Below, in pieces: positions 1 through 64,000 of a DNA stretch of 64,000 nucleotides (its first letter is position 1; the number at the start of each line of letters is the position of its first letter). The position numbers and the translations under genes were made by a program. The notes below the pieces were generated by a model. The model was not told where the DNA came from and did no database searches. It worked only from the letters and a program-made list of their open reading frames with translations. The DNA comes from Xylographa opegraphella (taxonomy: Eukaryota): positions 124,001 to 188,000 of the forward strand of contig JALDZX010000022.1 in the NCBI GenBank assembly GCA_022813865.1, in the 5' to 3' direction.

Positions 1-270
1 TAGTGGATTACACACGACTGCAGAGCGCCTCCTTGGTGGGGAATGGAGGGGCAAGTTCTGCAACGTCAGTGGGGTGTGTTCCGCACGAATTCGAGGCACA
101 TTTCAACCCGTTGGCATCCGTAGTTTTGCATCACAGCTCTTTCCTCCAACCTGATCACTTCAAACTAAGACCATTGTGAGTTCATACAATCAATTGGCCA
201 GATCACATGCTAATTGGTCTTTCAGTCAAGCAAATTCAAGAGCGCATTAAACCCGAGTCCGTTCAACAAG

Positions 271-2034
<1,764 letters not shown>

Positions 2035-2359
2035 ATGTTCAAGAAGTGGTAAATGACGCATAAGCTGTATTGGGTACAAATGAGAGGTATATCAGGAAGC
2101 TTATTAGATAGACCTTCATGATGCAGTGGACGTATATACTTTCGAGTCATATAGCTGACCAGTTTGAGAAATATTTACCCAATCATTATTGTTAGATTGC
2201 AGATGGTCGAGTTCTTCAATACCTCTCTTAGCCCATGCTCATATAGCCCGCTAGAATTTTGGCGCCCTCTTCCCCGGATTGATCGCCAAGACCCTTGCGA
2301 GGCTGTTGTGATGTCGAAGCACAACATGGCTTTTCCATTTCTTGTCTTTCGCTGCTTCC

Positions 2360-3580
2360 ATGATGTTACTGCTTGGTGTCCGATCTATCCTCTTGATACT
2401 GTGTTCTCTTCTTTTTGAATTGAGTTCTTCTGTCTATGCCGCAAATGATGAAAAGCCGTTACAATCGAAGAAGGCGGTTGAGAAAGTGAATAGTTATGCG
2501 CCTGGGGATCGCATTGTGGTAGAGTGCTTAAATCGGACTACGTGAGTTGGACCTTGCTATCTAGAGACTTTGAGGATGCTTTGGCCACCAAAATAATGCT
2601 TGGAAACTGTTGGCTAAACGTCTCTGATAGGGATACTGGCGAGCATGTAAGCTTCCTCGTAATCGCTATCCTTGGTTCAGCAATGGCCGCAGACTTTTCG
2701 TCCGAAGACAAAAAATAAAACTTGCTGAGGAATCCCATATATGTGAAGTCATTAATGTTGTGCAACGTGAAAAGAGGGTGTCAACAGCTGACATCTGCCT
2801 CAAACCACAGATTACGAACGCTAAGGGCGAACTACAATATATACCTTTTCCTACATGCAACGAGACTGGACGGCCACTGGAGCTGGTGTTTGGAAGCGAG
2901 AAAGGTATTGTACTATTACGCAACTTGTCTTCGATGTTTGCTTGTTTTCCAGTCGTCGTCGCTGACTCTTGTGGACAGACATAAATTGTACAATCCCAAC
3001 GTTGCCTGACCGCCTTTTCCACCTCCTCGAGTTCTATATCCACAACGACGCTCCTCTTTCTTGCCGCCTCCCATCACGACCCGCCACTTCTGCTCTCAAT
3101 ACTCCGGACTACACACATCTCCAGTTCGCCTTGACAGGCACGTTACAGCTCTCGCACCTCCATATAAACCCTTCAATAAATATATTATTACACACTACCA
3201 CCTCGGAGTCCTCGGAAGCCGACTCCGAAATCCTTGCCGCTACCGCCTATTCCCTCCCCTCTATCGCCTCTACACATCGATTGGTTATCGGGGACTCTCT
3301 CCCTTTGCAGCTGTCAGTGAGGTGGTACACCTCAAAAGTCTTGCCGGCAAGTACGAGTAAGGTCAGTGGGTTGGGGGGACATGTGCATTTAAGTACGATT
3401 GTTTACTGCTTGTTGAGCTTTGGCGCTGGGGGCGCTGTCAGTTTAGCATATTGGAGGGGAGTCGATTTACCGAGGCGAATGAGAAGGTACAAAGGAGACA
3501 TGATTGGTGGGGAGGTCGGTAGGGGCTATGCATGGCCAGGTAATACTGGAAATGGATCTGCTGGCGGAAAGAGGGACTAG
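2360..3580 (+). CDS. Fungal type-I membrane protein of unknown function (signal peptide, Cys-containing luminal part, C-terminal TM helix)
   Basis: Exons 2360-2541, 2631-2646 (16-nt micro-exon), 2811-2904 and 2979-3580 splice in frame to ...CLNRTTDTGEHITNAKGELQYIPFPTCNETGRPLELVFGSEKDINCT...; hydrophobic N-terminus; TM IVYCLLSFGAGGAVSLAYW. Confidence 0.8.
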
Positions 3581-3800
3581 ATGGCTTAATGAATGGTTAC
3601 TGGTTTCCGGATTCAAGGGCCTATATGATATAGATAGGCAATCTGGCCAATATATACATACACCCGCATGTCCAGAGCGAATCAGGTCTCGATCTGTGTA
3701 GAGTCAGTTGAGAGATGGTATGGAGAGTTCGGCGGGGACTATTCGAAGGTCGTAGGGACATCTTAGATGACCCATATCAATATAAGAATCTTCTTGAAAG

Positions 3801-4486
3801 TCATTGTGGAGGTCGGCTCCTTATCGGAAGGTTGGTGATGGTGAAGGGGCTCACTGCTCCAGGTGCGGTCTGGTCTTCTTCCTCGTCGTACTTATCGTCC
3901 TCGGCCTCCTCCTCCTCCTCCTCGTCTGCCTCCTCCTCCATCACATCGGGCCCAGCGGCGTCCCCCGTCTCCTCACCCTCCACCATTGTTGATGGCCCGG
4001 CACCTTCGCCAAACATATCCGTCCACAACGCCAGCGTCTCTGTTGCTGCTGCTGCCTCGGCCGTCAGCTTCCTATCCTCTTCCACCATCTCGGGCTCGGT
4101 CAAAAAGCGCCATGGTCCCTCATCGTCAAGGGCCAGGCCCCCCCGCGTAGCGGCGTCATTGCGTGCCTGCTGCTTGTCTTTGGTATAACGGGCACGTATG
4201 CCCTTGGCGGTCGCCTTTGAAATCTTGCCCTCTTGGGCGAGCTTTGTAGCAAGGTTGTTGTTATGGACGCGAGCGCCCTTCAGCTGCTGGTTGATTCCAC
4301 GGTGCATCGCTGTATGTATCGCAGCTTCAAATAGAATATAGATTAGCGAACAGGTATAAAATGCACTGTTCGAGGGCCTCAGTATCACATACCCACGGGC
4401 TTGTCAAGACGACCTTGTCTGTCTCGAGCGGCCTTACGCTCTGAACGGCCGCTCTGCCCGGCGTGGTTCTTCTTTGCAATACCCAT
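3801..4486 (-). CDS. Hypothetical protein, basic N-terminus and acidic (poly-E) C-terminus
   Basis: ATG at 4486 (MGIAKKNH...). Intron 4325-4392 (GTATGT...GCTAAT...AAG) joins it in frame to ORF 3801-4388. No recognised domain. Confidence 0.6.
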
Positions 4487-6085
4487 GTCGTTATAAGAAT
4501 GGGGGGTTCGAACAAGTGATAAAGTGAAAGTTATGATATGTGGACGATGGATGTGTGATCGAGGTTGTGATGAGTATAGTGTGCTTGAATTCGCAGATGT
4601 GCGTTGTAGTAGGTAGCCTTCAGACGCATAACAAATGCATTTTGATAGTTTATATATTGGAATTAGGTTGTTAGCCTTCACAAGCAGATGGGTGGTGTAG
4701 TTGGTTAGCTTAAAAACTTTCGACATCATTCGCGTGACGCCTGTCTCAAAGGTTAACCATTCCTTAAAGAGGCTGTGTTCGAGTCCCACTCGTTCCAGGT
4801 TGAGGTCGCCGAATTCTCCGTTAAGTCGGGTTTCGCACTACCGGCCGTCTCTTTTGCCATTTATACCGCCTGCTTTGGGTCTTAATCCTTTTTTGGTCTT
4901 CCTGTAGGATCAACAAGCTGCACGCAAGTGCTGTGCATTTAGCGTATATCAATCACATGACCGTGGAAAACTCGGGCCATCTCAACACTGTGTGAATGAA
5001 CTTAGCCTGGCATATTGCACCCGACTAAACATATATTCCGCGACCGCTTTACATGTCTCAAGGCCTTCGACATACTGCACCATTGCAGGCCATTATACAT
5101 ACTGAAAACTTCAAATTCAGATCTGAAACTTGTTCAAAATCACAAACAAGCAGCAACCCGAAAACATGGACGAATATGAGAGACATGATTTGCATCATAT
5201 GTAGGGCATTACATGGTATCACCAGAGATCTCTGAGTTCGTCTTGCCGCCATTCTGACAGCTTGATCTAATATGAGAGGTTCAGCAGTTTTGAGGTCTAT
5301 CATGAATGTTATATTACTGGAGGTCTCCGACATGTCGTCGGCTCTCTTGGCACGTGTTAGTCATCACCTCTAGCAGTAGAGTCGGGTCCGGGGCTCCGAG
5401 GACGACGCTAACCGGTGCGGGCAGACGGACAGTATCTGAAACACGGGGTATTGCTGACTACCTTAGTGTGGGCGACTAACAGCAATAGCCATAGCGCTAA
5501 CAAGCATGAGACCACCATAGTACGGTAACATCTGAGCAGCTGGAGGACTTGAGATGACAAGGACCACGACTGCTACAAGAGTTTATGGGTACGCTTTTCA
5601 GCCAAAAGTGTGGGGTGGGTATGGGTATACACAGTACTCCGTTGGCAGTAGCAGATAACGACCGTCCCACGTGAGAGTCAACCTGGTCCCAAATCAAGCT
5701 TGACGGCGGCACAGCAGCCATCTATCTAAGGTAGCTAGCTACCTTACCGTGGGAGGGTGTGCCGCAGCAGCCTTAGCGTGGGAAGCAAATGATACGCCAA
5801 CCCTTCATTGCTAGGGCTGCCTGTCTCGCTTGTCCTCCGGTACCAGCTATTTTGTGTTCGGCCAGCTTGCCATGGCTTGCAAAGTGGATACTAAGGGACT
5901 TAGGTATCATGCCATCCTCCACATGGCGCGGCACGCGAGGGCCAGCATTCTTATTTGAGATTCTTCGTCGCTGATCAAGCGTGCTGTCTTTAACTACTGT
6001 TTCTCTGTCACGCCGCATGTCTTTCTCGCGATTCACTTTTTTGCGAGTGTACATAGTATCGCCGTGCCTGTTGCGCGCATGAACA

Positions 6086-8762
6086 ATGGCTTTACGCCGG
6101 TTTTTCTTAACTATCTTGTTGCTTTCAGCGCTTCTCTCGTTATCTAATGCAGCAAGCAGCACCACCTCAACCGACTCCTCACTCCCTACTATCACCTCCA
6201 CTCAAGTCGCAGCCTTTAATTTTCCACTAACAGAAGCCAATGCCGTCTGCTGGTACCCACTTTCTGTAGGTAATGGTTCACCGTCTGAAGTATAGCAAAA
6301 ACTGACCTCTGTAGGGAAATTATGGTCGCCTACCTCGCATTCTCTTCTACATAACCCTTCTGTTCGCGCTATTGGCGCGCACTCATCAATGGTTAATAGC
6401 TGGCGCCCTCGCCGCGGCTCTGACTTATTCTGGGACGGCTGCCATCCACGCCTGCTTGTTGATCTGGCGAGGGCCCACCAATGGAGAAACGGATTTTCTG
6501 GCCTTGTTGGCAATCTTGAGCACCTCCTGTATCCTCACGGTTCCCTTGATCAATTGGTCGAGTACACTGCGCACACTGGGTGCGAAAGGAGATAAATATG
6601 ATTCTGCCAGTCGCACAATCATCATTTACTGGGGCTTCCTGATAACCGTTGGATTCTTGTGCTGTTTCGTCGCCTTATGGGACAGTCAAATCAACATGCC
6701 GCTTTACAACTTCAGTGCTATCGATGAAGTCACTTGCGTCCCACCTGGCGGGAAGATGAATTATACTGTTGGACAAAATCCACAATGGAGCGTCCTCGTA
6801 GTTGATGCAGAGTTCGTCGAGACTAACAATTGCCTCAATCCATGTGGTGGCGCTCAGATCGACCCCTACAAATACCTCCCAATTCCAGGGGGAGCGGCAA
6901 TCTTCCGTAATATGGACGACTCCCAGGTTCTCACAATGGCGGAAATTAACTACCTGGCGGATGTTGGTATTAGCAAGAGCCAATCTCGGAACTTACACTT
7001 TGTTGTTTTCTACATACGATGGGGCTTGCTAGTTCTTCCGTACATCTTAGTACAGGGTATCTATGCAGCCTTATTTGGACGGAAGGCGCCACGAGAAGTA
7101 CGAGACATGCTCTATTTTTACTTCAAAGACCGCCAAATTCCTTACTTCACTTCGGCCTGGTTGAAACAGCGCAACGTTGGTTCTTATATCCGTGCTAAAC
7201 GCATTCAAAGATGGCTCTCCCAATGCTTCTGTCTAACAATGTACCTTTGGGCTATTTTCGTAACTGTCCTGTGTGCTCCACTGCTTGTGGCTAATCTCGT
7301 GGCTTCGGAGATAGCTCTGGATCATGTTGCGCAAAGTGAGTCAGCAATTCACGTTGGAGCATGGGCGCCGTGGGCCGCCGCGGGTCTCGTCATCTTTGCG
7401 GCAGGAGTTGCACGATTTCAAACTGCGCTCGTAATCAGTGCGGATGAGATGTTCAAGGAGCTTGTTGCACGGACTGGCCACGCTTTCCGGGTGTCCAAGC
7501 GTCGTTTGAGAGCATCGCGCTGCGAACCTCATATGGATTCCGAAAAAGGTAGCAGACCAGGATTGAAAGACTCTCGCAGTCATTCTGCAGCTCCGTTCCC
7601 ACAAATCGTCAGAAAGACCGGCTCATCCGCTTTCGAGACCCTTGGTGGACCACTCAACCGACTAAGAGATCGGATGAATATCAGTTTCAACATCGTCGAA
7701 AAGGAGTGGTTCTGTTTTTGGCAGTTCTGCAAAAATCCGGATGAAATGGGGGACTTCAACCCGCACTGGCGCACTGATAATTATAAGGTATGGAAGGAAC
7801 GGCATCCGAGTCACAAGGATGTACTTGAACGTGGCACAGCAACCATTTCTCAAGAAAGCTCTTCTAACAGCAAAGACAACTTCCACCCAGCGAGGAGCTC
7901 TGCTGAAGGCCACATTGCAAGCTCGATAGTGCCGCGGCAACCTCCACCTACGCGAGATCGGCCCAACTCTTCGAGCGCTGCATACATGGGGCATCAGCCC
8001 GTCCTGCCGTTGACGAATCGCACTTTTAGCGACCATCACGACACCGACATTACCGCTCACACACAAAGCCCCCGCCAAAATCTACCATCCAAGCACCTCT
8101 CCCTCGAAAAGGAGCTCCCCACCCTTCCACCCCCAACCCCCAACACCCGCTCCCCCGCAGCGACTCTCAAACGCCCCACCACCGCGCCAGACAACGAAGA
8201 AGCCCACCACCTCCTCAGCTACTCCACCCAAGACTACGAGCTGCACCCGACCCCTCCCACCACCAACCTCAAAAATTCCCTCCACGACTCCATGACGTCC
8301 CGCAAACGCCGCTCCGAAGCCTACAGCCCCACCGCCGAGCTCCCTGCGCACTCGGCCCATCCCGCTCCCACCCCGCAAGCCGCGCCCACCTCCCTGCCCG
8401 CACGAACACCCTACGAGCCTCACGCGCCCTCGCCGCTCTTCTCCGAGCCGGAGATGCAGCACCTGCTGTCCGGCTCGCAAGGCCCCTCTAGTCCCTCGCA
8501 GCCGGCACCCGGGCTCAGAGGCTTCTCGGCGCTTCCGGTGCACGCCTCGTCGCCGCTGCTGCCCGGCCGCGCGTCCACGGTCTCGTACCTGCAGGTGCAG
8601 CGGCCGTCGACGCGCCTCTTCGCGGACGAGATCCGTCTGCGCAAGGACGAGTATGGGACGTATCACCTAGTGGAGGACGGGGAGGAGGAGGAGGAGGCGC
8701 GCAGACGGGCGCAGCAGCCGGTGCGGAGGATGAGCCGGTATAGTGGGGACGCGGGCGACTGA
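6086..8762 (+). CDS. Multi-pass fungal membrane protein with signal peptide and long disordered Pro/Ser-rich C-tail
   Basis: Signal peptide MALRRFFLTILLLSALLSLSNA. Intron 6266-6314 gives VCWYPLSGNYGRLPRILFY...WLIAGALAAALTYSGTAAIHA, followed by several further hydrophobic helices. Confidence 0.8.
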
Positions 8763-9762
8763 GCCTGTCTATTTGGTGCGAGTGGGTCGTTGTGCGTTGA
8801 ATTGGGATGTGGAATTGGGAGGCTGGCCTGTCTGGCGTAGCGCAACGGTGCGGCTGGCCCGGTGGGCGCGGGTGTGGTGTCCAAGGCCCGGCAACGCGGC
8901 ATGCGAGCGATAGGTAGTCCTCTCGCCCCAGCACCACCGCACTCAATAGATACCAACCAGTTGACGCCTCGCGCGCACCATTGCAGGCCGGCCTCCCATG
9001 ACAGCCCCTGAACGCCCCCTCTCGTCCCATTTCGCTCCCTCTTCCCTGGCCGCTAAGACCGCCCGCCCTCCCCTAGCCAACTACCCCCCCGCCCGTCTCC
9101 GCCACTGTAGCTCTCTGGGTGAAAGGTGGGACCGACACCGGAGCGCACTTGGGCGGATGGGCGGAGTGGAGTGGTGACGGAGTGAATGGTTGTGGGTTTG
9201 GAGGGGTATTTGTTACGGGTTTAGGTGGTAGGTGCAGAGGGATGTTGAGGGGGGAGAGGGGATGGTACGCGGTGCAGGGCGGGGCGGGAAGCGGGCGAGG
9301 GGGTGGAGAGCTCCAGGGGGGGTGGGCTTGGAATTGCGAGCGTAGGTGGTATGGAAGCGGGGGGGAATCCCGGGTTCGGTTCCGGATAATGCTACGATGG
9401 GGAAAAGGCTTGTCATGGAGTGTGATTTAATTACAATGACTTTCACGCATGGTGGTGGTCAAGGCGGAGGGGCACGGTTCGGGAACGGATGATATGTACT
9501 CCGTATGATGCGTAAAAAGTGTTTTAAAAAAGGAACAGCTGAGGAGATGCGTCCTGTTCCGCTCTATGGTATCCCCCATAACCCCCTCTGTCTCAGGGTG
9601 TTTGTACTCACACAACTCGCTCCTGGGCAGAGCTGGCGGCCTCCCAAGGAATATGGTGTAATAAATAGTTTAGCTAGATGGTCCCAGCGATCGCCTCCAC
9701 ATTATGCAAGCTAGGGAAGAGGAGAAATCATCGTTACGATAAGGATAATTATAGAGAGGTTT

Positions 9763-11565
9763 TCAAGATTCGGTAAGGCTCTTCGTCACGCTCTTCGCGT
9801 CGCTTTCGGCCATACCGGCGAACTTTCCATCCGCGACTGCACCCTCGATGAGCTGCGCCTTGACGCGCGGGCCGGTGTAATAGTACCGACCCGAGGCGTA
9901 CCAGTAGCCAACGGCGAAGATGGCGACGGCGGCGAGGATGACGGAAACGTAGTTCATCTGTGAGATGGTGAGCACGACCTGGACATGTCGATACTATAAG
10001 CGAGATTACTTACGTTTTCTGGGGTCACGGGCAGAATGGTGGGCAGTACGAATATGACGCTGACAAAGAGCGTCCAGATCACTGCCCACAGGTTGATCCA
10101 GAAACTGTACCTGCCGAGGTGCCAGGGGCCGGGCTGGAACTTGCCGAACATCATCTTGCACAGGATGGGGATGCAGTACGACCAGTCGAGCGCGATGGCG
10201 GTGAGGTTGAAGATGGCCGCGATGGCAGTGTAGGAGCCTAGCCCGACCAGGTTGATGAGGGCGCAGCAAATGGTGAAGAGCCAGACGGCGTAGAGGGGCG
10301 TGGTCGTTGTCTTGTTCATCTTGTACCAGACTCGTGATAGGGGGAGCATTTCATCTCGCGAATAGGCCCACACTGTACGGGCGCCAGCTTGGATGGCCGT
10401 GATGCCGACGAAATTGAGGATGATGAATGCAGCTACCGTGAAGAAGATTCCGCCTGCTGGCCCGATATTGTCGTAGAAAATCTGAGCGGCGGGTTGAGCG
10501 ATGGGCGAGGCCAAGGTGGTCGGGATGTCACCGGAGCAGTAAGTCAGGACAATCGTGAACAGCCATCCGCCGATGTATGTGAAACCAAGCGCTGTGGAGA
10601 TGGCCCATGGCGCCTTGAGCTCGGGATTCTTGATTTCTTCGGCAATATGGGCCGTGGCGTCGTAATCGGTCATCGTCCACGAAGCGGAGAGAAAACCGAA
10701 CAAAAAGGAGAACCCGGCAGGTGACCATCCAGCTTCGGGTAGTACATTGGTCCATACGTATGACGACGGATGCTTGTTCTCGGTCATTACGAGCAAAGTG
10801 ATACAGCAACTCACAAGCACTCCAACGTGGAAGATGACGTAAGTCCTTGTCATTTTTTCCAATGCGGCGGTGCTCATGCTGTTCAAAGCTCCATGAAAAA
10901 TGGTCACGGCCGCCATGACTCCCACGGTGTGGTCGTTTGTTGGTATATATGTGAACCCTGAGCCCATTGAAACCGCTGCCAGCAGCAATTGAGCGCAGCC
11001 GTACTCGGTTGATGCAACTCCTGCGATCTGGCCTAGAAGATTTAACCACCCGCAGAGCCAGCTAATCTCAGGAACCCAAGCCTCCGGTGCAAGATGTTTG
11101 CATGTGAAGTATAAACCTCCCGACGTTGGGTATGCCGAGACAAGCTCTGACACCGACAGCGCGATACACATGCCCCCGAATCCCGATATGAGCCAACACC
11201 AAACGGCCGACGCCGCGCCGCCCGCTTCGAGCGGGTAGACAAATGTTGTAGCTACACTGGCGAAGAGACCGGAAATGGACATGGCAAACGAGAAGCAGGA
11301 GAGCCATGAAAACTCGCGTTTATAGACCTACAGCCACGTTCCTGTCAGTCGGGCGGTGAAGGGTTCACGATTCTCGCCATACCTGGACATATCCCAGCTC
11401 CGCCAGTCGTCGGTCGGCCTCGTCAAGAAGCGCAATGTCCTGAACGACGTCGACGGGCTCGAGGTTCGCCTTCTCGAGGGCTATCACCGCGGCCGAGGAT
11501 TTACGGCGACTGGCGTGCGCATTGAAATGATCTCGGCGGCCATCTGGCGCGATCGCATCAGCCAT
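9763..11565 (-). CDS. APC-superfamily amino acid permease (GABA/choline permease-like, ACT family)
   Basis: RLAELGYVQVYKREFSWLSCFSFA, ELVSAYPTSGGLY and WTMTDYDATAHIAEE motifs; about 12 TM helices; introns 11328-11382 and 9958-10013. Confidence 0.93.
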
Positions 11566-12638
11566 GATAATATATATTGAAAAACAAAAACAGCAACAAG
11601 TTCCACGAGTTCGAGAAACAAGCGGGCCAGAAGAGTCTTTGAGGTAGACCCTTCACGCAGCAGTCCTGCCATGTTGCACCAAGTAGCGCAGGCTAGGCGC
11701 TGATAGCGGTGAAAAGCACGGGGCGGGATGTTACGACAGCCAAGGGTTGGAGTGGGAGCTTGCATGCTCGCGAATCGACTAGTCGACTGGACACCACCTC
11801 ACAGATAAGAGCTTTCGTAGCCCCCGCACTGGCCGAACTCCGGTCAGCACGACGGGCCTCACGATCATACTCCCAAGCAAGTCGAAGGAGGTCCAGGAGT
11901 ATCAGATGAAATGCTCTGACACTCTACTCCAGTCGTCTGTCGATGACTCGTAAGCGGTCTTTGGAAACAAGATATCGAGGTTAGGGCTTTGCCCTTCAGA
12001 GCCCCCGCAGCTAACCGCAGGCTAGTGCAGCACTAGTCCTAACCCTTTGGAGTAAGGTCGAAAGTGGGAAAGTGGTTGGCGTCTGCGGAATCCTCCGAGC
12101 GAGGGAGGGATAAATTGAGATCGATGACTGTCGTATAGTATGCCTATGCTACGATCGTCCTCAACTCTGGCGCACTCACCCTCGCCACCCGATGTATACA
12201 AGAACGCTGGAAAACGTGTTTGACAACTTCATCTGGGAATGGCGTACGAGAAAGCCTCACTGCTGTGGTCTCCATCATGACGCAGCGGAGATGGGCACTA
12301 GGCGCGGAAGCTTTTGGAAAACCTCGAAAGCGGAGCCTCGGCCTGGCCCGTCCGTTGGTGGTGGCCGATGAGGAACAGAAAATTCTTTCTGTTATGTATG
12401 CAATTTCGTCATTTTCTCCAGACGGTTACTAATGTTGTGACCAATTTAATGATACATCGTTGCTTGAAATAATAACTGGGTCAACGCTCGATGTTCTGTG
12501 TCAATTTCACATATCTTGTCTCGTATATTTGAGTTTGTGAGAATCGAAGTTCACCTATTGTGTGCGGTGTACTCAACACATACTTCTGGATCTCCGTTTC
12601 TTTTTTGATAAGCTCCCTCGCATAAGTCACTTCATCCA

Positions 12639-14348
12639 ATGCAAAGCAGAGGAGATGGTGTCAAATTCAATGCCGCGGAAGATACCCAAGCTCGCATAGA
12701 GCGACTTGGGAGGCAAAGACCGTCGGTCTTCAAAACGAGATGGTCTGAATTCGGCTTCTGCTTTTCGATGCTTGCATCGATGATCATGGCAGTACGTTGT
12801 TCCTTATCCTGAGCCTGGGTGAATGAGACACTTGCTCATCCATTCTCGCAGGAATATTTTACCAGCGGCGCCACCGTTATTCTTCCCACCCTGGCTTCTG
12901 CGTTAGACATTCCTCCACAATCCCAGACCTGGCCTGCTAGTTCCTTCACTCTCGTTACTGGAGCTTTTCTACTTCCTTTCGGTAGACTAGCCGATATGTA
13001 TGGCGGCTATCCTGTCTTTATGTTTGGTCTGGTGTGGTCCATGATTTGGTCGTTGATTGGCGGATTCAGCCAGAATCAGTTGATGCTTGACTTCTGTCGC
13101 GCCCTTCATGGCCTTGGACCTGCTGCATTTCTACCGACTGGAGTGATGTTGTTAGGTAGTACCTACCGTCCAGGTCCACGAAAGAACCTAGTGTTCAGCT
13201 TGTACGGCGCTTCCGCGATTATCGGCTTCTTCGTCGGCATTTTTTTCGCAGGGCTCAGCGGGCAGTACCTTTACTGGGGCTGGTACTTTTGGATTGGTAC
13301 AATCTTGCTCTTCTTGACAACTGCAATAGCGTTTGTTACAGTACCGTCTGATCGGCATAATGATCGTTCACCTGACATCACAATGGATTGGCTGGGTGCT
13401 GCAACCATCGTTCCTGGATTGATCCTGGTTGTCTTTGCAGTCACTGACAGTTCGCACGCTCCCGACGGCTGGAAAACACCGTACGTGTATGTCACACTAA
13501 TACTGGGCACGGCGCTTCTCTGTGCTGCGTTCTATATCGAAGGCTGGGTAGCGAAGGTGCCACTACTACCATTCGACATGTTTCAAGTGAAGCAGATGAA
13601 GCCTCTGGTTATCGCGCTTTTCTTCTCCTATGGTGTTTTTGGGGTGTACTTGCTCTATGCTAGTTTTTAGCAAGTTATTCTTTGACAAGCTCCATCTGTT
13701 CTGCTTGCTAACCACATTCACAGTATGGAAAGAATTTTGGGTGCCTCGCCATTACTCACGACTGCATATTATTTGCCTATGATAGTTGGTGGTCTCATTC
13801 TGGCCACCGTCGGAGGTTTCTTACTACACGTCTTACCGGGGACGCTACTTCTAATAATATCCGGGATCGGATTCATTCTATCTGTCTTGCTCTTCGCCAT
13901 CATTCCGGAAAATCCCAGTTACTGGGCCTACATCCTTCCGGCGATGATATGCGCAACCATTGGGGTCGATGTAACCTACAACATCAGTAACATCTTCATC
14001 ACGACAAACATGCCTCAGAACAGACAGGGCCTTGCAGGAGCTCTGATCAATAGCCTAGTCTTCCTGGGCATCAGTTTCTTTCTTGGAATTGCTGATATCA
14101 TTGCCACTGCTACGGCCCATTTCGGGCCGAAGGAAAGCTACAAATCGGCTTTCTGGTTTGGAGTCGGATGTGCAAGCTTCTCGTTGATCCTGCTCGTGTT
14201 GTTCGTCAAAATCGAGAAAGCGAAAAGTGATCTTACAGTCGAGGAGAAAGCTGAGTTAGAGGCCGAGGTACGACCAATAGAGCTTCGTCCAACAATGATG
14301 GATGAAGTGCAACCGAGCGCATCTTTATCTGACACAGCGCCGGAGTAA
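12639..14348 (+). CDS. MFS drug:H+ antiporter, DHA2 (Atr1-like) family
   Basis: MFS motif A-like FGRLADMYGG, plus YRPGPRKNLVFSLYGA and MDWLGA; about 14 TM helices; introns 12792-12851 and 13670-13723 (GC-AG). Confidence 0.92.
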
Positions 14349-14991
14349 TTGGTTGAGGAACACTTCTATACAACGAAGTCTAAACGACAGCATGTGCATC
14401 AGCGGCATTTGGGCTTGCTGGCGAGCCCTCGCTTACCCTAATGATAGGAGCCAGCCACGGCAACACGAGAAGCGGCCTGTATCTATACGAGAACAATTGG
14501 AGCCGCCCTCGCACAATCTGGTCAGAAGGGGATTATAATCCTGACATTGATATGGGGTGCGTATGAGGCTACATATTGAATTGTGCAGCCGCTGCTGCCG
14601 GCCCCTTCAATAATGTATAATTAATAATATCGAAGCCGAATTGTACAATTACTGCTTGCCGTACTGGTTCATGATCACTACCCTTGATAAACCTTCACTC
14701 CCAGCGAGGCCCGGGCTCGTATGTGAGAAGGGCTGCTAAGTTAGTCAGTTCTGGCCCGTCACGCAGAGTGGGAAACCCAGTGGCAGGCTGGCAGGTAGGC
14801 AGGCCACGCAATATAGAGACGTTGTGGGAAACCAACGATTAGGTAGGTAGCGATAGCGTTCTGCTGCATTATCTGACCCAGTACTTTATAATCCGGACAC
14901 ACTACTACCGCTCAGAACCTAAGAAGCCTGCGCCCCCGCTCCCCCTCCTAGCTCCGTCTCCCTTATTTATAAAGAGAGGAGAATCCACCGC

Positions 14992-15934
14992 CTACGCGAC
15001 CACGGTCTGCAGCTGCCCGGTCACGACATCGACGATATAGCCATGCAGGCGCAGCTCCTGCTTCACGAACGGCGAGTGTTGCAGAAAGGCCACGTCGTCC
15101 CTGACGCTGCGCTCGAGACTACCCGGAAACAAGCGACGTTAGTTTACTTCCCAGGTCCGGGGGGCGTGCCTCCTTTCAGCGGGGGTGAAAAGAAGAGAAA
15201 GGAAAGGGAAGGGGGGGACGCACTCGCCGCCAACGATCTCCCCGAAATACAGGGCCTCGATGGCCTCGTCGTGCCCGGGCACCCGTTCCCGGAGCTGCTG
15301 CTTCATGCTCTGCTCCGTGAAGTGCGTGGCGCCGCAGTCTGTGGGCTTGGGGTTAGGTATGCGCGCTATGGCGGTGGGTAAAAAAGGTGGGGGGGGGGGG
15401 AGGGCGGACCGGAATGGTGGAGCAGCATGATGTCCGTGATGGGCGCTAGTGTGGTGATGGCGATGATGTCGGTCAGGGCGGGTTCGGGGCGGCCGGCGAC
15501 GTTGCGGATCACGCTGGCTTCTGTGGAGGAGTTAGGTTATTGTGGGCATATATGTGGGCTGAGTAGGAAGGGATCCAGGGCTTTGAGGGGGGGAGTACTT
15601 ACCTCCTTTGTGGAGGTCGAACATCCTCTCCGGCTCGATTCGGGGATCGAGGCAGGTTACTGGGGGTTTGTTAGTTGAGGTGCGTGAGATGGTTATCAAA
15701 CAGAGGTGAGGGGTAAGCGGTGGGGGATTGACGATCAAGGGACTGGAGGAGACGTACTTATCAAGACATGAGGTGTTGTACTCTGATCGTTGAGCTCGGC
15801 GAACTTCCATGCAGGAGTGTAAGTATCCACATACTTCCTAATGAGATGGTTAGGCAAGACCCAGTGATGAGTGCCAAGCTCGAGAGGATTTACTCATGGC
15901 GTGCCAGCAGCTCGGGAACGGTGACGAAAGGCAT
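14992..15934 (-). CDS. Beta-carbonic anhydrase (clade D-like), 6 exons
   Basis: Manual splice of exons 15894-15934, 15758-15837, 15603-15659, 15410-15520, 15224-15338 and 14992-15118 gives 531 nt in frame. Contains TCLDPR, IRNVAGR and HHSDCG (zinc ligands C, H, C) and ends GYIVDVVTGQL. Confidence 0.9.
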
Positions 15935-18550
15935 GATGCTTTGTTTGTCCGTTTCTGTAGAACTTTTGTTTGGCGTTGATGTTTGATGTTGAGAATGAAT
16001 GGGATGCAGATCAGAGGTTCAGCTCTTTATACCTTTGAGGGTGTGGCAGTTTCTGCTCACTTCGGTAAATGGGTGACGTGTCCAGCAGTTCAATTGGGGG
16101 TCGAGGCCTCCTGCAGACTCGTCAGATATTCCAAATCAGTGTCCTTGTTGCGTTTGATTCCTTAGAAGGCCAGTCCATCATTGGTGACGGCTATTCCTTA
16201 GTGATCGAGGAATACTAATCATTGAAGAATATCGTCACGTGATACCACATCTTCAAGCATCTGGCTGCCGCGCTCCATCAGGGCCCCAATTAGCCTCAGG
16301 TGGTAAGCTGACATAGCGAAGTAGCTGCGAGAAATGGTTATGAGGCCATTGGCCAAGGAGGATATCTCCAGGACTAGACCTCTGTTTTACTAATCTCTCT
16401 GCATGTTGAACGCTATTGAACAGATACGCTAAAACTGCAGTGGATGAAAACCAACGATATAAGCGAAATGTGTCTGTTAATTCCGTCATGTGAGATGAAG
16501 GCCGATGATGTCGAAAAGGTACATCATCAGTATGGGTTTAGGATGACATCAAAGAGACATGGACTAATCGTAGTCATGATTAGTTTGCTCGTCGGGCAAT
16601 CCGAGAGTAAACATCCAACAGGAGACTGAATCACAAGGGAATAAACAAGAACGCTCGCCCTCCCATGGTGTATCATTTCGATGAAAGCGCTTAGATGAAT
16701 GGAAATGCTGGGAGCTTCGACAAAGCTCAAATCATTCAAGGCTGACAAATTACCTGACCAAATCAATCCCAACTTCTGGTTACCTGGCCTATGACTAGAC
16801 TAGGTAGGTAGGTGGATGTAGATTGTGGCGTTACCTAAGCAGCGTATTATTGCTGGATTAGGTCTTGGGGGTACAACAAAGATGATCAGTGCGCTTGGTC
16901 GATGACCATCTGCTATTAGCTTATAGAACTTGACTTCAAGATCCAACTGGCTGACGCGGCAAAACACCTGCATCGCAAATGTGTAGTTTTATGATCAAGG
17001 ACGTCCAGGGATGATTTCGGAAATTTGTGCCTTGAGCCGACAGCCTGCAGGTACACGAATCGCCAGAACGAGGCCCTAATCCTCTGGAGGCAACTGTAGC
17101 TAGCGAGCTCGACCGACAAGACCGAGCTCTCACCACCACCAAGAGAGGGGTGATTCAGGGCCGTTGGTCAAAACGAACGCCGGATGGTCTATTTAGGTCG
17201 TACAGTGACACGAATTCCTGCTCGCAACAGAAATCGGACGACCTCCAACAAATGGTTGTGAAGCAGCACGGCATAGCCGAATTCTCGCGGGGTACATCGC
17301 CTGGGGAGCGAACGGGTACGGCCTCCCAACATGACCTGCTCGACGGGCAAAGGATGGGCTGTCGGGTTTCGATTCAGATGCGCTCCTCCTGCTGCAGTGC
17401 TCTACCCGCTCCTCCAAGTTTCGAACCGCCCCGAAATGAAACGAATCAAGCTTTGCATCACCAAAAAGCTCGCCACACGCCTGCACTTGGCCCCTGTCGG
17501 TGGGCGTCGTAACTAATCGTACCATTGAGGCTCAAGTCCGACAGTACGTGGAAGACATCCTCCAGGCGTCCATGGCAGATTCAAGTCTCGAAGTCTGCCC
17601 GATGTAAGTCGCCCCACGTCGGGGGCGGAGTGAAGTTGGCAGCTGACGCCACAGGTCGGCGCCACAGCGCGGGACTTTGTCGGATAACGAAATGTGAACC
17701 TCCTCCGGGCGCCTTTGGACAAGGCTATAGCCTATCATGCGCACCGCAACGCAACACCTTCCACATAGGTCTGCACTTGAGATCTGATTTCGTGGTAGGC
17801 ACAAGACCTAGATAGGAGCGTCTCCGTGGATTGGACGCCGCGCACTGGGACGAATCACCCCCGCTTGGGGGAGACGGGATCAGATTGATAAGCGATCGGC
17901 CTGCCGATAAGTGATGGCCCGTCTGCCATCTGGACATCCGATCACCTTCTTCGGGACAAGCAGGCGACCAAGTCTGCGATGCGACGTCGCTCATTGGTCC
18001 GAAGCAGGGGGCTGCTGCTCGCGTGATCCTTGGCGTGCAGCCGTCGCACCGGAGCCGGGGTCTGCAGCGCTAGCGAACCGCAGCCTTGTCCGTGAAACGC
18101 GGTCAAACGCATCATCCTTTCGGCCCTCAACGTTCAACTGCTCAGCTTCGGTGCGAAATTGCCTAAGCTGTGTTTGGTGGTGATGACACTTGTCGGAGAT
18201 TGTGGTTTGAGGGCAAGCTGCAACCCGAGCTCGAGATGCTGCATCTCTCGTCTACCGAGCCTTGAGCTAAAGGCACGAGACCCTCGGAGGCATCATCCCA
18301 CATGAGCGTGGCCGGCCCATGATGCCAGGTACCGCGCCTGCTGGCGTCGGGGGTGTGATCGATCTTTTTGTCCGGCTCTGCTGCCTTGTATCTCTCCTCC
18401 ACCTTCCTTAGTCTGCGGCAATCATATTTAAATCTGATCGTCTTCCACACTCTTTTGGAGATGTTCTGACGGCCCGCTCATGTGCGCTCCTCCACACGGT
18501 CCTTCCTTTCAGAAGCGGCATCCACTTTGAACGAATCCCGACTGTACAGC

Positions 18551-20397
18551 ATGGCGCTCAATGTATTGCTCTGCTTTACTGTCCTTAGCAAGCTCGTCCC
18601 GTGTGTACTGGCGCAGGTTCAGCACTTCTATTCTGTAAGCAGCTTCCGCAACTGCTGTCGCGGCTCAGCGCCAGCTCAATTAACACTTCGGTCAGAACCC
18701 GGCCTTAGCTCCCCCGACTCTCGTAGTCGAGACCCACAATCGCAGCCTCACGGATGCAGGCTACATTTTCATGACCCCGTTTCAAGACGCTCAACCGTCC
18801 CCGTTAATCTTCCGCAGTGATGGGGTATGTATGTCCTCGATGACAAGGACGTACTACTGCTAATCTGTCGTAGACTCTGATATGGGATGGCAGAGCGTAT
18901 GTCGATGGTCTTCAAGGGCATGACCTAACGGTCTGCGACTACAACGAGACGTCAAATCTTTGTTTCATGTATGGTGTCCAAGAGAATGGTTATGCCCGAG
19001 GCTACGGGCTCGTTCTCGATCAGACATATACCCAAGTCCTGAATGTAACTTCTGGTAACGGCGAATCTGGTCTCGATCAACATGAGTTCTTTGTGAAAGA
19101 AAACGGTACGACAGTACTAGCAACCATCTACAAGCAGATCCCGTTTGATGCAGCGACGTCTGCTCCTGGCAACACCGCGCTGGAGAACGTCACCTGGCTC
19201 CAGGTTGGAATTTTCCAGCGGATAGAGTTAGCTACCAACAACGTACTCTTTGAGTGGCAATCCAGCGATTTTGTTCCAGTGAGCGCCAGCTATGTGCTAC
19301 CAGGTACAACAGATATCAGTGGAGATGGCTTATCGGCAGGTACCGCCTGGGACTACTTGTGAGCCTGTACTACCTTCAATGACATTCCTTGCTAATTGAC
19401 CACTTTTAGTCATATTAATTCGGTAGACATGTTTGAAAACGGCGACTACCTTGTCTCTGCTCGCCATGCCAAGACAGTGTACAGGATCAATGGAACAGAT
19501 GGATCCATCGTGTGGCAACTCAATGGGATGACGTCGGATTTTACTCAGGATTTCACATTCGACTTTCAACACAATGCAAGAGTACGAAATGAAAACGGAA
19601 GCACCGTGGTGATCTCCGTCTACGATAACGGCTCGGATGATTTGCCGCCCTCCACGGGAACCAGCAAACCAGGCTATGAACAATATTCCGCCGGCAAGGT
19701 GCTTTCCGTTGACACCTCAGCCAACACCTCCACGCTTTTGGAGTGGTATATCTCCCCGGACAAACAACTATCCAACTCACAAGGCGATCTTCAATATCTT
19801 CCGAACGGCAATAAATTCATGGGCATGGGTGATCTCCCTTTCGCGGTCGAGTTCACCGACAATTCGACCGGCAATGCAAGCGTTGTGTACTACGCGCACC
19901 TCGAGAACGACAACAACACCGACACCTTCTCCAGCTACCGCAACTTCAAATTCGAGTGGATCGCCCAACCGGCCGCTCCCCCCGACCTCTTCGTCTACGC
20001 GCAAAATTGCAGTACCAGCCCCGTCTTCTACGCGAGCTGGAACGGCGCTACCGAGGTCAACTCGTGGCGCTTTCAAACCAGCAACGAATCCACCGGTCCA
20101 TTCTCGACCGTTGCGGCAATTCGAAAATCAGGGTTCGAGACGCATACCTCAGTCGCGGCCGGAGACTTCAGCCTGTTCACGATCGTGGAAGCACGGGGCG
20201 CGTTCGGGGAACTGCTCGGCTCATCGTCGGTTGTCCAGACGTTTGTGCCCGCAACGAGCATCGCCAACTGTACGTCAACTTCTTGTGGCCCAACGCTCAA
20301 TTACACCAGCGCCGCGACACTGGCCTGCCCGGTCACGCGATCGACGCGCAAACATCATAAAACTTCACCCGGGTATGGATACCCTTTCACCGCCTAA
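18551..20397 (+). CDS. Secreted arylsulfotransferase (ASST-domain) protein
   Basis: Signal peptide; DQHEF, WDYFHINSVD (across intron 19359-19409), YLVSARH, FQHNAR, SQGDLQYLPNGN and YASWNGATEV motifs; other introns 18635-18695 and 18825-18873. Confidence 0.9.
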
Positions 20398-21317
20398 TTG
20401 CAAAATATACCAGTAATGGCGACGAATGTAATGCCGAATAATGAGCTAATGACGATGCTGTACATAAAATTGCGCGATGTGTCATTGCGTCGCGGACAGG
20501 GAGAGGAGTTCATCGGGGAGTGCGCGCAAAGCTTGACCCGGGAGCTTAGCAAGATCTTGCTATATCAGATCGGGAAGTTCAGACGGGGATAGGCGTTTGT
20601 GGGGACCAGCTTTTTTCATTTCGGCTGCCAGTAGTAGGGTAGCTTCTAATCAGATCGATTTGTACATACATCCTGCATGCATGCATATGCTGGGGCAGGA
20701 TTTGATCGCGTCGCACAACAGGCTCATGACCTCACCGTTTCGGCTGATCTTACCCTTCGGAAGTGCCTCCGAAAGCTGGTCCTTTGGGTCTGACCGCCTT
20801 GCCAGTGTGCTCGGGGCCAAATGTAGAGGCCGCGCAATCACCATCCATGCACCAAACTTCGTTCCTTGCTTGTGCTGTGTATCCGCCGGTAGGCTGCACC
20901 GGTATTTTCGATTGGTGTTACCGGTTTTCCTGTGCGGGGTGTGCCTAAGCGCGTCTGAAATCATGTAATCTGGACACATGGCTTATTATTTCCTTCGTCG
21001 ATGTGTTCTGTTTCTAGTACCTACGAATCTTCCGTCGCTAGATCACGGTGGGCAATTTTCAATAACCTCACTCACAGGTGATGGAGACATACTTTGAGAA
21101 GAGGGTGTCCCAGGAGGACGCAGAACCCTCGTCGTAGCTCATCTGAGCCACGTAGCAGGTCGTCCACGACGGCGTATGCGGGACTTTCATTTTTGGATCA
21201 CAAGTCTGAGGCGGCTTTGGACGGACTCTCTATCAACTAGGCTCGCTCGGTTGTTGGGAATACCGGAGAAGGTCGGATGTTGTTTTATTCACCTTTCACT
21301 CCTGGACTTGAGAGATC

Positions 21318-23261
21318 ATGGGTGGGTATAAAGAGAGTCCTGTGCTCATCGAGTTTAGCTATCTGTGCTCAGATCAAGACTTGTTCAATGTTGCTTCAAC
21401 TTGTCACAACCATGCTACGTATTCTGATTTATACTCGCGTGATTTTATTACTGAAAGCCTGGCCACCGGTGTAGAAATGCCACGAAATCCTGCTGGTGCT
21501 CTATTCCCAAGCACGAAATGGCGCAGAAAGAGTGCCATGTGTCCGTTAAAGTGTGTGGTGATGAAGTTTCTTTCATGTGTACATCGCACTTTCCTAACGT
21601 GTATACGCTCATTTGCTGCGATGCCATCTCTGGCTTCATCTATGCTTCACAACAGCGTCACACCGTATAACCCACCTATATGTCTACCCTATGTAATTCG
21701 TCGAATCCTTCCTCGTCGTTACTCTGAAATGCAAACTCCGCATCATTTTCGTACCAGTACATCACCTTCAAACCGAGGGGTGGAACAATCGTACTTCAGA
21801 AAATGGACAGCAAGAGCACCGTTTCTAAGCAGCTCCGAGGATGTTTCCCCGCACACCATGGCGCCAGGCCCGGGCACTGCTCCTGCTCAAAGGACCAGAG
21901 AACCCTCCGTAGGACATACTGCTCACAGCTCACCGCTACTAGATTCTCCAACCCGCCCGTCTCTTATCTCCAGAGGAACATATGTCAGGAGATCCAGTAG
22001 CTTGGACGTACGACGTGAAGATCGGTCCGACTCTGTCGTCGGCTTGATCGCAATAGACACTCTTACGTCGCATGAAACCAAGGCGCCTGCAACCTCGTCA
22101 ACCTTCTCGACCAACGATCGTGCTTTGGAGACGTTGCCTGAAAGAAGACGTCGATTAGGTCTTAGTGCACCGCCGACCGACCTACCTGCTCAGGGAACAA
22201 CGAGAGGACATCGTTGGAAGCGTGAAACGTCGAGCCACCTGATAGAGCTACGTGTTACCAGAAGGGATCATCAGAAGGGCAGCCCTCCGGTCGGAGACTT
22301 TCCCCAGCCCACAACCACAGATGAGAAAAGAGTGGACGGGAAACACGGATACGAAGTTACCGAAAGTGCTGTCTCTACCTTACAAAGAACTGGCACAATC
22401 ACAGCATCGTCTTCAACAGCGAGGAGGAACACTCCACTCAGCAAGCCTCGTACCGAGTACTCGGAAGGCTTATACTGTCGTGTCAGACGTCGTCTTGGGC
22501 TAAAGAAAGGTCGATTCCCAGGTTCGGATGAGGAGAAAAGCATGGGTGGAATCAAGAGCGAGACTGGGATGATGCTCAGTCATGCTGCTGAACTCTTGCG
22601 AGACGTGCCAGACCGCAGACCCACTCTCAACGCTTTATCCACTCGGACAAGCAAGCTGTCAATCGCTGCAGCTCATCATCAAGAAGGTGCACAGTCTTCA
22701 GCTACGAGCTCCTTGCGTAACCTCTTCATGGGCAAAGTACCGCTGCCAACACCGGATCCGGCAGAATTGTACACTGGCTCGGATAACGGGCAATACTTCC
22801 GAGTAGAAATGTCGAGTTCAGAGGCTCCCAATTTTCTTCCTTCAGAGGCTCGTAGAATCGACACACCACCTATGCCGGGGGGAAAGGACAGTGGTCGTAA
22901 ACTGCGGGGCTTCTTCTTTGATTTCCGCCCACCAGGAGAAGATTCGGAGCCAACGCCTCTTTCGCGGGAAGCATCCAGTGTCAATCGCAAGAGCTTCCAG
23001 AGTTTTGGCACGAAACCTGAAGGTTCTGACTCTCAAAAGGAGAGAGAATGGTTTAGAGTCCGGGTTCAGACGTTTTCTGACCAGAACACCTTTGAACTCG
23101 ATGTACCAGACCATCTCCCCAACAGCCCCATGTGCGCCAAGAACCCCAAGCACACCTCTGGGGGTAAGGGGATTTGTCCGTATCATGGCAGAGCACGTAC
23201 AGGCTCCACTCAAGCGAGCGATAGCACGGAGAAGATAGACAAGACGAAAAATGAAAAATGA
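21318..23261 (+). CDS. Hypothetical, largely disordered protein; true start probably a downstream ATG (e.g. 21620)
   Basis: 647-codon ORF, Ser/Arg/Pro-rich, with an ordered-looking C-terminal segment VPDHLPNSPMCAKNPKHTSGGKGICPYHGR (possible metal-binding C/H motif). Confidence 0.7.
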   Translation: MGGYKESPVLIEFSYLCSDQDLFNVASTCHNHATYSDLYSRDFITESLATGVEMPRNPAGALFPSTKWRRKSAMCPLKCVVMKFLSCVHRTFLTCIRSFAAMPSLASSMLHNSVTPYNPPICLPYVIRRILPRRYSEMQTPHHFRTSTSPSNRGVEQSYFRKWTARAPFLSSSEDVSPHTMAPGPGTAPAQRTREPSVGHTAHSSPLLDSPTRPSLISRGTYVRRSSSLDVRREDRSDSVVGLIAIDTLTSHETKAPATSSTFSTNDRALETLPERRRRLGLSAPPTDLPAQGTTRGHRWKRETSSHLIELRVTRRDHQKGSPPVGDFPQPTTTDEKRVDGKHGYEVTESAVSTLQRTGTITASSSTARRNTPLSKPRTEYSEGLYCRVRRRLGLKKGRFPGSDEEKSMGGIKSETGMMLSHAAELLRDVPDRRPTLNALSTRTSKLSIAAAHHQEGAQSSATSSLRNLFMGKVPLPTPDPAELYTGSDNGQYFRVEMSSSEAPNFLPSEARRIDTPPMPGGKDSGRKLRGFFFDFRPPGEDSEPTPLSREASSVNRKSFQSFGTKPEGSDSQKEREWFRVRVQTFSDQNTFELDVPDHLPNSPMCAKNPKHTSGGKGICPYHGRARTGSTQASDSTEKIDKTKNEK

Positions 23262-23691
23262 TCACAGTAGCTTGCACTTGTATTAATAGCTGTCAGAATG
23301 GCATCCGCCTCCACGTATTCGTACACCACCTAACTTACGATGCCAATTGGTACGAATATGTGTAAGGTACGAGATTTATGAAAGCTCTGACATCAGTTGA
23401 TGGAACACGCCTCAGATCTGATAGACGGTACACAACTGCTTTTGGCACGATTTGGGCATTGTCAAGGGCGTCCTTTCCTGAAGCCACTTTGGGCCAAGCG
23501 GGCAATCTCATCGCCCAGCTTTTCGGAATTTCAATCTTCCGCATCGGCAAAACCAATTACCGACGATTCAGGTACGGAGTAGCAATATATTTGTGTCTGG
23601 TGTCCAAGCTATTTATCACTCCCAACTGCTCGCTACATGATTGCTCGCTACATGACCAAGGCGCCCTGCGTTCTTTTCAGGCTCGATAGTC

Positions 23692-25046
23692 ATGGCCGAA
23701 GGTTCTACTGTTCTGCTAGATCCCTTGCTCATCCTTCGGAGCTCGATCGCGTCGAATAACCCTCCGGTCCCTACAACCTCTCCTGATGCATCGGCAGGGA
23801 ACGCAACCGACAATCTTGCTCTTGCAACTCATCTCCACTTCAGCTCACCAAGCCATCAGACATACGAATTAGCAGCCCCTACCCGCTTCGTATCCTCCTC
23901 CACGCCCGTAGACCTACGGAGCATCTACTTCGCCTGGCAGAAGAAAGATGTTGCTATCCCCGACTACATCGCCTCGGCGCAACAACTCAACGAGGAGCTC
24001 GCAGCGCCTGGTGGAGCGGGGGGAAGGGTCCAAAATCTGGTTTTTGTGGAGAGGTTGGACTTGATCACATGGCTCGAAGGCGCGAGCGACGAAAGCGAGT
24101 ACATCACTCCACTGGAGGGGGATGAGGGCAGAGCAGCGGCGGCGGGGGCTGCCTTGGTGGCATCCGGCGCTGCAGGCGGAGCAGCGGCCGTCGCAAGTGC
24201 TGGTGGGAGGACGGGAAAGACGATCGATCCGCGTTTACAGGAGATCTATAATGGCGAGCGAAGGATGGGGGATCGCAACACGGTGCTGCGAGGAATCAAA
24301 CCCACAGTACGCGTACCCGTTAATGCCATATCAAGCGGGGAGGACAGCTCACTCTAACACGAACCTCTTAGGATTTCTCCCACGTCCGCAAATCCGCCGA
24401 AGCTTTCCTGGGCCGCACGCGCGCCCGTCCTTCCGCACCCACTGCTGCAGCCGGCACCTCCCTCCGCCCCACATCCTCCACGCCCTCCATCCCGCCGTCG
24501 ATCCCCTCCCACCCGAAGAAACCGTCCCGGCGTCCGGACCCGATCATCCTGCTCTCCCCCTCGGCGTCCTCCCTGCTGCGGATGTCGAACATCAAGCCCT
24601 TTCTCGAGTCCGGCAGCTACCAGCCGCCCGCCCCGACCTCGACGACGACCATCCTGCACATCTCGCGCCTCCTGCCCAGCATCGACGCCACGCGCCCGCT
24701 GCGCTTCATCCTCGTCGACTCGCCCGACCAGTTCAAGCCCGACTACTGGGACCGCGTCGTCGCCGTCTTCACCACCGGCCAGACGTGGCAGTTCAAGAGC
24801 TACAAGTGGAGCAGCCCCGCCGACCTCTTCGGCCGCGTCCTCGGCGTCTACCTCGGCTGGCGCGGCGAGGAGGTCCCGGACTCCGTCCGCGGCTGGGGCA
24901 GGGGCGTCGTCAACGTCGGTGTCGATAAGTGGATCGAGGGCCGGAAGGGCGAGGGCCGCTGGCGCGATCGCGAGGTCGTCGAGACCGTTTGGGGCCAGAT
25001 CGAGGGCTGGATGAAGGGGAGGGGATGGGGCGCTAATACGGGGTGA
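23692..25046 (+). CDS. cdc73: Paf1 complex subunit Cdc73
   Basis: FVERLDLITWLEG, DRNTVLRGIKPTDF (across intron 24307-24371), DPIILLSPSASSLLRMSNIK and DYWDRVVAVFTTGQTWQFKSYKW. Confidence 0.95.
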
Positions 25047-25648
25047 AGGCCCGAGGAGGCTGTTGTTGGGGGGGGGGTCGGAGATTTCCGGGCTTTGCAG
25101 TTCTGGAGGCTTGTCGTTTTCGTCGGTTCTGGCCTGGCTTTGTTCTGCGCTGCGGGAATCGGCTTTTGCGGGCGCTTGGCGACTTCGCGTCCACGCCCTC
25201 CGTTTTCTGCATGGAGGTCGGGCAGCGGTTGGGGGGCCGCCTCCGAGGGAGAGAGGGCACGTTGCTGCGCGGTATCTGCGTGCGACGGTTCCTCCCCATG
25301 GGGGGCGGGACGGATTGGCATACAGCATGAAGATATGGGGGGGGCGAGGAACGGTCGATGCACGATCGGCCGTTGGGAAGCATTCTTCGTAGACGGAGGA
25401 ATAGCCAAGCTCACCTAGCACCGAGAACGAGACGAGTACATCCATTCTGTTCGACAGACGGCGCGAGCAAGTCGTCTGCGATATATACCTCAGATCTATA
25501 CGTAGCTATGATACAAATGCGTGAACACGGCCACCGAAAGTATGGCCCGGCTCAAACATGCCCCGGTCGCGAACACCAGCGCTTCATGGGTATCGTGGGA
25601 AATGCAGGAAAAGGGAACCAAATGATGCAGGGGCCAAGCAAAGACAAT

Positions 25649-27137
25649 CTACGTATCCACGGCCGGAGCCTCTCCTGCTTCTTCTTCTTCTTCTTCTTCC
25701 GCCGCCTCTCCACTTTTCTCCACTTCGCCACTCTCGAGGGATGAGGGCTCGGTCGGCTCTGTGTCATGTTTGTCGTCGATTGACAGCCCCTGGATACCGT
25801 TTTCTAATGCCGATGTGCTTTCGTGGTCGGGTCGGACAGCTTCAGGTTCTGCTGCAACCGGTGTCTCCGTAGATGAGGGTGGAGCTGCTGGTGGAGCCTG
25901 CTCGTTTTCGATGATCGATGGTTCTTCTTCCAGTACGGGAGTCTCGTGAGAAGGTCGTCCGCGGGTGGATTCGTGAGTGTCCTCGTCTCCTTCCGCAATG
26001 GTAGCGACCAAGGATCCTGTGGAAGGGGTGTGCTTATGTCTCCGTGTTGTGGCGCCGGTGCTTATCGTCGTGGTGGCTGTCTCTCCATCCCCTTGTGTAT
26101 CCGGCGCATGAGCAGTGCTGTTTTGTCTGACGCTGGAACTTCTCTCCAGGAACGCGGGAGGTTTGTCGCGGGGACTGAACTCCTCTTCAGCGGTTAAGCC
26201 TTCAGCTTCGGGAGGAACAGTGTAATTTTCTTCTGGTATCAGGTTGTACACATCGCAGACCGTCTTGTATAAGATGTAAAGGCCCTCGTGACTTTCCACG
26301 TTCCAGAACACTTCTCGATGTTGGAACCACGCATGGGCAAACATACGATACACTCGCCGGAATATGTTCGTCAATTGTCTGACACCTTGTGAGCTTCCTC
26401 CGGTGGAATCGCTTCCTAGAGTCAACCGACTTGGGAAGTGCTTAGGAGATGTAAGAACATTGGCTGCCCAGTCAAGAGTGTGACAGCAGTAGTCAATTGC
26501 GCAGCACGACTTCGGCGGGTCATGGACTGCACAAAGGTACTGCCATTCAGAGGCCCGCATCTCTGGGCAGTTCTGTGCAGAACAAGGGGGAGAATCCGTG
26601 AAGAAGCCAATGATGAGGTTATTGGCCTTCTGAACAAGCAGACGGCATAGCTCATAAAGCCATAGAAATCGATCGACATTATCAGGCGGCGAAGCAATTA
26701 TATATGCTGTCTCTCGATTAATGGGTATAGTGGTGTTGCTTTGTTCTTCGGACTTGGTAGCATGAAAGTAGAGGGCCTTGAGATGCTCTTGAAGCTGGAA
26801 TGGTGAGTCTAACTGTGTAGGACGCTAGAAATCAGAACCAGCGCGTAAGATATGAGAGATTTGGATGACAAGTAGAAGCCCGTCTGCTTACTTCTGAAAG
26901 TGGTATCAATGGGGGGCCGGACGGCATATCGGCAGCCTTCGTACCAGGACGAATTCTTCTTGACGATCCGTCATCCCGAGATTTATGATCATTGAAATCT
27001 TGGACAACACTTCCCCCGTTGTTTCTCGCAATTGGAGACTTTGGCCCAATTTGCACTTCGGGGAAAGGAGGAGGGCTTGGGAGACGAGGGGATGTAGAAG
27101 GTGAAAGGCTCCCGGCCGGAGCAACAGCAGAAGCCAT
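25649..27137 (-). CDS. mob3: Mob1/phocein family protein (STRIPAK Mob3/Mob4 type)
   Basis: RRIRPGTKAADM, LDSPFQLQEHL, WLYELCR, CPEMRASEWQYLCAVH, CAIDYCCHTLD and FRRVYRMFAHAWFQH; intron 26813-26891. Confidence 0.93.
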
Positions 27138-27465
27138 CGATTAAAGTTATCAGCGGTGGAATCCTGTGAATGCAGTATAGCGATGCAAGGTTGGATAATG
27201 ACAAGCTACGTACCGTTTTGAAGTGACTTCGTCTTGCAGTTCAATCTCGGGCCTCGAGCGCGCAGGAGCAGGAGTGAAACAAGACCAATCGCGGCAGTTC
27301 GATTGATCCGATCCTAGCGTTCGTTGCCAATTCTCCAGCAATACGTCTACGCGAACCCTAAGTCTTTGAGCTTGATTCCCGTATGAGAAAAATAAGAAGT
27401 TCATTATTTTAGTTTTGCTTTCCTGTTTGCAGTGCGTTTGGCCAATGTGAGACATATCAGGAGAC

Positions 27466-28946
27466 ATGATGTCGGGAAGAACTGGTGACGAAGCACCCAT
27501 GCTGGTGGACGTTCAATCAACCACTCAGATGGGCTCTAGTATCAAGCCTAGCTTGTCGGATATACCATTGAATCGAGTCCCCATCACTGTGATCACTGGT
27601 ACGGTATGATCGACTATGTGGAAATGGTGTAAGAGCTTATCTTGGGTTAGGTTATTTGGGATCGGGGAAGACTACGCTGTTGAACTACATTCTTAAGGAG
27701 CAACATGGGAAGAAAATTGCCGTTATATTGAATGGCGCGTACACACGCAGGGATTCAATATTCAGTGTTAACAGTTATCTTAGAATTTGGTGACTGTATT
27801 ATACCTGCTCTCTCCTGGTCACATGGCAATGGCTTACAAGAGGTTCAGCCGCCGACATCGAAAAAGCTTTGACCGTCAATCATAATGGCGAAGAGGTGCA
27901 AGAGTGGCTGGAGCTAGCTAATGGTTGCATCTGCTGCTCTGTGAAGTGAGACCTTTGTCCACCATCTGCTTTGACTTCCAACCTCAAGCGTTGTTTCCTT
28001 ACTAAGCATGGCATAGAGACTCGGGTGTCAACGCTATTGAATCGCTTATGGAGCGTCGGGGAGCCTTCGACTACATCCTACTTGAAACCTCTGGACTTGC
28101 TGATCCAGGTAATATTGCCCCGCTGTTCTGGGTCGATGAAGGACTTGGAAGCTCGATCTACCTGGATGGCATCGTCACGCTTGTCGATGCGAAGAACATC
28201 CTCACAAGCTTGAATGAAACGCCCTTCGACACAATACACTCTGCGGCTATCCACGAGCGACAACGAGATCCTCTACCAACGACTGCTCACCTGCAGATAT
28301 CACATGCGGATGTTATCCTTTTGAATAAGAGCGATACTATCTCTAGCGATCAAATTGGAGAAATACTGGAGAGAATACGCAGCATCAATAACCTGGCAAA
28401 AGTTCACATTACAGAGTACAGTCGTTTGCCGTATCTGGAGGGAGCTGTTTTGGACTTGCATGCTTATGATGACGTGGACTCTTTGGAAACATCTCCCAGT
28501 AGTGTGGCCCACATCGACCCGGTAAGATCCGGTTTCGTTATTCCTTCTACTTGATGCTAAATCGGACCACATAGTCAATTTCTACCATTAGTATCGTCCT
28601 GAATAGTCTTTCCCGGAGGAAGATTGACAGACTCGAAACTTGGCTCAGAAAGGTTCTTTGGGAGTCAAAGCTCATCTATCCGGATGGAACACATGCAGAC
28701 TTGTCGGATTCGGTATCCATACATCGTCTCAAAGGCCGTATATTGCTTGACTCGGGAGAAGTGAAGATGGTTCAGGGGGTCAGGGAGGTTTTCGAAATCA
28801 CAGACATTGCTGATGCGTGGATCCAAAACCATGGAACGGAAGAGAGCGTCGTTCCCGGAGTTGGAAAGCTCGTATTCATTGGGCGGGGTCTTACAGGACA
28901 GCCCTGGGGGGAGAGCTTGCACTGTTTTCTGGATCGAGTGGATTGA
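27466..28946 (+). CDS. zng1: COG0523/CobW-family zinc-chaperone GTPase
   Basis: Spliced product has [43 protein letters not shown] and C-terminal IHRLKG...QGVRE...LVFIG. Multiple introns, including GC-AG 27735-27783, and a 12-nt micro-exon 27784-27795. Confidence 0.92.
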
Positions 28947-30158
28947 AATGATTCGAGCAGGACATAGATCTCGTTGTACACTGGTTATCGCAACCAACAA
29001 ATGCCATGCATGTAACTACCGACAGGGGGTTGGCGCATAGCAGGTGGGCCTATCAGCGTGAACGTGCCTGCTGTTCTGCAGAAGCTTTTGTGGAACCTCA
29101 ATTTGGACTCGAGGAGAGGAGTGGACTGAGCGCTGGTCGACTATGCTCATGTGACCCAGGATGAAGCATTGTGATGTGGCAGCTACAACGATACCGATGC
29201 GCGAGGCAGGCCAGCGGATGGTCGGATTCGCCAGCATTGTGTGCCAGAGGGTTGCGAGCAGCGATTTGGGTTTGAAATAAGCATTCGCTTTCCGGCACTC
29301 GGGCCCAGTCCACGCCAAGCCTCCCATGTCCTGGCGGTATTCCACGGGTCAGAAGTGGTAATTTTTCGCATCGGGTGAGAAACAACCTGGGCAGCCGATG
29401 CTCTGATTGGCTTCCACTCAGCGTAAGCCCGCCCTAGTGTGTTTCTGTATTTGGAAACACATTCGTCATCAGCCGAGTCCTCTTCGTCCTCTCTGCCTAT
29501 CACATTCGGATCTCTAGACATTTTCTTCATAAAACCTCTTCGCCGTCACTCTCTGTACTGGCACTCAAGTCTCATCTTTTGTTGGCGTGCATCACATTTC
29601 TTCTCCGGAAATCGCTCAGTATTCTTCTGAGAACCCTGCTTGATCTCCCATCCAACCCGAATTCGGCTGTTCGCTGGGCCACCCATCTATCTGATTCGCA
29701 GCTCCACCTGCCGTGCCTTTTTTAGTGGGACTCGACTAGATCTTCGAAAGAGCCGCACCTCACGTCTCCACCATCGCGCACCTTATCGTCATTTCCTGCA
29801 ATAGATAGGCCGAGAAGCTCAACACCTCAGGTCGTCGACGCTGGCCGTCGTCGTCGTCGTCGTTGCCGTCGTCGCCGAAGGTGTAGACTACAGACCTGAC
29901 TGCATCGAGAAGACATTTGCTGTAGGCGTCTCGTCTCAACTTTTCCTGCGAGGCTCACATTGGTAGTGAGGCTTCAATTTCCCGTGCTCAGACTGCGATT
30001 GTCAGATCTCTGTTGCATAATCGGTACCTAAATCAAAGTCGGTGGTCTTCTGAGCAAAGTCCGCGTTGAGGGGCTACTCGTTCGACTTTCTGCACTCGCA
30101 TCTCCAATGCCGACGATCGCCATCGTCGACTTAGACCACGAAGCCCTTTATCACGGTA

Positions 30159-33100
30159 ATGGACACTCATTATGCAAATGGTGCAATATACCAGTCAACT
30201 CATCGCCAACCGTTTCCCTCACTGCCGAACTTGCAGTCTCAATTCCAACAAACTTCACAGGCTAGCTCCCACACTCTCCCGCCACTTCAACCTCAGCGAG
30301 CAGCACTTGCCTATGCCAACGACCTCTTCGCGCAATCTGGACGCTCGCAACAGCCACTGAATCCCTCTCAACAGCCGCTGAATCCCTCTCAACATGCGCC
30401 TTTCAATGACTACGCTTCGCAGGCAAGGCCGCGTTATGCGATTCCCTCAGCAGCCGCATACCCTCAAAATCTCATGCAGTTCTCCAACAGCTCATCATAT
30501 ATCTCGCAACCTTCCCAGACACTATCTTATGATCACAACCACAGTTCTATTGGGCTACAAAGCAACTTACACGACCTGAGGCCGATGACTTCCACCAGTA
30601 CAGCCCACAACCCCATACTGACCAACAGTTACGACACACCTCAGCCTTTTACTTCGTCCAACTCCGGCCAGGAACAGGATGAAATGCCACGGACCCATGT
30701 AGTTGGCTCACAAGGACGACGAGGTATTCTACCTAGCGCTGCGGGTCGTCCGGTAGCTGTCACGAAAGAAGGCACATCGTCAACAAAATCATCAATTGTG
30801 CCGATAAAGGATGCGGATGGGAAGTTTCCTTGTCCTCACTGTAACAAAACTTACCTACATGCAAAGCACCTGAAGCGTCATCTCTTGCGGCGTAAGTCGC
30901 CCATTCTCTCTCACTCAAAAGTAATCATTCAAGCTAAGGAGGTACAGATACTGGTGATCGCCCGTACTCTTGTATACTGTGTAACGATACCTTTTCACGT
31001 AGCGACATCCTAAAACGGCATTTTCAGAAATGCTCAATAAGGAGAGGCAATCCAACTGGTGCGACGCATTTGTCAAATTCGCAGTCACATGTAAAGAAGC
31101 AAAGCGCAAAGAAGCCGGTGGAACTTGATCTGGATGAATCGGAGTACTCGAATGTCTTACACACTCCCATGTCAGCACCGATATCTTCCGCCGCAAACGG
31201 GAACAACTTGGGACTCGGGATTCATGGTGTTTCTGACGGCTATCAGTCCTCCTCCGTACCCGTATCTCGAACGGGCAGTGTCAAGAGAAACAGTGTCAAT
31301 AATATTGTTCGAGATAAGCGAAGTATGACAGGGCCCATTCCTCCTGCTTTCAAGAGATCAAGCCTGAGCAACACTCCAAATCGCGCCGATAGTAACTCGT
31401 TGCCATCTAGTGCAGTTTCAACACCCTTAATGCTTCGAGGCAACAGACACTCAGGACACTTCCCTCAAGCTATAAGTCCGGAACAGGTTCTCTCTAATAA
31501 CACCGTCGGGTCACTTTCGGATTTGGAGAATACGGCCACTATGTCGCATCTGTCCAATCCGTCTCATCTTGATGGGCATAACTTTGACTGGACCGCATTT
31601 CCTTCGGTCACTAGACAAGGGTTCTCGGATTCAATGGCGTCGGTGTCTGCACAAGGTAGTAATTTAGGAGTCAAATTGGAGACTCGAGACTCAAAGATTT
31701 CTTTCCCAGGAATATCTGAATCTCACAACGATGATCTACTAAGTGGCCTGTTCGAAGTGCCTTCTTCGACGAGTACAATGGGAAATGAAGTCTATCAGCA
31801 TTGGGACCTACAATCATCCCGAATGGACACTTTTCAATCCAAGGCGGAACGACTGATCTCATTTTGCCGAGCTGATCAGCCTGATGGCTCGGCCCACAAT
31901 CACTCAGAAAATCAACTTCTCAAATACTGCTTGACTAGTGGAAACATTGAACATTTCTTGACACAGTATTCCCATTTCCAGGGACACTGGCCTGTCATCC
32001 ATATTCCCACTTTCAACCCGATTGATGCCTATGATGGCCTGGTCTTATCGATGATATGTATAGGTGCCGTATATTCGGATCGCTTACATCTGAATCAGGT
32101 TCGGATACTGCTAGGTCGAGCAAAAATGGCAATTGAGCAATCATCACATATATTTAACCTCATACGAGGCTCCGTCATGGACCAGGATTACCTTGACAAT
32201 AGAGGCTCAGATGCGTTCGAGGAGATCCAAGCCCTGGTCCTGCTTCAAACATTATCTATTTGGCATGGCGATCATGCACAACGTCAATTTGCACGGGATA
32301 GCTTTGGCCATTATGTCAAGCTTGCTCGACAACTTCGAATGCTCTCACCTACTGCGATGAACGACCCGACTTACAGTACTTTGCATCAGCCATCTCCATT
32401 TTCTGAACAAGTTTCTTTGGAGTCTTGGGATTGGCTTGCCTGGGTCAGACAGGAAAAGAGATCACGACTCATGTTCACAATATTTCTTGTCGACGCTGCT
32501 CTCGTGCTGTACTTCAACTGCCAACCCCATTTCAGCCCAACGGAAATCAGACTACCATTGCCAGCAGATGACGCTGCTTGGGAAGCGACAAATGCTCAGG
32601 CATGCGCTGACGCGCTTGGTCTGCATGGTGCAGATGCTCAGCAGGGCAATACGACGGGCAGCCGACGACGAAAACAACCGGAAATGCATATGGCGATGAC
32701 AGCATTACTGAACCCTGCCTATGGATTAGAACTACATTGCACCAATTCTTACTCGAAGTTCATTCTTATCCACGGACTCCATATTACAATCTGGAATGTC
32801 CAAAGACAAGTATCCCAGGACAATGCTATGTATGGTCACCACGACTGTGGAACTTTGATGAATGGTAGCAGTACGCCAGTTTCTCAATACGACTGGGTGG
32901 CGATGGGTAACAGCAGTGCCCTGACAAGCAAGAGCAATAGTGGTCAGGTCACTCCTACTGAGAGCCCGGGCACACAATCGCCGGGAACGCATCAAATGCT
33001 CAAGGCTGTAACGTCCGCGTTGACAAAGTGGAAGAAGATATGGGACGAAGACATGTCGCTTCAGTATCCACCCGAAACCAAAAGAATGGGGTTTTGTAGA

Positions 33101-33343
33101 GACGGGATCCACTTTTACTGGCTTGCCCACATGTTTTTACACAACTCTCGAGCGTCAGACTGGCAAAGTCCTCCTGATTCAAGATTCTTGCAGGTCATGG
33201 CCCTATTGAAGCGAGCCAGGTCTTATGTAACATCCAAAGAAACCGGCTCTGTGGGCGACATAGATGAGAAATACGGCGTTGAGGATCTCACTTTAGACAT
33301 GAAACTGCTCTTTACTCCCTTAACACCAGACTACCATTCTTGA
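30159..33343 (+). CDS. C2H2 zinc-finger transcription factor with fungal-specific TF (middle homology) domain
   Basis: Two fingers, CPHCNKTYLHAKHLKRHLLRH-TGDRPY-SCILCNDTFSRSDILKRH, joined by intron 30892-30947; downstream HWPVIHIPTF, EKRSRLMFTIFLVD and LPLPADDAAWEA. Confidence 0.92.
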
Positions 33344-34363
33344 TGATTGTGGGACACGCCTTCACCGCGGTTGGGTACTTCGGATCCACACTTAAATGGG
33401 TCGATCACGGAGAAGATCTATTCTCTTCCTCCTACATTGAAGTATTTCAAAGTTTCTATCATATCCTAGAATTATTGTTATCGCCAAAGGACGACTATGC
33501 GGGTTGCTTGTTTACACTATGGTCAAGGGCTTGTGGTAGCATTTTAGAGGACTTTATCGACATAGCCTCGGCGTTACATTACGGATTCGGGACAACATTT
33601 ATGTATTGGATGCACCTAGAAACGACTACACGGCAAAAGTTACAAAATTACATGGGAGGTATAGAAGGCATAATTGCAGGAGTTCTGGTTTCATCGAAAG
33701 GGCTCATTGCGTATAGAGTGTCAGGCTGGCTAGAAGTTCATAGCGTGCGTGCACAATAGACTTTGGATACACACAGCTTGTGGGGACTCATTCAGTAATA
33801 AGTTTAAGCCTATGTTGTTTAATACCGTGAGTCGCGACTTCGAGAAGTAGTGCAAGTATTCACGACAGGGATTCTTCCCCATTAATATAACATCGGCTGT
33901 GAAGAGAATCATCAAAACCGCTCCGCAGTCTACAAAGACATTCGGTCTAGCTCGCATATACTGCCAATTTCGATGATCTACTGTGAAATGGACTGAACCC
34001 CTCTGCCGAACGCATCTCCGACAGGCCTTATTCCTCTCTTAAGTGAGCCGAACTTAGAGATTCTTATGCACGGTGTCTGATTCATCGCATTGCCCACAGC
34101 CGCTTATGATCCTTATTAGACGTTACCATACGAACAGGCCACGGCCCATACTATAGCAACATCCTAAGCTGGCGGGACCATCTTTGACCAAAGGTGTTAT
34201 CCTTTTGAACGGCGTTGCGCTATTCTTCGGCGTCTTCTTAATTCTGGCTTTTCCATTCCGCTTTTCAGCTAGGTTATCTGCCGTACTCAACACTATACAG
34301 CCTCTCTACCACAAGACAAGCTCCTCGACAGCGATCGTCTCACGTCCTCTGACTACTTCTACA

Positions 34364-36810
34364 ATGGCACCTGCCGTATTTAAAAAGCCACCGCAGGCTC
34401 CGCCGGTCTTCATTGGAACAGCGGCATCGATCGTGAAGGATACCGAGAGACTGATCGAGAGGTCACGAACTTTGCAAGACCAGATCGTAGCGAGCGTTGA
34501 ACAAAAAGATGCAACCTTCGAAAACGTTGTTCTTCCAATGGCTCAGCATGAGGCTAGCAATAGCCTAGAGTCTCATATACTAGTTTTTTATCAGGCTGTG
34601 TCGGCCGAAAAGGCTGTTCGAGATGCCTCGACCGAAGCCGATAAACTCATTGATGATTTTTCCATCGAATCCAACATGAGAGAGGATCTGTATAAGCTGG
34701 TTGACGCAGCCTTTCAGAAAAAAGCAAAATTGGATCCAGAATCACAAAGACTACTAGAAAGGGAGAGAAAGGACTACATTCGGAACGGATTAAGTTTACC
34801 GGCTGGTTCAAAGAGAGACAGATTTAAGGAGATCAAGAAGCGACTTTCACAGATATCGATACAATTTCAGAAGAACTTGAATGAAGAAAACGGAGGCTTG
34901 TGGTTTACCTATGACGAGCTCGAAGGAGTCCCGGCGGATGTGCTCTCGACACTGACAAAAGGAGATGGCATCAACGAAGGCAAATTAAGACTGACATTCA
35001 AATACCCAGACCTCTTCCCTACTCTGAAATACGCGAAGAACCCGACTACAAGGCAGAAAGTCTTTATCGACAACGAAAACAAGTCCAATCAGAATGTACC
35101 ACTCTTCAAGGAGGCGGTATTATTGAGAGATGAAGCGGCAAGATTACTTGGTTACCCCAATCATGCTGCTTTCAAAATTGAAGACAAAATGGCAAAGACA
35201 CCGGCTACGGTTGACGAGTTCCTCGGTGATTTGAGGAGCCGCCTAGCTAAGGGAGGAGCAAACGAGAAGGAGATCTTACAGAAATTGAAGGAAGAGGACC
35301 TTAAGGCTCGCGGGCTGGATAAGAGTTTTGACGGCCACTACTACGTATGGGATCACCGGTATTACTCACGACTCCAGCTCGAGCAGGATTATCAGCTCGA
35401 TCAACAGAAGGTCGCAGAATATTTTCCTCTGCAGACTACGTTGGATGCCATGTTACGTATTTTTGAAGAACTGCTGGGATTAACTTTTGTGGAAATCACT
35501 ACCGAGAATCGATCTGCCATCTCCCCCTCTGGAAAAGGTGAAGATATCGTATGGCATCCTGACGTACAGGTCTTCAGTGTCTGGGACGACGAAGGTGAGG
35601 GTCAGGCATTTGTGGGATATCTATATACCGATCTACACCCTCGCGACGGCAAGTGCGTTTCGACAATATTTTTTCTTCACATTCGACTGAGTCAACTGAC
35701 TTGTCCTTATAGGTACGGCCATGCTGCTAACTTCAACCTCTCTCCCGGCTTTATCAATCCGAACGGTACTCGAAGATACCCAGCGACAGCACTGGTTTGT
35801 AACTTCAGCAAACCAGGTCCAAAAAAGCCCAGTCTATTGAAACATGACGAGGTAGTCACTCTATTTCATGGTATGGAAAGATTCACCCATCCCTGGTATT
35901 ACGGTCTGACTGACCCTGTTCAGAGCTGGGCCACGGCATTCATGATCTTGTTAGTAAAACAAAATACGCACGATTTCATGGAACTAGGGTTGTGCAAGAC
36001 TTCGTTGAAGCTCCTTCCCAGATGTTGGAGAATTGGTAAGGACGAGAACATCCTTCTATATGTCATTCCATTGAGTAAACTGCTAGGTGCTGGACCCCTT
36101 CACAGCTCAAAGCGTTGAGCCAGCATTACTCCACCCTGTCTCCAGAGTACTTGGCATCCTGGAAAGAGCACGCCGGTGGTCAATCGCAGCCATCGGAGAA
36201 GATCCCGGATGACTTGATCGACAATCTCATCAAGACTAAGCACGTCAACGATGCACTCTTTACCCTACGACAACTACACTTTGGAATGTTTGATATGGCA
36301 GTGCATGAGCCGAAGACGCACGAGGAGTTGGAGCGAACTGACTGTACCGAGCTATACAATCGATTGAGAACCGAGATCACGTGTTTGGACGGGCCAGAAG
36401 TGCTTGGAATGGGCAATGACTGGGGACATGGGCAAGCGACGTTTGGTCATCTTATCGGTAAGAAGCTCTTTCACTTACACTACTCTGTTTCGATTTGGAT
36501 GGTGGACTGAACGCACGATTTCTCAGGCGGTTACGATGCAGGCTACTACGGGTACCTGTCGTCTCAGGTGTACTCTATGGACATGTTCCACAGCGTGTTC
36601 GCAAAGGACCCGATGAACCGCAAGGAAGGACGGCGTTATCGGCACGCGGTGCTCGAGAAAGGAGGCAGCCAGGATGAGATGCAGTCTCTGGAGGACTTCT
36701 TGGGGAGGAAGCCGAGCTCCGATGCATTCTATCGGGAGCTGGGACTGGCATCACTGGATGATCCTGGAGCGGAGGCGCAGTATGGGCATCGTGAAAAGCA
36801 GGACGCGTAG
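34364..36810 (+). CDS. mepB: M3 metallo-oligopeptidase (thimet oligopeptidase/MepB/Prd1-like)
   Basis: [26 protein letters not shown] (HExxH across intron 35871-35923), [13 protein letters not shown] and [10 protein letters not shown]; four introns. Confidence 0.94.
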
Positions 36811-37997
36811 GGGATATTTGATCTGCCGTGGCACGTGCTGTAGCTACCACTCCACCCTGAGACCACGCAACAGTAGCTTTTTTGCTCGGCACGATTCGCT
36901 CAACAGCAGAAATATGACGAACGCCTCCGGCGGCGTCCCTCCCGTCATCCGTGCGACAGCGTTCGCATTGCAAAACCCCGTCTCCCACGCAAAGCAGACC
37001 AAGCGTCCGCCCCCAACCACCATGTAAGGTAGCTCTTCCCGTACGTTCTAGCGCACGGAGTACGTTGCCGAGCAATCCCACGGCATATCTCGTTCCAAGC
37101 CGACAGGCCTGCCTGCCGTGCGGCGGTACTACCTTCCTACCTTACCTTCTCTTCCTGTCCTCGTGTTTGTCGCCCCGAGCGCGGGCACGCAACCGGAGCC
37201 ATCTCCGACGCTGCATCGCTAGCGGCACGCCCGCACCCGGGGTTGTGCGCCCACTTAGCGGCCTCTGGGGCTCCATCGCTGGAGCAGTCGTCCGGGCGGG
37301 GTCTGATTGGTCGACTGGAGGAAGGGCTAAGGCTGTGTCGTGCTTCGAGTGGGGAGAGTCGATGGCCGCGATGCGGGTGGGAGGGTTGGGGATCGGGCAT
37401 GGGAGGGGCGCGAGGAGGAGGGAAAAAGGGGGGGGGGAAGGAGGGGATGGAGGTACGTCCGATGACAGGACGGAAGGAGGGAGGGAGGCGATGATTGGGA
37501 TCCGGGGAGCCTAGCATCTGCGTTGGCTGGCTGGCTGGCTGGCGGTTGGACGCGGCTTAGGTATCCACCTGACTGTCTTATTTAAGGTAGTCACGCTGGG
37601 TCCCTCGGCCTTGCCACCTCTGGTGAGCAGAACCGCATAGTTTTCTGCCCTGGGTTGGCACGGTGGATTTATCTGTTCTCAGCCAGCCAAGGGCAGGATG
37701 TTCGTGAGGGAGGGCTAGGAAGGAGCATTGCTGATGAACCCATCCGCAGTCTACCTTACCCACGGTCTATGGCTAACATTCCGGCAAAGCAAGATATTGG
37801 ATGGCCGAAAGGTCTCCCAGACCCCTTCCATGCTGATGCTCATGCAAATCCCATTCTCTGAAGACAAAGCCAAAAAAAAATACGCGGGGTTTTGACAGAG
37901 CTAGATCAAGGCAAATAAAATGAGCAAGCTTCAGCTCTGCTTCGTGCCCCATGAATCATCCCCGCTATGTGTTTTTTTTTTGCGAACCCTCCCCTTT

Positions 37998-40289
37998 TCA
38001 GTCACTGTTCAGCAGAGACGTTATCTGCATCGCTCGGTCAGTGGTCGATTGTCTTTCAGGTTTCTGCTGCTCCATCTGCTTGTTCCATTCTGCCTCCCAA
38101 TCTACTCCAATGTTGCGATCGATGTAGCGTTTGATCTGATCGACTGGTTGCGAATACTCAAGCCTTGTGCAGGCATCCAGGACTTCATCCACACCATATC
38201 GATCGTTGTCGCCCAGCTTGGCCTCGACGTCCTGTCCAAGCACAATTCCCTGTGCCATGGCATTCTGCCGGAAGAGCTGCTGAAGAGGGCCACAGATGGG
38301 GAACCCCGCCCCATTCTGCTGCAGCGCGTCTAAGCAGAAGGCAAGGACATTGTGTCCCAGCGAATGGTCAGACGAATACTGAAACAAGGCGTCCGCCATG
38401 TGAAGAACACAGAATACAATTATTGGCATACCATAACGGGAAGAATAAAGTCGATTGCCATGGGATGCGAGATTAAGGCCGGTACGGGCGTGGTTGGTGA
38501 TTGTGTTCCGAATGTGCCGATCTTCCTCTTCATGGAAATAACCACACGCGGCCAGTGGCGCAAGGAGCTGAACGACCGTGACGTTGTATTGGACGCTTGG
38601 GATTATCAGCAGAGTATGAATGGAAACGCTGTGGAGTGCCAGGCACTTACTGCAAAGCCAGTACATGAGGTAACGGTTGGCTATCCTCGTCTGTACGTGC
38701 TATCTCTTCCGGTAGATTGGCCTTCCAGTTGATGAGTCGCTTGAAACAACCGATCACAGCGGCTGCCGTGACCTTGCCTCGTGCTCCGCAGTACACGTTG
38801 ATGGTGTCATGCACAATTCGGAAGAGTTTGGCCTGCTGACAGGCGGTCAGAATCGCAAAACTCTGCCTTCGGGGATTGTTGCTATCGTCCCCAGGTTGCC
38901 GATAATAACGCCACTGCTCGGGGGCGGAGTCTTGATCCAATACCACATTTATGAATACTTCTGTTCGAGGGGACACTGGACTGAAGGGCTTCTGGTAGGT
39001 TATACCCGACCAAGCACTATCAGACATTAGGGATCAATTCAATAACTAGAGGCGATTCACTAACGTGTTCAATGTATGGATACCCCATTGAGACAACTGC
39101 AAGGTGGCTTCGCCGTCTTCGCTCGAGTCGGATGGCGTTCTCATATTATCTGCAGCGCATCGAAGATACCCTGAAGCACTGCGTGCTTTCCCTGCACTCA
39201 AGTCGGCGGTGAACATTATTGCGAATGCTTGGATAGACGTCATAGGGAGCCTTGGTCCGAGGTTGAGAAGGCTGCGGGCTTCGTCCATGAAACCATTCCG
39301 CAAGTTCATCCTATCCTGGACATCTCTACTGGACACGCCTGGGACCGGGCTGTCCAGAAGATGGCATGCCATCCCGCAGATAGCGTTGACCAAGGCAGAG
39401 GAGCAGTAAATCTCGTCGCCGTTCCGGTAAGACTCCAAAAAGTTGACTTCGTGGAACAACATATGCACCGGATGGACCCAAGTGAAGTATAACTCGAATA
39501 GATGCTGAATGAAGGTATCGTTCTGGGTAACACGAGTCCAACGATGAGAGGTGGTCGGACCTGAAGGACTTTGGTGCACCTTGAATAGGCTCTCCACTCT
39601 ACTGACAACAGCAATCAGATGCCTGTCCGATTCTGTTATTGATGCTATGAATTGTCGAAGCTCCGGACGTCCCTGCAACCATAGAGCTATCGACTCCTGA
39701 GACTCGCCATTCCGAAGACGTCTGATCACCTCCTCGACGTGACCGTTGTTTGTGAGAATATCCAGAATAACCGACTGATTGTGCTGCAGCTGTTCGAGAT
39801 CTCTCTTTGTTTCCATGAGCTCGGAATGTTCATCTTGAAGGCCCGCATGTACTTGCCGCATGGACTCGATCTCGCGCAGGAGATCATCCTTGTGTGTTTT
39901 GGTGTGAGGTTCATATAAACATCTCAGTCGTCGGGAGTTGCAGCGAGAACAAGAAGCGGGTCGGGATCCGTCGCACTGCAAATCGGAAGTCAGAAACACG
40001 GCAGTATGAGACCCCAATGGGTAAGTGTGGAGGGCCATGTGTAGCAACGGTTTGGTCATCTTACCTTCGCTCTCGCTTTTCTGCATTCGGTGCACGCCAT
40101 GACCGTGACGTTACCGGGCTGCCTCCGCCGACGCTGGCCGCCATCGCCGCTGTTGCTTCCTCCACCACCGCTGTTGGCGCCGCTGGAAGTCAGTGGAGTA
40201 TCGAGTGCGCCGCCGGCCTTGCCCGAAGATGAGGATTGGTCGGTCGTGCTTTGGCTGGAAGGGCCGAGAGCCCGATAACTGTCTGCCAT
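37998..40289 (-). CDS. Zn2Cys6 transcription factor (NirA-like architecture) with fungal TF domain
   Basis: ACTECRKARAK|CDGSRPASCSRCNSRRLRCLY across intron 39976-40064; WTRVT..FIQHLFELYFTWVHP and YCSSALVNAIC; two more introns near 39017-39064 and 38596-38651. Confidence 0.9.
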
Positions 40290-42773
40290 GGGAGTGCAGA
40301 TTTCAGCGTTGTCATCACCGATGCGAACGGTGCAAGTAATGGGAGTGTATTTGGTCGTAGGTTAGAGGCCCTCCGTTCCGAAGGCCGGCTGAGTTGAGCG
40401 AAAGTGGAGGTCCAAACTTGTGCGCTTTCTCCACTGGCACCGTTGGCGGACGCGGCACGCGGCCATCACATTCACTACAAAATCACACTTGAATAGCGGT
40501 TGCTGGAGAGGCCCTCAGCGCAGGTGGCAATGAGTACTTGTAGGCACAGACAGAAGGCGGCAACCAGTGAGAAGTGTTCTGTTTTTTTCTTTCTTTTTTA
40601 ATTGGTAGCATGCACCTTGGACTTTCTATACAGTTGGGCCTATATCCTCCGCTCCGAATGGTGTGGAGGAGCCAGCCATTAGGATTACCTCACGGGGGAG
40701 CCGAGCATACTCCTTCGCACATCCGGGCCACCCACACGTGCACCGTCCATACTTCTGTGGAAACCTTTGTGGGACGGCCTATGAGCCCACCCTGGACATT
40801 TGTGCCACTTCGAAGCCTTTATACTCTGGTCGTTGCTCTTGGATCTCGATCCTATTGTTTCGTACATTTTCCCCACCGCGGGGCAAATCGCTTAGACTAC
40901 CTAGGGTAGGATTGGACACTGTGTAGGATACCTTAGGACTAGGTGATCTAAGTCTAGTCAATCTGGGAAGATGTACTGCTGTACTGTATGATTGAATTAC
41001 GCCACCCACCCACGAAGGCACATACACGCACAGAGCTGATCATGTCGAACGGAACGCACATTCATCAGGGCGTGATTACGAGTAGGAACGAGAAGATAGA
41101 AAGGCACACTTAAATTTATCTGGCAAGAACGCGGTGGCGCCTCATCAGCATTATTTGCCTGCCTCGAAATCAAGACCCTGGGCCAGAAGGGCTTGAATTT
41201 GATTTTAATGGCAGCAAAGGTCCCATGAACTTCTTTGCGCCGAATCCTTTCCCTCCATAATCTACGGAACCGAGCTTCATTGGACCGGTTTGAATTACGA
41301 GATTTTGGGACGCCACCAGTGGCAACGGTGGCAAGCTTTACTTTGTGATCATGAAGCAGTTACCCATCAGCAGTTCGGGCGAGCAGGAACGGTTATCCAA
41401 TCATGAACCAAAACCCGCAGCCTGAACGCTGGATTAGAGGTGCGGGACGACATCTGATTCCTGGCAATCAGCATGCGAGGGCAGGTGGGTATCAGGGATG
41501 GGGAAGTGCTGAAGTCCCATGCGGTAGCACGGATATGTCAGAATGGCATGCCGTAACAAGGATTCTTCTCACGCGTGACGAAGGCGATACGATATCAACA
41601 ACGGCAATTAAATGCTTCGATCACTGCCCCTCCTGGTCATGTGTATGCCCGTAGCAGTGCGGCCATCATGCTGCTGTTAAGGGATATACTGTAGATCCAG
41701 ACTAGGTACCCACGCCGGATCGAAACAGCCTCCAGCGCTCGATCTATCGCGTGTGTACAGTGGAGTGTGGGATACAGTAACGATGACGGCATGGCGATAT
41801 GACGGCATAAGATCGTCAAGCCCGAAGTACTGTGTACGGTATTCTGACCGCTGTCTTGGCCTTGCAAACGCACGTCACGGTGAGAATTGCGGGAGAGCGC
41901 TTTGCGGAGCGGCACTTCGGACTTCGAACCTCGTCTGCTGCTGCTTCCGGGACTGCTATCCTCGGGAGAAGGCCAAGATGTCCTGGAACCGCGACTTTCA
42001 CGCGCTGATGTAGGAATTGTGCCTTGTATAGCACCCAAGCGGACCAGTGGTTGGCTTATATTGGACTAAGGTAGTCTACTTTACTCCGTATAGATACGGA
42101 AATCAAGGACCCAAGCTGTATTGTCACACGACCGACCCGCTGCCTTACGCCGTACCACCGTGCTCCAGGGAGGCTGCGAGACAATAATGGAATTAAAAAC
42201 GTCTAACCTGGGCGGCGCGTCAGCTCCAAGCCTGCACGGGTGGAAGGTCCGAACCTCGCACCCGTCACGCCCGGATGCAGTCTCCGACTCGATGCCGTAT
42301 CCTCCCCACCCGTGAACAATCCAACCGCAATATGAGAACCATCCGCTCAGTATTTGCTTCTACCCTTGCATGTGAGACTGAAGGATCGGAACAGTTCGCC
42401 GCCATGTGTGCGTTCTTGTTGACCGCTACATAACACACTGCTTCGTCTCGAGGCCATCCTCGCAACAAATCTGATATCTTCCTTTCACCAGCCTCCACAA
42501 TTCGCCATCCCGACTTATAAACCGTGAGTGCACTTTTCTCGTTTCCTAACTCGGACACGCTGCCGCTTGGTGGACATCAATTGGAATGGGGACAGACCGG
42601 ACAGCTGGCCCCCCCTCATCCTACACCACCACCGTCCCCCAGCTCCAACCTAGCTTACTGTCCCAGAGCTTGAACTGCGCTGCTAACACTCGTACAGCTC
42701 CCATGGCCAGCAGACCCGACCGCTCAACCCTCACAACCCCTCTGAACACTCCGCCCACCGGCCTCTGCATCTG

Positions 42774-43370
42774 ATGGATATCAGCACCATCACCAACCAT
42801 CCCTGCATCGCTGCTTCGGCTGTCGCGAGCGGACCAGACACTGTGCCACGCGCGGGAGACTCTTTCGCCCTTACCACCTCCCGCCCATCCAGCAGGTCTC
42901 CATTCGCAAGCACCCTCCCCTCCCCACCGCCCCGGCCCCGGCCTCGCCCGTCCACCTCCCCCTCCCCACCCGCCAAACGCCGCATCACGACCACGAACGC
43001 CTGCACGGCCTGCAAATGCGCCAAAGCGAAATGCTCCGGCACCCAGTCCGCCTGCATGCGGTGCGCCCGCCGTGGCGAGAGCTCCGCCTGCCGCTATGAA
43101 GCCGACACGCGTTCCCAAAAGGAGGCCATGGTCGAAGAGATCCGCGAGCTGCGGCGGCGATACAGCAGGGCGGAGCGCATCCTGCGGCAGGTGAGCGGCG
43201 AGGGGGGCGAGGGAACCGTGCACGCCTTGCGTAGGGGCGATAGCTACGAGGAGATCGACCGTGGCTTGAGGATCGAGGAGCGCGAGGACCGCAGCAGGCG
43301 GGCGGCGCCCCCGGATCGTTGGCGAGCGGAGAGGCCGGGCGAGGGGGATGCGGTCGTTATGGACGCGTAG
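42774..43370 (+). CDS. Short (198 aa) Zn2Cys6 protein lacking the fungal TF middle domain
   Basis: NACTACKCAKAKCSGTQSACMRCARRGESSACRY (C-x2-C-x6-C-x6-C-x2-C-x8-C) followed by a coiled-coil-like segment; single ORF. Confidence 0.8.
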   Translation: MDISTITNHPCIAASAVASGPDTVPRAGDSFALTTSRPSSRSPFASTLPSPPPRPRPRPSTSPSPPAKRRITTTNACTACKCAKAKCSGTQSACMRCARRGESSACRYEADTRSQKEAMVEEIRELRRRYSRAERILRQVSGEGGEGTVHALRRGDSYEEIDRGLRIEEREDRSRRAAPPDRWRAERPGEGDAVVMDA

Positions 43371-46300
43371 GGGGCATGGGGTGCGTGTGCACTGCTGCGC
43401 GGAGAGACAAAAGTGGTAGCCCAAGTGAGGAATTTTGCGTTGAGAGGGGGGGAAGGAGAAAAGAGCGGGTCGCCACACAGTGTTACATTACTGCCGGTTT
43501 TTCTCGACGAAGTTGGTTGAGGTGTGCAGCGGCTCACCCTGGGCGCAGAAGTCGAAGCGATACTCACGAGCTACGCTTTCAGTGTTCAATTCTCGAGTGA
43601 CATACTGAGGCCTTTTCGTGCTCCGTCCAACAAAACTCACTCGACGCGGGTGCGGTTGATGATCGAGCGCATCGGCTGGTGGTCTACGCGTCCAACCGGA
43701 AGAAAGTCCAGGCTCGGTTACGCAACGCGGGCTGGACCGCTTTGACAGCCTCGTTAAGGGGGAGATCTCTCTTCCAGACGGTACGATCGAGGCGAAGATG
43801 AGAACACGGGTCGGGGAGACGTCTTGTTTTCGTGTCGACTGGAGAATCGGGGTCGCGAGTCATTCCGTCGTGGTGGCCAAGGTGGCCTGTGGACCTACGG
43901 GACTGGTTTGAAGCTGTGTCGTATCATTTCTCTGTTGGAGCGTGCCCGTGCTATTTTCTCTTTTTTCCCACTTTTCCCCCTGACAGCGGTTGTGGGCGTG
44001 ATTGGAAGGTGTGAACTCGTCACTCTACTAGAATTTATATACTCTGAAGTAATCTTTTGATCGGAGACTCATGCAGGTCTAGCTCCTGAGGCTCGGTGAA
44101 AAGACATGTTTCGTGCAAGTCGTGTAGTTTGATACGACTGGCTTTAGTGGGACATAGCTTGAGAGGGTTGTGCTGAGCTGGATCATGGGAGCTTGACTGG
44201 AGTGTTTTGGTCTTTTTGGGTAATGGGCTGAATGGTGTGGAAAGCGGAGATTCTCGTGAGTCTTCCCATTTCCTTACCATAAGATGTCACTGCGGAGCAT
44301 GTTTGGTCATTTCATCACTCTTGTTGCGCGATTGCGTGATGGAATAATTTCTTTGGCCAATAACTACTGTTTAGTATGGGGCAAGGGCTGGACCCTAAAA
44401 ACAAGGGTTTCTAGGTACCTTAAGATAAGATTGTTACCGGAGAGCGATTGTACCTCGTCGAGCAAGGCTGGAGGAACAGAAGCGGTCTCGAAGATTCGAC
44501 GAGGTACTACCTCAACTACCTTACCTTAGCTTTTGAAGCAAACAATCTGTGAAGGTGCTACCTAAGGTATGTAATACCTACCTGCTCTAGAACACAGTAT
44601 TTTCTTCTGGTCTCGACACAAGCGCACCACTGAGTGGTTGGTCCCTACCCGCATACAGCTTGTTGGCGCGCGTACAGTGCTTATCTCCTACGAAGTGATC
44701 TCCTTCGACGACTACAAAAACAGTTCGGAAGTTAATTGTGCCTGGCCTATGAACTGCCAGCGGAACCAAATCCCCGCAAGTAGCTCCGATCATGCCGAGA
44801 TCTGGTCACAGTCTAGCAATATGTAATGAAAGGATACCGATCAGGTATTGCGATTGTCCTCCAGCACGCTTTGTGTGACTGGTTCAAAGCTATGTCGAGG
44901 TTGTATGTGGGTAATGGCTGCAATTATTGAAAGCCTGCATGATCTACGCTTTTCCTGGTACCGCGGATTGGTTTGGGAAATGTGAATAGATGGGGGGTCA
45001 GTACTATGCCAATCAATGGTGGTGCTGGGGGATGAACGTGGTCGAATAGAGCTGGTCTGGTCGACTGACAAACATGGTATGTCGATTTAGATTTTTGTGA
45101 ACCTTGATATCCGCGTATTCGATTATGATTAGAACGCCTAGACCACGAGTATTCCAAGTGACTCTCAACTCAGATCTGCTACAGCGTTCGCTTTCTTATC
45201 ATTGACCGTCGCTCATGCAGTGGGTCGTGGATGGGCCAGTTCTAGAGCACCTCCTTCGTGCAGCAGCAGTGGCACCCTGACTGACCTTCCCGATCTTTGG
45301 AATTATCGGTCGACACAGACTTATTTGAAACTCGCTAATGCTGGTGTCGGATCGCCACAAAGTTTTATATCGGAGAATATCCACCGAGGGTAGTGGTACA
45401 CCCATTGTCAAATGTCGTCGGAGCAAGCACCGTTGTCAATCTGAAACTGTCGTTGTCTTTCAATTTTCTATGGATTCTTTTCATAGATCCAAGTTCTTAT
45501 CGTGCTAGGATGGACAAAGCCCCTGAGATTTCTCTATGGTCGTTGACGGGCTACCCGCTGTTATGGCGAAGTTCTCTAATACCTAAAGTCATACATCACT
45601 CATACGACCTATACGAGGGAGATTAGGACACAGCACAGTATCGTGGGACAATGCCTTCTTCAGATTGGCACTCCTGTATCTTCAACTTAGTCGATCTGCA
45701 ATGCCTGCTCCATCGCATCCACTATTTCTACAGTCCTGAGGCATGCTGTCCCATGACACGCCACTATTGAAGTATCAAGATCTGTATCTCGAAACATCTT
45801 AGTCAAATGGTTTGGTGTCTGAGACCTTGTGTGGCTGTACCCATTTTGCCGATATTCTCATACATGGTTTGTTGATTCCGTCGCTAGATTCCCCGTCGAT
45901 CTCATACCCAAATTATCTTACTTCACAATTTACTGGCCAGCTTTATCCCGAGACATGCATGTCGGAGTATAGTCGTGGGATGGGAATGCGGCTATGTAGA
46001 AGTGTGGGGCAGTGGTCATGCATTTACAAGCTTGCCCTGTCGCGTGTTGTAACTACTCATTGGCTTCCAAGTCCGTCGAGCTTACTCTCTGCCGATTAAG
46101 TCATCACTCAGCAATCTACACATCCTCCGTATCGTCTCATCTTTGCTGTTGGAGGGTGGCGGGCTGACGATATGATTGAGACGCTTTTTTGTTACGAAGG
46201 TGTATTCCAGTGAAAAAACAGGAGAACCGAACGGAGCGGGCTTGAAGGGCTCTCTCCGGCATTCTGGCGGTGTCGTCGATACTCGATACTGTACTGGTCG

Positions 46301-46438
46301 ATTAACAGCGTATTGCCGCTGCTCGAGTTGAATAAAGAAGGAGATCCTGAGTCTTCAGATTCCTGTTGTGGACTTCGTCTCTTTTGAGTGCCAGTCACAC
46401 TCTCACATAGTGCTGCCGTATTTCCAATCAAAGCCTGA

Positions 46439-47305
46439 ATGGCATTGCAGCGCTATCATACAATCTATCTGTTCTATATTCTTGTTTTATTTTTCCACTT
46501 GCATGAGTTCACGCAGGCGCTCGCTCATCCTGTAAGTGCTAACGTGCACCTCAAGTCTTCCGTGACCGCTCACACCTCGCCACCTCATGGAGCCACCGGC
46601 GTCCCCGCGATTATCAGTAATTGCAGCGCAACTTCCTCAACAAAGCTACTCCCTCGGAGAAATCTGTCTCCTCCAGAGCAGCGTAATCTTTCAGTTTCGC
46701 TAGGCATACCGGATCACCATTCGAAATTCGCCCGTTCTCTGACGGCCACTTCAGTCGTCAAAGTGGAATTTGTTTCAACGCCCGGATCAGCAACGAGAAC
46801 GCAGCGAGCCAATCGGTCTTCGGCTACCACTGTGCTCACTTGTCCCCAAATCTTATATACTCCAAATCCGACCACCCTTCATACTGTCTCAACCCGCTCC
46901 TCCATCACTACGGCAAGCACGAACCCCTCGAACTCCACTTCCACTTCCGCCTCGATCAAATCTACATCTGCAACAGCTCCTCCACCCTACACCTCGGCTT
47001 CCCAGCTGGCGACCGCTCTACTGCCGCAGAATCTCTCCCTCTCCCTTCTCGTTCCTCTAATCCTTGTCCTCGCCATTATAATCATCCTGCTCTTCCTCCT
47101 CATCCGCTCCAGCCGACCCACTATCACGCCCGTACATCAACAACCCCCTTTTGAAAACAGATACGATTCACGTCTCTTGGAAGTTCCCAGCACGGAAAGT
47201 ACAGTGGTGACGTGCCGGGAGATCCACGAGCTCCCCGATTCATCGCCGTGGAGTGATTGGGAGCGGTGTTTGGAACGTATCAAGGAACTGGATGCCGGGG
47301 TTTAG
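46439..47305 (+). CDS. Ser/Thr-rich single-pass cell-surface protein, unknown function
   Basis: Hydrophobic N-terminus, Ser/Thr-rich ectodomain, TM LLVPLILVLAIIIILLFLLI and a short cytoplasmic tail. Confidence 0.7.
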   Translation: MALQRYHTIYLFYILVLFFHLHEFTQALAHPVSANVHLKSSVTAHTSPPHGATGVPAIISNCSATSSTKLLPRRNLSPPEQRNLSVSLGIPDHHSKFARSLTATSVVKVEFVSTPGSATRTQRANRSSATTVLTCPQILYTPNPTTLHTVSTRSSITTASTNPSNSTSTSASIKSTSATAPPPYTSASQLATALLPQNLSLSLLVPLILVLAIIIILLFLLIRSSRPTITPVHQQPPFENRYDSRLLEVPSTESTVVTCREIHELPDSSPWSDWERCLERIKELDAGV

Positions 47306-47994
47306 TTAGTGGAGATAAGGTAGGTGAGACGAACGGTTGTTGTGTTTTCTCCTCGGCGCTATTTCTTGGCGACGGAGGTATTTGTCTGAGGTGCTGGAAT
47401 GGTTGTGTCTGTTCACTTTCGGAGGACGCGTGGATCAGAAGCTGCTTGCTGTTCGTAATGGTGATTTCTGTTGCTGCAGTGACATGGAAAGTGTCTTCTC
47501 CAAATAATCTGCGGATGGAAGATGATGGGTGGTGGACTCAATAAATGCTTCTCATGTTGGAAGATAGAAACACAGAGAAGGTGGCGTCTAGGTAGGTGGA
47601 AGTATGGGTGAAGACATGCAGAGGCTGCCAGGGTATGGTGAGAAGAATGCCGAGAAGAATAATATTTGATTCATGCTGGGAATGTTAGAATGGTGGGGTC
47701 GAAGAAGATGTAAATAGGGACGGTTTGGCTGGATTGATCTTGAGCCCTTGAGGAATACGAGACAGCATGGATGATATGCTGGAAATGGCTTGAGGATGAG
47801 GAGAAGCTCAAAGTTGCGACTGAGCGTCAGGTCCACTGGTTGCCTTTGAGAATGTTCCGTGCATCGAGAAATTACATACAAATGCACTTGCACGAGAGAT
47901 TACGGATTCAGTGAGTGCAATCAGTCATTGAGCATTATACGACCTCTTTCTTCGACATTAGGCTAGTCTAATAGGAAGAGGTGCCCGAGACTTG

Positions 47995-49045
47995 TCACTC
48001 TCGACTCGTGTCCACTTGAGCATCTTTATCCGCCAGTGCAGGAGCTACCGAGTACAGGACGTTGTTATTAACCGCGAATGATTTGATCACCTTTTGACCG
48101 CCATCAGCCCTGACCAACCAATCTACAAATAGGTTGGCCATGTCCTTATTCTTGCCATAGCTGCAAACTAGAGCGTGTGCTGGATTCAATAGGACATCCC
48201 CTTCGTCATCACCTCCTTCCATCTGTAGTTGTCAGAAAATCGTGAAAGAAGATTGTGGAACATACGAATATAGTCATTTCATCCCTGACCCATTCCTCAA
48301 CGGCAAACCACGTTCCGCGATCAACAAGAGTGTACTCCTGCAACCTCGCAGCAGCCTGGAGCGCATCGAACGGAAAGAGCACATCACGATGATACCAACT
48401 TGAGTAGGGATGAGACCAAGGATTCTGTCCAATAGCAGCCCAAATACTTGATTCCTTGATGTTGGTCGCTGACTTGTCGTAGCGAGAAAGAAAGCGGACT
48501 TGCTGCTTCGAGTTCGCACTTTCCACCGCAGCACAAAAGAGCTGTGAGAAGAGATCGTATATCGTCTGTCCAGTACCCGGTTGGCCTGTGGTTAGTCTGG
48601 CTGGATCGCTCCTAGGCCCTGAGACCTGATCAACAAGCACCACGCGGAGTCTGTTTCAGCCTTCACACGCACCGACAAGCATGAAATGGTCCCGCCATGC
48701 AGACTCAGACCTATCTGCGATACCTTGCCTCAAGGCAATGCTCTCCGCCATCACATGATATGTGATACTCAAATCTGCAGCGTTCTCGGCCAAGTGGTTG
48801 AAAGAAGCAGCGGTATCTGACTTGATCCACACTATGCTGACGGGTTTAGGGTTGGGTTTCGTCCCCCTTTCATCAATGAAGGCATACGCCAACGCACGCA
48901 CAAGCCCGGACTCCCCAGCACCACCGGTTGCTATTCGGAGCTTGATGTCTTTAATTCCCTCTTGCGATCTTGAGTAGATTTCAGCTCCGCGAACCTTTTT
49001 TGGAACTCGCATCGAGATCTCTCGCTCGAAGGCAACAGACGCCAT
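47995..49045 (-). CDS. Periplasmic-binding-protein fold protein, TupA (tungstate/oxyanion-binding)-like
   Basis: LRIATGGAGESGL, WRDHFMLVGP.SDPA, FLSRYDKSATNIKE, YTLVDRGTW and LLNPAH match my recollection of the TupA pattern (FVSRGDxSGTHxKE, YTLxDRGT, LxNxY). Introns 48619-48672 and 48223-48265. Confidence 0.8.
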
Positions 49046-49372
49046 TCTACCTCCAGGGTCAATTTATATAGAGGCTGGCTAAATCAAAAATTTCAATGAT
49101 TCAAAGGCTAGGGAAGCAATTGTTAAAACTGGCAGACTTCGTAAGGCATCGTGCTGTTGTCACATTACCTAATAAGGCACAATTGCCAAGGTAATTTATC
49201 TTATTAGATCCTGCCTAGAAGCTTATTAGCCTGAGTAGTCCGAGAGTAGTCTAATCTTAGCCATAAGCGGTATTATAACATTCTTCATATCCATCACGCC
49301 TCAATACTTTTTGATATTGTGCTGCCCTGTTCCTCGTTGCAAAGGCTTGCAGGGTGTGGCATACCTTGGAAT

Positions 49373-50827
49373 ATGGCATCCAAACGGATGTCTCCGACTG
49401 CAAGTCTACTGCGGCAGTCAAGATTGTTCTCACTGCCACCACCTCTACCACGACCAAACCAAACCAATGCGACTACCGGAATCACTTTTCAATCCGATAC
49501 TGCCACCCTACCTTACCCTATACATGCATCTATTGAAACTACTCAATCCTCTTTAGCCCGTGGTGACTGGGGCTTGAAACGGCCATTACCTCAGAGATCG
49601 ACATCTGGCACTACTACTCCTGTGATCCGCATCGGAGCAATCGATACAATTGACCACATCACCGACTTCAATTCTGCAGCTGACCATACCCTCACCCTTC
49701 GGAAATGGCAAGAGATGAATATGCCTGTCAGTATGCCGCAAGTACGAAGATCGATATCGAATTCAGATCCTTTAATCAGTACATTCGAAGAGGATCTTAA
49801 CAGCACCGAGGCTACCGGCATCAACTCATCAGGGGATTCAAAGCGCTGGAAATATCGAGGACCATGGCTTGCCGGGAAGACTGCTGGAGAATTTGAGGAC
49901 TACATTACAAAGAGAATCAAGAAAAGGAGGCCCGAATTCCGCAAATACATGCGGGAGTGGCTGCGCCAGAGAATGACCATTACTGCTCGACGCGATGCTA
50001 TTGACAAAGGCAAAGATATTCCTAGTGCCGATGTCAAGGTTTCTGAGGAGGAGCTGCAAGCAGAAATCATCAAATTACGGCATGACCCTACTGATCTTTG
50101 GGTGCTGATATGGCGCTTTTTGGACCTTCCTGGCTCACCGCCGGGCGTACACCTGCATGCTGTGGACAGAATGCTCACTAGTATAGGGAGTATTGAGGAA
50201 GACCAGGCGAATAAGGATATAGAGCAGGGTCCCCCAACAACGCATCCTTCAGCAGGTCTCTCATACCTTCGAACGGCTTCCCACGTCCCCAACCATCCAA
50301 TCCTGGGTCCGTTGAGTTCTCAGCCACCAGTAATAACTCGTATTCTCAAGGTCCCTTCGCCAGCAGGTAACATTGACAAAGGTGGATTTGTTGGCGTTGG
50401 GGGAATTGTTGCACAGGAAGCAAAGAGCCGTGTGTTCAAAGATGCAGGCAGCAGCCAGTGGACGGATTTCGATGCTGATCTCGAAGGAGGGGCGAAGGGT
50501 TGGGTGCACCTTCAAAGAGCGAGCATTGACCCGCAAGGCCGTATCAAGCTCGAGGTGGAAAGAGCAAGCGACGATTCGATTGCTTTGTGGGAAGGGCTCG
50601 TTGCTCCGGACATACTGGCAGCTCAAGCTGCTGGTAAAGCTGATAATGGGACAAAGCTGACGAGACCAGCTCGCGCCGCAGAACGGTTATTCAACGCGCC
50701 CAAGGGACCATTGCCGACAAAGGTCTACGATGACCCTACCAAGATTGATGAAATAACCAGAAGAGAACTGAATGACATGCTTGTGCAGGCTGGATTCCAA
50801 GACACGGTTATACCGGAAAAATCGTGA
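49373..50827 (+). CDS. mrp51: Mitochondrial small-subunit ribosomal protein Mrp51 (bS1m)
   Basis: SLLRQSRLFSLP, SLARGDWGLKRPLP, LRKWQEM and THPSAGLSY; first ATG at 49373 opens a basic presequence-like start. Confidence 0.88.
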   Translation: MASKRMSPTASLLRQSRLFSLPPPLPRPNQTNATTGITFQSDTATLPYPIHASIETTQSSLARGDWGLKRPLPQRSTSGTTTPVIRIGAIDTIDHITDFNSAADHTLTLRKWQEMNMPVSMPQVRRSISNSDPLISTFEEDLNSTEATGINSSGDSKRWKYRGPWLAGKTAGEFEDYITKRIKKRRPEFRKYMREWLRQRMTITARRDAIDKGKDIPSADVKVSEEELQAEIIKLRHDPTDLWVLIWRFLDLPGSPPGVHLHAVDRMLTSIGSIEEDQANKDIEQGPPTTHPSAGLSYLRTASHVPNHPILGPLSSQPPVITRILKVPSPAGNIDKGGFVGVGGIVAQEAKSRVFKDAGSSQWTDFDADLEGGAKGWVHLQRASIDPQGRIKLEVERASDDSIALWEGLVAPDILAAQAAGKADNGTKLTRPARAAERLFNAPKGPLPTKVYDDPTKIDEITRRELNDMLVQAGFQDTVIPEKS

Positions 50828-50981
50828 GGGAAGCAATTCCATGTAAGAAAATCAAGTCCGTCTGGTGTAACATCCCAAGAATCATACAAGCCAATTTATA
50901 TAATTTTGTTTCTGTGGATAACTACGACTGCATTTCACTTGAAAGAGGCAGTTCTACGGCTGTTGTTCAGATTACCGAAAA

Positions 50982-51555
50982 TCAATGGGTGCTTCCGAGC
51001 TCGTTCAGATCTGGTACATCAGACTTGTTGCACACAATGCCCATTGCCCCCTGCACAATGTCCCGGTCTCCTTGAAACGTAAGCTTCATGAGAACATCCT
51101 CGTAATCGAACAACCCGACCTCAAACTGGTCTTCCGCGGCCCCGATCTCCTCTCCGTTCGGCCCATCAATAGCAGCAATATACCAAAAGATGAGTTTTAC
51201 ATTGTGGATACCGCTGAGTTCTCGAATCGTAACCGCGACAGGCTCGCAAATACCTTCATGAACGTGAACCGGTGTCCGGTGTATGCCCGGTTTCTACCGC
51301 AGGAGGAGCACGCACTGGCATCGTTACCGGTAGTAGACAGCAACGAAAGCCAGTCTCCTCGCGAGCCTCGCGCAGCGCAGCTTCCGAGAGTGACTCTCCG
51401 CACTTCCGACGACCTTTGGGTAACAACCACTCGTCACGGGACTTCAGGCGAACGAGGCAGATCTGCTTCTTCGATAGGTGGAAGATGATGGCCCCGGCGC
51501 TTTCGACGAATTCGCCAGACATGTATTGCGTGGTGGCGTACCTCGAGGCTGCCAT
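50982..51555 (-). pseudogene. NUDIX hydrolase interrupted by a single-base frameshift near 51270 (pseudogene or sequence error)
   Basis: Nudix box LPKGRRKCGESLSEAALREAREETG. The frame stops at 51256, but another frame continues HEGICEPVAVTIRELSGIHNVKLIFWYIAA...KLTFQGDRDIV to TGA at 50982. Span is 574 nt (3n+1). Confidence 0.75.
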
Positions 51556-52467
51556 TCTGGGTTTGTGGGATGGAGTTGAGATGTTTGTTGTATGAATGAG
51601 AAAGTGCTGCGAAGGTAAGTTGCGTCTTAGAGCAGAATCAAGCCTGCATGTCTAAAGATGTTATATTTTGGATCTGCGAGGCAATGTAGAGAGCTCTGGT
51701 CTTATTACGTTGATCCTATCTTTGGTATTGGAGACTCATACATCTTGTCTTACTACCGCTTTGCCTGAGGAAGAATACCATAGGCTAAATACAAGAGTGT
51801 AATTGGACGTCCAGCAAAGGAGAAGAGTAGCTCGATGCAAAGCAGCGGTAGAACCTACAGAACTATAGTGTTCTAGCATCCCAATTCAAAGCTTTTGAGA
51901 GATATGCGGAGCTTCATTGGGCAGGTCAACTCTGAAATAAAGAGTGCAGAAAGTTGAACGCTCATCCCTATCGACAAACCTCTGTACCAAAGATCCTTGT
52001 TCTTGTGGGCATGCGATTGCAATTGTTCTCTAGTATCGGTACCTTCGCAGGTTCCGGAATCAGTTTTCACCCTCCGTGCCCTCAATAGACTAATATCGAC
52101 CACACTGGCCTGGGTGGTAGTCTTACCCTTCTACGCTACAATAAATAGTAAAAGCTTCTGTCTGATTCAGGTTCTGAACAGAAAGATGTTCATTGTGATG
52201 AACAATACTTTCTTCGGGTCACTCAAACTGCAATTAACAAATTAAATAGAACACGTCTTTCTGTGAAAGATAGGGAGCGAAAGGTAGTGTAAGGTAGATT
52301 GAGATAACCTAAACGAATACGCCGTAGATTATCCGAACAAGATTCACGTGCCAAATGTAACCAGCTTAAGGTTAGCGGGCGCACTTGTAAAATAAGCGAG
52401 AACCACGAACATTTGATGCTCAATCGATGTTTCGGAGGATCATTATACGCTCATCAATACCGCCAAC

Positions 52468-53127
52468 ATGGGTCGAGTTCGTACAAAGGTATGACGCCTC
52501 ATCTGATTGAGCGCGATGGTATAGTAGACCAGAATTGTGGTACTAATCTGTCGGACAGACGGTCAAAAAGTCCGCCAAAGTAATCATTGAACGATACTAT
52601 CCAAAGTTGACTCTCGACTTCGAGACGAACAAGCGCATTTGTGATGAGATTGCTATCATAGCTTCTAAACGTCTTCGTAACAAGGTTCGTCTTCTCCAAT
52701 CACAAGCTTCAGATATGGCTACATTTGTACCAATGTGTGTCGATTCATGTCAACTAATACTACTACTTCCTAGATCGCCGGCTACACTACCCATCTTATG
52801 AAACGTATCCAACGAGGACCTGTCCGTGGTATTTCGTTCAAGTTACAGGAGGAAGAACGTGAACGGAAGGATCAATATGTCCCTGAAATTTCGGCTTTGG
52901 ACTTTACCCAGAACAGTGAAAGTGGACAATTGGACGTTGATGGAGAGACAAAGGATCTATTGAAGAGCTTAGGGGTCAGTCGACCTCACTTGACTTGCTT
53001 ATGAAGTGAGACACCAGTATTTACAATTTTCTAGTTCGATTCGATTCCGGTCAACGTGGTCGCAGTTAGCCAGCAGCAAGTCGCAGAGAGGCCGAGAAGG
53101 TTCGAGGGTCGTCCACCACGGACTTGA
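52468..53127 (+). CDS. rps17: 40S ribosomal protein eS17
   Basis: [81 protein letters not shown]; introns 52489-52558, 52685-52773 and 52975-53034. Confidence 0.98.
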
Positions 53128-53498
53128 GGTACAAGCCCGCACAGCTTCATCAGGAGTACTTGTATTGGTCTTGATTGACCCACAACATATCAGGAGTGAG
53201 CTAGATTGAATCAAACTCTTTCTAAAACAAGGTGTCGCTAAGCTTCCTTCGGGTTGTGAGGCTCGATTGCCACGTTAATCTGCTTGCTGATTGAACTGTA
53301 ACTTTCTGGATGCGAACACCAGAAACACCCCACCGACATGAATAAGCGTAAGAGCCCCAAGTGACTGTATTGATTGACACAGGATTCATCAGGAACTTTT
53401 TGATAATAACATTCGTAAACTCCGGGAGGTATCTATGCTGAATTCTTCTAAGCGAACATATCAAAAATCTCTCATGAAACTGTTGCAATCCTCGATGA

Positions 53499-54395
53499 TT
53501 ATAACGTGTCCATGAGATCGCCTTCATCGCGTAGATTTGGCTCCCATAGTCTTCGAGTTGTACGACCACCGCTTATTCTAGGCACGTAACCCTCAATCGA
53601 GTCATACATCCTGCCAGATTGATGATAGGGATCATTCTGTAACGCATTCCCACTAGGCCTCAATGGAGCTTCGTGCTCGCGTATAGAGACGTCAAATGGC
53701 GAGCGAGCATTCCCATTGTATTCTTCGCCTCGCTCGATCGCCAACTGTTTCAGACCTGCCGTCACAGTGGTAAGATCCACATCCTCCCTATACTGGGCTC
53801 TACTACTCTGTTCATGTTCACCATATAGCAGTATGCTTGCAGTGCCTGATCTCTCCCATGCTGGCACCCCATTGAGTTGTACTCGTAAATAAAGCGCCCT
53901 TCTCCCACAATCTGTGGAGCACCATCTGTCCAGCTCTTCCTTCGTCATATCCTCTACACTCTTGTCCTTGTTCGTGCCGGACTTTAAGATTCGGTACAAG
54001 GACTTTCGTTTTCCCACCTGGTGTGGTCGTGAGCACAGCACATAGCCACACTTTCCATCTATGTTACGCTCTTCGACCAAAGAATCATAGTCTCCAGACT
54101 GAAATATCTGTAGAAGGGTTTTCACCTGTCTCACGTCCGCAGTGACTGGGTGAGCCGGGTCAGCGGTCTGACAGGAGGGAAAGTCAAGAAGGATTTCTGT
54201 GGCAGCAAGGATCGATGATTCCACATCCTTGCGTTGCTGTATCAGATAAGCATGCTGTAGAGCGATTTCACGATTCCTGATCTCTCGAGAATTTGGCCCC
54301 GAGGGCTCTGGAATAGTAGTTTTGGAGACATTGTTTTTGAGAGCAATTTTCTTTAGAATTGACTTGGGCATGGCATCTTCAATTGCAGACGTCAT
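53499..54395 (-). CDS. rtr1: Rtr1/RPAP2-type RNA polymerase II-associated protein
   Basis: YDSLVEERNIDGKCGYVLC...WCSTDCGRRALYLRVQL...PAWER zinc-finger pattern. Confidence 0.88.
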   Translation of the reverse strand: MTSAIEDAMPKSILKKIALKNNVSKTTIPEPSGPNSREIRNREIALQHAYLIQQRKDVESSILAATEILLDFPSCQTADPAHPVTADVRQVKTLLQIFQSGDYDSLVEERNIDGKCGYVLCSRPHQVGKRKSLYRILKSGTNKDKSVEDMTKEELDRWCSTDCGRRALYLRVQLNGVPAWERSGTASILLYGEHEQSSRAQYREDVDLTTVTAGLKQLAIERGEEYNGNARSPFDVSIREHEAPLRPSGNALQNDPYHQSGRMYDSIEGYVPRISGGRTTRRLWEPNLRDEGDLMDTL

Positions 54396-54838
54396 GCTTA
54401 GGAGACGTAGTGCCGTAGATCGTCACTCAGACTTGATGCTTGCCATTACAGTCGTGGCTTCGAAAATAACTGTAATGTATGGAGATACGAACGAACGAGG
54501 AAGTGTCTCGTAACATTATCCGGTAGCATCTCGGCTTTGTCTCGGGTCTTTTTTGGCTAGTCTAGCTTCAACATTGGGTCCCATGGATCGTACAATTCAC
54601 GAATGTATCTTTGATTCGCCTGCGAACATCGCAGAAGCTACACCGTCAGCCGGCTTGCTGTTGCGTGCATACAGATATGTAACCACTTGACTGGTAGGCA
54701 CTGCCATCCTCTCCGACCTTCATGCTACTGACGTACACAAGGAATCCTCCCACTTCCCCGCCAACTCAAGCTTTTGCCAATTGCACAGGGGCATTTTTCA
54801 GGCAAACATAATATACACACTCCTGACTTTCATCGAAT

Positions 54839-57800
54839 ATGACGGCACTTCCATTTCGAGTAAAGGCAGTCTACGATTATAGCTCTCCTCATGACGATGA
54901 TCTCAGTTTTCCTAACACTCAAATCATTACTGTGACTGACGAGGAAGATACGGATTGGTACTACGGCGAATACTCTGATTTAGATGGCAACAAGCATCAA
55001 GGACTTTTCCCTAAAAACTTCGTTGAAAGGTACGAGCCAGCTACGCCGCCAAGACCTTCACGGCCGGCTCGCCCCAAGAAAGATACAGAACCTGCAGCAA
55101 CCACACATGAACCTATAGAACAGCTTCCAAGAGCAGATGGACCCCCTGTCACTGAGTCTGAGTCCAGTCCGCGATCAGCTCCTGTCATTAGAAATGAAGA
55201 TCAGCCCGACTCTGGCCATAGTGGAGACCCTCCTGCTGTAAGTAAATCCATAAAGCAGGATGCCGTGTCTAGTGCTACATCTGGGAAAGTGGCGGAGAAG
55301 CCAGCAGTGTTTAGTACATCGAAAGCAGGAGCACCACCGATCGTGGATAAGCCTTCTGGAAACTCTTTTCGGGACCGCATTGCTGCTTTTAACAAGTCTA
55401 CTGCTCCTCCAGTGGCCCCAATGAAGCCTGGTGGGCTCGGCCAGGCAGCTGGGGCATCTTTTGTCAAGAAATCATATGTTGCCCCGCCACCCAGTCGAAA
55501 TGCATACGTTCCAATCCCTCGTGAAATTCCTCCCCAGAAAGTCTATCATCGAGAGGAAGATCCTGAAGTCGCTGAACAAGTCTCCAGCAACTCCGAGGCT
55601 GCAAATATGATACTATCTTCTCCACAAATTGCTTCTTCTGACGACAATGGTGAAGAGCAACCAAAGCCGACCAGTTTGAAAGAAAGGATAGCTTTGCTGC
55701 AGAAGCAACAGTTAGAACAAGCTGCAAGACACGCAGAAACACCCAAAAAGGAGAAACCTAAAAGACCACCAAAAAAGCGAATGGACTCCCATCAAAGTCT
55801 GGGACTTTCTGGGACAAATGCGGATTTCGAGGATTCTGAACGAGTCCACGCCGAGGAACCGACGAGTAGCTATCCTGGCGAGGCAGGCAGCGAGGAAACA
55901 CGCCCACGTGCTCAGTCAGTTACACGCCATCGCTCAAAATCTAGGGGAGCGACACCTCTCACAAGTCCTACTAGAGAATATCAAATCGACCCGAACGATG
56001 CCGATCAGTCTGGTGCAGGAGAAACAGAAGATAGCGGAGAAGTCTCCAGGGAACGTGATGAGAGCGATGAGAAACCAAAATCGCGAAAATCAATGCCTCC
56101 CCAGCCTATATCTCAAAGACTTACCAGATCCGAAAGCGTCCCGGATCAAGAGCAACCGAACGAAGATGAAGATCGGGAGGAGGAGGACGACGATGAAGAG
56201 GAAGAGGAAATAGATCCGGAAGTGAAGCGAAAGATGGAGATACGGGAGCGTATGGCAAAGATGAGTGGCGGAATGGGTATGGCAGGGATGTTCGGCCCCC
56301 CAGGCGGTATGGCTATGATGGGTGCGAAGAAGCAAAAAACGAGTGGTAGTAGTGCAAGAGAAAAACCATCAGAGCAGAGCTATGACAGTATTGATTCGTC
56401 TGCTGCTCGACACCAACCTGTTATGGCTTTGCCGGGTATGCAGCGCGTTCTTAGTCCTGAAGAGAAAGAAAACCGATTGGAAGTATCGAAGGAGGAAGAG
56501 CCGCCAGTCACATTGGCTGACCAGGGTCGAGCGCCTGAGGAAGTAAATGATATTGAAGAGGTGGCTGAAGAGTTCGTGCATAAGTCGAGGCAGTCAGAAG
56601 ATAGAGGCGTACCACCGCCTATCCCACAAGGTATGTACATATCTTATCGTCATATTATGAGATGAGCTAAGTAGAAGTAGGACGTCCAGCACCAGGTCCT
56701 CCGTCAATCTCTAGAGGTTTGCCTCCACCACTACCTAATGAGCGAGCAGTGCCGCCACGACCACCACCCTCGGATGGTAAGAATACTTGTGGTGGCTCTT
56801 GATTTTGCTCTTAATCGCTTACACGTTACCTTAGCGCGACCTACACTACTACCACCCCCAAGCGCGCCGATGTCACCGAGCACAGACTTGGATTCGGATG
56901 ACGAAATGTCCTCACGTACTGAAAACCTGAGCCTGAACACAGATCTTGGTGGAGTTACACGTCCTATAAGTGAAGCGATCCCTCAAATTCCACAAAATGT
57001 CTCTGGTCCACCAATAAGACCCCAAGGTCCACGCCCGCCTGCTTCTCGACAAGATGGTCGAGATATCGATCGTAGTCCAAACATGGTCTCTCCGAACACT
57101 CCAAATACATCAAGCCCCAATCCAAATAGATCAAGTCGAGTACCCCCAACACCTGGTACTACGCCTGCCTTAGCATCACCACCACAGACAAGAGCTCCAC
57201 CGCCTCCGCCACCTGCTCAAGCGCCACTGATTAGGAGGCAGACTGAAGAGAATAGAAATTATCTTGCAGCACCTCCTATTCAAGCACAAGAAAGCGAGGA
57301 AGAAGTGGTAGAGTACGAGGAGGACTATGAAACGGACGGGGCGCCTAGTGGCCTCCACAAAGAGGCTCTTCGTACTTATGCTCGCGTTCCCAGCGTCGAT
57401 GAGCCTATTACTGGTGACGAGGATGCTTATCATCATGAAGGGCTACCGTCTTTGGGTCCAATCCCGGGTCCGCCGGCACGACCACTTGGTAGCGCGCCCA
57501 GAGCTATGCCTCCGCCACCCCCGGGCCAACCTCCGAAGCATTCCCGACAGTCTTCAGAAATGCCACGATCGGCCCCGCCTCCTCCGCCTCCTCCGCCTCC
57601 TCCACCCAAAGAACAGACTTATAGTGCGGAAGACAGCGAGGATGATGGTTACATCAACAGCATTTCGAAACAGAATTCCACAAGTACTTCTGGGGCTGCG
57701 CATCAAGATCCTACTGGAACTCGTCGATCCGAAGGTCACAATGATGATCTTTACGATTCTACTCCTCCTCAACAATATCCGAGTTCACCTTCCATACCCA

Positions 57801-58702
57801 CTCCAACCTCGTTTCTACAATCTCCAGCATCTGTTCCTCCTATGCCACGGAAATCACTTGATGTACTCCGGGGATCAAGTGCTAGAAGGTCGATGGACAA
57901 TACTCGGCCATCAATGGAGCAGGGATTCATGGCTGACGATGTAGACCTTGGAAGAGGTAGCCAATGGTGGTTGCAGCGGAAGATGCCTCCTCCCGTATTT
58001 CAAAATCGAATGGATATAAGCTTTGAAATGGAAGAAGCTAATGTCACACAACAAAGTGGTGGTCAATCTACGATCAAGCACGTGTATGTGCTCTTTATGG
58101 ATTATTCTCAAACGGTAATCACCGCTCGATACGATGCAAAAGATCCCTCGAAGGTGGAATTTCAGCAACGCCATGAGCCGCCTCCACTGGGCCTTCGGCA
58201 AGATCAGCTTGAGGGGGCTCACACTAAGTTCGGTGCCCGCATGGCGGAGATGGCTACCACAAAATTGAACCATACAGTCGGCGATGGCACTCCGTTTGCG
58301 CTTGTAATAGAGCTTATAAGCGCGTTCCCAGCCGCTTTACCTTCGGTCGGGACGCGCGCTTATGGCGCCCTTGTTTACACTAACCTTGCTAACGCATCAG
58401 TCTCCCAGCATGACGAGATACGTCCTGGCGATATCGTGTCGTTCCGGAATGCGAGACTTCAAGGGCATCGTGGGCCAATGAAGCAAAAGTATAACGTCGA
58501 GGTTGGTAAGCCAGACCATGTCGCAATAGTGGTTGACTGGGATGGCACGAAGAAGAAGGTCCGGGCCTGGGAGCAAGGTCGGGAGAGCAAGAAGGTGAAG
58601 ATCGAAAGTTTCAAGCTCGGCGATCTACGTAGTGGTGAAGTGAAGGTGTGGCGAGTCATGGCACGGGAATGGGTTGGCTGGGGAGGCGGAGGACATAGCT
58701 GA
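54839..58702 (+). CDS. bbc1: SH3-domain myosin-tail-interacting protein Bbc1/Mti1
   Basis: N-terminal SH3 (VKAVYDYSSPHDDDLSF...WYYG...GLFPKNFV); SFRDRIAAFN, TSLKERIALLQ and RERMAKMSGGMGM; Pro-rich middle; C-terminal domain ending DLRSGEVKVWRV. Introns 56631-56680 and 56777-56834. Confidence 0.9.
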
Positions 58703-59353
58703 ATGGAAGTCGACGATTCATTATATTTATGGGTATGCTTGTATCAATCATCGTGGAAGAGCACTGTGAAGCTTCTGTCTGCGTTATCAATACCTCATTT
58801 CATAATTGCTCGAACTACCGATTTGCAGTGATGGTTGCGCGGCCACCTCCTCGTTAACGAGTTCTCATGCACCGTGGCTATTATTTCCTAATGCAGCCGT
58901 TACCAATACGGTTCCCCAGCCGCCCTTGAGTCCGGAACCTTCTTCACAAAGATGGTTCATAGCCCCGTTTGATTCACCTCTCACGATTATCGACAGAGCT
59001 CACCGCGGCCACTACTTCTTCTCTCCTCCCGCTCTTCTTCTTCCTCACTCCTTCCTCATCACCTCCTCCCACTTTTCTCACTCTCAGCCCCTTCCTTTTC
59101 TTCGTCTGCGCTCTCCGATATCTCTCCCGGCGTGGGAGAATACACCCAAACGCGGCCAAAGCAAACCGCAAAGAGCTCTCGTCCCTCTGGGGATTACTCT
59201 TCCCTGGTGGAGGTGTGTCACTCACACACCTCCACCATCAACATATTGTGAAGAGGTGTTCTTCGGCGTGCACGGTAAGACTGCTGCGTAACAAATTCGC
59301 TGCCTCCGACGATTAATCCTTGACAAGATCGTGCAGCCATCACCATGACAAAT

Positions 59354-59795
59354 CTGGCGACTGCCAGTCTTCACCTCTTCTGGGGCACTGGGGAAGCTCA
59401 TCGGCTTCCTTCCCAAATCTCTTCCCCAGTGCCCCACCCCAAACAATCTGGGGTTCGCAAAACAACACCTCTTCTGGGGCACTGGGGAAGGTGATCATCC
59501 TTCCCCAAGATCACCTCCCCAATGCCTTATCATAAACAAACCTGGCGACTGCCATTGTTTATCTCCTCTGGGGCACTGGGGAAGTTGATCGGCATCCTAC
59601 CCATATCCCTTTCCAGTACTCCTCCGTGCTCGCCCCCGACATCTGGGGTGGCCAAACAACACCTCTTCTGGAGCACTGGGGAAGGTGATCGTCCTTCCCC
59701 AGGATCACTTCCCCTTTCTCCCACGACCAACGACTGGCGACTGCCAGTCTTCACCTCCTCCTGCGGTATCCTCGTTTCCATACCGCAGGAGGAGG
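59354..59795. repeat. Degenerate tandem repeat, ~190-bp unit (2 copies plus a partial third), with internal CTCTTCTGGGGCACTGGGGAAG sub-repeats and hairpins
   Basis: CTGGCGACTGCCA starts at 59354, ~59541 and 59734; downstream blocks align by eye. Confidence 0.85.
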
Positions 59796-59830
59796 ACGAA
59801 TCCCCATCGGTGTTGTGTTGGCGCAAAGGC

Positions 59831-61760
59831 GTAAGTGCATCACTATACCCTGTGCCAGTGCGAGTTTGGCCGCGAAAAAAGAGAGCTGACCAAGCGATAG
59901 GCCGAACAACAAACAAACTCGCTTTCCCGGCTACACAGCCGGCGAACTCACCTCCTCCAGCGGAATCCTCGTTTCCATACCGTTCCCTCAGGAGAAGGGT
60001 TCTCCGCCCTCCTGAGGGGCTTTAACGAGCAATTTCTGGGGTACTGGGGACATGCCTCCGCCCATACCGAGATCTCTTCCCCAGTACCCCAGAAATAGGT
60101 GATCGGTGCCAGCAATGCTGACACCTTCAACGGCCATATGTATACATATGAAGAACCGGGCCTCCAGTGATCGTAGTAAGTACATAAGTATAGAACTCCT
60201 GCAGCGCGCTTGCACGGAGGTGTGAGTGCAAAGCCATACCTTGTAGATGTCGTGTCTGGAGAATGAGCATAGCTGACCGTGGGTAGACATCGGAGCACTC
60301 CTCCTCCTCCTCCTCCTCCTCCTCCTCCTCCTCCTGCGGAGCGTTCCTTGCTTCCTCGGGGGGGTTGGGGCAATCCCCCCTTTATGGGGAGTCTGGGTCA
60401 TTCTTGGGACCCCGGGGAAACTCCGGGCCCTGGTTAGTAGGTGTCCGACCATACACAGTGTGAGTTTGCAAAGAGCTGAGTAGTCCATAGACCACACAAC
60501 GAATAAGGCTCTACACTCGTCCGAGCTATTTTTCTCGTCCGCAGGAGGAGGGAATCTTTCCCCTCTGTGAAAAGCAGTGACAGTGAGTACCCACCTAGAC
60601 ACGGTAGCAGTCTGGAGTATAAAAAGAGCTGACCACAGTATATGTAGACTTTCCCACAAAATACTTTCTTCTTCTTCCTCTTCTTCTTCTTCTTCTTTCT
60701 CTTCCTCTTCCTCGTCCTCGTCCTCGCCCTCTCTTCTTCTTTCTCCATCTTTTACTCTTTCCCTTCTCCTCCTGCGGAGCTCTTTTTTCACTCCGCAGAA
60801 GGAGAAAAATCTTCCCTGAAATACTGGGAGGATTTTCTCGGGCATTCGTCAGTAAATACTCGCCAGACGCAACGCGAGTCTGACAAAGAGCTGACCAATC
60901 CATAAGCTTCATGACAAATGAAATTTTCTCCTCCTCCTGCGGAACTCTTTTTTCCCTCCTCAGGAGGAGCAAATAGATTTTTCCTCAACGGAGAAATCCT
61001 CCCTGGGTCACTGGGAGGATTCTCCAGGCCCTCATGCGTAAGTGTTCGCTTACATGCAATGCAAAGTGGAAACGGCTGACTGGTTCATAGGTTTCACAAC
61101 CAATAAACTCTGCTCCTTCTCCTGTGGAACTCTTTTCCTCTCCGCAGGAGGAGGAAACAGATTTTTCTTCAAGGGAGAAATCCTTCCCGGGTCACAGGGA
61201 GGACTCTCCAGGCCCTCGTTAATAAGTATCTTCTCACACGCACTGCGAGTCTGGAAAGGGCTGACTGGTGCTTAGGCTTTACAACTAACAAACTCTGCTC
61301 CTCCTCCTGCGGAACTCTTTTCCCCTCCGCAGGAAGGGGGGAGTTGTGTTACTGGTTTGACCAGACGTAAGCGCCTACCCTGCGAATCCAGGAGACAGAA
61401 AGAGCTGACTTGGTGATAGACAACAAAAGCTTCCATTTCCTCTCCCTGGGGGACTCCCAATCCCTTCCAGGGAGAGGGGGTGGAACTGTTGGATCGCGTG
61501 AATGACAGACGTAAGGGCCTACCACATCCATTTTGGAACTCGGGAATCTAGAAGATAGAACTGACTGGGTGATAGACAATAAAAGCTTCCAATCCTTCTC
61601 TCTCTGCGGGGCATACGATCCCCTCCGTAGGGAAAGGGAATACTTTGGTCCGTGGGACGGTGTACTTGGGAGAGTTATCGGGATAACAGGGAATATCAAC
61701 GGACTTGGTTCCTGCCCCCTGCGGAAGACAAGACTTTGCCCGCAGGGGGCGGGGGATATC
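59831..61760 (+). repeat. Degenerate tandem array of intron-like unit + hairpin-containing exon-like unit (~150-270 bp period)
   Basis: Repeated GTRAGT...GAGCTGAC...TAG blocks, most followed by CTCCTCCTGCGGA...TCCGCAGGAGGAG-type inverted repeats. Confidence 0.8.
60298..60335. repeat. (CCT)n microsatellite, about 12 units
   Basis: Seen directly; it extends the CTCCTCCTGCGGA arm of the array unit. Confidence 0.95.
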
Positions 61761-62204
61761 GAGAGCAAATTGAAGCCTTTCAAGGTAATTTCGAAGATCT
61801 GGGTAGTCTGTGGGAATCTTTGGGGCCAGGGGAGATGGTTGGATCGATATCTGCGCCGGCAGAAGCAGAGATAGAACGGGATCCATCTCTTTTGCAGGGG
61901 CAGAATTCAGGCAATGATGGAACTACACCATCACAGAGGAGCCACCTCTCATGGATCACTTAGTCGTATATGCCATAACAGGAACCCCGGAGCATGGAGC
62001 GGTTCTCAGCGCACTAAATGGCACGGCGTTCTTGTTGTGAAGTAGATATTTCTCACCTAGGTTCTTCTTCTCTTCTTCTACTCCTCTTCCTCAGCAACCA
62101 TTCGTATGTTCCATATCTTGCAGAAAACCAGACAATCAGACATGCAATCACTGGCTTTGGTATATCATAGCTGGTGACCAAACATCATACAATCATTGGC
62201 TCTC

Positions 62205-63320
62205 GTACTTTCAATCACCCCCTTTGACCAGTCTTGACTGATCGTAACGAACCTGAGATCTTACATTCAAAATAACACAAAGATTTGAGCTCATGCACAT
62301 TACCTATCAAGTACCGACAGCTTTGCATACTTAGAGAAGTGTTCATACTGACAGGCATCACCTTCCGTACTGTATCAGCTCGTTCAACCAGTGGTGACGA
62401 ACCTGAGATCCTGCATCCAAACCAACACCAAGTACTCAGGTCTCGCTCATCATCTTGCAAGTGCGGACAGCATTGCATACCTAGGGACCGTTCATAACTA
62501 CAGGCATCAGCTTTCGTACTTGCAGAACCTCCTTCGACCAGTCGTGACACACCTGAGATCGTGTGATCAAATATACACATTCAGTAACTGGTTTCTGTGC
62601 AACATCCTGATATTGACTGTATTGCATACTTTGTGTGGCTGTCGATCACCTACCAGCATCAGCTCTTGCACTCCCAGTCACACCTTTCGACCAGGCATAA
62701 CGCATCGAAGATCGTGCATTCAACCAGAAGTATTCAGCATTTAGCTTTCGTACATCATCCTCAGGGACCGACAGCATTGCATACTTCTTTCAACAGTCGA
62801 TCATACCTACCTACGTTAGCTCTCATACACTTACGTCTTTCAACAGTCGATCATACCTACCTACATTAGCTCTCATACACTCAGCTGCCCCTTTCGATCA
62901 GTCATAACATATCTGTCATCCTGCATCAACCAGATACAGAACCTGCTTCCACACGTTATCTTCCTGTACTAGCTTTATTGCTGGTCACGTCTACCAGTCG
63001 AACATACCTTCGAACATTGACTCTTGTGCTTTCAGTCACGTCCTTCGACACTGCATCACACATACAGCATTCAGCATTGGAAGAACATCTTCAGGTACCA
63101 AGCGTATTGCGTATCACGTCTAGCAATCAACCATACCTACAATTATTAGCTTCTGTGCTTTCAACCACTTCCTTTTGAGAAGTAACACACCTTGAATCCT
63201 GCGTTCAACCACATTTACAGCATTCAGCTGTTGGACATTATCTTCCGGTACCAACTGTATTGCACACAGTATTAGGAATCAACCATACCTACAAGCATTA
63301 GCTATCGTGCTTCAACTCAC
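62205..63320. repeat. Degenerate tandem repeat, ~150-bp period, about 7 copies, containing a near-perfect 50-bp-period duplication (62786-62881)
   Basis: ACCTGAGATC at 62251, 62401 and 62551; TTGCATAC at 62323, 62473, 62622 and 62777; CTAC...ATYAGC blocks recur to ~63300. Confidence 0.85.
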
Positions 63321-63537
63321 CTCCAGCATCCATCTGCACCATACATTACGACTTGCAGACCAGCATACACTTCATTGTTAGCACCCTAGCTTGTCTTCTG
63401 GAACAACTCGTACTTACCTCAAGTTCTTGAACTATCTGCTCACTCAGGCTCTCGTATTTCAACAAGAAAATTAATTCGTCAGTGATACCTTTTTATACAT
63501 AAATATATATGAAGCCAAACTAACACGTCTTCGTAAG

Positions 63538-64000
63538 ACAACACCGTTCACTTTACCACAATGGCACGCCACAAGTACAACGGGGTGCGCGACTCGGTCT
63601 TGGGAATCAAGATCAAGACCGGGTTGCAGCCCCGCCCAGCGGCGGACGCCTCGGATGCAGAGTGGGGGTACTATGAATTGGAGGTGAGTATCAAAGACAA
63701 CCAAAGCATTGGCACAGTTGCTGATTATTCAAAGCGGAAGCGCCATGAGGCAAGATTGGTAAGTTCTTATTGGATAGAATTCAATCCGATATGGACAGAT
63801 ATCAGAGATCACGTGTGTGCTAACTTAACAACAGGCGCGGGAGGAGAAGGAGGAGAAGGAATGGGAGAGGAAGCGGCTGGCGAACGAGAAGGCCTCAGCG
63901 GCCAAGACGGACGACAAGGAGAAGAGGAAGCGGCGTCGCCCCTGGTATGCTTGAAAATTCAACATTTGGGAATAAGATCGCTAACATGTTCGCAGCTTCG
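63538..64000 (+). CDS. Partial spliced gene encoding a charged, coiled-coil-like protein; runs off the window, start unresolved
   Basis: Canonical introns ~63683-63734, ~63759-63835 and ~63945-63995. One frame reads DAEWGYYELE|RKRHEARL|AREEKEEKEWERKRLANEK; a second frame from ATG 63561 is also open. Confidence 0.4.

Follow-up and report, generated by a model that had tools for sequence, protein, structure and literature searches.

Multi-exon RNA polymerase II units that lack an open reading frame (ORF) and carry many similar structured modules are known from snoRNA host genes and polycistronic miRNA clusters, and snoRNA hosts keep their structured RNAs within introns. In the Xist A-repeat and the roX stem-loops, hairpins recur with linkers between them and serve as multivalent binding modules; introns are not interleaved with these repeats. 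To our knowledge, first-step-only spliceosomal cleavage as a route to an RNA 3' end has so far been documented only for telomerase RNA. In Aspergillus telomerase RNA, the spliceosome goes no further than the first step when an AUA(A/C)GU 5' splice site is combined with branch site and acceptor that are intact (Kannan et al. 2015, PMC4299874). As for intron multiplication, Collemare et al. (PMC3609843) define an "SGD" class of same-gene introns duplicated by segmental or tandem duplication, and describe introner-like elements as roughly twice the length of regular introns, with stable structures and compensatory mutations.

Here, we characterize an array of intron-like units and hairpins in a 64-kb stretch of DNA (the window) from a Xylographa-like, lichen-type fungus. 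As in the SGD class and the tandem-duplication model of intron gain, homologous introns have multiplied in one locus together with their flanks and then diverged. Unlike that class, the array holds nine copies in an ORF-less locus, and the co-duplicated "exons" are stem-loops rather than coding sequence. It shares with the introner-like elements of fungi canonical splice signals and stable, compensated structure in repeated copies, but its copies are tandem, diverged (60-78% identity) and found nowhere else in the window, and its introns measure 53-70 nt instead of double length, with the hairpins outside them. In contrast to snoRNA hosts, its structures are exonic, its introns are too short and matches to snoRNA and miRNA families all stay below threshold. 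A possible likeness to the Xist A-repeat and roX involves no sequence relation, and in the array the hairpins are interleaved with introns. One unit, at 61222, resembles Aspergillus telomerase RNA in having an ATAAGT donor while its branch site and acceptor remain intact; unlike telomerase RNA, the region has no template and no Sm-like site lies beside this donor. ATAAGT occurs in only one of nine units and is most simply a mutation. A literature search, mostly at title and abstract level, returned no description of such an array.

Layout of the locus

The array is a gene-free stretch of about 2.6 kb (4% of the window) in which short intron-like units stand beside GC-rich stem-loops. It sits within a 4.8-kb ORF-poor gap, with a Bbc1/AIM3-type SH3 gene before it and the next + strand gene after it. 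A search of bacterial and archaeal contigs with the Bbc1 C-terminal domain gave 62 pattern matches, none of which was confirmed. The alternation of intron-like units and hairpins reported in the initial annotation was confirmed. The features are as follows, with the evidence for each unit in brackets (strict donor-branch-acceptor pattern, profile).

59020..59110, +, CT-rich tract (found in the sequence; direct-repeat family D2)
59205..59237, +, upstream hairpin with a perfect 14-bp stem and a loop of 5 nt
59275..59336, +, first intron-like unit (62 nt, GTAAGA...CAG), unrelated to the later ones
59345..59730, +, four intron-less 94-nt units C1-C4 (direct-repeat families D6, D7, D9)
59754..59795, +, hairpin A1, 16-bp perfect stem, CTGCGG/CCGCAG core
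59831..59900, +, unit I2, GTAAGT...GCTGAC...TAG, 70 nt (strict pattern, profile)
59984..60096, +, hairpin P (59984-60019) and hairpin C5 (60032-60096, 19-bp perfect stem)
60222..60286, +, unit I3, GTGAGT...GCTGAC...TAG, 65 nt (strict pattern; homology to the others not demonstrated)
60298..60335, +, (CTC)12.7 microsatellite that leads into a lone 5' arm
60433..60490, +, unit I4, GTTAGT...GCTGAG...TAG, 58 nt, weakened branch site (profile)
60583..60647, +, unit I5, GTGAGT...GCTGAC...TAG, 65 nt (strict pattern, profile)
60764..60839, +, hairpins A2 (60764-60806) and B1 (60802-60839)
60852..60906, +, unit I6, GTAAAT...GCTGAC...AAG, 55 nt, weakened donor and acceptor (profile)
60931..61025, +, hairpins A3 (60931-60969) and B2 (60990-61025), in a 131-nt exon
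61038..61090, +, unit I7, GTAAGT...GCTGAC...TAG, 53 nt (strict pattern, profile)
61114..61209, +, hairpins A4 (61114-61155) and B3 (61174-61209), in a 131-nt exon
61222..61275, +, unit I8, ATAAGT donor, intact GCTGAC branch site and TAG acceptor, 54 nt (profile)
61297..61344, +, hairpin A5
61367..61419, +, unit I9, GTAAGC...GCTGAC...TAG, 53 nt (strict pattern, profile)
61428..61487, +, hairpin A6, 22 pairs, stem changed to CTCTCCCTGG/CCAGGGAGAG
61511..61575, +, unit I10, GTAAGG...ACTGAC...TAG, 65 nt (strict pattern, profile)
61593..61755, +, hairpins A7 (61593-61639) and A8 (61709-61755; stem GCCCCCTGCGG/CCGCAGGGGGC)

The CT-rich tract, also reported initially, is putatively promoter-like, a role that we assign by analogy with the CT boxes of filamentous-fungus promoters. 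Two microsatellites lie inside the array. The lone 5' arm at 60327-60340 has its complement in a lone 3' arm on the far side of I4 (60538-60551). Directly downstream, at 62.19-63.33 kb, follows a second tandem array, which is unrelated, degenerate and hairpin-free with a unit of about 150 nt; its presence suggests that duplications may simply occur readily in this part of the sequence.

Splice signals and duplication history

The nine + strand units and the upstream intron proposed in the initial annotation were all recovered with the same ends and lengths (53-70 nt), as was the donor of 61222 mutated to AT. Donors of the nine units read GTAAGT (twice), GTGAGT (twice), GTAAGC, GTAAGG, GTAAAT, GTTAGT and ATAAGT; the branch site is GCTGAC in seven, ACTGAC in one and GCTGAG in one, and the acceptor is YAG in eight and AAG in one. 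The strict canonical pattern is found in six of the nine. The other three (60433, 60852, 61222) are weakened by non-consensus letters, which counts against the array being a lncRNA gene. Across the window, the strict pattern has nine matches on the + strand, six of them inside 59.2-61.8 kb, and none on the - strand. Mutual homology of the units, as claimed initially, holds for eight of nine in leave-one-out nhmmer searches (E 1.8e-11 to 1e-4) and is not demonstrated for 60222. Motif, profile and blastn searches of the other 61 kb of the window detected no further copy of the intron modules.

In the unit alignment, the 15 splice-signal columns have a mean pairwise identity of 0.84, compared with 0.53 in the 38 other intron columns and 0.39 in 25 flanking exon columns, and only 1 in 100,000 random column sets reached 0.84. 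Donor T2, the branch-site CTGA and the TA in the TAG acceptor do not vary across the alignment. Together with hairpin pairing, the splice signals are the best-kept features of the array. Taking the first AG past each branch site yields the short 53-70-nt introns and leaves the hairpin outside; by a rough heuristic, likely real introns in the window span about 48-89 nt. The ACAACAAA-like start that had been ascribed to most exon-like segments is clear in about six of nine.

That the module grew by tandem amplification, as first proposed, agrees with both Tandem Repeats Finder (TRF; period 184, 2.2 copies, 82% matches) and whole-unit alignments. Units are 184, 144 and 156 nt long; U5 and U6 are 78% identical and older pairs about 60%. 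Homologous introns have thus been copied with their flanking sequence inside one locus, as in same-gene segmental intron duplication.

Hairpins, coding potential and known families

About 20 stem-loops lie between the intron-like units. The array contains nine of the 11 perfect palindromes in the window (stem of at least 10 bp, loop of 4-40) and 17 of the 30 most stable among about 1,280 GC-corrected 100-nt windows. When exon segments were folded against shuffles, 11 of 16 gave z <= -2.6 and nine of 16 were matched by none of 200 shuffles. Hairpins have decayed in the segments at 59536, 60287, 60491 and 61576 (z from -0.7 to +1.0), a further point against a lncRNA gene. The hairpins here fall into at least four families that are unrelated in sequence (A, B, C and a group of small ones). 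In each of C1-C4 the linker reads ACAAAYCTGG and is accompanied by two hairpins, a small one (CTGGCGACTGCCAG) and a long one (TGGGGCACTGGGGAAG/CTTCCCCAGTGCCCCA); the folding z-scores of C1-C4 are -5.9, -4.0, -0.6 and -1.9, C3 being decayed.

The stems of A6 and A8 have changed in sequence, yet they are still perfect over at least 11 bp. Across the eight A-family copies, which are paralogues aligned by fitting to the model, 92.3% of 104 cells are paired compared with 54-71% in slid registers, and four of 13 pairs have changed on both sides (seven cells). In 500 shuffles, neither the share of paired cells nor the count of double-changed cells nor the covariation score was ever reached, while the number of pairs with a both-side change was reached by 69 of 500 and that of further pair types by 286 of 500. 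In an arm-swap control, own arms (7.75 of 9) pair only slightly better than arms swapped between copies (7.05 of 9), and 149 of 20,000 permutations reach the value of the own arms; this control is weak because the arms are homopyrimidine and homopurine. Summed over 20 hairpins, the two strands fold at -506 and -509 kcal/mol with 22 and 23 G.U pairs, and the latter give no strand preference. Since both strands fold equally well, the palindromes need not act as + strand RNA and may matter as DNA. Moreover, template switching during replication can make and repair perfect hairpins without selection.

The array is non-coding. The absence of a conserved ORF noted in the initial annotation is borne out by scoring of the spliced product and by protein searches; the ATG at 59345 does open only 49 codons, and after 59900 stops occur in all three frames, which are all closed by about 60100. 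Neither unit nor exon lengths are multiples of three, and the reading frame shifts across exons of 131, 131, 91 and 91 nt. The longest spliced ATG-initiated ORF has 168 codons and non-coding codon usage, below the 5th percentile of coding windows. Codon-usage scores of the longest ORFs lie between -0.02 and 0.02 (coding windows: mean 0.136, 5th percentile 0.029). A few short ORFs of 76-114 codons score 0.05-0.10, in the lower coding range, and pass through microsatellite and hairpin sequence. Word-based protein searches with ORFs 59495-60022 (+) and 59991-60845 (-) returned no match among proteins of near length, and exact protein look-up of four ORFs found none. An exhaustive representative search with ORF 61352-61906 (-) gave P0121 as its sole match, which was rejected as chance because a single stretch of 27 bits and 31% identity had been counted anew in each of the subject's near-identical repeats. 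Among nine translations searched against Pfam, the neighbouring genes alone exceeded the cut-off and no array ORF did so; below threshold, Importin_rep_6 matched one minus-strand ORF (16.9 bits, cut-off 23.9).

Known RNA families likewise stayed below threshold. Rfam gave no match at gathering score in the whole window and 14 weak matches at E <= 10 in the array region, the best at E 0.07 and all far under their gathering scores. Among these comparisons, snoRNA matches in the array region appeared only at E >= 1.2 and on the wrong strand, and miRNA families far below threshold; a tRNA/tmRNA scan found no genes. Telomerase RNA was considered and rejected, as no AACCCTAAC-like site (at most one mismatch) lies between 58.7 and 63.5 kb; elsewhere in the window there are four, compared with 9.5 expected by chance. 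The template motif was derived from TTAGGG telomeres. A search for a transposon subterminal repeat, suggested at the outset, revealed no terminal inverted repeats, transposase or dispersed copies within the window, long-range terminal inverted repeats being absent from 58.8-62.2 kb and transposase domains from the nine Pfam-searched translations.

Possible origins and roles of the array

Our best explanation, which we put forward tentatively from sequence evidence, is that the array may be a structured lncRNA gene with several exons, specific to its lineage, that expanded as a linker-hairpin-intron module was duplicated in tandem. The module, multiplied by repeated tandem (segmental) duplication, comprises a linker rich in A and C, one or two stem-loops rich in GC, and a short intron with canonical signals. 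From the arrangement of these parts we infer + strand transcription, splicing and a function of the hairpins: transcription would begin just past the CT-rich tract, near 59.1 kb, the spliceosome would take out up to ten 53-70-nt introns, and the product would be an RNA of about 2.2 kb, a chain of some 20 perfect or near-perfect stem-loops and unstructured linkers with no usable ORF. We favour a multivalent structured lncRNA whose helices may be repeated docking or processing sites for a factor that binds dsRNA or stem-loops, and which would owe its reliable expression and processing to the consensus introns. Of the initial interpretation, the non-coding nature and the tandem growth of the module stand. 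The idea of a small-RNA precursor is weakened by short stems: about three of about 20 reach at least 19 bp, none resembles a known family, and a length of 20 bp is approached by three alone, C5 with a perfect 19 bp, A6 with 22 pairs and C2 with 20 pairs interrupted by bulges.

The main alternative, possible if somewhat doubtful, is an inert, decaying minisatellite in which one intron and an adjacent palindrome were amplified by unequal crossing-over or slippage where intergenic DNA is prone to duplicate, and which is transcribed incidentally or not at all; its signals and stems would persist through youth or through template-switch renewal of palindromes, not through selection. The damaged signals in three of nine units, the loss of detectable structure in five of 16 segments, G.U pairs without strand bias and swapped arms that pair almost like own arms all fit such an origin, as do the unrelated array downstream, the two internal microsatellites and the lack of any homologue or known family. 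However, the units are just 60-78% identical and their signal columns nevertheless stand out at 1 in 100,000, A6 and A8 have kept perfect pairing through sequence change, and several unrelated hairpin families crowd one locus. A silent array would simply be a minisatellite out of the ordinary; it would also usefully warn that junk DNA can retain signals that look like introns and hairpins. It is unlikely that the locus is a cluster or source of introner-like or MITE-like mobile introns, with degenerate copies here and others in genes elsewhere. The canonical signals of the modules next to stable structure with compensatory changes fit such elements as described in PMC3609843, and, judged by eye, introns of about 104-120 nt that enclose the hairpin would result if the distal pyrimidine tract and CAG|G in each A hairpin were used as acceptor. 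Against this, the first AG after the branch site leaves the hairpin outside, the copies are diverged instead of near-identical, the other 61 kb of the window contain none, and neither terminal inverted repeats around the modules nor a transposase were found.

We consider it quite improbable that the palindromes work at the DNA level, as double-stranded or cruciform DNA (for example a dense cluster of sites for dimeric transcription factors, an enhancer or a fragile site), with the introns incidental. The candidate factor sites here are CGG...CCG dyads and SYGGRG motifs. Equal folding of both strands and the density of CGG-N14-16-CCG (4.6 per kb, compared with 1.3 elsewhere in the window) and SYGGRG (14.6 and 4.8 per kb) agree with such a role. 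This enrichment, however, follows from stems rich in G runs; the dyad spacing varies (14-16), the stems outrun the core motifs and differ in sequence between families, and splice signals conserved on one strand are left unexplained. The decayed repeat-protein gene with exons out of frame, offered as the alternative in the initial annotation, found no support and is very unlikely. Exon-intron periodicity is present, and two neighbouring units share an open frame of 24 codons, but by eye this frame has two synonymous and seven non-synonymous differences. Frame-preserving units are lacking (units of 184, 144 and 156 nt, exons of 131 and 91 nt), as are protein relatives: the word-based searches with two ORFs were empty, the sole exhaustive match was inflated by repeats, no Pfam match passed threshold and the longest ORFs are non-coding in codon usage.

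If the array is transcribed and spliced as a structured lncRNA gene, it would show introns increasing in number by tandem duplication where no coding constraint applies. Among fungal lncRNAs it would be a rare case in which evolution preserves splice signals and helices rather than sequence, and thus a clean natural test bed for the interplay of splicing and RNA structure. More speculatively, and with little probability in our view, selection could have shaped a novel kind of fungal ncRNA gene here, with short consensus introns set on purpose among perfect stem-loops so that passage through the spliceosome is coupled to hairpin folding or processing, and with ATAAGT at 61222 possibly a first-step-only 3'-end site. 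Cleavage there would give a non-polyadenylated 3' end, and a transcribed and spliced array might permit a test of spliceosomal 3'-end cleavage beyond telomerase RNA. The proposed coupling of splicing and hairpins would be a natural counterpart of intron-spliced hairpin RNAs.

Genomic setting and intron-like units

The window comes from the nuclear genome of a filamentous ascomycete. The best named relatives of its Mrp51 (mitochondrial ribosome) gene belong to Xylographa, a lichen-forming genus of the Lecanoromycetes; identity is 83% with X. pallens and 72-80% with four further Xylographa species. The array of short intron-like units and GC-rich stem-loops lies within a 4.8-kb gap between two genes, and Pfam yielded no above-threshold matches for ORFs of this gap. 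Two 1-kb blocks of the window (8001-9000 and 24001-25000) show unusually high G+C (0.66 vs. ca. 0.50 elsewhere).

The initial annotation had placed nine + strand units of 53-70 nt in the array and a further intron upstream (59275-59336), and all of these coordinates proved exact, the upstream intron sharing the strand and size range of the nine. A strict donor-branch-acceptor pattern had nine + strand matches in the whole window, six of them in the array's 2.6 kb, and no - strand match. When run on the window, a profile built from the units recovered the nine and nothing else. The proposed mutual homology held for eight of the nine in leave-one-out profiles (E 1.8e-11 to 1e-4) while unit 60222 was missed, so that only shared motifs point to its homology. 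Intron 59275 showed no relation to the nine.

In the nine-unit alignment, mean pairwise identity was 0.84 for the 15 splice-signal columns, a value equalled by 1 of 100,000 random column sets, compared with 0.53 for other intron columns and 0.39 for flanking exon columns. Signals were weakened in three of the nine units.

Genes bordering the gap and units with weakened signals
Ends 58702: Bbc1/AIM3-type SH3 gene, bordering the gap on one side
Starts ca. 63561, + strand: next gene, bordering the gap on the other side
Unit 60433: weakened, GTTAGT / GCTGAG
Unit 60852: weakened, GTAAAT / AAG
Unit 61222: weakened, ATAAGT

Unit 61222-61275 retains an intact branch site and acceptor beside its ATAAGT donor, which may simply be a mutation. 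In Aspergillus telomerase RNA, an AUA(A/C)GU site lets the spliceosome carry out only the first step, which generates the RNA 3' end (PMC4299874).

Hairpins and duplication history

Nine of the window's 11 perfect palindromes with stems of at least 10 bp fall within the array. When ca. 1,280 segments of 100 nt were ranked by GC-corrected stability, 17 of the top 30 also lay here. Among the 16 exon segments, the stretches between intron-like units, 11 had fold z-scores of -2.6 or below and nine were reached by 0 of 200 shuffles, while five showed no structure above shuffled level. The - strand folded as well as the + strand; + strand orientation is indicated by the introns only. Stems form at least four mutually unrelated families.

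Hairpins of the array
Family A: core CTGCGG/CCGCAG, arms homopyrimidine and homopurine; eight copies and a pair split across intron 60433
Family B: three copies
Family C: TGGGGCACTGGGGAAG arms; five copies
59345-59730: four of the five C copies, in 94-nt units without intron
Small hairpins: CTGGCGACTGCCAG
59770-59790, 60780-60800, 60945-60965, 61128-61148, 61313-61333, 61450-61471, 61612-61631, 61728-61746: acceptor-like signal in A hairpins

After covariance-model realignment, 92.3% of 104 cells were paired in the eight A hairpins (54-71% in slid registers) and both sides had changed in 4 of 13 pairs (7 cells), in an alignment fitted to the model and composed of paralogous copies. Paired percentage, double-changed cells and covariation score were each reached by 0 of 500 shuffles, whereas two of the five measures were unremarkable (69 and 286 of 500). 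Own arms paired at 7.75 of 9 positions and swapped arms at 7.05 of 9, with 149 of 20,000 permutations reaching the observed value; swapped arms pair nearly as well because the arms are homopyrimidine and homopurine.

In every A-type hairpin, the loop and the start of the 3' arm form a pyrimidine tract that leads into (C/T)AG|G. This strong acceptor-like signal is hidden within the stem, 50-70 nt 3' of the branch site in each module, and could represent an alternative, structure-masked 3' splice site. A lone A-type 5' arm (60327-60340) and a lone 3' arm (60538-60551), ca. 200 nt apart, are complementary at 14 of 14 positions and would form a hairpin with intron 60433-60490 in its loop. SYGGRG (CreA/Mig1-type) motifs (14.6 vs. 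4.8 per kb in the remaining window) and CGG-N14-16-CCG dyads (4.6 vs. 1.3 per kb) are enriched at 59200-61800, probably as a by-product of the G-run-rich stems.

At 60928-61334, Tandem Repeats Finder (TRF) detected a period of 184 nt with 2.2 copies and 82% matches. In whole-unit alignments, the youngest pair was 78% identical and older pairs ca. 60%. Amplification of an intron and hairpin module, as initially suggested, is thus borne out, and the array is an old tandem duplication whose unit is a linker-hairpin-intron module and which has been extended repeatedly. It also contains microsatellites, a pure (CTC)12.7 at 60298-60335 and an impure (TTC)/(CTCGTC) at 60666-60731; its sole blastn match elsewhere in the window is a similar CCT repeat at 3898-3939.

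Coding potential and interpretation

The sequence likewise supports a non-coding array. Exons measure 131, 131, 91 and 91 nt, so that each unit shifts the frame. The longest ATG ORF with all introns removed has 168 codons, and the longest ORFs have codon-usage scores of ca. 0, against a mean of 0.136 and a 5th percentile of 0.029 for coding windows. Scores of 0.05-0.10 occur in a few short ORFs. One open frame of 24 codons is common to the youngest units, with 2 synonymous and 7 non-synonymous differences (counted by eye). Protein searches with array ORFs gave nothing beyond one repeat-inflated chance match. This was P0121 (1,318 aa, near-identical ca. 60-aa repeats), the sole match to a minus-strand ORF of the array in the representative library, rejected as a homologue because one weak stretch is multiplied by its repeats. 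Searches of Rfam, for tRNA genes and for a telomerase template all came out negative.

As the best-supported reading of the observed anatomy and conservation pattern, we tentatively favour a lineage-specific gene with multiple exons, assembled by tandem duplication and encoding a structured lncRNA, for which we infer transcription, splicing and function. The small-RNA precursor proposed initially has lost ground since only about three stems reach at least 19 bp, and we favour a multivalent stem-loop scaffold instead. A dead repeat-protein gene and a DNA-level palindrome cluster are minor alternatives. Introner-like elements resemble the array in combining splice signals with compensated structure, according to PMC3609843, but a search of the window found no dispersed copies and the structure lies outside the predicted introns. 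The main rival, which we consider less likely, is a silent, decaying minisatellite; it gains support from damaged intron-like units, from hairpins that have decayed and from an unrelated tandem array directly downstream.

This second, degenerate array (62188-63330) comprises seven to eight copies of a ca. 150-nt unit with 65-85% identity, lacks inverted repeats and shows no similarity to the first. It is preceded by a CT-rich tract (62060-62095) and contains a 50-nt duplication (62782-62881).
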